Assembly (NCBI GenBank): GCA_021399395.1
Contig: JAAFKJ010000119.1
Span: 1 to 46,028 of the forward strand
DNA from: Candidatus Heimdallarchaeota archaeon
GTDB lineage: Archaea; Asgardarchaeota; Heimdallarchaeia; Heimdallarchaeales; Heimdallarchaeaceae
Reading direction: 5' to 3'
Length of the DNA stretch: 46,028 nt
The position numbers and the translations under genes are program-made. The notes under the pieces are model-generated. The model saw nothing but the letters and a program-made list of their open reading frames with translations, made no database searches and had not been told where the DNA came from. Shown here in pieces: positions 1 through 46,028 of the stretch. Numbering within the stretch: position 1 is the stretch's first letter; each line of letters opens with the position of its first letter.

Positions 1-858
1 AATGTAACTTATTCACTAGTCTCAGCTGGTGAAGAAATCAGTCTTAATGCGTCATTTGCTCATTCCTTCGAAAAGGATATGGTGGTTCAAGTTCAAGCTT
101 TCATTCTTAATTATGATAATATGACTGATTCCTATAGATTTTTCACTGAAAATTGGTTTAACACTTTTACAGTTGCTGATGCATCTCCTATCATTGAGCT
201 AGAGATAACTGATTACGCCAATTATCTAAATAATATTCATTTATTCTGGAATACAACTGTACTTAATGGTAATATAACTGCCTTCGAAATTGATTGGGGT
301 GATTTATCTGGGATTGAAGTCGTTAATATCTCTGTACACAATTACTACCACAACTATTCGAGTGTAGGTGAATATGAGATTACAGTAACAGCATATGCAA
401 ATTTCCTGACTTCCAATTTAACAGCAAATCTGTTAATTGAACAAATTAGTCCTTCAAGCACCGTAAAAATTCTGACACCAGATGGTCGAGAACTTGAACC
501 AAATTCCACATATATACATGAAATAGAAGTGGAAACAAAACAACTCGATTTTAGAATAAATGGAAGTGATTCAGGTGGAAGTGGAATCCAAAGAATTATT
601 CTTTCAACTGATGAAGGAAATTCAGTTGAGATTCCTGAAGGTGGCGTGGTAACAATCCATTTTGTAGAATTAGGATTAAGAGAATTAACAATTACAGTTA
701 TTGATTTTGCAGGAAATGAAAATAGTGAATCATTCTTCATTAATCTAGTACTGAAAGAGTTACCTGGCGATTTTCCAGTGCCATACCCATTTGGAATAAC
801 AACCATTATAGGATTATTTTCAATCGCGATATTTACCTATCTTAAAAAGAAGAAATAA
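1..858 (+). CDS. 5'-truncated cell-surface protein with PKD/Ig-like domains and a C-terminal membrane anchor (CTERM-type sorting signal)
   Basis: Frame is open from base 1 (NVTYSLVSAGEE...), so the gene starts before the window. PKD-like motif IDWGD...HNYSSVGEYEITVTAY; Ig-like TITVIDFAGNE; many N-x-S/T sequons; C-terminus VPYPFG + hydrophobic helix + KKKK. Confidence 0.75.
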   Translation, partial: NVTYSLVSAGEEISLNASFAHSFEKDMVVQVQAFILNYDNMTDSYRFFTENWFNTFTVADASPIIELEITDYANYLNNIHLFWNTTVLNGNITAFEIDWGDLSGIEVVNISVHNYYHNYSSVGEYEITVTAYANFLTSNLTANLLIEQISPSSTVKILTPDGRELEPNSTYIHEIEVETKQLDFRINGSDSGGSGIQRIILSTDEGNSVEIPEGGVVTIHFVELGLRELTITVIDFAGNENSESFFINLVLKELPGDFPVPYPFGITTIIGLFSIAIFTYLKKKK

Positions 859-873
859 TTAGTTTCTTCCTAA

Positions 874-891
874 ATTTTTTATTTTTATTTT
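874..891 (+). terminator. Oligo-T tract, candidate archaeal intrinsic terminator
   Basis: T-runs immediately after the stop at 858, between convergent genes. Confidence 0.35.
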
Positions 892-937
892 AGAAAAAGA
901 GAGATGATATTAGTAACTCAACTTCTGCTATTACAAT

Positions 938-1324
938 TCATGCTTTCCAAGCAGTAGCTGAGATCTCAACATCAACATCTTTTGGCAATCTTCGTGCTTC
1001 AAAAGCAACTCTTGCTGGTGGATCTTCTACAAAGTATTGTGCAAATATCTCGTTCATTTTACCGAATTGCTCTAAATCCTTCAAGTAAACTCTGCATCTC
1101 ACAACATCTGAAAGGGTGTAATTGGCTGCTTCTAATATTGCTTTAATATTTTCTAAAACTTGTTTTGTAGCTGCTTGTATGTCACCGAAGATTATTTCAC
1201 CAGTCTCTGGATTAGCTGGAATCTGTCCAGCAACGAATAGAAAGTTACCAGCTTGTATCGCTTGAGAATAAGGTCCTACTGGAGCTGGAGCTTTATCTGT
1301 AAGAATAACTTTTTTTGATGTCAT
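938..1324 (-). CDS. ridA: RidA/YjgF/UK114 family enamine/imine deaminase
   Basis: [19 protein letters not shown] (catalytic Arg), LPKDVDVEI motifs; 128 aa. Confidence 0.93.
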
Positions 1325-1361
1325 GGTTTAACGAAATTCAACCGCAACATAAAGTTTTTCC

Positions 1362-2249
1362 TTAGGATTTATTAGACCAAATTTCTAGAATTCTAAAAAT
1401 CAATCCAACTCCGAAATTTAGAGCAATTTTATTGGTCCTTGTATAACCTAGTTCTACAAAATCTACGTACTTTGATTTGGGAAGAAGAATGTTTAAAATT
1501 TCAACTAGAACGCTTGGAGTTATGCCAAAGGGTTCCATTGTAGCTACTGTAGGTACAAAGGCTTGATCTAATGCATCAGCGTCTATGCTTAGATAGATTG
1601 TTTTGAATCTCGAAGCAAATTCTCTAAGTGTTTCTAAACCCTCCCCCTTATTCTCTAGTAATTTTTGTGTTGAAATATAATTTGTAGTGTTTTCTTTCTG
1701 TATTTTATGAAACTCGGTAGAAGTTAATGTATAAGCATGACCACCAATGAATAACATCTGTTCCTTTTTCAATTCTAGCTCTTCTTTTAGATTTGTAAAC
1801 ACAGTCCCATGAGATTTGAAAATACCAGGGGGATATTCATCTGCTAAATCGGCATGAGCGTCAATCCAGATTAGAGCCGTGTCCTTGTCCCAAGGTGCAT
1901 TAATTAGTGTGTCATAAGTTATACTATGATCGCCACCTAAAACTAAGATTTTTGAATTAGTTTCAACAGATTTTTTCCAGATTTTTCCTATCTCTCTTTT
2001 CTGTTTTATAGGGTGTATATTACCTAAATCATAGAAATTAGTTTTTTCTTCGTTTATATCAAAATCTGTAGATATTCCGCTAAATTCAAGAGATTGTTTC
2101 CTTAAAGCTTCAGGAGCTTTTTTTGAACCTCCTCTAGTTGCTTTCACTCTTTCAAAAGGAACACCAAATAGAAATACAGATTCCTTATCATCGATAGCTT
2201 CAACATCATCAGCTTTAAAGAATCCTATGAAAGTATTTTTCATTTTCAA
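1362..2249 (-). CDS. Arginase/agmatinase (ureohydrolase) family protein
   Basis: GVPF, GGDHS, DAHAD, SHGT and SIDADALD metal-binding motifs all present. Confidence 0.88.
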   Translation of the reverse strand: MKMKNTFIGFFKADDVEAIDDKESVFLFGVPFERVKATRGGSKKAPEALRKQSLEFSGISTDFDINEEKTNFYDLGNIHPIKQKREIGKIWKKSVETNSKILVLGGDHSITYDTLINAPWDKDTALIWIDAHADLADEYPPGIFKSHGTVFTNLKEELELKKEQMLFIGGHAYTLTSTEFHKIQKENTTNYISTQKLLENKGEGLETLREFASRFKTIYLSIDADALDQAFVPTVATMEPFGITPSVLVEILNILLPKSKYVDFVELGYTRTNKIALNFGVGLIFRILEIWSNKS

Positions 2250-2286
2250 TTACTGCATTTGACTTAACAAATAAATCTGTTTTGTT

Positions 2287-4800
2287 TCATTGCTCTCTAA
2301 GATAATAATCAGGCGAAGTTACAAATCTCTTTTCATCATCTGTCTCTCCAACTTCAATATCAGTGTAAATATCTTCCATTATTTCTTTATCACTAATATC
2401 TGCAAGGATTTTTCTTTTATCAACAGAAATGATTCTTCCTAGTTCTATAGATTTTGGATTGAACTTCTCCATCGTCGCTTGCATTTCATCCAAATTGTTG
2501 ATTTTGCCAATTAGATTCATGAAAGTCATAACAATATCTGGTCTAAGGGCAACTTGTGGAGCAATGCTTAATTGTTTTCCAATTGAAATAGCTAGATTAT
2601 CAATGAAATTCTGATCATTCTCAAATAGGGACGCAGGTTTGCTGTTAATAAATGAAGCAATGAGAAGTAAATCTATTGAAGTCCATAAGTACAAAACTGG
2701 CTTTTCTTTTAGTTGTAAATTATATACTACACCAATTTCAGTACCTTTAACATTTTCCACAACCTTTCCTTCAAGATCAAACACCTCGTTTAATTCAAAA
2801 GAAGTTGCTCCAAAACTAATTTGTATGGAATTTCCAACGATTCTTACATTACCTAATGAATAAAGAATGAATTTAGAATTTTCTACACTATCAGGAAGAA
2901 TTCCTGTATTCTTTTCACTAAGTATGCGCTTTAGCATGTCAATTTCTTGTATGTCTTCCTCATTACGATTATATTCTTCTGAGAATTCTTTGATTATATT
3001 ATCTCTCTTTTCTGTTATTGTAATCTCAGAAGTGAACATTGGTCCTATCTCTTCTTCTTCATGTAGGATATCGTATATTTGTTTGTATAAATCTAATGCA
3101 ATGTATTTTTTTTCAACTACAAGGAAATAGCCTTTCATAGGGTGATATATAACAGAATGAGCCTTACCAATCCTTTGATTGAAAATATTCCTTACAGTAA
3201 TTTCTTCACTCTCAGTAATCCTTGAACTAATAACATTACTCTCTGTTGGATTGAAGAACGGAAGAATATCTCCATTTTTAATGACCTTCTGACTATCTAT
3301 CTTTATCTCTCTAGCTGTTTTTTCTACTGACGAATTAGGGAAGAAAAGGTAGTGTTCAGTTTGAGTAATGACATCTTTCAATTCTTTAGTTAAAGGTGAT
3401 TCTATTCTTCTGCAATATTCGATTACTGCATCTGGAACTAAATATGTGAAGGTCATTTGTGGAATAGTTTTTGGTAATTCATTAAGCAGAAATTCCTTCT
3501 TCTCCAATTCCGACTCTAGTTCAGCTTCCTTTCCTGTAGGAGAAACAATATGATCGAAAATTCTTCTGATCATTGACAATGAAATTTCTCGCTGTTGTTT
3601 TACAATTATTCCAAATTCCTCATTGAATTGTCCTGGACCTACCACAAATCCTACTAGATCACTTTGTTCATCAATGACTGGTTTTCCTGAATAGCGCCAT
3701 AGTGCCTTCAGTTCAGATAACAATTGGTAATCTATCTCTCTGCTTGAAGCACTGGTTGCTACAGCTAATCTTTGTTTGAGTTGTCTTGAACTGATGATTT
3801 CACTGTATCTTTGGATCCTAACCTCTGTTTTAAGTGATAAATCTTTGAAATATGGTGTGATTATTTCTTGATATTTTAAGTGCTCTCCATAAATCTGATC
3901 CATTGCATCAAGATCTTTTGAATAATCATTTATATCATCATCAAGAAGTTCTTCATATATCTCCAGTTGTCTAATGCTCCTATCTGCATCATCTTTCTGT
4001 GATTGTGAGATTCTGTCTTGGTTATTATCTTTGAATAATCTAAATTTTTCTCTCTCTTGTTGAATAATTACCTTCCATTTGAGGGTGTCTTGTGCAGCTT
4101 TCTTTAATATTGGGCGATGACGAATAACCCTTTCATTTATGTCATAGATGATACCCTTGAGTTCTTTCTTATCTGTAGTCATTCTTCTTAATCTGTTAAT
4201 ATTCTCACTCAGTTCGTTGTTAAAAAGCAGAAAATTGTTGTGAGTGTTTTTATAAAGATGTTCTACATTAACTGAAAATAACAATTCAGAAAGCTTGTAG
4301 AAATGCTGAAACACTTTATGTTGTTTTGCTTCAACTTCATTTTTCTTTTTCATATACTCTTGATCATCAATTTTATTTGTAACATACTCCTGTTCAAGTT
4401 CCATCTCTTCTTCAAAGGTTCTTGTTGCAGCTTTTATTGCCATATGCATTACATATCTGATCTTAAGCTCCTCTATTTCTACAGGTGGAATCTCCTCTAA
4501 CTCCATTTCAGGAAATTGAATGTCCGTTTCTATCTCAGTTGGTGCAGCTTGAATAATTTCTCCACTTTCGATTTCTTGAATATCTATTTCAACTTCTGGC
4601 AAAATCTGTTTAGAGTCTTGCATTGACACTTCATCTTGAGATGCTAGGCCTGAAGGTAAACTAGACAGAATTTCTTTATATTTGTTTTTTAAAGTTTGAT
4701 AAGTTCTTCTATCAATAGAACCTCTAATATAACGTAAATCAAGATCTCTGATGAACCTGAGAATCCTTCTTTTCTTTAAATTGATATCATCGTCAGACAT
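2287..4800 (-). CDS. 837-aa protein: N-terminal CdvA/SHOCT-like helical motifs and coiled coil, then three PRC-barrel-like repeats with helical insertions
   Basis: YIRGSIDRRTY and YVTNKIDDQEY motifs; repeats GKPVIDEQSDLVGFV, ITVRNIFNQRIGKA and GKVVENVKGTEIGVV match the PRC-barrel start (Gk.V.d..G..iG.V). Confidence 0.6.
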   Translation of the reverse strand: MSDDDINLKKRRILRFIRDLDLRYIRGSIDRRTYQTLKNKYKEILSSLPSGLASQDEVSMQDSKQILPEVEIDIQEIESGEIIQAAPTEIETDIQFPEMELEEIPPVEIEELKIRYVMHMAIKAATRTFEEEMELEQEYVTNKIDDQEYMKKKNEVEAKQHKVFQHFYKLSELLFSVNVEHLYKNTHNNFLLFNNELSENINRLRRMTTDKKELKGIIYDINERVIRHRPILKKAAQDTLKWKVIIQQEREKFRLFKDNNQDRISQSQKDDADRSIRQLEIYEELLDDDINDYSKDLDAMDQIYGEHLKYQEIITPYFKDLSLKTEVRIQRYSEIISSRQLKQRLAVATSASSREIDYQLLSELKALWRYSGKPVIDEQSDLVGFVVGPGQFNEEFGIIVKQQREISLSMIRRIFDHIVSPTGKEAELESELEKKEFLLNELPKTIPQMTFTYLVPDAVIEYCRRIESPLTKELKDVITQTEHYLFFPNSSVEKTAREIKIDSQKVIKNGDILPFFNPTESNVISSRITESEEITVRNIFNQRIGKAHSVIYHPMKGYFLVVEKKYIALDLYKQIYDILHEEEEIGPMFTSEITITEKRDNIIKEFSEEYNRNEEDIQEIDMLKRILSEKNTGILPDSVENSKFILYSLGNVRIVGNSIQISFGATSFELNEVFDLEGKVVENVKGTEIGVVYNLQLKEKPVLYLWTSIDLLLIASFINSKPASLFENDQNFIDNLAISIGKQLSIAPQVALRPDIVMTFMNLIGKINNLDEMQATMEKFNPKSIELGRIISVDKRKILADISDKEIMEDIYTDIEVGETDDEKRFVTSPDYYLREQ

Positions 4801-4944
4801 TATTAAAGTAAAGTATAAGTTTCACCTACAAATATGTTACTAAAATATCAATTTGCAAATAAGCTTTGATTGTGACTGAAGATACCCCTAAGAAAACATT
4901 AATATTTAATATGAATCAATGAAATGCTGTAAGGGTGAATATTT

Positions 4945-5304
4945 ATGAGTTTTCAAGATGATGTACAAGCTTTAGCTGCCGAAGGAACAGTCGGCGTTGT
5001 CTGGTTAATGGGTGATGATTTAAAGTGCTACTATCAATATGGGGATTGGGCAGTAGATCCAACTATACCATTTAATGCATTTAAGAATCAAGTGGCTTCA
5101 ATAGATTTCGGTGGTGATTTAAGATTCACTGTGATTGCAATGACACCGGAAAGATTGGTTTCTAGTAACCTAGGGGGTCAAGGGCACATTATAGTCGCTA
5201 AATGCCCTTCCTGGGCAGGTTGTGTTATAGCTTGGTGTCCATCCAGTATTTCTAAGGATTATGCGTATGCTTCTACTGCAAGACTAGCAGCTAAAGTTGG
5301 ATAA
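4945..5304 (+). CDS. Asgard-type profilin (actin-monomer-binding protein)
   Basis: 119 aa; YQYGDW, RFTVIAMTPERLVSSNLGGQGHIIV and GCVIAW resemble Asgard profilin patterns (Q..nW; kY.v...t.ER.v.tN..G.GH). Confidence 0.8.
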   Translation: MSFQDDVQALAAEGTVGVVWLMGDDLKCYYQYGDWAVDPTIPFNAFKNQVASIDFGGDLRFTVIAMTPERLVSSNLGGQGHIIVAKCPSWAGCVIAWCPSSISKDYAYASTARLAAKVG

Positions 5305-5325
5305 TGATTCTCTTTTGGTGATTTT

Positions 5326-5616
5326 TTGTCTTCCCATCCTTCTTTAGTTGAAAAAGGGGAAGATGTTTTTCTTAAAATTCGTGCTCATCCTAATTCATCC
5401 AAGAAAGAAATTGTTTTCTCTGATTTTGATGTTGACATCTATGTGAATGAATCTCCTGAAAAAGGCAAAGCTAACAAAGCAATCATTAAATTGCTTTCGA
5501 AGTTTCTGAATATCTCCTCATCCTCAATTAAAATAGTTAAAGGGTCAAAATCTCAAACAAAAACTATCCTAATGAAAGGAATAAAAATTGACCATATTTT
5601 GGAAAAAACAACATGA
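5326..5616 (+). CDS. DUF167 (YggU/UPF0235) family protein
   Basis: IRAHPNS, SPEKGKANKAIIKLLSK, IVKGSKSQTK signature; TTG start. Confidence 0.88.
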   Translation: MSSHPSLVEKGEDVFLKIRAHPNSSKKEIVFSDFDVDIYVNESPEKGKANKAIIKLLSKFLNISSSSIKIVKGSKSQTKTILMKGIKIDHILEKTT

Positions 5617-5617
5617 A

Positions 5618-6184
5618 TTAAAGTTTCATTTTTTCGAAAGCTCTAATTAACTCGTTTCTTTCTGTGAATTTTTCGTGTAGGTTTGAACTTAGATTCATTA
5701 GATTAGCAATACTTGTTTCGACTGTATCTAACATCATCTCTTCTAAGTTAATCTTTATTTCAGTGATTTTATCCTTAAATTCTTCTGAATTATCGAGAAT
5801 ATCAATTTCCAGTAGATACATAATAGAAAGATCAATACCATGTTCCCCTTCAACCTCGACTACATCAAAAAATGTACTATATTTGTAATCGGTATCTGCG
5901 CTTTCTTTTCTCAGATCGCTTATTGTTTTAGATACAATACCTGCAGGTCCCCAACTTGTTAGAAGTTGTGAATGTATAAGCAATTCGTGAACTTGACTCA
6001 TCATATCACTAGTTTCTCTCAGAATAGTAATTAATTTAGTCCTAAATGCTTTGTCTGTATTCTTTCTATACTCTAGAGCTTTATACCCTAGATACCCCCC
6101 GATATTAGATCTGAGAATCTTCAAAGCCTCACTTGGAGCTTCTGCTAAAGCTGAATCTGATATGTCTTTCTTTTTACCAAACAT
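5618..6184 (-). CDS. Conserved hypothetical all-helical protein
   Basis: IGGYLGY...EYRKNTDKAFR resembles the IPGF.GY...E.RR..D..LR motif of an uncharacterised prokaryotic family; follows lig with a 22-bp gap. Confidence 0.6.
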   Translation of the reverse strand: MFGKKKDISDSALAEAPSEALKILRSNIGGYLGYKALEYRKNTDKAFRTKLITILRETSDMMSQVHELLIHSQLLTSWGPAGIVSKTISDLRKESADTDYKYSTFFDVVEVEGEHGIDLSIMYLLEIDILDNSEEFKDKITEIKINLEEMMLDTVETSIANLMNLSSNLHEKFTERNELIRAFEKMKL

Positions 6185-6206
6185 TTGTATTCACTTCTAT
6201 TTTGTT

Positions 6207-7979
6207 TTATTGCTTTAAATATATTGTGCGTATTTCTTCATTTGAAGTTGCTTGTTCAGGAGGTCTATCATCAACCAACTTTCCAGTAAATCGTGGAAAA
6301 CGGAGTGCTAAACCATCATTTTCATTCTCAAAATATCCTCTTGAGCAAGTATGCATCTGACTTCTTGTTATTTCTGCACCAGTAACCTCAATTACAATCC
6401 TTGGATCAAACCAAACACTGCAATCAATATCGCTAAGTACTTCTTTTGGTTTTTCTCTTGCTAGAGGTTTAAGGAGTTTAAAGTAATAAGCAAGATCATC
6501 GTCTGAAAATCCTGTTGCAACCCGTGTAAAAGTCTGATAGATACTTTCTTCAACATCAAAGCAACCAAGAAGAAAAGTGCCATACTTACCTGCCCTTTTT
6601 CCCTTTCCATATTCAGCTCCAAGAATAACTAAATCAAACGAATCAGATAATTTGTCCACATAATCTGCTTTGTATTTAACCCAGTTCCAACCGCGTGCCC
6701 CGGCTTGATAAACAGAATTCTGCCCTACACTTTTACCCATTACTCCTTCACAGCTGTTTTCTAGAGCTTGATGAAAGAAATCATCGATTTCATCTGTATT
6801 TTCAGCTATAATTTGGTGAGAGAACCGAATATTTTCTGTTTCTTTAATTACTTTGAACAGAATCTCTCTTCTCTGCAAATAATCTTCATCAAGAAAAACT
6901 CTATTTTCAGCAAAAAGTGCATCAAAAAGATAAACTCTTACAGGAATTTCAGAGATTTTCTGTTCAATATCGTGTTTTCTCTTTCTTTGTGAAACATATT
7001 GAAAAGGAAGGATTTTTTCATTTTTCAGATCAAATGCTACAATCTCACCTTCAATAATGAAATCTTCTTGCTCTGCAGACTCCTTTATGAATTCAATCAC
7101 ATCAGGAAATTGTTCGGTGATATCTTCTGGTCTTCTAGAGAACAACTTCACTTTGTCTGCTTTTTTATGTATCTGAACTCTTAATCCATCATATTTGTAT
7201 TCTAACGATACTTTACCTTCAAATTTCTCAAGTATTTCATCAGCACTTGAAACTCTTTGAGCTAGCATAACTTTTATGGGATTCATAATTTGAACTTTGA
7301 TTTCTTCAACAGACTGTATTCCTTCTTTGTATAATTTCTCTGAGATAAAACTAATATCAGATGTAAGATTATATGCCCTTTCGAGAATGTTTTTCTTTTC
7401 TCTAGTACCAGTTTTTGCCTTTGAAAGTGCTTCTAGAAGGAGTTGTACTGCAACACCTAAACGTAGTTGACCGACTACCATTCTAGTAATGAATCTAGCT
7501 TCTAAAGGACTAACTTTAGATATTAAACCTGATAAAATTCTAATTTTCTTGTCAGAGGAACCCTCTCCTTTAGTTTGAGCTATGGAATCTAATTTTGTCC
7601 AGACATCAATTATTTCATACTCAGTATCATCTTTCTGTGTTGTGAAAGAAAGAAGTGTGGATTGTGATTTTTTCTCTAATAATGTTTGAGTGGTTTTCCC
7701 TAAATCTCCAACTTCCTCAACAATCTGAGCAACACTCTTTTCATTTTTGCCAGTAGCTACGGCTAATGCTTTTATAGCCATTTTTTCGGCTAACATTAGT
7801 TCAATACCCACAAAGTCTGGATAGATTTTACCTAATGTTAAAAGCGCTATCTTACCAATTTCCTCATTAGAAGCTTTGGAGAGTGTGTTTGCTAGAATGT
7901 CAACCATTTCAAGTTTTTTCTGTGTACTTTCTAATTTGGAATAACACTCGCTAAGTTCTCTGAATCTCAAAACTATCAA
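6207..7979 (-). CDS. lig: ATP-dependent DNA ligase (archaeal/eukaryotic LigI type)
   Basis: Motif I EYKYDGLRVQ, EGEIV, YLFD, EGVMGK, WVKYKADY, LALRFPRF; N-terminal DNA-binding domain. Confidence 0.97.
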   Translation of the reverse strand: MIVLRFRELSECYSKLESTQKKLEMVDILANTLSKASNEEIGKIALLTLGKIYPDFVGIELMLAEKMAIKALAVATGKNEKSVAQIVEEVGDLGKTTQTLLEKKSQSTLLSFTTQKDDTEYEIIDVWTKLDSIAQTKGEGSSDKKIRILSGLISKVSPLEARFITRMVVGQLRLGVAVQLLLEALSKAKTGTREKKNILERAYNLTSDISFISEKLYKEGIQSVEEIKVQIMNPIKVMLAQRVSSADEILEKFEGKVSLEYKYDGLRVQIHKKADKVKLFSRRPEDITEQFPDVIEFIKESAEQEDFIIEGEIVAFDLKNEKILPFQYVSQRKRKHDIEQKISEIPVRVYLFDALFAENRVFLDEDYLQRREILFKVIKETENIRFSHQIIAENTDEIDDFFHQALENSCEGVMGKSVGQNSVYQAGARGWNWVKYKADYVDKLSDSFDLVILGAEYGKGKRAGKYGTFLLGCFDVEESIYQTFTRVATGFSDDDLAYYFKLLKPLAREKPKEVLSDIDCSVWFDPRIVIEVTGAEITRSQMHTCSRGYFENENDGLALRFPRFTGKLVDDRPPEQATSNEEIRTIYLKQ

Positions 7980-7982
7980 ACC

Positions 7983-9368
7983 TTAGAAGATTTTTCTTTT
8001 ACCTTTCTGTTCTTTTAGTTCAAGAACAATCTCGCTCATAAGATGTATAAGATTTGCACTTAAAACATCGACAGAATTTTTTAGTTCTCGTATGGATTGA
8101 ATTAGATCTCCCATCATTTGTGACTGGGTTGTTGAGTCTACAGCTTTGGGTTCTGGCTTTAAAGATTCAAGTCTTTGATCAAAAATCATCAAATCTTTCT
8201 CAAATTGATCCATTTCAGGAGTTCTTGGCTCAGGTATAGAAGATATATCAGCTTTAGATCTTTTTCTGTCTTCTTTCTTTTGCTTGTCTCGTTGGGATTT
8301 TTCTTTCATCTTCTCCATATAGGGAAGAACCTGTGAGTAGTCAATCCCTTCCCTTCTAGCCATATCAGTGAGTAATATATCCCTGTATCCTTGATCTTCA
8401 ATTTTCAGCTCATCAATTTCTTTTTCCAACTCTTGGATAATTGCTATAGCTTCATAGATATCAGTTTTTGACATCTTTTGATCTACTTCTTTAGTCTCAG
8501 TACGTGTGGACTTAACCTCAGCTCTTAAGGTTTGCATTGCTTTGATAACTTCAGTCTTAACGTGATCAGTTTCTCCTTTGTTGAGTGCCTCTTTAACCAT
8601 CTCAATTTTACTGACTGCTTCATAAGGTTCTTTTTCCACTTCAGTGGATTCTTCAACTAACTCTTCTTCAATGGTTTCTTCACCTAGAGACATTGGGGGA
8701 GTTCCGATATGAGCAAAAATATTTTTTGCAAAAGTCGCATTATCTCTGAGGTCTAAACCAGCTTTCTTATCAGAAAAGATTAAGTATGATCCACAAACAA
8801 AAATTGTTCCCAAACCATAAGATGTAATCGCAGCTACTGCACTACTTGGTGGATCACTAGAACTACTAGTTCGAGCTAATTCTGTATCTCCTTCCTCTAG
8901 TTGTAGAGAACAACTTGAAACTAGAACTATCTCTTTTAAGCCGTCTGTAATGGGGTGTTGATAGAATTTAGAGACTACAGCATTACTCTCTAATTCCAAT
9001 TCGTAATTCTCATAATCGAAAATCTGATTTGAAACTGTAGCTATTTTGAAGTGCTTTAACAGCGTATTTAGATTGGTATTTAGACCTTTATCTCCACCTG
9101 CATTTGCAAAAATAGCTATTGCTCCACCTTCATCAACAAAACGCAATAAAGCTTTGACTTCATGACCATATAGTTTACTTGAATCAGGACAGAGAAGGAC
9201 AAGTATGTCATACTCTGTGATATTTGTGTATTTGATAGGATAAGAATCGTATCTGGATATTTCATGGCCTTCCTTTTCTAGAAGTTCACTAAGTTTTTGA
9301 AAATTATCGTGTATTTTTCCCCTTTCCTTTTGAGTTTCATCAAATAATATCCTCATATAAACACCCAT
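7983..9368 (-). CDS. GIFT (IFT52/GldG, class-I GATase-like) domain protein with acidic coiled-coil C-terminal half
   Basis: ILFDETQKE...ILVLLCP...EVKALLRFVDEGG...GGDKGLNTNLNTLLKHF...HPITDGL; no signal peptide or TM segment. Confidence 0.65.
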   Translation of the reverse strand: MGVYMRILFDETQKERGKIHDNFQKLSELLEKEGHEISRYDSYPIKYTNITEYDILVLLCPDSSKLYGHEVKALLRFVDEGGAIAIFANAGGDKGLNTNLNTLLKHFKIATVSNQIFDYENYELELESNAVVSKFYQHPITDGLKEIVLVSSCSLQLEEGDTELARTSSSSDPPSSAVAAITSYGLGTIFVCGSYLIFSDKKAGLDLRDNATFAKNIFAHIGTPPMSLGEETIEEELVEESTEVEKEPYEAVSKIEMVKEALNKGETDHVKTEVIKAMQTLRAEVKSTRTETKEVDQKMSKTDIYEAIAIIQELEKEIDELKIEDQGYRDILLTDMARREGIDYSQVLPYMEKMKEKSQRDKQKKEDRKRSKADISSIPEPRTPEMDQFEKDLMIFDQRLESLKPEPKAVDSTTQSQMMGDLIQSIRELKNSVDVLSANLIHLMSEIVLELKEQKGKRKIF

Positions 9369-9555
9369 TTTTCTGCAAGAAATTCTTTTCTCTTTTTATA
9401 TTTACAAGTTAAATCTTCATAATTATTAATGTTGTCGATATATTGCTGCTGTTGGTAGGTTTTTAAACAAAACGAACTAAATTTTAGCAGAATATCTCAT
9501 TTTGAGTAGTAAAGAATAAAAACCTCTATACAAAACAATATCATCCGGTGATTGA

Positions 9556-10413
9556 ATGACAAATATTGACTTTGCTAAGTTAACTGAGTTAGCTTCCTCT
9601 AGATTAGACATTATCGTACTGCACTCACAGAAAGGTGGCCCTGGAAAAACAACTCTATCATGCAACATTGCCCACGAATTAGCCGAAAGAGGAAACAAGA
9701 CTGTTCTTGTTGACTTAGATATAGCTCAACCAACTATCCAACATATTTTCCAAATTCCTGATAAGAAAATCAAACACACAATTAATGATATCCTTCTTGG
9801 AGATGTAAAAGCAAATGAAGATGTTATTCTAGAAACAAAAAATCCAAACCTATTTTTAATTGCAGCTAAAGAGAATGTGGAATATGGTGAAGGCTTACTA
9901 TCGCTACTAGAAGGGATCCAACAATTTTCTTTTTTTGCCTTACATGAAATGACAAAGCTTCTTCTGAGAATGGGTTTTCGATATGTAGTTTATGATTGTG
10001 CTCCAGGATATAGGATGGAATCTGTTAATGCAGCAGCAATAGCTGATGCAAGATTGTTTGTAATTAGGCCTTCAACATTTAGTTTTGAGGGAGCTAAACA
10101 AATGCTCACAGATATCTACAAGAAATTAGATATTAGGTCTCTAAACTTCTTTGTTTTTAATCAAGTTCCCCCAGATCTCAAAGAAGACAATCAGAAACTG
10201 CTCAATGCTTGGAAAGATGATCTAATTAAATTGTATCTCCCTGAAAAAATCGCATTTCTAGATTTTCTCCCTATTTCTTTTGAAATTATGGAACTAGGTA
10301 TAAATGGTGAGTATATTTTTCCAGAGAAAACGGTACTCTATAAGAAATTATCAGAAATAGTTACTGAAATCACAACAAAAATTGATGAGATGAAAGAGAT
10401 TAAAGAAGAATAA
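9556..10413 (+). CDS. MinD/ParA family P-loop ATPase
   Basis: Deviant Walker A KGGPGKTT, VDLD, Walker B YVVYDCAPG, FNQV. Confidence 0.9.
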   Translation: MTNIDFAKLTELASSRLDIIVLHSQKGGPGKTTLSCNIAHELAERGNKTVLVDLDIAQPTIQHIFQIPDKKIKHTINDILLGDVKANEDVILETKNPNLFLIAAKENVEYGEGLLSLLEGIQQFSFFALHEMTKLLLRMGFRYVVYDCAPGYRMESVNAAAIADARLFVIRPSTFSFEGAKQMLTDIYKKLDIRSLNFFVFNQVPPDLKEDNQKLLNAWKDDLIKLYLPEKIAFLDFLPISFEIMELGINGEYIFPEKTVLYKKLSEIVTEITTKIDEMKEIKEE

Positions 10414-10522
10414 TCTTAGAAATCTGTGAAAAACATATCAAATTTTGTTAATTGATTCTGTAATATAGTCATATCAAAAATACAAAGAATCAGTTTGAAT
10501 GAAAACTAAATGTAAAAAATTA

Positions 10523-10537
10523 CAGGGGCTTTTATAC
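10523..10537 (+). promoter_or_regulatory. Candidate BRE/TATA promoter for the intergenic structured RNA
   Basis: Purine-rich CAGGGGC followed by TTTTATA (10530-10536), ~25 nt upstream of the first predicted stem. Confidence 0.45.
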
Positions 10538-10557
10538 TCAAAAATTCTAGAGTAATT

Positions 10558-10885
10558 AGGACTAGGATTTACAACTAAGGCAGCCTATGCGATCACCTCC
10601 AAAGGGACTGTGATCAAGTTGCTTGAAAAATCCTTTCTGCTATACCTAAATAGAACGGGAATAAAGAAGTGTTCCGAAAACACTACTTTTAGTGCGAACG
10701 GGGTAGGAGGGTATGTGATGTACCCATGTAGAGTGTGAGTAGACCCACAAGGAATGACACTTGCATTGGTTCTACTAAATATGTTCAACGATGTTAGATA
10801 TATACTAACATAATAGTAACACATCATATGTTAAAGACTGATCTAAAACTAGCTTAGACTGTTTAATTCCGTTCTAGTTGGGTCT
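10558..10885 (+). ncRNA. Candidate structured non-coding RNA of unassigned class (~325 nt)
   Basis: About ten mutually compatible nested stems, including 10644-10660/10867-10883 and 10688-10699/10769-10779; G-U wobbles form on the + strand; locally higher GC than the flanking intergenic DNA; upstream TATA. Confidence 0.6.
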
Positions 10886-10923
10886 CTGTTCATGGCAATA
10901 TTGGACAAGTTTTTATTCATCAC

Positions 10924-11928
10924 ATGTCTACAGTTGTATTAATGAGCCTAGTTAAAGAGTATCAATGTCCTCATTGTAATGCTCCCATGGACGTAAACCC
11001 TGAAGATGCGATATTTAACTGTAGATCTTGTGGTCAAGCTGTTTTGTCTGATGGTTCAGAATTTAAGGACCATTATGTCTTAAGAAACACTTTGAATAGA
11101 ACAAAAATTCATGAAATCATCAAGGGTTTTATTAAGAAGAAAGGTTTTATGAGGGGAATCAAAGGTTATAAAATAACAAACATAACTCCTACATTAACAC
11201 CTTTTTGGGTAGTTACTTCTGATGCATATACTCACTTTGTGGGATATCTCAGATACACTGAAACGAAAACCAGAACCGTCGGTACTGGAAAAAACAGAAG
11301 AACTGTTACTGACCATGTTACTGTTTATCGTCCTATTGATCAGGAGATAAGAGAGAAAAGAGCGGATGTACTCTTGGGAAGGAGAGGAAGTTCAATTTAT
11401 GGTTATAGTAAAGTAAAAGACATTGTTCGTTCTGAATTCTCAACAGCTGTTCCTTTTGAACATGATCATTTAATAGCAACGGATAAAGAATTTGATTACT
11501 TATCTACTGAGATAACTTTAGATGCTGCTAATCAACTTGGAAAAACAGTTGTTTTTGATAATCACAGAGCTAGAGCGCAAAAAGCTTGTACAAAAGTATT
11601 TGATTGCGCTACACAAATCACCTATTCGGGAACTTACTTTGTTCATGCCCCTGTTTGGCAAGTTGAATATGAATTCAAAGGCGAAACTTACAGAGTTGCT
11701 ATTTTAGGTAGTAGTGGAAGGATAATTCTTGGAGAGATTCCAGTAACAACAACCTTCCGTATGATCTTTTTGACACTAACAGTTCTAGCAATAGGTGCAG
11801 CTGGTGTGGTCAGCTATTTCTTTGGTCAATCTGCAGTATATGTTCCAATTATTGCTGGAATTGTTGCTGCGGTTATAGGATTCTTCACGCTTAAGAATAC
11901 CTTTAAGCCTAAATCGGTGGTGGATTAA
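10924..11928 (+). CDS. Zn-ribbon membrane protein (N-terminal CxxC...CxxC, two C-terminal TM helices)
   Basis: CPHC...CRSC, PFWV, HAPVW...Y...G.SG...GEIP, two hydrophobic helices; true start may be the ATG at 10942. Confidence 0.75.
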   Translation: MSTVVLMSLVKEYQCPHCNAPMDVNPEDAIFNCRSCGQAVLSDGSEFKDHYVLRNTLNRTKIHEIIKGFIKKKGFMRGIKGYKITNITPTLTPFWVVTSDAYTHFVGYLRYTETKTRTVGTGKNRRTVTDHVTVYRPIDQEIREKRADVLLGRRGSSIYGYSKVKDIVRSEFSTAVPFEHDHLIATDKEFDYLSTEITLDAANQLGKTVVFDNHRARAQKACTKVFDCATQITYSGTYFVHAPVWQVEYEFKGETYRVAILGSSGRIILGEIPVTTTFRMIFLTLTVLAIGAAGVVSYFFGQSAVYVPIIAGIVAAVIGFFTLKNTFKPKSVVD

Positions 11929-11929
11929 G

Positions 11930-12913
11930 ATGACAGTAAAATCAATTATGTGCCCAAATTGTTCAGCTCCTCTTGAAATGGAAGCAACTCAATCCCACGT
12001 AACTTGCCCATATTGTGAAGTTACAAGCGAGTTGAAGAAAGTTTCAGAGTTAATTGAACATTACATGCTACCTGTAAGTTATGATGTCTCCCAAATAAGA
12101 ACAGAACTTGTAGGAGATATCTTGAAACATCCAGGAGTTCCGGAAGATTTACATAAATCTCTAGAATTTACAAAAATCGATCTGAAATTTTATCCTTACT
12201 TTATCGTTACTGTTCATCTCAGAACCGAATACAAAGGTAATGGAGAATATGCTACCTTCAGTAGCAGATACAAATCTGGCTACCGTCATATAAGCACACA
12301 TCTAAAGCCTGAACAAGGTGTTTTTGATGATACAAGAGAATTCATCATTTATTCATCTGAAGATGTGATTAATGACTTAATAAACTTCGAAATTTCAACA
12401 AGAGGAAAAAGATATTTCCAAGCTTTAGAAGCTGAGAAAGTCAAAGCTGATGTTAATAAGAGTATTTTCAATCTAGAGCAAGCAAAAGAAGAAGCCATTG
12501 GCAATATGCGAGATATACATAAAGGACTGATGATGAAAGAACTCGCGCAAATACTAGAAGTCAAAGATGAACCGAAAGTTGAAGGTGTCTATCTTTTACA
12601 TATACCGTTCTATTTCCTAGAATTCAAAGTTGGTAAGAAGGAATACAAAGCAACAATGGATGCTGCTACAGGTAGAACTGTAATAACTCAGGTTCCTCGA
12701 GAAACATCTTATTGGATACAAGTAGGAGTTCTTACAACACTTTTTGGAGCAATAGGGTTAGCTGGTATTTATTTTGCAGTTAACAATGTACTAGAAACAG
12801 GCTACTTCGGTATTTTCGGGGCTATAGCAGGTCTTGTGTATGCTGCTCGAACTTTGCAACTTGGAATGAAATCTCGTTATTCAGAAACTCAAAGATCGAA
12901 ACGGAGAAAATAA
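11930..12913 (+). CDS. Zn-ribbon membrane protein, paralog of the upstream gene
   Basis: CPNC...CPYC, YPYF, HIPFY...DAATG...VP, two C-terminal TM helices; 1-bp gap after the upstream stop. Confidence 0.75.
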   Translation: MTVKSIMCPNCSAPLEMEATQSHVTCPYCEVTSELKKVSELIEHYMLPVSYDVSQIRTELVGDILKHPGVPEDLHKSLEFTKIDLKFYPYFIVTVHLRTEYKGNGEYATFSSRYKSGYRHISTHLKPEQGVFDDTREFIIYSSEDVINDLINFEISTRGKRYFQALEAEKVKADVNKSIFNLEQAKEEAIGNMRDIHKGLMMKELAQILEVKDEPKVEGVYLLHIPFYFLEFKVGKKEYKATMDAATGRTVITQVPRETSYWIQVGVLTTLFGAIGLAGIYFAVNNVLETGYFGIFGAIAGLVYAARTLQLGMKSRYSETQRSKRRK

Positions 12914-12976
12914 TCTCCAATTTATTTTTTCTCTTTTACCTTTTTATTTAAAAATGATTTATCTATTGGATTAAAT

Positions 12977-13711
12977 ATGACTGAAGAAATTCCTCTCTTT
13001 TTTGATTTTGGTGGAACCCTTGTAGATACTTTGCAAGTAACTCGTAGAGTTTTCAAAGAGGTTTTAGGTACAGATTATACTCCAGAACAAATTAAGGATA
13101 TGTACAAAGATGCTTCACAGAAAAGACAAAGTATATCTCTGTTAATCAAATATAAGGTAAATCCTGCGAAACTAGCTCTTAAACAGAAAAAAATCAAATC
13201 AATGCAGAAAGAGCTTTTCATTGATACAATAGAGTTAAACGATAAGGCAAGTGAAGTTCTTCAAAAGATTAAGAAACTAGATAAAAATCTGAAATTGATT
13301 CTTGTCACTCAGAATCCAATGATGGAAGATGAAGAATATTCCAGTCAAGCTTTGACCAAGTTATTTGGAGATAATAATCCTTTTGATCAGATATTGGCGG
13401 GAGAGGATAAATTTCAGATGATTGTCCATAATTTTGACCCTGATATATTAGCTAGAGGAGTCTTGATTGGTGATTTGCCAAATGATGTTTACGTTGCAGA
13501 AATGCTGAAAATTCCTTGCTTTGGAGTAACATGGGGTTATTCTGAAGAGGATGAACTTAGAACTCCATTCATTGTAGATGAAATTGAAGATCTCTATGAA
13601 ATGGTTCAAGATCATATTGAAGACTTAAAGGAAGAAAAAGATGAAGAAATAGAGGAAATAGAATTTGAGGACATTGATCTAGATTCGGATGACTTTGAAT
13701 TAATTGACTAA
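12977..13711 (+). CDS. HAD-superfamily hydrolase with acidic C-terminal tail
   Basis: Motif I FDFGGTLVD, LVTQN, motif IV IGDLPND, GVTWG. Confidence 0.85.
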   Translation: MTEEIPLFFDFGGTLVDTLQVTRRVFKEVLGTDYTPEQIKDMYKDASQKRQSISLLIKYKVNPAKLALKQKKIKSMQKELFIDTIELNDKASEVLQKIKKLDKNLKLILVTQNPMMEDEEYSSQALTKLFGDNNPFDQILAGEDKFQMIVHNFDPDILARGVLIGDLPNDVYVAEMLKIPCFGVTWGYSEEDELRTPFIVDEIEDLYEMVQDHIEDLKEEKDEEIEEIEFEDIDLDSDDFELID

Positions 13712-13722
13712 ATTAATTTCAT

Positions 13723-14052
13723 CTATTCCATTTCTAAAATGAAGTCTATCACTTTGTTGGCAACATCGGTTATTTTTCCTTCGCTTTCTTTAAGAATAAC
13801 CTCGGCTTCTTGTTCAGCATCTTTTATGAGCTTCTTGTACTTTGAAGGGTCCCTTGCATCTGCGATTTTTTGTTTAAGAATCTCCCTTGCTTCATTTTTT
13901 GCCTTCTCCAACTGTCTGACTCTATCGCTTTGAGCTTTTTCTATCAAAAATGCTGCTTCATTCTGTGCATCCTTAATAAGTTGCTCAGATTGTTGTTCAG
14001 TAATCTTTATTTGTTGAATTATTTCTTGTTCACTTAATGGCAAATATTTCAC
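13723..14052 (-). CDS. atpH: A/V-type ATP synthase subunit H (G-like peripheral stalk)
   Basis: EIIQQIKITEQQSEQLIKDA... charged helical pattern; 109 aa; lies in the ATPase cluster; start uncertain (GTG 14052 or TTG 14043). Confidence 0.75.
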   Translation of the reverse strand: MKYLPLSEQEIIQQIKITEQQSEQLIKDAQNEAAFLIEKAQSDRVRQLEKAKNEAREILKQKIADARDPSKYKKLIKDAEQEAEVILKESEGKITDVANKVIDFILEME

Positions 14053-15092
14053 CCGATATCTCTTTTCTTGCTAGTTATGTTAGAGGTCAGCATGCTAAGC
14101 TTCTTTCTATTAGTGACTTTGAGGGTTTGATAAATAAACCTTATGAAGTCTTCATTAACGATTTGAAGTCTTTTGAGATCGGTCATATATTGCGTCAAAA
14201 TCCCTCTTATCAATCACATGAAATTGAGCGTTTTTTAACAACAAGATTATTGGATCAATATTCATTTATACTAAAAAACACACCAGTTTGGGCTAGAAAT
14301 TTCATTGAATCTTATACTGTAAAATTTGAAGTGATGAACCTTCAAAGGATTGCCAGATACCTCTATTCTAATGCAGAAATAAACATGAGGGAAGCAATAA
14401 ATTTGAGAAGCCAAGAAATGTTGGGTAGAACAGCGTTTATTGCTAAGATGCTTCGATGTAATGATTTAGCTGAATTATTGGAAACTCTAAAGCAAACAGA
14501 ATATGCTGCAGAAATTGAGGTTGCAGAGAATATTTATTCAAACGTTGGAGATATTTGGCCTATTGAATTCGCTTTTGATACATATTACTTGAAACAGATG
14601 TTAGCAGAGGCATCTAAACTTAGAAGAAAGTATAAAGATGGAGCTTTGACTTTTGTGCACCAAGAAATTCTAACTAATTTACTTCTAGTTATCCTTAAAG
14701 CTGATTTTGTGGAGGTTGATGTAAGTGATGCATTAAAATTATTACCTTTGCCAGACAATATTCCATTTAAAAGGCAATTATCATCACTTATTTCAGAACC
14801 ATCTCTTAAAACCGATTTAGAGATATTGAAATCTTTCAATTCAGAAAAAATTAATCAAGGAATTAAGTGGTATAAAGAAGACCAAATGTTCCTTCATATT
14901 GAAATAGCTATTAGAGCTAGAGGGTTAGCTGCACTAAAGAAATCTTTCTATGAAGATTATGGCATTTTGAGTGTTCTGAGTTACCTTAAGCAATACGAAA
15001 CACAAATTCAAGATTTGAATAAATTACTATATCTGAAAGAATACAAGTTCCCTATCGAAAAGACAAGAGAACTTATTATCAATCTATTGTAA
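14037..15092 (+). CDS. atpC: A/V-type ATP synthase subunit C (V-ATPase d/AC39 homolog)
   Basis: VRGQHAKLLS...FE..NL...LKQTEY...IEFAFDTYY...YLKQYETQIQDL pattern; 351 aa. Confidence 0.85.
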   Translation: MANISPDISFLASYVRGQHAKLLSISDFEGLINKPYEVFINDLKSFEIGHILRQNPSYQSHEIERFLTTRLLDQYSFILKNTPVWARNFIESYTVKFEVMNLQRIARYLYSNAEINMREAINLRSQEMLGRTAFIAKMLRCNDLAELLETLKQTEYAAEIEVAENIYSNVGDIWPIEFAFDTYYLKQMLAEASKLRRKYKDGALTFVHQEILTNLLLVILKADFVEVDVSDALKLLPLPDNIPFKRQLSSLISEPSLKTDLEILKSFNSEKINQGIKWYKEDQMFLHIEIAIRARGLAALKKSFYEDYGILSVLSYLKQYETQIQDLNKLLYLKEYKFPIEKTRELIINLL

Positions 15093-15095
15093 CAT

Positions 15096-15587
15096 CTATA
15101 TCGTAGGAACCGTAACAATATTCAGAAGTATGAATGCTATAAGCAACCCATAAATTGCTAATGCTTCCCCCAAACCAAGATAGATAAGGTTTGGAGTAAA
15201 GACCTCTGAGTTTGATGTTATAGATCCTATAGCTGCAGGTTCTCCTTTTGCTAATGTGATAGCCGCACCCAGATTTGATACCACCATGATAAACATCGCT
15301 GCGATAAAAATCCAACCATATTCTGGTTTAAATTCAGTTATTGCATAAGTACCATCAAGATATGGTAGTATCTTTGTATACATTACAAATGCTATAAGTA
15401 ACCCATAAATTGCTAATGCTTCTGCTAACGCAAGATAGATTAGAATGAAGATATTCAATTTTTGCTTTTCAGCTACTGCTGCTGCTGCTGCTTGAACTCC
15501 TTTTGACAAAGGAATTCCTGCACCTAATATAGTTAGCATTGTTCCTGCTATTCCTATAATTCCTAAAACATATCCTTCAACTGCCAT
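15096..15587 (-). CDS. atpK: A/V-type ATP synthase subunit K/c, internally duplicated (4 TM)
   Basis: Two hairpins, each with EALAIYGLLIAF containing the ion-binding Glu; 163 aa. Confidence 0.92.
   Translation of the reverse strand: MAVEGYVLGIIGIAGTMLTILGAGIPLSKGVQAAAAAVAEKQKLNIFILIYLALAEALAIYGLLIAFVMYTKILPYLDGTYAITEFKPEYGWIFIAAMFIMVVSNLGAAITLAKGEPAAIGSITSNSEVFTPNLIYLGLGEALAIYGLLIAFILLNIVTVPTI
15133..15422. repeat. 35-bp direct repeat (34/35 identical) inside atpK
   Basis: AATGCTATAAG[C/T]AACCCATAAATTGCTAATGCTTC at 15133-15167 and 15388-15422, 255 bp apart. Confidence 0.9.
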
Positions 15588-17631
15588 ATTTACTCAAATC
15601 CATTTTTTTATTGAATACGAAGGCGGGCTTGTGTTGAATACCACTTCCTTCGTAAAATTTACTAAAGAATTCATAAAAGTGTAATCTTAAAGTCTGAACA
15701 AACACTAATAGTCCTTCGAGGGCTAATACAAATACGTTCCCAATAATTAAAATTAGTATTTTGAACCCTATAAAACCAACCTGTTCAGCTAGAGCATTTA
15801 TTACACTCAGAAATACTACATGAGCGACTAACATAGCAAGCATTCTCCCATATGAGATTGTGTTGCTGATAAAAGTACTAAAAGACTCTAACAAATGTAT
15901 TAAGCCCATTCCTATTCCACTAAAGAAATTGCGGAGAATATTGTGTCTTTTCTTTTTGAATAGAATACTTACAATCCCTTGTCCTAGAAGAGTTAACCCC
16001 ACTCCTACTGAAACTGATACCAGTCCTACTAGTAGAAATCCTTCATTGTTAGGGTCGATTCCTAAGTCCAATATTCCTAGAGAAGTCAAGAAGTAAAGAA
16101 TAGCTGCATACAGGAAGAACTGTGATGTAGTATCCTTCAATATTTCATCATATTCCTTACGTTTAATTTGATTTACTAATTTCAACACTAACCCAAGGGT
16201 AACATGCACAGATCCTATAATGAGGGTTAAATTGAAAACTTCAACTAGATCGTTTACAGGCTCTATGAATGGATATTCTAAACCAAAAAGGTATATTGGA
16301 TCATGATGTTCAGGTCCTGTAATTCCTAATAAGTCAGTAAGATGAGCACCAAAAGCCTCACCAAAAATGAACCCCATAATAGATGATGTTATCCCAACCA
16401 TCATTACTAATAGAAACATCTGTCTAATACTCTTCTTCAGACCTCTTGCAAGTACTCCCATTAAACCAATTATTACCAAAATTAATCCATGCCCTAGATC
16501 ACCAAACATTATTCCAAAGAAAATACTAAATGTAAATATGAAGAAAATTGTTGGATCCACTTCCTTTGAAGATGGTAAACCATAAAGTCCAACGATGGAT
16601 TGAAATGATTTTGTAATCGGATTTCTAGCTTCTACAAAAGGAACATTTTTTGTCTCTTCTTCAGGTTCTCTCGTTAATACAATTGTTTCTGGGAAATTTT
16701 CAATTTCTTTTTCTAGAACTGATAAATCCTTTTGTGCAATCCAACCTTGTATAATGACGGTCTTATCGGTTTTTCGTGATGAAACACGCATCCTTAGCAG
16801 GTGACCATAACTTTCTATTGATAATTTTATTGCTGTGATTGTCCCTTTATTCTTTATCGCAAATTGGTTTATCTCATTAGTAAGTTCCTTTTTCTGAATT
16901 TTGAGATGACTGTGCTCTTTCAATATTTCATCTTCAATCTCGCTCTTATTCAGATGAACAGGACCTTTATGTTCATGCTCAAACCATCGAACAGTTGACA
17001 GGTTTTTTATTAATTTTGATATTTCCCCTTTCTTTCCTTGAGCAAAAATCATGTATTTACCATAGATGAGCGGGATAACCTCGCTTTTTTGAATTCCAAT
17101 TAAGAACTCTTCAGCGTCACTTTCTTTAGTGGTTGTTAAAACCCCAATTAATGTCCTCTCATTTGAAGCTATTTCATATGGATGTTCCTCTTCAAGAAGT
17201 CTAAATCCTTTTGCAATTAACTCAAGTATCTCTTGTTCTTCATTTTTCTTATCAGATTTTGATATTAATTCTTGGATTTGTTCTCTTAATTTGTTGATTT
17301 GAGTATCTAACTCCTCTTCAATCTTAGCTAAATCCTCCCAATCTTCAAATAATGGGGATATCAGAGGTTGTTTTTTGTATGCTCTAGCAATTTTTTGACC
17401 AAATTTTTCTTTTGGTTCAGGAATTAATTCGATTAGATCTTTGTAAGCTGTTTCAAAAGACCTTAATTGTTCCAATTTTGATGAAGGATAAAATTCCTTT
17501 AGATTCTCCAAAGATATGTTTTCTTTGACCATCAATTTTTCTGTTCCAGCTAACTTGACAATGAGTTTTGCATAGTCTTCTGTAGGCGTGATGAAGGTTG
17601 CTTCTAACATTTTGGCAGGAAATAGACCCAT
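15577..17631 (-). CDS. atpI: A/V-type ATP synthase subunit I (a)
   Basis: YGLP...EVDPT, FFGIMFGDLGHG, SNTISYGR (essential Arg), QTLRLHFYEFFSKFYEG. Confidence 0.96.
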   Translation of the reverse strand: MGLFPAKMLEATFITPTEDYAKLIVKLAGTEKLMVKENISLENLKEFYPSSKLEQLRSFETAYKDLIELIPEPKEKFGQKIARAYKKQPLISPLFEDWEDLAKIEEELDTQINKLREQIQELISKSDKKNEEQEILELIAKGFRLLEEEHPYEIASNERTLIGVLTTTKESDAEEFLIGIQKSEVIPLIYGKYMIFAQGKKGEISKLIKNLSTVRWFEHEHKGPVHLNKSEIEDEILKEHSHLKIQKKELTNEINQFAIKNKGTITAIKLSIESYGHLLRMRVSSRKTDKTVIIQGWIAQKDLSVLEKEIENFPETIVLTREPEEETKNVPFVEARNPITKSFQSIVGLYGLPSSKEVDPTIFFIFTFSIFFGIMFGDLGHGLILVIIGLMGVLARGLKKSIRQMFLLVMMVGITSSIMGFIFGEAFGAHLTDLLGITGPEHHDPIYLFGLEYPFIEPVNDLVEVFNLTLIIGSVHVTLGLVLKLVNQIKRKEYDEILKDTTSQFFLYAAILYFLTSLGILDLGIDPNNEGFLLVGLVSVSVGVGLTLLGQGIVSILFKKKRHNILRNFFSGIGMGLIHLLESFSTFISNTISYGRMLAMLVAHVVFLSVINALAEQVGFIGFKILILIIGNVFVLALEGLLVFVQTLRLHFYEFFSKFYEGSGIQHKPAFVFNKKMDLSKYGS

Positions 17632-17639
17632 TAGACCAC

Positions 17640-18284
17640 CTATTTAAATAATATTTCATTAATTTTTGTTCTTATCTTCTCTCGACTTGCGTCAAGTAAG
17701 TTTTCTAAGGTATGATTTATTCTAACTCTTTCTTTAGGATCGGTTAAAATAAAACCACCAGCTGTTTTCAAAGAAGAAGATTCAATCTTACATTCAATTT
17801 CTTCTTTCTTTGTAATATCATCGATAATTTTCTTAAAGATGGTTACATCTTTCTTATCGATTATAATCATTATCTTCTTTTCTCGCATGCTCTTTATGTT
17901 CTTAATTAGAGTTGTTTCTAAGTAATCCTTGTAATTCTTATTGTTTCTAAAATCGTTTATTACAATTTCCAGCTTTTCAAATACCTCATCAATTAGTTTC
18001 TCTCTTGTTTGAATCTTTATTTTTCTTGCTTCTTGTTGATGTTCTGTTTCTGTTCTTTTCCTTAAGAAATCAATTCTGGATTTTTCTTTGTCAAGCTCTT
18101 TCTTTTTAATTTCTTCTACCATTTTTAGAGTCTCTTCTTCTATACTTTCGAGTTTAGTTTTTGTTTCCTTCTTTAATCTCTGTACTTCATCAGTTGCTTC
18201 TTCTTGAATCTTCTTTAACAGCTTCGTTAAAGCTTCATCGTTGATGCTGACTGATTTATTTTCATTTTTTGGCATATTAATCAC
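17640..18284 (-). CDS. atpE: A/V-type ATP synthase subunit E
   Basis: N-terminal coiled coil; C-terminal GGFIL...RINHTLE...LF. Confidence 0.9.
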   Translation of the reverse strand: MINMPKNENKSVSINDEALTKLLKKIQEEATDEVQRLKKETKTKLESIEEETLKMVEEIKKKELDKEKSRIDFLRKRTETEHQQEARKIKIQTREKLIDEVFEKLEIVINDFRNNKNYKDYLETTLIKNIKSMREKKIMIIIDKKDVTIFKKIIDDITKKEEIECKIESSSLKTAGGFILTDPKERVRINHTLENLLDASREKIRTKINEILFK

Positions 18285-18286
18285 TT

Positions 18287-18715
18287 TTAAACAGGAAAGA
18301 GAAGAACCGGAATATCTGATATTTCAATTACATATCTAACATGGTTTTTTATTAATCTCTTTGTGATAGATTCTCTTCTTGTACCCATTACTATGAAATC
18401 TACTTTTTCTTTTTTTGATGATTTAATTATTTTTTCTGCGATGAGACCTTTAGAACCTTCAATTGTGATGTAAAGATGGGAATCATCGTATTCCTTCCTA
18501 AGGTTTTCCAATATACTTTCATATTTAAGCGTATTTTCTTCTTCTGCTTCTTCAGGAGTTGTACCCCTGAAAATAGCTAAACGCTCAAGACTTTGTCTGT
18601 CGATCACATTAAGTAGGTGGATTTCTGTTACCCAATCACCGAAAAACTCCATCAAATTATTGATTAGTTTTGCACCACTTTCAAAATCCCCAACAGCAAT
18701 CAACACTTTTTTCAT
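18287..18715 (-). CDS. Universal stress protein (UspA family)
   Basis: KKVLIAV, IHLLNVID, G...EKII, VDFIVMGTR, SDIPVLLF. Confidence 0.88.
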   Translation of the reverse strand: MKKVLIAVGDFESGAKLINNLMEFFGDWVTEIHLLNVIDRQSLERLAIFRGTTPEEAEEENTLKYESILENLRKEYDDSHLYITIEGSKGLIAEKIIKSSKKEKVDFIVMGTRRESITKRLIKNHVRYVIEISDIPVLLFPV

Positions 18716-19362
18716 TTCTTACTACCTCTTTTAGCCCTATTTTTTGCTTCAATCTTCTGTTTTAGTTTCTTTATTGTATAGATGTTCTCCAACTCGTAGG
18801 CTTCTAAACCCTCTTCAATATATTTGATGATATTTCGGAATCGAACTCGATAAACCTTATCAAGAGCATTTAAATTTAATTGTATTGATTGTAAGTTTCT
18901 AATAATTCTGTAAGCTAAATTTTCGATCTCAGCTAATTGTACAATAAGCGTGAATGTATCTCGGAACTTTTTTGCAGTAACCCACAGTAAGCTTGAGATT
19001 CCAAAGAATCCGTAAGAAAGTTCAGGTACATTTTCAATTTCTAAATCTTTGAAAAGAACTCCCATATATTCTACAGGTTTAGAATCTATTTTTACTTCTT
19101 TTGGGGTTGTTTCACTAAATACATTTATCATATCTCTACCAAGTTCAGATTCTGTTTTTATGTATTCAATATAAGCCTCACTTAAACTTGCTTCCATCTT
19201 TTCTCTAAGTGATACTGCTTCTGCAGTTATAATATGAAGTTTCATTAGTAGAGCTTCGTATTTTTCTCTTAGTAGATCATATGCTCTCTCTACTAGTCGT
19301 AATTTTTTCTTATACTTGAGAAGGTTATCCTTTGTGGGAGGAATTGTGATTACTTCTCTCAT
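18712..19362 (-). CDS. atpD: A/V-type ATP synthase subunit D
   Basis: PPTKDNLL...[12 protein letters not shown]...MGV...LAEIE...NALDK...IEEGLE. Confidence 0.92.
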
Positions 19363-20765
19363 GCAATTTCCTCCTCAGATTTAGTCATGTATGTTTTGAT
19401 TAATTCCCCTGAAATTTTAGTTAACTCTGTTTCCGGTAATTGGGAAAGTAAAGACCATCCCAATGCTAGAGATTCCTCTATAGTCCGGTGCTCATCCCCT
19501 TGGTTAACAAATGTTTCTTCAAATTTATCTGCAAAGCTGAGTAATATTTGATCGCGACGGTTCAATTCTTTTCGGCCAATAACTTCAGCAAGTCTTCTTT
19601 TATCAAGACCTTCAGCGTACGAAGCATACAACTGATCGCTTAAAGAAGGATGATCTTTTCTTGTAAAACCTTCCCCTATCCCATCTTTCATCAATCTGGA
19701 CAAGGAACCCAAGACATCAATCGGGGGATAAATCCCCTTATTATGCATTGATCGATCTAAGATAATTTGACCTTCTGTGATATATCCAGTCAAATCTGCA
19801 ATAGGGTGTGTTATGTCATCGTTTGGCATTGTCAGGTTTGCTAGCATTGTTATGCTTCCTTTCGAACCTCCTTTCGAATTTTCAACTATTCCTGCTCTTT
19901 CATAGATTGAAGCAAGATCACTATACATGTAACCTGGAAAACCTTTTCTTGAAGGAACAGTTTCTAACGCTACTGATATCTCCCTAAGAGCTTGACAGTA
20001 GTTTGTTATGTCTGAAAGTATAACTAATACTTGATAGCCTTTATCAAAAGCCAGATATTCAGCTGTAGTTAAGGCTACTCTGGGAGTAAGCAATCTTTCA
20101 GCTGCTGAATCACTTGCAAGATTACTGAACATGATGACTTTGTTCAAAGTTCCAGTCTCTTTGAAAAGACGTTGGAAATAAATATAGTCATCCATTGTTA
20201 ATCCCATTGCTCCAAAGACAATAGCAAATTTTTCACTCCCATCTTGCTCCGCAATTCTAGCTTGTCTTACAATCTGACCGATTAGTTTATTGTTAGGTAA
20301 ACCTGCACCTGTAAAAATTGGAAGCTTTTGACCTCTAACTAAAGTGTTCATGATGTCAATGGTTGATATACCTGTTTCAATATAACTTCTAGGGTAAATT
20401 CTGGAAGTTGGATTAATAGGTAAACCATTTACATCTCTATAATCTTCTGAATAAATGCTAGGCAATCCATCTAAAGGTTGACCTAAGGAATCGAAAATTC
20501 TACCTATCATATCCTCCGAAACAAACAATTGCATTGTTCTTCCAAAGAATTCAGTTTCAATTTCGTTCTTTTCAATTTCGTATGTTCCTTGATATAAAAG
20601 AACGATTACTCTTTCTTCCTCAATTGCTAAGACTCTGCCTTTCCTAGATGGTTGGTTTTCAAGGTTTACTTCAAGGTATTCACCCATTTGTATTCCTGAA
20701 ACACCCTCAATAACAATAAGAGGACCACGGATTTCTGATACACCTTTTACTGTGATTCGTGCCAT
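19359..20765 (-). CDS. atpB: A/V-type ATP synthase subunit B
   Basis: [51 protein letters not shown]. Confidence 0.98.
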
Positions 20766-20768
20766 CTT

Positions 20769-22571
20769 TCACACCTTATATCCATATTTTGAGCCAAGTT
20801 CCTCCATCTCGGAGTGAATGTGATCTTCAAGTTTATTCAGTAGCATAAGGTTATCATTTGGGATATCTTCTTTCATTCTTTTAAGAATCTGAACTGATTT
20901 TAAGGAATTAATCAGTGAAATTGGGCAGCCATTTTTTATCAATAAATGTGCCCGCTGATAGAAGAGTAACATAAGTTTCATCATTTTCATTTGTTTGTCG
21001 ATTGGACAGAATGAATCAACTGGATGAAAAGCACTCTGTTGTAGAAATCCATCTTTGATGATATCAGCTGCTAGGATGATAAGCTGTTCATATGCTGGAA
21101 GTGCTTTAGAACCAATGAGCTCTACAATGTGTTGGAGTTCACTATCTTGCTGCAAGATTGTAAACATCTCTTGTCTGTATCTCCCCCAATCTTCTAATCC
21201 TGATTCTAAAGCCCATTCTTCAATTACATCTATATATCCTGAATAACTAGTGAACCAGTTTATAGATGGGAAGTGTTTTCTATTAGCCAATGTTGAATCC
21301 AATCCCCAAAATGTTTTTACGAAACGTTTTGTGTTTGCAGTAACGGGCTCACTGAAATCTCCTCCAGGTGGGGAAACAGCAGCTGTAATGTTAATTGACC
21401 CTTCTCTATAGGGAGAACCTAGAGTAACAACTTGACCAGCTCGTTCATAGAAATTTGCTAATCTAGCTCCCAAATAAGCAGGATAACCTTCTTCCACAGG
21501 CATTTCTTCTAATTGTCCAGAAATCTCTCGGAGAGCTTCTGCCCATCTAGAGGTGGAATCAGCTGTCAATAAAACATTAAGACCTTGATCTCGATAAAAT
21601 TCTGCCATAGTTATGCCCATATAGATTGATGCTTCCCTTGCTGCAACTGGCATGTTAGAAACATTTGCGATTAACATGGTTCTGTCCATAAGTGGATTTT
21701 TTGTGTGAGGATCAACTAATTTAGGAAATTCCCTCAGTACATCAGTCATTTCGTTTCCGCGCTCACCACATCCAATATAGATAACTACATCGGCATTACT
21801 CCATTTAGATAGTTGATGCTGAACAACTGTTTTGCCAGTTCCGAATCCTCCCGGGATGGCGGCAGTACCTCCCTTTGCAATCGGGAAGAACATATCTATG
21901 ATCCTTTGTCCAGTGATTAAAGGCTCATGAACAGGAATTTTCTTAAGAAATGGTCTAGCAACTCTAACTGGCCACTCATGCATCAGTGTTAATTCAGATT
22001 TCTTGTTATCCTGATTTTTTATTGTTACAATTGGTTCAGTTACTGTAAACTCTCCTTTATCTTGGATTTCTAGTAACTCTCCGTAGGTACTTGGGGGAGC
22101 AATAATCTTGCATTCTATAGTATTTGTTTCTATAACAGAACCTAAAACGTCACCTCCATGAATTATATTGCCTTTTTGTAATTCTTTATTTGGAGTAAAT
22201 AACCACTTTTTCTTTCTGTCTAGTGCATTGGTTTGAATTCCTCTCTCAATGAAAGCTGAATTTGTAATTTTCTTTATCATTTCCAAAGGTCTTTGAATTC
22301 CATCGAATATGTTGGATATCAACCCTGGACCTAATTCAGCTGAGAGTGATTTTCCTGTAAGAAAAACAGGGTCATTTATTCTCAAACCTTCTAAAGGTTC
22401 ATAAACTTGAATAGTGGCAAGGTCATGCTCAATCTCTATTATCTCACCTATGAGTTTTTCTTCTCCTACAAATGTTATTTCTCCCATTCGATAAGAAGAA
22501 AGCCCTTTAACTTGAACAGTAGACCCCTTTATTGAAACAATTCTAGCATTATCTACTGTTCCCCCTGTCAT
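20769..22571 (-). CDS. atpA: A/V-type ATP synthase catalytic subunit A
   Basis: P-loop [41 protein letters not shown]; 600 aa, no intein. Confidence 0.98.
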
Positions 22572-22660
22572 TACCGATGAAAAGATAAAAGGTTAATAAG
22601 TAGTTTTTTGTCTGACGCCATATCAGAAAACTTTAATCATATACAGTAATCAAAATATTA

Positions 22661-22975
22661 ATGCAAGAATCTGATCTGACAAGCAAAGCTTTTGTTATCG
22701 GAGCTCGAGAAACGGTTCGTGGTTTTCAGTTAATCGGTGTACCAGGTAAAGAGGTCTCAGAGCCCTCTAAAATTCTAGAAACGTTAGATGATGCACTGCA
22801 AAAAGATTATGCATTAATCATAATATCTGCTGTAACAGCATATAAAATAGAAGACCAGTTAGACAAAATTAGGTTAGAAACCCCCACACCAATTTTTGTA
22901 GTTTCAGATGTGAATCTAAAAGTAGACATTAAAGAATTAGAAAAGAAATTCAGAAAATTTATTGGTATTCATTGA
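22661..22975 (+). CDS. atpF: A/V-type ATP synthase subunit F
   Basis: FVIGARETVRGFQLIGV, DYALIIIS, C-terminal RKFIG; 104 aa; divergent from atpA. Confidence 0.9.
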   Translation: MQESDLTSKAFVIGARETVRGFQLIGVPGKEVSEPSKILETLDDALQKDYALIIISAVTAYKIEDQLDKIRLETPTPIFVVSDVNLKVDIKELEKKFRKFIGIH

Positions 22976-23495
22976 TGTGAATATTAAAAATATGATTGAA
23001 AATTGTGAAGTCACTCTCAGTGAAAAGAACTACTTGAATCTGTTTGATTTCACTTGTTTCATCTTTGAGAAAGTTAGTAAAACATTCAATCATAATTTCC
23101 GCACATCTTTTTAGTTGAAAACCTGCAATCCCTGTTCCAATTGCTGGAAAAGCTATAGACTGAATGTTATTGTGTTTTCCTATCATTAAAGAGTTAAGAA
23201 TAGCGCTCCTAAGAGATAATTCGGTAGTTTTTCCTCCTAGATTCATTGATGCTGCATGGATGACGTATTTCGCTTTTAGATTCCCTCCTGTTGTAATAGC
23301 AGCTTGTCCTAATTCTATCGAACCGATTTTGGAACACTCCTGTTGTATAACCGGACCCCCTTTTTTTCTAATTGCACCTGCAACACCATCTCCAAGGATA
23401 AGCTTTGTATTAGCTGCATTAACAATCGCATCAACATCGCTTTCTGTTATATCTCCTTGAATCAATACGATTGATGTTTCTCCTATTTTCCACAT
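22959..23495 (-). CDS. Macro domain protein (MacroD-type ADP-ribose-binding/hydrolase)
   Basis: GDIT...DAIVNAAN...GDGVAGAI...VIHA...FPAIGTGIAG. Confidence 0.93.
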   Translation of the reverse strand: MWKIGETSIVLIQGDITESDVDAIVNAANTKLILGDGVAGAIRKKGGPVIQQECSKIGSIELGQAAITTGGNLKAKYVIHAASMNLGGKTTELSLRSAILNSLMIGKHNNIQSIAFPAIGTGIAGFQLKRCAEIMIECFTNFLKDETSEIKQIQVVLFTESDFTIFNHIFNIHINEYQ

Positions 23496-23505
23496 TTTCT
23501 ATTCC

Positions 23506-24258
23506 TTACTTTTGTAATTTGATGCAATCAGTTCCATATACTTCTTCAACAGTTCTAAAACCCATCTTTTCATAAATTCTCACAGCTGGAAAATTTGATT
23601 CTTCTACCCAGAGAGTTACTTTTTCTATATCATTAGAAAATAATTCCTCACACATTTTTGCACTTACATCATATCCATATCCCTTATTCCTGTGAGTTTC
23701 AGAAACCCATACTCCACGAATGACAGCAAAAGAGAATAAATCATTACTTACTATGTGAGGAGCAAAAGCTACACCCACCATCTCATCATTTTTGATAATT
23801 CCAACCCCTCCTCCTTCAGAATTTGAGAATAATAACCTTCGTTTGAAGCTTAAATTCTTAATTAAATCACCATTAAGAATTTGTGAATCATAAGTGTCTT
23901 TAGATTTGAAATCTTTTTGAATTAATTCCATACAAAGGAATGTATTCATCTTTTTGTCTTCTGCAGCTTTGTCCATTACTTCGAAATCAGAGAAATTTTC
24001 TAATACTAGTTCTAACCACTCAAGATCAAAAGAAAGACTGATTGTTCCTTTTGGATTAAATTTCTCTAGAAGTTCTTTACTAGGGGGACCAAAAAGAGTA
24101 GTATGTAAATCATATGAAAATCTGAAAGAAGAGTTTGATTCTTCAAAATGAACTGCTTCTGGGAAAGTTATAATATCCCAAATTGAATAAGCAAGTCTAG
24201 TAACTCTTTTTTGCCCTACTTCTAGGATACTGTCAAAATCTTCTAACATCAATATCAA
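23506..24258 (-). CDS. GNAT family N-acetyltransferase
   Basis: C-terminal VWVSETHRNKGYG and NFPAVRIYEKMGF. Confidence 0.88.
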   Translation of the reverse strand: MILMLEDFDSILEVGQKRVTRLAYSIWDIITFPEAVHFEESNSSFRFSYDLHTTLFGPPSKELLEKFNPKGTISLSFDLEWLELVLENFSDFEVMDKAAEDKKMNTFLCMELIQKDFKSKDTYDSQILNGDLIKNLSFKRRLLFSNSEGGGVGIIKNDEMVGVAFAPHIVSNDLFSFAVIRGVWVSETHRNKGYGYDVSAKMCEELFSNDIEKVTLWVEESNFPAVRIYEKMGFRTVEEVYGTDCIKLQK

Positions 24259-24298
24259 AGAGTAAAACTTGCTTATATCTTCTTCTCTTCAAATTAAT

Positions 24299-25225
24299 CT
24301 AAGAATATTTGGGACCATAGGTCTCGTCATCAAGTCTACTCAAGTAATCTTTGTATTCACTCTTATCTGCAATTGCAATGGCTCTTTTGATTCTCACTGT
24401 TCCCTCATATCGTTGCCCCATTCTGACTAGAGCTTGTCCTGAGAGGAAGAGAGCTTCATCATCATCTTTTACAAGTGTCAACAATTCATTACACATGTTG
24501 AACGTTTTTTGGATATCTCCATCCTGCAGATATAATCGTGATAATTTATTGTACAAACTCTGATTAACTTCTCTCGTCCTTTCTTCTACCTGAAGCGCTT
24601 GAAGATATTTTTCTTTTGCAACATCAGGATGACCCATATGATTGTATAGATCTCCTAATTCTTCATATAATTCTTGGTTGGTAGGTTCAATCTCAATAGC
24701 AGTGTTATAGGCATCTATTGCTGAGAGGTAATTTTCAATTTCTTTATAGCTTTGAGCTAATAATTGCCAAACTGAGATTTCATCTCTTTTTGTTCTTAAG
24801 TATGTTTCAAAGCTCAATATTGCTACTTGATACTCTCCTCTTTGTAAAGCTAGTTTACCTCTCCCTAACCAAGATTGAACAGCTCTAGGATTAAGTGATG
24901 TAGCTTTGAAGTAATAATTCTCTGATACATCAGACTGATTCCATATTCTATATATCTCCCCTAATAATTCATAGGATTCCCAATGATCGGTATCATCTGC
25001 AATAATAGAAGTGAGTCCTTCAACGGCTTCGTTAAATTGACCTTGAAGATAGAGTATTTTGCTCTTAGTAAATACAAGATTTTTATCTTGGTATTTCTCA
25101 ATCATACGATCTAAAAACGATAATGCTTCATCGAGTAAACTATTTTCAATTAGACTCTCAAGTAATTCCATTTCGAAAGGTTTCATATCTTGACCAGAAT
25201 CTAACCCCATGTTCAAAACCACCAA
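24299..25225 (-). CDS. Tetratricopeptide repeat protein
   Basis: Tandem ~34-aa repeats (LLGEIY...YFKATSLNP; LLAQSY...YNTAIEIEP; ELGDLY). Confidence 0.9.
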   Translation of the reverse strand: MVVLNMGLDSGQDMKPFEMELLESLIENSLLDEALSFLDRMIEKYQDKNLVFTKSKILYLQGQFNEAVEGLTSIIADDTDHWESYELLGEIYRIWNQSDVSENYYFKATSLNPRAVQSWLGRGKLALQRGEYQVAILSFETYLRTKRDEISVWQLLAQSYKEIENYLSAIDAYNTAIEIEPTNQELYEELGDLYNHMGHPDVAKEKYLQALQVEERTREVNQSLYNKLSRLYLQDGDIQKTFNMCNELLTLVKDDDEALFLSGQALVRMGQRYEGTVRIKRAIAIADKSEYKDYLSRLDDETYGPKYS

Positions 25226-25291
25226 TACAACCTTTGTTTGTCACTCAATAAAAACTTTTCAGTAAAAAAACAATAGCTGGGGAGCAAAATG

Positions 25292-26914
25292 CTATTTCTT
25301 TGTCTCTCTATTAACTAATTCTCTTTTTAGAACTTTTCCTGCTGCACTTAAAGGCAGTTCATCAATAAATTCAAAGCTCTTTGGAATTTTGTATTTGGTA
25401 AGAGACTGCTCAATACAAAACTCTTTGATTTCTTCTGGTGTTGCATCTTCCCCCTCTTTCAAAACGATGAAAGCTTTTCCGACCTCTCCAAAGTAGTCAT
25501 CAGGAACAGCAATAACTGCAGCAAGTGAGATTTTCGGATGCTTAAAGAGTAGTTCTTCAACTTCCCTTGGATAGACCTTTAACCCCCCAGAATTGATAAT
25601 ATCTTTAGACCTATCAACAATAAAGAAATACCCATCTGAATCTATTTGAGCTAAATCTCCAGTTCTCAGCCATTTCTCAGGGGTAAATACATTAAGAGAT
25701 TCCATACCTTTACCCCAATAACCCTTCATAACTTGAGGACCATAAATAATAATCTCTCCAACCTCTCCTATTTCAATTTCTTCTAAAGTTTCAGTGTCAA
25801 CAACTTTTGCTAATGTGTCAGTTAGTGGTTGACCAATTGAATTGACTTTGGAAGCTCCATAAGGATTGATATGAGTAACAGGGCTGCATTCTGTGAGTCC
25901 AAACCCTTCGGTAATGTCTACACCAGTAGCTTTCTTGAATTCAGAATGAACCTCTTTTGGAAGAGCTGCACCTCCAGAAACACATACCTTTAGGGAAGAT
26001 GTATCAAAATCTGAGATTTGCTGACGTAAAAGTGCAACATACATAGTGGGAACGCCATAAAAAGAAGTAGCCTTTTCATCCTCAATCAGCTGTAAAATAG
26101 CTTTGGGGTCAAACTTGGGGATAATAGCGATTTTCTCTCCTCTGAACAAAGGTGCGAAGAAACTACATTGCAAACCAAAACTGTGACACATGGGTAAAGC
26201 AGAAGCTACTAAGCCTGTATACTCCGATGGTATTTTGTTTGCCCATTCATTAAATTGTAGAGCATTAGCGAGAACATTCGAATGCTTCAACATGACAGCC
26301 TTAGCCGAACCAGTTGTACCTCCGGTATATAACAAGAATGCTATATCCTCTGCTCTGCTTCTATTTTCTGTGAATGCATGCTGTGATTCCATTATACTTT
26401 TCATAATTACAAAATCACATTGAGAAATCATCTCTTGAATGTCTTCTTCATTGAAATTTTGGTCAGCAACAATGATTTTTGCTTTAAATTGAAATTGATT
26501 GATAACTTCCTTGATACCCATGCATAAAGTGTTGTTTGTAATTAATACTTTTGTCTCTGAATCTGTTAATTGAAATGCGATCTCCTTTTGTGAAAGTCTA
26601 GGATTGATTAATGTGACTTTAGCCCCTACTTGATATGCTGCAAATATTGAAACAACAAACCAGATTGAATTTGGTAGTATTATTGAAATTGTATCATTTA
26701 CTTCAACAGAACTATCATCAAAGAATTTTGCTAGTTTGTTAGACATTTCTATTATTTTGCTAGATGTGAATTTTTGATTGCCTTCTTCAAATAATATCTT
26801 GTCCTCATCAAACTTCTTTGCTATTTCAAGAAAGTAGCTATATAAAGATAAATTCGGATATTTGATTTTCCAATCTATTTCCTCTGAAGAATCAGTTTTA
26901 CTCAATTTAGACAC
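25292..26914 (-). CDS. Long-chain-fatty-acid--CoA ligase (AMP-binding enzyme, FadD-like)
   Basis: YTGGTTGSAK, EGFGLTE, RTGD, RSKDII, GKVLKR. Confidence 0.93.
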   Translation of the reverse strand: MSKLSKTDSSEEIDWKIKYPNLSLYSYFLEIAKKFDEDKILFEEGNQKFTSSKIIEMSNKLAKFFDDSSVEVNDTISIILPNSIWFVVSIFAAYQVGAKVTLINPRLSQKEIAFQLTDSETKVLITNNTLCMGIKEVINQFQFKAKIIVADQNFNEEDIQEMISQCDFVIMKSIMESQHAFTENRSRAEDIAFLLYTGGTTGSAKAVMLKHSNVLANALQFNEWANKIPSEYTGLVASALPMCHSFGLQCSFFAPLFRGEKIAIIPKFDPKAILQLIEDEKATSFYGVPTMYVALLRQQISDFDTSSLKVCVSGGAALPKEVHSEFKKATGVDITEGFGLTECSPVTHINPYGASKVNSIGQPLTDTLAKVVDTETLEEIEIGEVGEIIIYGPQVMKGYWGKGMESLNVFTPEKWLRTGDLAQIDSDGYFFIVDRSKDIINSGGLKVYPREVEELLFKHPKISLAAVIAVPDDYFGEVGKAFIVLKEGEDATPEEIKEFCIEQSLTKYKIPKSFEFIDELPLSAAGKVLKRELVNRETKK

Positions 26915-27038
26915 TCATCCCCATCTTGGGAAGTACATTAATGAATTTTGTTAAATATACCATGAAGTCCATTTTTGTTGAAGCGCAATGTTGATAAATT
27001 CGCCTAAATCTTTGAAATTGTACTGGAAGTAGATACTT

Positions 27039-29804
27039 GTGTCCTCAAATGAGAAATCAGTTTCTAAAAGATTAAGGAAAAATAAGGACAAAAATACTAT
27101 AACTGAGGATTATCTTGTTGATTTTTGCAAAAAATATACTGTGACATATACTTCCAATATCGAAGAATTAGCTATCAATCTAGCCTTGAAAGGTCAAGAA
27201 TCTTTAGCTAATGATGAGATAGAATTAGCAGAAGAAATTAGTGATCTTTTATCAAGACTCTCTGACCAATGGAAAGATGGTTTCATAAAAATGAAATCTC
27301 ATTTACTGAGAGCAGAAATTACCGGATACAAATACGAAAACAAGATACCCCATCTGGAGAAAGCACTATCTTTCGCTAAAAAGAACAATATCTTGGATGT
27401 AGAAGCTGGTGTAAGAATTCAACTAGCTTTTGAGAAATTTAAAGAAAGAGATTATAAAAGAGTACTAAAAGAATTGAAAATTGTTGAAAAGAAATCAGAT
27501 TTTTTTGAAAATAATAAACTAGTAGTCCTTGAACTCAAAGCTAGAGTTTATTGGGATTTAGATGATTTTACTAAAGGATTTGATGCAACATATGATTGGT
27601 ATAAGATGCTTAAGACAAATTCAACAGATTTACATTCCCTATTTGTGTCAGTTGTTTATCTTTTAACAGTGATGAGTTCTATTAAACTACACCATTCTAA
27701 AGAAGAATTAGATGAAATAAAGGAGGAAATCACTAAATTACTTGTTGAATTAGCAACCTCCGTACATCTACTTACACAGATTTTACCATATATAGATGTC
27801 CTTTTTGCTAAATCCTTGCAATTAGTAGAACCTGAAATTCTGCACAACTTTACTGATCATATCCTTCAAACAGCGCGATGGAATGATGAAGAAAAATATC
27901 TATACATCTGTCAAAAAATAGCAGATGCTTACTATAACATTGATGACATTGAGAAAGCAATTGAACTAATGGATAAATCTTATCAATACACTCGTGAGAA
28001 AAAATACACCAAAGTAGAGAAATCAATACAATACAAAAAAGTTGAATTTTCAAGTTTGATATTCTATTTTATGAATTTTGATGCTCTGTTTGATCCGGGG
28101 ATGATCAAAAATCTAAAAATTAAAAACAATGGTGATACAGAGAAGTTGTTTCTAGAACCTCTTTCATCCGGGGTAAATACTTTCCCTGCAACATCGTACT
28201 CACAACTTCTGAAAATTTTAGAAAAAGCTAGTGATAAATACATCATTGAAAATTCATTGGAATTAACAGGTTTGAACCCAGAAGAAGAACGATGCTTCTT
28301 TGTACTGGATCTAGATATTGCTGGGGATAGGATAAGAATACTGATGAGAGAAGATTTCAGTATTGATACTAAAGAATTCAAGACACTACATTCAACCTTG
28401 ACTCCTTATTATTCAGTAATTGGACTCATATCAGATAACAAAACGGATGCAATAGCTGAAATAGAAGGAATTGAGGAAGTTTTGTTGCGCTTACAAAGAG
28501 CAATAAATTGCCCTGCTTCAAAAGCAACTATCTATCTTCCCAAAGGCAAACCTCACTTGAATCTGTTTAAGTTTTATCTTCAACAGGGAGGATTCCGAGA
28601 TCTTAAAGTCAAAATAATTGATACAGCTAAAACTTTGGGAAGAGAATATGAATTTGCAAAACATGAGGACTTTTTGCAGATTTTTAATGCGGACCCCATA
28701 ACAATCTTTGATCTAACTTTGAGAAGCTCACAACAACTGGAACCATTAACTAAGTTAATCAATCATGCTTATAACTTGAATGTCTCAAACTCAACCCTTT
28801 CAGAGTTTTTAGCCAAGCTCATGGAATCGTTCCTAAAACGAAGTGATACAAGATTTTGGAGAGATTTCTACTATGAATATGCATGGTTGCAAATTCAAGG
28901 AGTATACCTCTCTCTCTCCAACAATGAAGTAGAAGAAAAGAAGAAATTAATCGAAAAAATACTCTCGTTTGCACTGTTGTTGGAAGATTCTGATAAGATT
29001 CTAGAAGGACATTATTTCAGTGCATATCTAGGATTAATTCAGAAAGATAACAACTTCAAACAAAAAAATCTCTTATTAAAAGAAAAATCCAATAGTTATT
29101 CAAGTAGTAAGTATAAACTCATATCTCATATTTTGGAACAATTTGAAGAGACAATTGATTTTACAGACAATGAGAAATTAGCAGAATTACTCAACTCCTT
29201 CTGTGAACTTTGTGAATACAGGGACTGGGATATAAGTCTAGAACTTTTTATTTATTTACTTAGTAAACTTCCACAATTAACAACTTTGTTTGAGGTTTGT
29301 AAAGAGAGAGATATAAAAGACACTGGAATCTACCTTTATCTGCATTTATCTAAACATATGATTGATATAGAAAGGTATTCTGAAGCGGTACAATTGTTAA
29401 TGTTCATTCAGCATACGCTAATAGATAGAAAAGAAGACTTCTTCTTCTCTGATCATACTTGGGATTACCTTTATTTTACCGCAAATCAACATCTATATGC
29501 AATATTAGATTCTTTAACTTCTGAGGAAATTGAAGAACATCAATTAGAAAAAGAGACAATTTTAAGTAGCATTTTAGAAAGAGATGAATGGGTCTCTGAT
29601 CCTATCTATTTGGTTGAATTACTTAAAGATTATACAATGATTTTATTGGATAAAACTGATTATTCTATGGGTGAAAAATATTATCATTGGATCGAGCAAT
29701 TAATGTTCTATTCATGGGATTTATTTACTAGTGAAACCAACTCTTCGCTCTTACAAGAAATACAGGACTTGAAGAAGAGAATCGAAAGCCAACATTTTAT
29801 CTAA
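27039..29804 (+). CDS. Large hypothetical alpha-solenoid (TPR-like) protein, 921 aa
   Basis: Long ORF of amphipathic helices with TPR-like segments (KIADAYYNIDDIEKAIELMDKS); no catalytic motif recognised. Confidence 0.6.
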   Translation: MSSNEKSVSKRLRKNKDKNTITEDYLVDFCKKYTVTYTSNIEELAINLALKGQESLANDEIELAEEISDLLSRLSDQWKDGFIKMKSHLLRAEITGYKYENKIPHLEKALSFAKKNNILDVEAGVRIQLAFEKFKERDYKRVLKELKIVEKKSDFFENNKLVVLELKARVYWDLDDFTKGFDATYDWYKMLKTNSTDLHSLFVSVVYLLTVMSSIKLHHSKEELDEIKEEITKLLVELATSVHLLTQILPYIDVLFAKSLQLVEPEILHNFTDHILQTARWNDEEKYLYICQKIADAYYNIDDIEKAIELMDKSYQYTREKKYTKVEKSIQYKKVEFSSLIFYFMNFDALFDPGMIKNLKIKNNGDTEKLFLEPLSSGVNTFPATSYSQLLKILEKASDKYIIENSLELTGLNPEEERCFFVLDLDIAGDRIRILMREDFSIDTKEFKTLHSTLTPYYSVIGLISDNKTDAIAEIEGIEEVLLRLQRAINCPASKATIYLPKGKPHLNLFKFYLQQGGFRDLKVKIIDTAKTLGREYEFAKHEDFLQIFNADPITIFDLTLRSSQQLEPLTKLINHAYNLNVSNSTLSEFLAKLMESFLKRSDTRFWRDFYYEYAWLQIQGVYLSLSNNEVEEKKKLIEKILSFALLLEDSDKILEGHYFSAYLGLIQKDNNFKQKNLLLKEKSNSYSSSKYKLISHILEQFEETIDFTDNEKLAELLNSFCELCEYRDWDISLELFIYLLSKLPQLTTLFEVCKERDIKDTGIYLYLHLSKHMIDIERYSEAVQLLMFIQHTLIDRKEDFFFSDHTWDYLYFTANQHLYAILDSLTSEEIEEHQLEKETILSSILERDEWVSDPIYLVELLKDYTMILLDKTDYSMGEKYYHWIEQLMFYSWDLFTSETNSSLLQEIQDLKKRIESQHFI

Positions 29805-30064
29805 TTAGTGTCTTTTTAAAACATTAGAACTATTTTCTAGTTTTTTTGTAAGGGTGAGAGTGAAATAGCATTACTTACAATTGCTAAAACCAATTATCTT
29901 TATAAACAACATGTTTATCAGACAGTTTGAAAGCCTCTAGCTTTAAATTGTGACTAAAAAGAGCAGTGTAATCCATAACAATATTTATGAATGGAATTCT
30001 CGATTTATAGTCTGTAATATCAATAACAAAAAGTACCCGAAATTCATACTTGGTGTGTTAATTA

Positions 30065-32686
30065 ATGTCCTCAGAACATAATATAGCAATCATAACTGTA
30101 GGGTATAAGAATAGTCCCTTTGTCAGGGAGGTACTGCGTAATGAGATTATTCCCTATTCTGTAATCGCTAATAATTCAAGTGATTTTCAGATTCATCATG
30201 CAGATCCCTCAAAAATCTTGTACTACAGTTTAGAATTTACTAACTTAATTGAAATGATTGCACAAAAAAGTATGGATTCCTTAGCCGTTTTTGAAACACT
30301 TGGACAGTTTTTTGAGTTCTATAATCCTTTGCATCTTTCTACACTCAATTATTTAATTTCCAAATACGCAACAAGTATCAAACCAGAGGTACAAGACTAC
30401 AGGAATGCATGGAAGGAAATAACCACAGCTATTTTTGATGAAGTATTCATTTACCCGCTTTTTGAAGAATCTAGAATATTCCACTTAAAACAAGGAGAAG
30501 TAGAAGTGCCTGTAAGACAGTTTTTGATATCAGAAACTTTAGAAAGACAAAAGGAAAACTCCAAGAATAATATCAAATTGAAGGAACAAGCACTTGAAGA
30601 AATAACCGGGATAATAGATCTTGAGTTAATACCTAAAATGAAGGTATGTAATGAGGCTGTAAAGAAGATTGTATCCGCTTCAGGAGTTATCATTGTTCCT
30701 ACAGATGTTATTTCGCTCTATATTCTCTTTCAATCAACTTCATTCAAAGAAGCCCTTCAAAAAACAGATGGGAAAATAGCTTTCATCTCTCCATTCTGGA
30801 CAGAACATAAATTAAACCATATAGAAAAACTGATTCTAGAAAAAACAGAATTTGAACCAAGTCTCATTAACACAGTAAAACTAGTTAAAGATTATGTAGA
30901 TGCTGTAATTATAGATGATAAAGATACAGAACTAGTTGCTACTTTAAGAGAGGAAGGTATCACTGTTCTTGTTGAGGATTTGCTACCTGAGAAACAAGGA
31001 TCAACAGATTTCTTAGAGATGATTCTTAAAACAATTGATTTGTCCTTAGATTCAATTGCAATCGAACCTAAAGGGTTAATCGAAGGTTTAGGTGAAAAAC
31101 TAGTTAATCTCTTCAGAGTAAGAGAACCTAAAGAGGAAAAACCGACCACACAAGAAGATACAAAAGTAATCGAAATATCAGCTGATCCTAACGATCAAGA
31201 TATTTTAGAAAGTCTTATTGATGAAGTTCCGGAATTTCAAGAAATAACGAAAGCAGAATTGAAAGTGATAGATACTGACCCCCTACTAGACAATGAAAAA
31301 GAAATTCTAACTGATGAATTTGAAATGGAAGTTATCGACACTCAAAAGGACATTCCACCTATCCCAACTCCTCCTCCAAAAGAAATTCCTAAAGAGACAG
31401 ATATACTGATTCAAAAAAGTGAGGGACAGTTTGTTCTTCCAGGTATTGAGCAAATAACTCAATTTGAATTAGAAGATCTTGATTCTCTAGATGTTGATGA
31501 ACATATTATTACTTCCTTTATTGAAAGAGCCATGACTTCGAACACTGCAGGTGTAGAGGTGGTCTTTTCAGATTTGCTCGCACTTCAGAATAATCCACTA
31601 TTGATAGACAAGATCTATCAAACGATAATGAAGAGATTATTGAAAATTCGTGAAATTGATCCAGCGGAGAAAATTGCTGATATTATCACTTATCTATCTG
31701 CTCACAAGCCTGAATTTTATACAGAAAAACTGACTTCACTTCTTGAGGAAACAATTAACTCTGAGACAGAAAGTGAGTTTTATCAGAATTTGAGAACAAC
31801 CTCTTTAGTTATCAGAAGTTCTTTATTGATTGCTGGAGAAATAATAGAGACTTTTATTACAAAATATATTGGTACAAGTGATATTTATCTCGAGGATAAA
31901 TTAAGAAGAATGATTAATTTATTCAGTGCAACAGATACAGACATGATGCAACTTGTATCTAGGGTTCTTCTAAGTATATTCACACTTGAAATATCTAAAG
32001 AAGATCAAAATGATGAAATTATCAATAGAATTGTTGCGTTCTTAACAATGTTTGATGGATTTACAGTAAGTATAGCCTTAATTACTCAAGATTCTGACAT
32101 TGTAAGAGAAAGCTTTCTAGACGAAATCTCTGAATTACAGATAAACATTCCATTCAAAACTATAATTTCGAATTTGATAGGTATTTACAACAATTCTACT
32201 TATGAGGAACTAATTCAAGAGTTACATGGTAGGATTTTGCCAGATACTGTTGAACTAGAGATGATGAAGAGGAAGTATGTTAGTAGTCTCTCTAAAGTTG
32301 GTTCCATACCTTTAGAGCTTTTTGCAGATCAAGTAGGTTTGGCTGTCGAGAAAGCAGAAAAAATGATTTATGATATGATACTAAAAGAAGAGATTTCTGC
32401 TAGAATAGAATTAGTGAATGGAAGATTATATATTGTTCAAGAAGGCAAAGAACCCATTCCTGAAGAAATATCCGTGTCTGAAGAATCTATAGAAGCAGTA
32501 GAGCCTAAGAAGGAAGCACCTAAGAAGGAAGTGCCTAGGAAGGAAGTGCCTAGGAAGGAAGTGCCTAAAAAAGAAAGCACAAAAGAAGTTTTAGAAACTG
32601 AAGAGTTTACTTGTTCTGAATGTGACAAATCCTTTACCTCAAAAAGAGGTTTAACAATGCATTTCACTAGAATGCATAAGAAATAA
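30065..32686 (+). CDS. Multidomain protein: degenerate CofD/UPF0052-like domain, acidic linker, helical region, PCI winged helix, low-complexity repeat, C2H2 zinc finger
   Basis: CofD-like EAVKKIVSASGVIIVPTD...ISPF...VDAVIIDDKD...GITVLVEDL; PCI-like SIPLELFADQVGLAVEKAEKMIYDMILKEEISARI; FTCSECDKSFTSKRGLTMHFTRMH. Confidence 0.72.
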   Translation: MSSEHNIAIITVGYKNSPFVREVLRNEIIPYSVIANNSSDFQIHHADPSKILYYSLEFTNLIEMIAQKSMDSLAVFETLGQFFEFYNPLHLSTLNYLISKYATSIKPEVQDYRNAWKEITTAIFDEVFIYPLFEESRIFHLKQGEVEVPVRQFLISETLERQKENSKNNIKLKEQALEEITGIIDLELIPKMKVCNEAVKKIVSASGVIIVPTDVISLYILFQSTSFKEALQKTDGKIAFISPFWTEHKLNHIEKLILEKTEFEPSLINTVKLVKDYVDAVIIDDKDTELVATLREEGITVLVEDLLPEKQGSTDFLEMILKTIDLSLDSIAIEPKGLIEGLGEKLVNLFRVREPKEEKPTTQEDTKVIEISADPNDQDILESLIDEVPEFQEITKAELKVIDTDPLLDNEKEILTDEFEMEVIDTQKDIPPIPTPPPKEIPKETDILIQKSEGQFVLPGIEQITQFELEDLDSLDVDEHIITSFIERAMTSNTAGVEVVFSDLLALQNNPLLIDKIYQTIMKRLLKIREIDPAEKIADIITYLSAHKPEFYTEKLTSLLEETINSETESEFYQNLRTTSLVIRSSLLIAGEIIETFITKYIGTSDIYLEDKLRRMINLFSATDTDMMQLVSRVLLSIFTLEISKEDQNDEIINRIVAFLTMFDGFTVSIALITQDSDIVRESFLDEISELQINIPFKTIISNLIGIYNNSTYEELIQELHGRILPDTVELEMMKRKYVSSLSKVGSIPLELFADQVGLAVEKAEKMIYDMILKEEISARIELVNGRLYIVQEGKEPIPEEISVSEESIEAVEPKKEAPKKEVPRKEVPRKEVPKKESTKEVLETEEFTCSECDKSFTSKRGLTMHFTRMHKK
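32504..32578 (+). repeat. In-frame 15-bp tandem repeat, 5 copies, encoding P(K/R)KE(A/V/S)
   Basis: CCTAAGAAGGAAGCA, CCTAAGAAGGAAGTG, CCTAGGAAGGAAGTG x2, CCTAAAAAAGAAAGC. Confidence 0.92.
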
Positions 32687-32767
32687 ATTTTGAAACTATT
32701 CTATCTTAATTAATACGTAATAAGTTGAATCAATAGATTTAAAGAACATCTTTCCTTTTTTTGAATT

Positions 32768-33766
32768 ATGCTTATTTGTCTCTTTAAATTGGAAGAAGTG
32801 GGGCCGAATTTAGTAGAAATGGTACTAGATAAAAACGTAGAATTTTCTCAAGATACTATTGATAAATTTACATTCTCAGGTTCAGTAACATACTCTCTTG
32901 TTTTTCAAGGAATGGTTACATTGGAAGATATGACAACAGAATTATATGGACCTTTTCCATTTGCATTTTCATCAGGTTTTGTTCAATATGCGTTCTCCTT
33001 TATTGCAGAAGATAAAACTATGACAGATGTAAGAATGAAAGAGAAAACACTCGGTTTACTAATTATGTTGGTACCTGAAATGGTGGCAAAAGTTGATACT
33101 TTTAGAGAAGAATTAGCTAAACTCTTGATTTATAAATTTCACAAAATTTACAAGATCTCACAAGTGGATACAAAGTTCTTAAAAAGTATAATATCTTCAT
33201 ACAACAAGATTCTACAAGATTTGCTAAGCTTTCAACAAGCAGAATTATTATCCACTCAGATTTTAGAATTTGTAGAGACAACAACAAAACAAAAGAAGAA
33301 AACTATCAGTAATATCGCAATTATCTATCCAAAGGAATTTATTGGAAATATCAAGAAATATTATGCACAACTTCTAAGTTCTTTGCCATACAAAGAATCA
33401 TTTTACTCAGAAGATAAAGCTCAAATTAAGACTCCTACTTATGAATTCAATTTTCTTCAAGAAACCTTAGTAACAGAAGAATTTTTGAGTTCACAAAAAG
33501 CAATAATACTTCTAGTTGATGTTAAAAACAAGCAATACAAGAATGTATATAAAGTCACTTCAATGCTTAAAGATTCTCTGAAAATTGCTCTTGTTGTTTC
33601 TTTACCTGAAAAAATAGAAAAGGCTAGTACGGAATATGCAAAATTCTTCACAGGATTGCAAAGATACATTGGTAGTATGCCATTTTTCTCAGCAAGTTTT
33701 AACTCGAGTTATGAGTTTAAGACTAAAATGTTAGAAGCGCTCTTCTGGACATTATCTCCTGAATAG
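32768..33766 (+). CDS. Hypothetical protein: longin/uDENN-like N-terminal domain plus degenerate small-GTPase-like C-terminal domain
   Basis: LICLFKLEEVGP (hhhF....GP), YGPFPF, YAFSF...D.R; C-terminal KAIILLVDV, IALVVSL, MPFFSAS in Ras-fold order but without a P-loop. Confidence 0.5.
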   Translation: MLICLFKLEEVGPNLVEMVLDKNVEFSQDTIDKFTFSGSVTYSLVFQGMVTLEDMTTELYGPFPFAFSSGFVQYAFSFIAEDKTMTDVRMKEKTLGLLIMLVPEMVAKVDTFREELAKLLIYKFHKIYKISQVDTKFLKSIISSYNKILQDLLSFQQAELLSTQILEFVETTTKQKKKTISNIAIIYPKEFIGNIKKYYAQLLSSLPYKESFYSEDKAQIKTPTYEFNFLQETLVTEEFLSSQKAIILLVDVKNKQYKNVYKVTSMLKDSLKIALVVSLPEKIEKASTEYAKFFTGLQRYIGSMPFFSASFNSSYEFKTKMLEALFWTLSPE

Positions 33767-33770
33767 AAAA

Positions 33771-34877
33771 TTAAATTTCCATCTTTTTTATACTATTTCG
33801 GTTGATCTGGTCTTCTAGAACCTCAACACCAATTCCTGCACTTTTAGTAGGAACTGTTAATGTTCCATCAGCATTTAATTCGAATATCGGTTCTATAACA
33901 TAATCACTATAATATCGAGCACTCTCGCTAATATCATTTGCTAGAGTAAAAGTACTCAAACTAGCAACTGAAACATTCTTAGCTCTCCCGATACCTGTTT
34001 CAAGCATTCCACCACACCAGAGAGGAATTTTTACCTCCTTCGCCAAGTTGTGTATAAGTAAAGTTTCAGAAATTCCACCAACTCTTGCAGGTTTTACATT
34101 AATTATTCTAGTTGCATCTATCTCAATTGCTACTCTAGCATCGTCTACACTTTTTATCGATTCATCTAAACAAATTGGAGTAGAAATCTCCTTCTGAAGA
34201 GATGCATGATCAATAATATCATAATACTGTAATGGCTGTTCTATCATTAGTAGGTCATATCTATCTAGGTTCACGAAAATGTCTTTATCTTTAAGTCGAT
34301 AAGCACTGTTAGCATCTACCATTAAAGGCAAATCAGGAAAATGATCCCGTATTTCTTTAATTATTCCAACATCCCATCCATGCTCAATCTTAATTTTCAC
34401 TCTTTGATATTTTTTCTCAACAGCAGTTTGGATTTTTTGTAGGAGAATATCTTTATTCTGCTGAATTCCAAGTGAAATTCCAGAAGCAATTTTTTCCTTT
34501 GTTCCACCGATTAAACTTTGTAGAGTTTTGCCTTCTATTCTACCAAAAAGATCCCATATGGCGTCTTCTACACAAGCTTTTGCCATCTGATTTCCCTTAA
34601 TGCTCATACACATTTCTTTGAATTCTTTAGGATGTAGGATTTCCTTGTTTTTTATCCAAGGTACAAGATACTCTGAGATAATGTGAATGCAAGAATTTGT
34701 TGTCTCACCTGAATACCAAGGACCAGCTTCTGAAACACACTCACCCCATCCTTTAATCCCTCCAGCTTCAAGACACACAAATAGCATATCACGATCCTTT
34801 GTTTCACCAAAACTTGTTCTGAAAGGGTGTTGTAAATTCATTCTGAGTAAATAGAGTCTAGCCTTATCTATTATCAT
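33771..34877 (-). CDS. menC: o-succinylbenzoate synthase / N-succinylamino acid racemase (NSAR/OSBS subfamily, enolase superfamily)
   Basis: PFRTSFG, KIK, VDANSAY, IEQP, LDESI, NVKPARVGG, WCGGMLETGIGRA. Confidence 0.9.
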   Translation of the reverse strand: MIIDKARLYLLRMNLQHPFRTSFGETKDRDMLFVCLEAGGIKGWGECVSEAGPWYSGETTNSCIHIISEYLVPWIKNKEILHPKEFKEMCMSIKGNQMAKACVEDAIWDLFGRIEGKTLQSLIGGTKEKIASGISLGIQQNKDILLQKIQTAVEKKYQRVKIKIEHGWDVGIIKEIRDHFPDLPLMVDANSAYRLKDKDIFVNLDRYDLLMIEQPLQYYDIIDHASLQKEISTPICLDESIKSVDDARVAIEIDATRIINVKPARVGGISETLLIHNLAKEVKIPLWCGGMLETGIGRAKNVSVASLSTFTLANDISESARYYSDYVIEPIFELNADGTLTVPTKSAGIGVEVLEDQINRNSIKKMEI

Positions 34878-34930
34878 ATCAATAACCTAATACGGATATT
34901 TCTCCATTAAAGAGTTAAAAATCTTATCTC

Positions 34931-35770
34931 TCATCTTTCAAGAATATGAAAACATCTTATGAAATCTTGCTCTTTCTTAATAACAAAGTCAATAACTTTG
35001 TAACCTTTTTTGAAGTAATTTTGGAATATAGTTCTTGTTTGCAATCTCCAATCAATTGCGAGAGATTTATGTGCTTTTTTCATTTCAATAAAATTGCTGG
35101 GCACTTCAATACCTATGTTTTGTATATTAAAATCTAAACACAAATCTTGTATTTCAAGAAAAACTCCACTTTTCTTTGTATTAATTACTAGGTGTTCTTG
35201 ATTCTTTATTAGATCACTAAAATCTGTATGCTTTTGATTCAGATGATTTTTAACATGTTCAGATTCCAAATCCCAGTTACAAAAGAACCTATCAGTCTCT
35301 ATTCCTTCATTAAGTTCATCCTTTAGTTCTAACCAGTAATTAATTTTGTATGAATTACATGTAGCTCCTAGCTTATGAATATTTAAGTAAACATTTTTTG
35401 TTTGTAAAGGATCAAAAACCCATTTAATTTGGGAAAACCCGTTTTTAATCGACCATTTTCTCTGTTCCGACTTTAGCTGAAATCCAATTCCCCTGTTTTG
35501 ATACTCTTTCCTTACTGCATTGTGATGAGAATAGATATAATTTCCATATTGTTTATTGTACCCAACCCATCCCCAGACGTATCCAATCATCAAATCCTCT
35601 TCATAGGCACCAATTACAACTCCTCCACTCTTGAAAGTTGCATAAGGAATTCTCTTAGGTACAAGTTCTCTCTCTGGAACATCCCAAGAATCTGTTTGAA
35701 TTTCTTCAATTTGATAAAATTCTTCAAAATCTGTTAATTCGCGATATTCTATCTTGCTGCTCATCTTCAC
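34931..35770 (-). CDS. GNAT acyltransferase, probable D-amino-acid N-succinyltransferase
   Basis: YSHHNAVRKEYQNRGIG...WVFDPLQTKN...KLGA...TDRF...W; adjacent to and co-oriented with NSAR/OSBS. Confidence 0.82.
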   Translation of the reverse strand: MKMSSKIEYRELTDFEEFYQIEEIQTDSWDVPERELVPKRIPYATFKSGGVVIGAYEEDLMIGYVWGWVGYNKQYGNYIYSHHNAVRKEYQNRGIGFQLKSEQRKWSIKNGFSQIKWVFDPLQTKNVYLNIHKLGATCNSYKINYWLELKDELNEGIETDRFFCNWDLESEHVKNHLNQKHTDFSDLIKNQEHLVINTKKSGVFLEIQDLCLDFNIQNIGIEVPSNFIEMKKAHKSLAIDWRLQTRTIFQNYFKKGYKVIDFVIKKEQDFIRCFHILER

Positions 35771-35777
35771 AACCCCT

Positions 35778-37067
35778 TCATTTTTCGAACGAAAGAGACT
35801 GGACAGTTGTATTGGTTAGAAATTCAAAAAGAATAACAGCAAATGCATAAGCTAAATTACTCGGAGTGTATCTGTCTCCCTTGGTTAATCTTCGAATTCT
35901 AAAAAGTAATTGTTGAATTATTGTCTGCTTGTTCTCTTCAATGAATTCATATGGGTCTGAAACGAATTTAGCATACAATCTAATGTCTATCAGAGGTAAT
36001 GCCATCTGGGGGTATTCTTCAAAAATACTAAACCAAGTATCTAATAAGTATTGAAGATATCTTTCTTGATCGGCAATATCCTGTACACCAAATTCTTCAA
36101 TAGCCATCCTACGTAAAACTTTCTCAATATTTCTTTCTAAATTAATTCTTTTAGTTTCTGTGGTTTCTCGTCTCAATTTCAGAGTTTCAAATAAAGTCTG
36201 TTCAATTGCAGATAAAAACTGTTCAATCCTGCCTTGATCTATTTTCCGTTGATCCAACCCTTGGAATTCTTTTCTAACATCAGCTGTTTTTTCTTCAAAT
36301 TCTTGATGACGTTTTTCTATAGTTTTCTGAAATGCTTTTTGAAGTATCTCGTGATATTGTGAGATAATTAACTGGTTAATTAAATCATATAGTGTATTTT
36401 CATCATCGCTTGGAGGGTATTTGTTAATAAATTCATTGTAAATTTGACCTGTGGATTTTATTGAACTAGATAAATGTTCATCATACATTATCTTCTCTAA
36501 TGCATATGCATATGTCGCAGCTATAAATCTTAAATCTACGGCAAATTCACCAACCTCAAAGAACAAAAATGACTCAGTAATTGCAGGGATGAAATTTCTA
36601 ACATTTAGTATTGTTTTTACTATCTCTTCTTCAATTTCCAAACTACTAAGTTCGATGAAATGATGAATTATATAGTTAATCGAATTGGTCACTGTTTTTA
36701 TGCTATTAATAAAAGAAGACAACAAGCCAACAAATTCATCATCTGTACATATCTGTTTTTTATCTGTTGCCTCTAATAATGCTGAGATATCTTCTGCATA
36801 GAACTGTGCTTCATATTTCTTAAGAATGTCTTCAGTTATGATAATACCGTAAATTGCCAATGCCATATCTTTCTTTTGAGGTGAAAGGAAGCCAATTTCA
36901 GTTTTCAATTCTCTTCGTAGCTCACTCAAGAAAGTTGGTTGAGTTTGTACAAAGTGCTTAATTTTTGATTCAAGCGTAGAGTAGATGTTTCGAAAATCGT
37001 TCATAATTTCTACGACATCTTTTGGTTCATAACTTAATTCTTCTATATCTACAACATCCCTATACAT
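35778..37067 (-). CDS. Hypothetical all-helical/coiled-coil protein, 429 aa
   Basis: Long ORF overlapping the upstream gene by 8 bp; no motif recognised. Confidence 0.6.
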   Translation of the reverse strand: MYRDVVDIEELSYEPKDVVEIMNDFRNIYSTLESKIKHFVQTQPTFLSELRRELKTEIGFLSPQKKDMALAIYGIIITEDILKKYEAQFYAEDISALLEATDKKQICTDDEFVGLLSSFINSIKTVTNSINYIIHHFIELSSLEIEEEIVKTILNVRNFIPAITESFLFFEVGEFAVDLRFIAATYAYALEKIMYDEHLSSSIKSTGQIYNEFINKYPPSDDENTLYDLINQLIISQYHEILQKAFQKTIEKRHQEFEEKTADVRKEFQGLDQRKIDQGRIEQFLSAIEQTLFETLKLRRETTETKRINLERNIEKVLRRMAIEEFGVQDIADQERYLQYLLDTWFSIFEEYPQMALPLIDIRLYAKFVSDPYEFIEENKQTIIQQLLFRIRRLTKGDRYTPSNLAYAFAVILFEFLTNTTVQSLSFEK

Positions 37068-38277
37068 CTTTCATCTCTCCAGTAAATAACGAATCAATAT
37101 CTTTGTAACTAGTAATTTTCTCAAGCTCCTTACCTTTGATAAAAGGTGTAACTTTCCAATCCCTTAATTCAGATTTTGTGATAATTTGTTCCCAATTGAA
37201 GTCACCTTTCAGACCATTTTTTATGTCTCTCATAATAACAGGTAGAGACACACTTGAAAGGAAGTTTGTGTCACTATGACGTGTATCGGTAATACATGCA
37301 AAAATAATGACTTCTTTGTTATCTTTTACTTCATGAGTGAAGTGAATTCTTATGATATCATTAGTGTCTTCATATTGAAAAACTGCATCAGAAGGGATAG
37401 AAATCTTATTCTTCATTTTAAATTCATCGAGTTGATTAAGTATCAATAGCAATTTTCGGTTAAGAAATGATTTGTTGATGAGATTAAAGAAACTCATAGG
37501 TGAGGATTCTTCTTGATCAGGAATCATACTTTCTATTTGTTCTGGAACAACAAATGAGATATTCTCAACTTTCAACATAGGCGGTGCAAGTAAAATCTCT
37601 CCTCCACATTCACATGCAGTGTTTGAGCTTTCTTCTGAGCTTGTAAAGACCTTCCCACATGAACCATTACACTGTAGAATGTCTGTCAATACATAGGTTT
37701 TGAGTAGAACAGCTCCTGTTATCATTGGTGATAAGCTTGAAAACTCAGCTCTGCTTCTCAAACTATATTCATCACAAATTTGCCAATGAAGATATCTACC
37801 TAATCTTTGTAGATCAATATTTATCTCCTCAACCTGTTTTTCTAGATTTATTTGTTCTAACTCCTTCTGCTGTTCAGTTCGAGCATAGACACCAGATAAA
37901 GCGTTTGTAATTAATTTTATTTCTTCATATGTGCTGGTCAGATCAATATCATTAAAACTTGAACTAAAATAATTCAAAAGACTACAATTGTTTTTTTTAT
38001 TTTTAGTAAAAATAGCATGACTCTGGTTCTCGTTAATATTTGATGTATCTAACAGTACATGTTTCGAACCATTTAGTATGAATCTACGATCGTTAAATAT
38101 GTCAGCTAGATTGGCATTTAAGAGCGCTTTTTTCAATTGTTTTGTGCACTCAATATCTACATCACCACTTGTATTTTTCAAACATTCAACGATGTGATTT
38201 GGTAGATTTAAATTGTTGTTCACTATTTCATAAATATACAAATTCTGAAGCTCTGAAGTTGATTTTTCAGTATCCAT
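37060..38277 (-). CDS. Hypothetical protein with internal Zn-ribbon (CxxxC...CxCGG)
   Basis: LQCNGSCGKVF...ACECGGEI; 405 aa. Confidence 0.6.
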   Translation of the reverse strand: MDTEKSTSELQNLYIYEIVNNNLNLPNHIVECLKNTSGDVDIECTKQLKKALLNANLADIFNDRRFILNGSKHVLLDTSNINENQSHAIFTKNKKNNCSLLNYFSSSFNDIDLTSTYEEIKLITNALSGVYARTEQQKELEQINLEKQVEEINIDLQRLGRYLHWQICDEYSLRSRAEFSSLSPMITGAVLLKTYVLTDILQCNGSCGKVFTSSEESSNTACECGGEILLAPPMLKVENISFVVPEQIESMIPDQEESSPMSFFNLINKSFLNRKLLLILNQLDEFKMKNKISIPSDAVFQYEDTNDIIRIHFTHEVKDNKEVIIFACITDTRHSDTNFLSSVSLPVIMRDIKNGLKGDFNWEQIITKSELRDWKVTPFIKGKELEKITSYKDIDSLFTGEMKDV

Positions 38278-38434
38278 GATAGTTTCTCCTTACCAATGAC
38301 AAGCACTATCACCCAATTTGAAATTTATTGGATAATTTAACTTCATTTTGATTATTACTCAAGGGTTTTTCAACTTTTACTTAATTTTTTGTCAAAAATA
38401 AAAAAGATTGGAATAAATTCCCTAAAATTTGTAG

Positions 38435-38947
38435 CTATTTTTCCTTTTCTAATGCTATATTAACGATTTTTCTGAAGACAGGATAAAGATTATTATCTTC
38501 TTTTGCTGACACTTCGAAATATTCTGTTTCAAAATCTGAAGCAAGTTTTTCTCCCTCTTCAATTGCTACCTTTCTTTTTTCTTCTAAATCAGTTTTATTT
38601 CCAACAATGACAATTGGAATCTCACCGACAGATTCGTTAAGCAAATCCTTCCAGTATTTTAGTTTATCAAAACTTTCTCTGTTAGTTATATCATATATAA
38701 GAGCTGCAACAGCTGACCCTTGAAAATACTTTGGAAGAACTGGTAAAAATCTTTCTTGGGACCCAGAATCTCCAATAATTAATCTAATATCCTTCCCATC
38801 GATCATAGTGTTCCATATAAGAAAATTAGCTCCTAAAGTTGGATGATGTGAAACGGGGAAAGATCCTTGAGCTTGTCTAAGAGCTATGGACGTTTTTCCT
38901 ACTCCTGGTTCTCCACACAAAGATACTTTGAAGCTTATATCGGTCAT
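38435..38947 (-). CDS. Rab/Ras-like small GTPase
   Basis: G1 GEPGVGKT, G2 PTLGANF, G3 variant DSGSQERF, YDIT, G4 GNKTD, G5 EVSAK; no C-terminal Cys prenylation motif. Confidence 0.93.
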   Translation of the reverse strand: MTDISFKVSLCGEPGVGKTSIALRQAQGSFPVSHHPTLGANFLIWNTMIDGKDIRLIIGDSGSQERFLPVLPKYFQGSAVAALIYDITNRESFDKLKYWKDLLNESVGEIPIVIVGNKTDLEEKRKVAIEEGEKLASDFETEYFEVSAKEDNNLYPVFRKIVNIALEKEK

Positions 38948-39045
38948 ATATCATTCTACTTGTTGTTTTTTTGCTTTAAAGCGTTGTTATTGTCCTAAGA
39001 AAGAAAATCATTTATATTACTGCTAATTCTGTCATTTGAGTTCTT

Positions 39046-39231
39046 ATGACAAATAGAGAGAAATGTGGCGATTACGAAATCTATCAGAATGAACATGGTT
39101 GGTGGGTTGTAGAGAAATCAGACGATGGAACAGTGATAGGCAAATTTCTGAAGAAAGAAGACGCTCTAGAGAACATAGCTAATTTTCTACAAGATGATTC
39201 AGAAAGAACAGAATCGGAATCAGTTTGTTGA
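39046..39231 (+). CDS. Small 61-aa protein (DUF2188-like), overlapping the radical SAM gene start
   Basis: YEIYQNEHGWWVVEK...KFLKKEDAL; AT-rich TATA-like element (TTTATAT) upstream; 7-bp overlap with the next ORF. Confidence 0.55.
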   Translation: MTNREKCGDYEIYQNEHGWWVVEKSDDGTVIGKFLKKEDALENIANFLQDDSERTESESVC

Positions 39232-40595
39232 TTAAAGTGATAGAAAGAAAACTGTATCATATATTTGAGAAGAACAACAAATTTTTCTTAGTTGATTCAT
39301 TTAACCAATTATATTGGAATATTGGTACGAATATACAACGAACTGATACTATACAGTTTCTTACTAAGTATGGTTTCTTCACGGAGAAACATCCTCAAAT
39401 AAAAAAATGTGCTCAGAATGATGAAAATACAATAAAACATTTAGTGATAAATCCATCGACTGAATGTAATCTAGATTGTTGGTTTTGTTATTCAAAAGAA
39501 TATAGAGAAAAGAATTCAAACAAACTGAAATTTGAAGATATAGAAAAAACAATTGACATTCTCATAAATTACAACAGAAAATTACAACCTAATCTCAAAA
39601 TGACAATAAGTTTAGGTTATTCTCAAGAAATAACAATGGACTTCAGATTATTCAAGAAAGTTAAGCACTACATTGAGAAAGTAAACCAAAATCTTAAAAC
39701 TGAAATTCTCCTATTTCTCCCTTCTTCCAACCTGTTAGAAATAAATGAGGAATTCGTCAACTACATCAATCAGTATGGATATCTAACTGTATCTGTGGAT
39801 CTAGAAAATGAAAATCAAAAACAAGCAATTCTCAGAAATTTAGAACTATTTGATCAAAACGTAGTAAAGCATCTTATTATCCCGATGAAAGCTGGTTGTC
39901 AAAATTTGCTTGACATATATAGAGAATATGGGACCCACTTTGATTTCGTATCTATGCGACCGGTAAGAGTCAAGAGTGATTCAATATTCTCTTGGAATGA
40001 AGAAAGCATCCAACTTATGAAAATTGAATTAACTACACTATTCCAAGATCTGCTTAATCAAAATGATGAAGAGATTCTCAAAAATCTTCTCGTACTCGGC
40101 CCAACTGACTACATCGGACGCTATTTAGATAAAATAATAACAAGAACAAAAACATTGGAAAGGTGTCCAGCTGGTAAAACTGCATTTGCACTATCTCCTA
40201 ATTTCGTTCTCTATCCGTGCTCAGGAATGATGGGGAATAATGAGTTAGTAGTTGGAAAAATAGAAACAGACGGAGATGATATAGAGATTAATACAAAAGT
40301 AATAGATTCATTTTCAGACATTGAAAATTGTTCACATTGTTCTATTCGTTTTTACTGTGGGGGTCCATGTCTGGATTGGTTAAACAAACAAAATGATAAC
40401 TTAAAGAAAAATCTCAATCCATATGAGTGCCAATTAAATATTCATATGTTTGAGGAAATAGCCAACTTTCTGTATGAATTAAGAAAAAATAAACCGAATA
40501 TATATCAAAGATATATTGACCACAAAGGTTTGAAGGATGGTCTTAATTATCCACTCAATTTTGAGGATTTTTACAGTATTTTTATTGATCAATGA
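39225..40595 (+). CDS. Radical SAM/SPASM domain protein (anSME/peptide-maturase-like)
   Basis: CNLDCWFC (CxxxCxxC); SPASM cysteines CPAG...YPC...CSHC...YCGGPC...C. Confidence 0.9.
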   Translation: MLIKVIERKLYHIFEKNNKFFLVDSFNQLYWNIGTNIQRTDTIQFLTKYGFFTEKHPQIKKCAQNDENTIKHLVINPSTECNLDCWFCYSKEYREKNSNKLKFEDIEKTIDILINYNRKLQPNLKMTISLGYSQEITMDFRLFKKVKHYIEKVNQNLKTEILLFLPSSNLLEINEEFVNYINQYGYLTVSVDLENENQKQAILRNLELFDQNVVKHLIIPMKAGCQNLLDIYREYGTHFDFVSMRPVRVKSDSIFSWNEESIQLMKIELTTLFQDLLNQNDEEILKNLLVLGPTDYIGRYLDKIITRTKTLERCPAGKTAFALSPNFVLYPCSGMMGNNELVVGKIETDGDDIEINTKVIDSFSDIENCSHCSIRFYCGGPCLDWLNKQNDNLKKNLNPYECQLNIHMFEEIANFLYELRKNKPNIYQRYIDHKGLKDGLNYPLNFEDFYSIFIDQ

Positions 40596-40992
40596 AATGG
40601 AAAAAATGACTTGGACATGATTTACAGTCGCTATTCCCAAAACCTACAATGGGTTCAAATGAAGCTGTATCTAACAATTTCGATGAAATCTGACATTCAA
40701 TATTCTTACCTATAGAGACTCCGATCCCTTCTATTGAAGTAGATTTTGACATAGTCACCTGATCAATATGCCAATGCTTCTTCTTTGATTTGCGTATGTG
40801 TCTATGTAATCTTGAAGCCAATCCTCCTGCTCCAAAAGCACTACCTATATACAGATAATATCCAGATTTTAGTTCAATCTCTTTGTTTTGAAGGATTATT
40901 GTTATCTCTTCGTTTATTCTAATAAACAATATATAACTCCCTTTAAGACCAACAGTGAAATTGATAATAGGTCCTGGAAGAATTGTGATCAC
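40582..40992 (-). CDS. GIY-YIG (DUF123/Uri superfamily) nuclease-like protein
   Basis: GSYIL...GYYLYIGSAFG.GGL..R..RH...KKHWHID...GFGNSDC..C.SH. Confidence 0.88.
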   Translation of the reverse strand: MITILPGPIINFTVGLKGSYILFIRINEEITIILQNKEIELKSGYYLYIGSAFGAGGLASRLHRHIRKSKKKHWHIDQVTMSKSTSIEGIGVSIGKNIECQISSKLLDTASFEPIVGFGNSDCKSCPSHFFHFIDQ

Positions 40993-42044
40993 TCTTCTAA
41001 CTCGGAAGCTTTTTCCCAGAAGCTTAAAGCTTTCTCTTCTTCTCCTAGGTCTTCGTAGATATCACCAAGCATTTGGAAGAGTCTATAATTATCTTCATTA
41101 TATTTGAGTGAATCCTCTAGGTATGCGATGGATTTTTCATATTCCTTTGCAGCCCATGAAAGAGCTGCTAGAGCTAGGGTTGCTTCAAGAAAAGCAGGGT
41201 CTCTACTTAAACATTCTTCGTAATATCGTGAGGCTTCTGCTATATTAGCTAAAGCAGCATAGATTTCAGCTAAATGAAATAATGCTAAAACATTGTCAGG
41301 ATCTAACTCAATTACTTTGGAAAATGCGTCAATCGCTTGAATAGAATCTTGTTTTGCATCTAATGATTTTCCCAGTTGAAACCAAGCAGAGATATTGTCT
41401 GCATTTACTTTGGTTGCTTTCTGATAATAATTAATTGCTCTATCATGATTATCTAAATCAAAATATGTTTCGCCTATTTGTAGCAAGATCTTCTCATTCT
41501 CTGGATCCATCTGCTCTGCTTTCATTAGATAGTTCCAGCTCTCAATTTCATTACCCATTTTCTTGAAAATAGATGCTAATAAACTGTAGATCTCAATGTC
41601 CTCTTCATATTCTAGATAGTTATTGAAAGCTTGAACTGCTTGATGATACTCTCCTATCTCATAGTACAGATTGCCTATTTTTTTCCAAACGTTGAATTTC
41701 TTTTCATCTATTTCAACTACTTTTTTCCAAGCTAAAATAGCTTGATTCCAATCTTTGAGACTAGTGTATACATCTCCTGCTATATCTAAAGTTGTTAGAT
41801 TTTCTTGCTCAATTTCTAGAGCTCGATTCAGATAGTTGAGGGAAGCTCGAGGATCTTCAACAAATAAATACAATCTAATCAGGAAATTAAGGAATAAAAC
41901 TTCGTTTTCAAAATGATCTAAATTGTTTTCTAAAATCTTAATTGCCTCATGATATCTATCCTGGCTTATTAGCTCTTCTGCTTCCGATAGGATAAGCATC
42001 AAGTCGTTACTACCTTGCATTGATATTTCTACTCCAAATCTCAC
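40989..42044 (-). CDS. Tetratricopeptide repeat protein
   Basis: About nine consecutive TPR motifs (e.g. AWFQLGKSL...AFSKVIELDPDN). Confidence 0.92.
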   Translation of the reverse strand: MRFGVEISMQGSNDLMLILSEAEELISQDRYHEAIKILENNLDHFENEVLFLNFLIRLYLFVEDPRASLNYLNRALEIEQENLTTLDIAGDVYTSLKDWNQAILAWKKVVEIDEKKFNVWKKIGNLYYEIGEYHQAVQAFNNYLEYEEDIEIYSLLASIFKKMGNEIESWNYLMKAEQMDPENEKILLQIGETYFDLDNHDRAINYYQKATKVNADNISAWFQLGKSLDAKQDSIQAIDAFSKVIELDPDNVLALFHLAEIYAALANIAEASRYYEECLSRDPAFLEATLALAALSWAAKEYEKSIAYLEDSLKYNEDNYRLFQMLGDIYEDLGEEEKALSFWEKASELEE

Positions 42045-42101
42045 TTAAGAATATTATGTATAAAGAAAGTTTTAAGTTTAAGATGGTGATACAATATATA
42101 C

Positions 42102-42998
42102 ATGTTTCAGGTAATTGCTAGGAGAGATGATAAAGTAGGTTATAATATAATCTTAGCTGATATACCTGAGGAAATGAAAGAAGATTCAATAGTATTTATG
42201 CCTGAGCTCTCTTCTAAAGAACAAGATCATATAACTTATGCTTCAAAATATACCCACAAATCTGGTCATATAATTGTTAAGCTTGTTAGGAGTGATGGGT
42301 TTGATCCATTTGACAGACCAAAATCACTTTCGCATAGTCTAGTTATTCCTTCTGAGGAATACAGTTCTAATTCGCTTCTATACTACTCTTCACCCTTGAT
42401 TCATACTGACCTTTTTGCTGATGTAAATAAAGATCCAGTAATTCTTAAAGAAAATACTTTTCGAGAAACTGAAAACAAGATTTTAGAGAAATTGGATTTG
42501 GAAAAATTAAGAGAATTAATTGTTGCTGCTATGATTAGCAAGAAAGTTGTTTTGCTTCCATCGTTAAGCCAAACTGGGATATTTGAACTTTCTAGTGTAA
42601 TCGACAAGTCAATTCCATATGAAGCTTCATATGATTTCTCTCTCATCACATATTCAGATGCAAGTTGTAGAAAACATCTAGTTCATAATATACTCTATTT
42701 CTTCTCAGAAGATCATAAAAGTGACAATGGCATAGAATTCAAGGGTTTAGGGTCAAAAGTTCGTAAGATTGCTCAAAAAGAAAAGAGTTATCTAGATGAG
42801 TATATTGAAATGATTATCAAAAATGATTTTGAAAAAATTCTCGAAGAACATGCTAAGTGGGTTATTGGGATGTATCATGATGAACATAAAGAATTGCAAA
42901 AGCTGTTCACGAACAGGTATCAATTAAATATGCCTTTTTCAAGAAGAAACAAGTTTCACGCTCAATTAATTAACTATTTCTCAAAATTTGAGGAATAA
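42102..42998 (+). CDS. Hypothetical protein, DENN-like / GAP1-N-like
   Basis: GFDPFDRPKSLSHSLVI and ILEKLDLEKLRELIVAAMISKKVVLL resemble uDENN and cDENN segments. Confidence 0.45.
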   Translation: MFQVIARRDDKVGYNIILADIPEEMKEDSIVFMPELSSKEQDHITYASKYTHKSGHIIVKLVRSDGFDPFDRPKSLSHSLVIPSEEYSSNSLLYYSSPLIHTDLFADVNKDPVILKENTFRETENKILEKLDLEKLRELIVAAMISKKVVLLPSLSQTGIFELSSVIDKSIPYEASYDFSLITYSDASCRKHLVHNILYFFSEDHKSDNGIEFKGLGSKVRKIAQKEKSYLDEYIEMIIKNDFEKILEEHAKWVIGMYHDEHKELQKLFTNRYQLNMPFSRRNKFHAQLINYFSKFEE

Positions 42999-43036
42999 CT
43001 GCATTTTACAAATGAAAAAAAGAATATAGAAGTACA

Positions 43037-43444
43037 TTAAGGGTTGTATTTCTCTACAACACCGGTGTACAATTCTTGACATTTTTCGTCTGTTAATTTG
43101 TCGATAGCAGAATCCATCCTGGTAGTAATTCGGTGGATTAACTCTTTCAATTTACTTTTCATCTCGTCTGTTGATAAACCGGAGTAGATGTATTTGAACC
43201 CACCTCTGTCGAGATTTATCTTGGTTTTTTTGACAAAACCAATACCCATCAGTCTTTGGATTGAACGCGATATTGTAGCTCGATCTTTTGGTATAATTTC
43301 AGCTATTGTTTTAATGTCAGTAGGTTGAGAATGTTTTATACACATCATAACTTCGAGTTCATTGTCAGATAGAGCATAGGTAGCTTTGATTATATCAAAA
43401 CATGTAACATCTTCACTATCAAATGTTGAGAGGGGAAAGGACAT
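43037..43444 (-). CDS. Winged-helix transcriptional regulator (TrmB/MarR-like)
   Basis: C.DIIK..Y.LSDNE...IAEIIPKDRATISRSIQRL...GFV...GGFKYIY. Confidence 0.85.
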   Translation of the reverse strand: MSFPLSTFDSEDVTCFDIIKATYALSDNELEVMMCIKHSQPTDIKTIAEIIPKDRATISRSIQRLMGIGFVKKTKINLDRGGFKYIYSGLSTDEMKSKLKELIHRITTRMDSAIDKLTDEKCQELYTGVVEKYNP

Positions 43445-43454
43445 TCATATCACC

Positions 43455-43832
43455 TTAGAATGTAAACACTAGATCTGCTTCAAGTGCTTCGGTAATTGTA
43501 TACATTCCGCCTACTATATCGTCAACTTCTTCAATGAAATCTTCTCTTTTCAGGCCATACCTTTCCAATGAAGGGCTGCAAACATATATTTTAGCACCAA
43601 ATTCCTTTGCTTCGCGAACTAACTCAAGATAAGTCATCTTTCCAGTGCCTGATGTAATTCTTTCTGCGTTTCCTTTCTTAAGTAATAACCCACCCGCCAT
43701 AGTATAGATTAATTGTACATCAGTATCAAGTGTTGTAGATAAAGTGGCTAAGTGTAGTGGAGGTTCCAGTCTATCTGGATATTCCTCTCCGAAAGTTACC
43801 ATTATCAGGATTTTTTGTGACATTAAAACCAC
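43455..43832 (-). CDS. dsrE: DsrE family sulfur-carrier protein
   Basis: KILIMVT.G...GLLLKKG...GAKIYVCSPSL...ADLVFTF. Confidence 0.82.
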   Translation of the reverse strand: MVLMSQKILIMVTFGEEYPDRLEPPLHLATLSTTLDTDVQLIYTMAGGLLLKKGNAERITSGTGKMTYLELVREAKEFGAKIYVCSPSLERYGLKREDFIEEVDDIVGGMYTITEALEADLVFTF

Positions 43833-44306
43833 CTAGATGTAAAGAGTTATGTCTGCTTCAGATGCGAACTCTAGGAAAGTAGCTGCTCCACCTACAACAC
43901 ATTCATCAATTAGTTGCTTTCGCTTGAATTTCATTACATCCATTGTCATTTGGCATGCGATCATTTCCACACCAGCTTCAATAGATAAATCCATCAATTC
44001 TTGTAATTTAGCCACATTAGCGCCTTTCATCCAACTTTTCATCATCATAGTAGCCATTCCAGTCATACCAGGTAACATTCCTACTACTTGAGGTATTGGC
44101 ATTGGCATTGCAGTTTCTCCAGCTGGAGTTATTTTTAGCTTGTTCAATTTGTTCTTCTTCAACATGTTTAAACCAAAGAATGTGAAGAATATCTTTACTT
44201 CATAATCCATAGCTGCAGCTGTACTGGCGAGAATTAAAGGAGGGTAAGCTCCAGGAATATCTGCTTTTGAAGCTATGATTGCTAATCTTTTCTTTTTTTC
44301 TGACAT
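43833..44306 (-). CDS. DsrE/DsrF/DrsH-like (DsrE2-type) protein
   Basis: AYPPLILASTAAAM...FFTFFGL...IACQMTMDVM...GGAATFLE. Confidence 0.9.
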   Translation of the reverse strand: MSEKKKRLAIIASKADIPGAYPPLILASTAAAMDYEVKIFFTFFGLNMLKKNKLNKLKITPAGETAMPMPIPQVVGMLPGMTGMATMMMKSWMKGANVAKLQELMDLSIEAGVEMIACQMTMDVMKFKRKQLIDECVVGGAATFLEFASEADITLYI

Positions 44307-44317
44307 TTTTATTCCTC

Positions 44318-44566
44318 TTACTTTGTTTTCTTTATAACGTATCTGTACACTCCGCCTACCTCAGACTGAGCAGCAATTTCATGTCCTGTACTTTTGGACC
44401 ATGCTTCAAAATCAGTTGCGGATCCAGGATCAGTAGCAAGAACTTCTAGAAATTCTCCGATTTCGATAGAATCAATAGCTTTCTTAGTCTTTAAAATCGG
44501 AAGTGGACAACTTAAGTTTTTTGCGTCTAGTGTTTTACTTATTTTTATTTCTGACATTTTTTTCAC
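44318..44566 (-). CDS. tusA: TusA/SirA family sulfurtransferase
   Basis: LDAKNLSCPLP, LEVLATDPGS..DF.AW...GH; true start probably the MSEIK ATG. Confidence 0.93.
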   Translation of the reverse strand: MKKMSEIKISKTLDAKNLSCPLPILKTKKAIDSIEIGEFLEVLATDPGSATDFEAWSKSTGHEIAAQSEVGGVYRYVIKKTK

Positions 44567-44567
44567 C

Positions 44568-45710
44568 TTAAAGATAGCCTTTAATTAAAAGCTTAAAATA
44601 AATACTTTTGAAGGCTTTTTTGAAAAACCCGAAAAGCAATGTGCTATGCAATCCATACTTTCTTGGAGGATGCGTATAGTTAAAGTGTAATAACATTGAT
44701 TTATTGAAAGATGTTACAATGAAACATATTGTCAAACCTTTGTATTTTGCTTTAGGTTCTTTTCCTTTAATCTCAGATACAAGGTTTTTAACCAAGATAT
44801 TCGAAGAGAAATGAGCTACAGCTCCAGATTTTGATACTGGTAAATCTGTTCCATCTCCTAAAGCATATATGTTATTATACTCTGTGTGTTTCAAAGTATA
44901 ACGATCTGTTTTTATCCATCCTTCTTTATCACCAAGTCCTGATTCAATGATAACATCTTGTCCTACATGAGGGGGAACTATTATTAAACCAGTGTATTCA
45001 ATTTCTTCACCTTCTAAAGAATATACCGTGTTTTTTTCCTTGTCCACATGATCATAATTAAAGAATGAAGTAAATTGAATGTCTCGTTTTTCGAACATTT
45101 GCTCTACTTTTTTAGCAGGTTCTGCCATTGTGAAAGCTCTAGAGAGAGGGTAAAGGAATTTTATAGTTGTTTTGTCTCTAAGTCCTTTCTTTCGAAGATA
45201 TTTATCTAAAAGAAAAGTGAATTCTATCGGTGCAGGAGGGCATTTGTATGGAACTGTAGTGGGAGTAATAACGATTGTTCCTCCTTTGAAATTTTGTAAA
45301 GCCACTTTCAGCTTTTTCACTCCATCAGGAGTATAAAAATGACAAACATTATCTCCACAAATTGCTCTTATTTGTTCTTCAGCCATTCTTGCACCTGTAG
45401 TTAAAACTAGATAGTCGTATCTGAGCTCTTCACCATTTTTCAGAATCAATTTCTGATTTTTAGGTTCAATTTTTGTTGCTTCAGTTCTTAGCCAATTAAC
45501 TCTTTTATTAAGTATCTTATCTAAAGGCTTAACTAATTTTGAAAAAGGTTTGTTTCTAAAAGGCCAAAAAACAAAATCTGGTTCGTAAACATTTTCTTCT
45601 TTAGGTTCAATAAGCAGAACTTTTGAGTCAAGTCTCTTAGTTGTTCTTGCTAAATGATTAGCTGTTGCAATTCCAGAAAAACCTCCACCAAGGACTACAA
45701 TCGTTTTCAT
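44568..45710 (-). CDS. sqr: Sulfide:quinone oxidoreductase-like FAD-dependent oxidoreductase
   Basis: GGGFSG Rossmann motif, YDYLVLTTG, YKCPPAP, VPPH, YALGD, KSGAVAH, C-terminal Cys (TICF). Confidence 0.82.
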   Translation of the reverse strand: MKTIVVLGGGFSGIATANHLARTTKRLDSKVLLIEPKEENVYEPDFVFWPFRNKPFSKLVKPLDKILNKRVNWLRTEATKIEPKNQKLILKNGEELRYDYLVLTTGARMAEEQIRAICGDNVCHFYTPDGVKKLKVALQNFKGGTIVITPTTVPYKCPPAPIEFTFLLDKYLRKKGLRDKTTIKFLYPLSRAFTMAEPAKKVEQMFEKRDIQFTSFFNYDHVDKEKNTVYSLEGEEIEYTGLIIVPPHVGQDVIIESGLGDKEGWIKTDRYTLKHTEYNNIYALGDGTDLPVSKSGAVAHFSSNILVKNLVSEIKGKEPKAKYKGLTICFIVTSFNKSMLLHFNYTHPPRKYGLHSTLLFGFFKKAFKSIYFKLLIKGYL

Positions 45711-45719
45711 TTGTTGACC

Positions 45720-45968
45720 TCAGTGAAGTTTTTTGATTATATAACGATCATAGCCGTCTTCATTTATTATCTCAACAAGTTCATGTTGAGCCTTGTTCAA
45801 CCAAGCAGGTACATCCTTTCGAGTTCCTTCGTCGCTACTGAGAAGAGCGAGATGTTCTCCAACTTCGGTTTGTCTGATAGCTTTAATTAGTTCCATCATA
45901 GGCCCTGGGCAGAAACTACCTCGGGCGTCAATTTCTATTGCAACATTGTAGTCTGTCATATTATTCAC
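45720..45968 (-). CDS. tusA: TusA/SirA family sulfurtransferase
   Basis: IDARGSFCPGP...LLSSDEG...DVPAW; true start probably the ATG at 45959. Confidence 0.92.
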   Translation of the reverse strand: MNNMTDYNVAIEIDARGSFCPGPMMELIKAIRQTEVGEHLALLSSDEGTRKDVPAWLNKAQHELVEIINEDGYDRYIIKKLH

Positions 45969-46020
45969 AATTGCGTTCGATTATGACACAATTATGCACA
46001 TCCGTTTTTAAGGCTTTTTC
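45966..46020 (-). promoter_or_regulatory. Candidate promoter (BRE/TATA) with two imperfect palindromic operator sites for the sulfur operon
   Basis: Minus strand GAAAAAGCCTTAAAAA (46020-46005); CACAATTGCG (45966-45975) and CACAATTATG (45987-45996) are each 8/10 palindromic and 21 bp apart. Confidence 0.4.
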
Positions 46021-46028
46021 TCTGGCTA

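What the first reader, a model, noticed from the sequence alone, without database searches (positions are those of the whole stretch)
10558..10885. Unassigned ~325-nt structured RNA candidate with its own TATA box
Seen: the 510-bp gap between the MinD/ParA gene and the Zn-ribbon genes holds many compatible stems. Domain 1 is a long hairpin: 10564-70/10628-34, 10578-84/10618-24, 10591-96/10610-15. Domain 2 is closed by a 16-bp stem with one mismatch (ACCTAA-A-TAGAACGGGA 10644-60 / TTCCGTTCTA-G-TTGGGT 10867-83). It encloses 10668-73/10679-84, an 11-bp stem 10688-99/10769-79 with two inner hairpins (10709-14/10720-25; 10726-36/10757-66), and 10791-97/10805-11, 10817-21/10829-33, 10842-46/10854-58. 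G-U wobbles work on the + strand, and TTTTATA lies ~25 nt upstream. Possible tertiary pairings: GGGT 10701/ACCC 10743 and TTCC 10672/GGAA 10751. Established: RNase P, SRP and group I/II introns carry conserved motifs that I could not find intact here. Inference: a new or highly divergent Asgard ncRNA, ribozyme or 5' leader of the downstream membrane-protein pair.
Basis: partly seen in the sequence, partly recalled or inferred. Interest (0 to 1): 0.8.

Follow-up and report, generated by a model that had tools for sequence, protein, structure and literature searches.

The report
Gene-less transposon copy carrying guide-RNA scaffold
The "new structured RNA" is a short, protein-less copy of a multi-copy TnpB transposon that keeps the transposon's promoter and its guide-RNA (omega RNA) scaffold, which is a known kind of element rather than a new RNA class.

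Summary
But the region is not a single-copy RNA gene. Window 10449-10827 is one of at least 8 short copies in this genome of a repeat. Its full-length relatives encode a 400-460 aa TnpB nuclease (IS1341-type, TnpB only). The left end with its TATA box and the last ~160 nt are kept. Those 160 nt are a structured scaffold ending exactly at the transposon's right end. Covariation across 59 copies supports the scaffold, and its position matches a TnpB omega RNA. Closest relatives have an empty site at this locus, with the insertion falling just after TTAT. Three other stems are not. The 16-bp closing stem has its 3' arm in unique flank DNA and is near chance level (14 of 300 shuffles). RNase P and SRP RNA lie elsewhere in the genome. 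This is a PATE-like non-autonomous element. Unexplained points are the role of domain 1 and the absence of a recognisable transposase in all 25 genus genomes. No RNA data were available.

The parts
10445..10448 (+). Target motif beside the left end (TAM-like). It reads TTGT here and TTAT at most other copies.
   Evidence: Alignment of 15 left-end junctions in the genome: TTAT 11/15, TTGT 2/15, CTAT 1, ATAT 1. Empty sites in G001 and G017 read TTAT at this point.
10449..10827 (+). Whole non-autonomous (PATE-like, TnpB-less) IS1341-type element.
   Evidence: Both ends are homologous to full-length TnpB elements, where ~1.2 kb separates them. Boundaries come from paralog alignments and from empty orthologous sites.
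10449..10557 (+). Left end, including the conserved promoter region.
   Evidence: Matches the left end of TnpB-encoding copies, window 10454-10545.
10530..10536 (+). TATA box, the element's tnpB promoter. The predicted transcript start is near 10558.
   Evidence: A TTTTATA-like box is conserved in the 15 aligned left ends, about 25 nt before the TnpB start codon in full-length copies. The spacing rule for archaeal promoters is recalled knowledge.
10558..10640 (+). Domain 1: a long hairpin found only in the short copies, standing where tnpB stands in full-length copies.
   Evidence: 11 copies: 85.5% of cells paired, 9/24 pairs with change on both sides, 0/500 shuffles for four of the five measures and 2/500 for the count of pairs with a double change. 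nhmmer finds 8 copies in the genome, none inside a TnpB element.
10641..10665 (+). Poorly conserved linker.
   Evidence: Pairwise identity among the 10 complete short copies is 62.9%, against 95.2% for the scaffold core among 9 of them.
10666..10827 (+). Omega-RNA-type scaffold. Helices: P0 10672-75/10701-04; H1 10680-86/10689-95; H2 10709-14/10720-25; H3 10728-31/10772-75, 10734-40/10759-65, 10744-45/10751-52; H5 10791-97/10805-11. A single-stranded tail runs to the right end.
   Evidence: Covariance model R1 scores 142.9 bits, E 2.9e-35. Across 59 copies, 90.9% of cells are paired and 22/37 pairs carry compensatory change. The unfitted alignment gives 92.8%.
10694..10774 (+). Remnant of the TnpB C-terminal coding region (aa 399-425), broken by a stop codon.
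   Evidence: 78% identity to the C15 TnpB, with 1 TGA inside.
10822..10827 (+). Right-end terminal motif CATCAT. Its last four letters, TCAT, resemble the TTAT target.
   Evidence: Conserved in 17 of 19 aligned copies of both subfamilies, with the flanks diverging immediately after it; C132 ends in CATCAC and the diverged C12 copy carries no such motif.
10828..10847 (+). Predicted guide segment, the flank read-through. Inferred only.
   Evidence: Assigned by position, directly 3' of the scaffold, as in TnpB systems (schematic text in Meers et al.). There are no RNA data. The sequence does not resemble the ancestral target flank seen in G001, G017 and G021.
10828..10889 (.). Unique flank of unresolved origin.
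   Evidence: No homolog was found in 24 genus genomes or elsewhere in the genome.
10890..10923 (+). Proximal promoter segment of the downstream Zn-ribbon gene (TTTTTAT at 10910-16), shared with G021 only.
   Evidence: G021:C37 matches window 10890-11018 at 87%. The segment is absent from the G001 and G017 empty sites.

Best explanation
Window 10449-10827 is a non-autonomous, protein-less derivative (PATE-like) of an IS200/IS605-superfamily element of the TnpB-only (IS1341) type.

Shown:
- It shares both ends with full-length paralogs that encode an apparently intact TnpB.
- It inserted just 3' of a TTAT motif, with no target duplication.
- Its last ~160 nt form a conserved, covarying, + strand-biased structure that ends at the element boundary.
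- Its left end carries the element's conserved TATA box.

Inferred mechanism: the left-end promoter starts an RNA near 10558. That RNA runs through domain 1 and the scaffold into the flank. A TnpB made by one of the full-length copies binds and trims it in trans into an omega RNA whose guide is the ~16-20 nt after 10827. The complex would then cut TTAT-flanked empty sites, so that the element is copied back by repair.

Domain 1 replaces the tnpB frame. I guess it acts as a 5' stabilising or processing module. This step is speculative.

My odds:
- Identity as a TnpB-less IS copy: about 0.95.
- The scaffold is the family's omega RNA: about 0.75.
- This particular old copy is still functional: about 0.3. 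Its TAM is mutated to TTGT, two helices have lost pairs, and the flank differs from the ancestral target.
For: Repeat nature:
- 29 places in the own genome match 10540-10900.
- 22 of 24 other genus genomes match, against 0 of 16 genomes of other families in the order.
- Many copies sit at contig ends.

Two-part matches: window 10454-10545 and 10694-10827 lie ~1.2 kb apart in C15, C131, C189, C63 and C161.

The intervening ORF is TnpB:
- Pfam OrfB_IS605 at 1.5e-9 and Cas12f1-like TNB at 3.5e-11.
- A profile of 8 paralogs hits ISDra2 TnpB structures at 1e-9.
- D188, E337 and D378 are invariant in the 8 intact ORFs. Their role as the RuvC triad is recalled.

Insertion site:
- Window 10694-10774 is a TnpB tail remnant.
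- G001 and G017 have empty sites. G021 has a 28-nt terminal-only remnant at the same site.

Structure:
- Model hit of 142.9 bits.
- 90.9% of cells paired, 191 compensatory cells, 0/500 shuffles, slid controls at most 57%.
- 92.8% paired on the unfitted alignment.
- H2 changes GC to AU through synonymous codon changes in coding copies, 28 GC against 25 AU.
- 230 G-U cells against 50 A-C cells favour the + strand.
- In the 9 ORF-less copies counted, the core is 95.2% identical, against 51-63% for spacers.

Literature: PATEs are protein-less IS605-type derivatives (PMC3119063, passages). PATEs 'often encode omega RNAs' to be used in trans by TnpB (Meers et al. preprint 10.1101/2023.03.14.532601, passages). 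[quoted passage not shown]
Against: No transcript evidence of any kind was available.

Calling the scaffold an omega RNA rests on position, structure and analogy. No Rfam family matched, and I made no direct comparison with a solved omega RNA.

Covariation cannot separate RNA from top-strand ssDNA hairpins. H5 lies 16 nt from the right end, where IS200/IS605 transposases bind a DNA hairpin.

No conserved left-end hairpin was found.

No transposase was identified. Y1 TnpA (PF01797) was found in 0 of 25 genus genomes (72-92% complete). Cas1 was not found in the own genome. The 4 serine recombinases are not adjacent to a tnpB. So the transposition chemistry of the family is unknown.

This copy is old. 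It is shared with G021, whose ParA gene is only 79% identical. It scores second lowest of the 31 complete subfamily-A rows, has a non-consensus TAM, and its flank does not match the ancestral target.

Domain 1 has no detectable relative outside the short copies, so its role is a guess.
Confidence: 0.8

Rival explanations
1. This is an inert relic. The copy is a decaying transposon fossil with no present function, and its apparent structure is inherited from its active ancestors.
For: The insertion is shared with G021, so it is old. The TAM is TTGT instead of TTAT. In the window, P0 and H1 have lost pairs, and the model score is 142.9 bits, second lowest of the 31 complete subfamily-A rows (144-191 bits for 29 of them, 123 for L034). 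At the same site in G021 the core has been deleted. No empty allele was seen in four other samples, so there is nothing to home into.
Against: After that divergence the scaffold still folds into all five helices, and the core is almost unchanged. The short family has near-identical pairs at different loci, 92% and 90%. So short copies have moved or been selected recently.
Confidence: 0.35
2. The conserved hairpins, above all H5 and perhaps domain 1, are single-stranded DNA signals for the transposase rather than RNA structure.
For: IS605-type elements and PATEs have near-terminal palindromes (PMC3119063, passages). H5 lies 16 nt from the right end and covaries strongly. Domain 1 shows only a weak strand bias, 22 G-U against 15 A-C cells.
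Against: No Y1 transposase was found in 25 genomes and no matching left-end hairpin. H1 to H3 lie 50-150 nt inside the element, overlap the tnpB coding end and show a strong G-U bias. That fits an RNA scaffold. The two roles are not exclusive for H5.
Confidence: 0.12
3. The element has been exapted as a promoter or 5' leader for the downstream Zn-ribbon membrane-protein pair.
For: The element landed in the TATA box of the downstream gene, in the same orientation, and carries its own TATA box.
Against: A new proximal TTTTTAT box at 10910-16 lies ~26 nt before the conserved ATG at 10942. It is shared with G021, where the element core is deleted. So the gene does not need the element. Other copies sit beside unrelated genes in both orientations.
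Confidence: 0.08
4. This is a new autonomous ncRNA or ribozyme unrelated to transposition.
For: The fold is good, no Rfam family matches, and domain 1 covaries with no known relative.
Against: The element is multi-copy, with transposon ends, a TnpB tail remnant and empty orthologous sites. Domain 1 never occurs outside these elements in the own genome.
Confidence: 0.03

Closest known systems
PATEs (palindrome-associated transposable elements), the protein-less derivatives of IS605/IS1341-type elements in Haloquadratum and Geobacillus
   Same: Too short to code. The ends are shared with TnpB-encoding elements. There are no inverted terminal repeats and no target duplication, and a short target oligonucleotide sits at the 5' end. 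A piece of the TnpB C-terminal coding region is retained. A terminal-only remnant occurs at the same site in a relative, like the 52-bp core deletions described in PMC3119063. Meers et al. state that PATEs often encode omega RNAs to be used in trans.
   Different: The deleted tnpB is replaced by a conserved, covarying ~80-nt hairpin found only in the short copies. No left-end palindrome was found here. No Y1 transposase was found in the genus. The host is a different archaeal lineage, not named by my tools.
TnpB omega RNA (reRNA) of IS200/IS605 elements such as ISDra2
   Same: A structured scaffold overlaps the 3' end of tnpB and ends at the right end, so that the flank supplies the guide. A 4-nt motif beside the left end (TTAT) is in the position of a TAM. 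The protein profile matches ISDra2 TnpB.
   Different: There is no sequence or Rfam-level similarity of the RNA. The helix plan was derived here and not compared with the solved RNA. Binding, processing and cleavage are untested.
MITEs of DDE transposons
   Same: A short non-autonomous multi-copy derivative that depends on proteins made elsewhere.
   Different: There are no terminal inverted repeats and no target-site duplication. The ends are asymmetric, and the element carries a guide-RNA scaffold.

Membership tests
IS200/IS605 superfamily, IS1341-type (TnpB-only) element | Full-length members encode TnpB (OrfB_IS605 with a RuvC-like domain and a Zn-ribbon/TNB domain). | tested here: met
   Pfam hits. 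PDB profile hit to ISDra2 TnpB at 1e-9. There are 8 intact ORFs of 399-461 aa and 35 TnpB-like places in the genome.
IS200/IS605 superfamily, IS1341-type (TnpB-only) element | Asymmetric ends, no target duplication, and insertion 3' of a short conserved target. | tested here: met
   TTAT at 11/15 left junctions. Seventeen of the 19 aligned copies end in CATCAT; C132 ends in CATCAC and the diverged C12 copy has no such motif. The empty sites in G001 and G017 show a simple insertion after TTAT.
IS200/IS605 superfamily, IS1341-type (TnpB-only) element | Subterminal imperfect palindromes at both ends. | tested here: inconclusive
   A right-end hairpin (H5) is present and covaries. RNAalifold on 15 left ends found only an invariant 4-bp stem.
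IS200/IS605 superfamily, IS1341-type (TnpB-only) element | Mobilised by a Y1 (HUH) TnpA supplied in cis or in trans. | tested here: not met
   PF01797 was found in 0 of 25 genus genomes, while the control rang in 6 of 14 reference genomes. The genomes are 72-92% complete, so absence is not proven. The transposase remains unknown.
PATE (protein-less IS605-type derivative) | Shares termini with a TnpB element but has no coding capacity. | tested here: met
   Length 379 bp. Only a stop-interrupted 27-aa TnpB tail remains. No ORF is conserved among 10 copies.
PATE (protein-less IS605-type derivative) | Multi-copy, at different loci. | tested here: met
   8 copies in the genome and 5 in three other species. 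Flanks are unrelated.
TnpB omega RNA | A conserved structured scaffold overlapping the tnpB 3' end and ending at the right end. | tested here: met
TnpB omega RNA | Transcribed, bound and processed by TnpB, with the guide taken from the flank directing TAM-dependent DNA cleavage. | not testable with these tools
   No RNA run was listed for this organism. This needs RNA-seq or RIP and a cleavage assay.
Archaeal RNase P RNA / SRP RNA | Match to the family covariance model. | tested here: not met
   The window has no hit. The genome's RNase P is at C55:26514-26837 with 165 bits. SRP RNA is at C129:7838-8145 with 95.7 bits.
Group II intron (considered because the conserved core starts with GTGCG) | Match to domain models, with intron-length copies or a reverse transcriptase gene. 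| tested here: not met
   No Rfam hit. The ORF in long copies is TnpB. GTGCG is not conserved; most copies read GTGTG or GGTG.

The most novel reading that the evidence does not exclude
The short elements are not mere deletion products. They are a guide-RNA-only satellite that evolved its own conserved 5' RNA domain (domain 1) to be expressed, stabilised or loaded onto TnpB made by other elements. This happened in an archaeal genus where no known transposase for the family can be found. If so, spread and retention of the whole family may rest on TnpB-guided copying, or on a still undescribed transposase that recognises domain 1 or H5.
Probability: 0.15. Interest if true: 0.6.

Novelty: new member of a known kind. 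Interest (0 to 1): 0.3.

Why it matters
For the scan, a high-interest "new ribozyme" candidate resolves into an ordinary class of mobile DNA. The repeat also explains many contig breaks in this assembly.

For TnpB/OMEGA biology it offers a clean natural set. There are about 60 copies in three scaffold variants, from 19 genomes of one archaeal genus. They show covariation in an omega-type scaffold, including compensatory synonymous changes inside tnpB. There is also a protein-less subfamily in which the scaffold core stays about 95% identical without any coding constraint.

Two open points could interest specialists:
- The conserved hairpin that replaces tnpB in the short copies.
- The lack of any Y1 transposase, and of Cas1 in the own genome, despite clear past mobility.

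The locus also shows a transposon landing in a TATA box, followed by the appearance of a new proximal promoter.

Tried and rejected
RNase P and SRP. Both were found elsewhere in the genome and are rejected for this locus.

Rfam. The gathering scan of the whole window gave 0 hits. Permissive scans of 10380-10960 and of the C171 copy gave only chance-level hits, E at least 0.07.

Group II intron. I considered this because the core starts with GTGCG. I rejected it for three reasons: no model hit, the long copies encode TnpB, and the motif is not conserved.

tRNA or tmRNA. None.

Small protein. The 80-aa - strand ORF at 10585-10827 and the 42-aa + strand ORF are not conserved in 10 copies.

Long-range closing stem. 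It is at chance level (14/300; 8/100). Of the eight other short copies, seven gave 10 to 77 of 100 shuffles. Only C136 shows a strong element-to-flank helix.

GGGT/ACCC pairs in 128/131 cells of subfamily A, but the partner is mostly missing in the other 25 copies. TTCC/GGAA pairs in 93/128 and 10/24 cells. The nested alternative P0 (ATCC/GGGT) fits 217/224 cells in all subfamilies. All of these are invariant, so covariation cannot decide.

Searches for relatives and for a transposase:
- A short-query search for domain 1 in the genus missed even known own-genome copies, so I treat it as a sensitivity failure. nhmmer on the genome worked.
- A single-sequence PDB search found nothing. The profile search did.
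- No left-end hairpin was found.
- Cas1 (Asgard-type TnpB partner, PMC10691335, passages): none in the own genome.
- Serine recombinases: 4 found, none adjacent to a tnpB.

Expression. No RNA holder is listed for this stretch, so nothing can be said about transcription.

Contigs of four DNA runs. Contigs cross the left junction in X3, X4, X5 and X6, and the right junction in X5. No contig joins across the element, so no empty allele was seen. Parts without cover carry no meaning.

The origin of 10828-10889 was not resolved.

No earlier findings were seen.

Supplementary files of the cited papers were not opened. Tables S6 to S9 of PMC3119063 and the extended data of Meers et al. may hold PATE and omega RNA details relevant to how similar this element is.

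Full report
WHAT IS THERE. The 510-nt gap lies between a ParA/MinD-like gene (9556-10413) and two Zn-ribbon membrane-protein genes. TTTTATA lies at 10530-10536. The + strand of 10558-10885 folds to -87.4 kcal/mol, z -3.15, with 0 of 100 shuffles as good. The - strand gives z -2.51. Rfam gave no match over the whole window and only chance-level hits in a permissive scan. The same genome has an archaeal RNase P RNA (C55, 165 bits) and an SRP RNA (C129, 95.7 bits). The candidate is therefore neither.

IT IS A REPEAT.
- BLAST of 10540-10900 found 29 places in the own genome.
- It found matches in 22 of 24 other genomes of the genus, and in 0 of 16 genomes from other families of the order.
- Many copies touch contig ends, as expected for a repeat that breaks assemblies.
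- With a wider query the matches split in two. Window 10454-10545 and window 10694-10827 are adjacent here but lie ~1.2 kb apart in C15, C131, C189, C63 and C161.

The DNA between the two parts is a 435-461 aa ORF. It carries Pfam OrfB_IS605 and the Cas12f1-like TNB domain. A profile of eight paralogs matches the solved ISDra2 TnpB at E 1e-9 over most of its length. An Asp, a Glu and an Asp are invariant in the eight intact ORFs. Their assignment as the RuvC triad is recalled. The genome holds 35 TnpB-like places. Window 10694-10774 is itself a 27-aa TnpB tail remnant with a stop codon.

BOUNDARIES AND INSERTION.
- Right ends: in an alignment of 19 right ends, 17 end in CATCAT and the flanks diverge directly after it (C132 ends in CATCAC; the diverged C12 copy has no such motif). 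In the window that is 10822-10827.
- Left ends: an alignment of 15 left ends shows conservation starting after a TTAT motif (11/15 TTAT, 2/15 TTGT including the window, 1 CTAT, 1 ATAT). The left end of the window copy is 10449.
- Empty sites: the orthologous locus in the two closest relatives with the downstream gene (G001 and G017; protein 90% and 87% identical) is empty. The ParA stop and the Zn-ribbon start are ~65 nt apart there. The point matching 10448/10449 lies just after TTAT, inside the TATA box of the downstream gene.
- G021 has a 28-nt fusion of left-end start and right-end tail at the same point, followed by the ancestral target flank. It also shares with the window a new segment bearing a TTTTTAT box before the gene (window 10890-10921).

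So the insertion is old and shared by two species, and in one of them the core has since been lost. Window 10828-10889 has no detectable relative and its origin is unresolved.

THE SHORT FAMILY.
- The window copy belongs to a subfamily of ~380-bp copies that lack tnpB.
- There are 8 in the own genome: C23, C171, C136, C132, C179, C148 (cut by a contig end), C54 and C174.
- There are 5 more in G021, G006 and G013.
- Domain 1 is absent from full-length copies and from the rest of the genome.
- No ORF is conserved among 10 copies.
- Most pairs of copies are 68-84% identical. C171 against the G013 copy is 92%, and C54 against C174 is 90%, with unrelated flanks. The family therefore moved, or was exchanged, fairly recently.

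STRUCTURE OF THE 3' PART. I collected 48 distinct copies of the right-end region. RNAalifold plus inspection gave a consensus. I turned it into a covariance model (R1) and searched 62 sources. That gave 59 hits, with the window at 142.9 bits, E 2.9e-35.
- On the model-fitted alignment, 90.9% of 2051 cells pair. 22 of 37 pairs show changes on both sides (191 cells). 0 of 500 shuffles reach any measure. Slid registers pair at 57% at most.
- On the unfitted MAFFT alignment of 31 subfamily-A copies, the same structure pairs in 92.8% of cells, with 59 compensatory cells. Three of the five measures are reached by 0 of 500 shuffles, further pair types by 1 of 500 and the count of pairs with a double change by 74 of 500. 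Relatedness inflates such shuffle counts, so I give most weight to the slid controls and the per-pair tables.
- In window coordinates the helices are P0 10672-75/10701-04, H1 10680-86/10689-95, H2 10709-14/10720-25, H3 10728-31/10772-75 with 10734-40/10759-65 and 10744-45/10751-52, and H5 10791-97/10805-11. A single-stranded tail follows to 10827.
- H2 switches between G-C (28 copies) and A-U (25 copies). In coding copies this happens through synonymous changes in two codons of the TnpB tail.
- G-U cells outnumber A-C cells 230 to 50, so the sense strand is the structured one.
- In the 9 ORF-less copies counted, the core and H2 are 95.2% identical pairwise, while spacers and linker are 51-63%. 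This conservation cannot be due to coding.

- Domain 1 is confirmed. On 11 short copies the three stems plus a 4-bp tip pair in 85.5% of cells. 9 of 24 pairs are compensatory. Slid registers pair at 47% at most.
Both are confirmed.
- The stems 10668-73/10679-84, 10688-99/10769-79 and 10726-36/10757-66 pair in only 62.6% of cells, indistinguishable from shuffles. The family uses other registers, namely H1 and H3.
- The 16-bp closing stem is real in this copy. A helix of that size or larger occurs in 14 of 300 shuffles. It joins the variable linker to unique flank. Among eight other short copies only C136 has a strong element-to-flank helix. I treat it as chance.
- The proposed tertiary pairs are compatible with subfamily A only, and they compete with the universally possible P0.

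HOW IT MOST LIKELY WORKS.
- By position and anatomy, the 160-nt structure is the family's omega RNA scaffold. It overlaps the tnpB 3' end, it ends at the transposon boundary, and a 4-nt motif beside the left end lies where a TAM lies.
- The preprint of Meers et al. describes exactly this layout. [quoted passage not shown]
- Dyall-Smith et al. defined PATEs as derivatives of IS605/IS1341-type elements, including terminal-only remnants (passages).
- Nety et al. showed that TnpB trims its own mRNA into the omega RNA (abstract).
- The homing role of TnpB is taken from the abstract of 10.1101/2023.11.20.567912 (search listing).
- In full-length copies the TATA box lies ~25 nt before the TnpB start codon. 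By recalled archaeal promoter spacing, that implies a leaderless mRNA.
- In the short copies the same promoter would start the RNA at the first base of domain 1.

So I propose a sequence of events. A promoter-driven RNA runs domain 1, linker, scaffold and flank. A paralogous TnpB loads and trims it in trans. The 16-20 nt after 10827 serve as guide. All steps after 'the DNA has this anatomy' are inferred.

CAVEATS.
- No RNA run was listed.
- Contigs from four other samples carry the element at this locus and show no empty allele.
- The transposase is unknown. PF01797 was found in 0 of 25 genus genomes. No Cas1 was found in the own genome, although Asgard-type Cas1-TnpB transposons are described in PMC10691335 (passages). 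The four serine recombinases are not next to tnpB.
- No left-end hairpin was detected.
- H5 could serve as a DNA hairpin as well.
- This copy has a non-consensus TAM, weakened P0 and H1, and a flank unlike the ancestral target. It may be a fossil.
I can only say the genome has archaeal-type RNase P and SRP RNAs.

VERDICT. The finding is a real feature. It is a member of a known kind: a PATE-like, TnpB-less IS element carrying an omega-type scaffold. It is not a new RNA class. The residual novelty lies in the conserved domain 1 hairpin and the missing transposase.

Noticed in passing
whole genus (G000-G024): Dozens of TnpB elements per genome, but PF01797 (Y1 TnpA) was found in 0 of 25 genomes. 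No Cas1 was found in G000. The four serine recombinases in G000 (C195, C28, C86, C20) are not adjacent to a tnpB. The transposase that moves this family is unidentified.
   Followed up: partly
L094 (G021:C37), about original positions 185-215, orthologous to window 10445-10830: A 28-nt terminal-only remnant (left-end start fused to right-end tail) sits at the same insertion point as the window's element. The ancestral target flank follows it. The TAM there is also mutated (CTGT).
   Followed up: yes
window 10910-10944: The downstream Zn-ribbon gene probably starts at the ATG at 10942, not at 10924. Orthologs align from residue 4-7 onward, and their genes begin at the corresponding ATG. A TTTTTAT box at 10910-16 lies ~26 nt upstream. 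This proximal promoter segment is absent from G001 and G017, whose TATA box is the one the element interrupted.
   Followed up: partly
G000 C136:53790-54120 (locus L024): This short copy has a 20-pair/1-mismatch helix between the 3' half of its domain 1 and its own flank, 48-68 nt after the right end (0 of 100 flank shuffles). The window has a 16-pair helix to flank positions 53-69. The other seven copies show nothing comparable. This is unexplained and may be chance.
   Followed up: partly
G000 C171:20478-20832 vs L006 (G013:C40); G000 C54:30000-30330 vs C174:82700-83050: Two pairs of short copies are 92% and 90% identical, with unrelated flanks. That is well above the 68-84% of other pairs and above the divergence of orthologous genes between these species. 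It hints at recent mobility or exchange.
   Followed up: no
G000 C145:1124-2338, C154:1531-2751, C17:4023-5228, C95:3551-4756: A second TnpB clade, ~40% identical to the first, has intact 399-402 aa ORFs and a different C-terminal tail. Model R1 found no scaffold hit in these loci, so they must use another RNA.
   Followed up: no
A1/A3 alignments (for example L011, L012, L013, L049, L051, L052; and L056-L062): There are three scaffold variants. Subfamily A has a long H3. One variant has H3 shortened by ~13 nt. Subfamily B has a different H3 sequence. All share P0, H1, H2, H5 and the CATCAT end.
   Followed up: partly
window 10169-10255 (ParA/MinD-like gene): Contigs from runs X3 and X4 show a joint skipping 85 nt inside the gene. 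Only 23 letters lie on the shorter side and depth is low, so it may come from another organism or be an assembly artefact.
   Followed up: no
G000 C129:7838-8145: The genome's SRP RNA scores 95.7 bits, just under Rfam's gathering score of 96.5. A gathering-threshold annotation would miss it.
   Followed up: no
window 10460-10476 and all left ends: The left end carries a conserved tandem direct repeat (two GTCATAT-like units) instead of an obvious palindrome. Its role is unknown.
   Followed up: no
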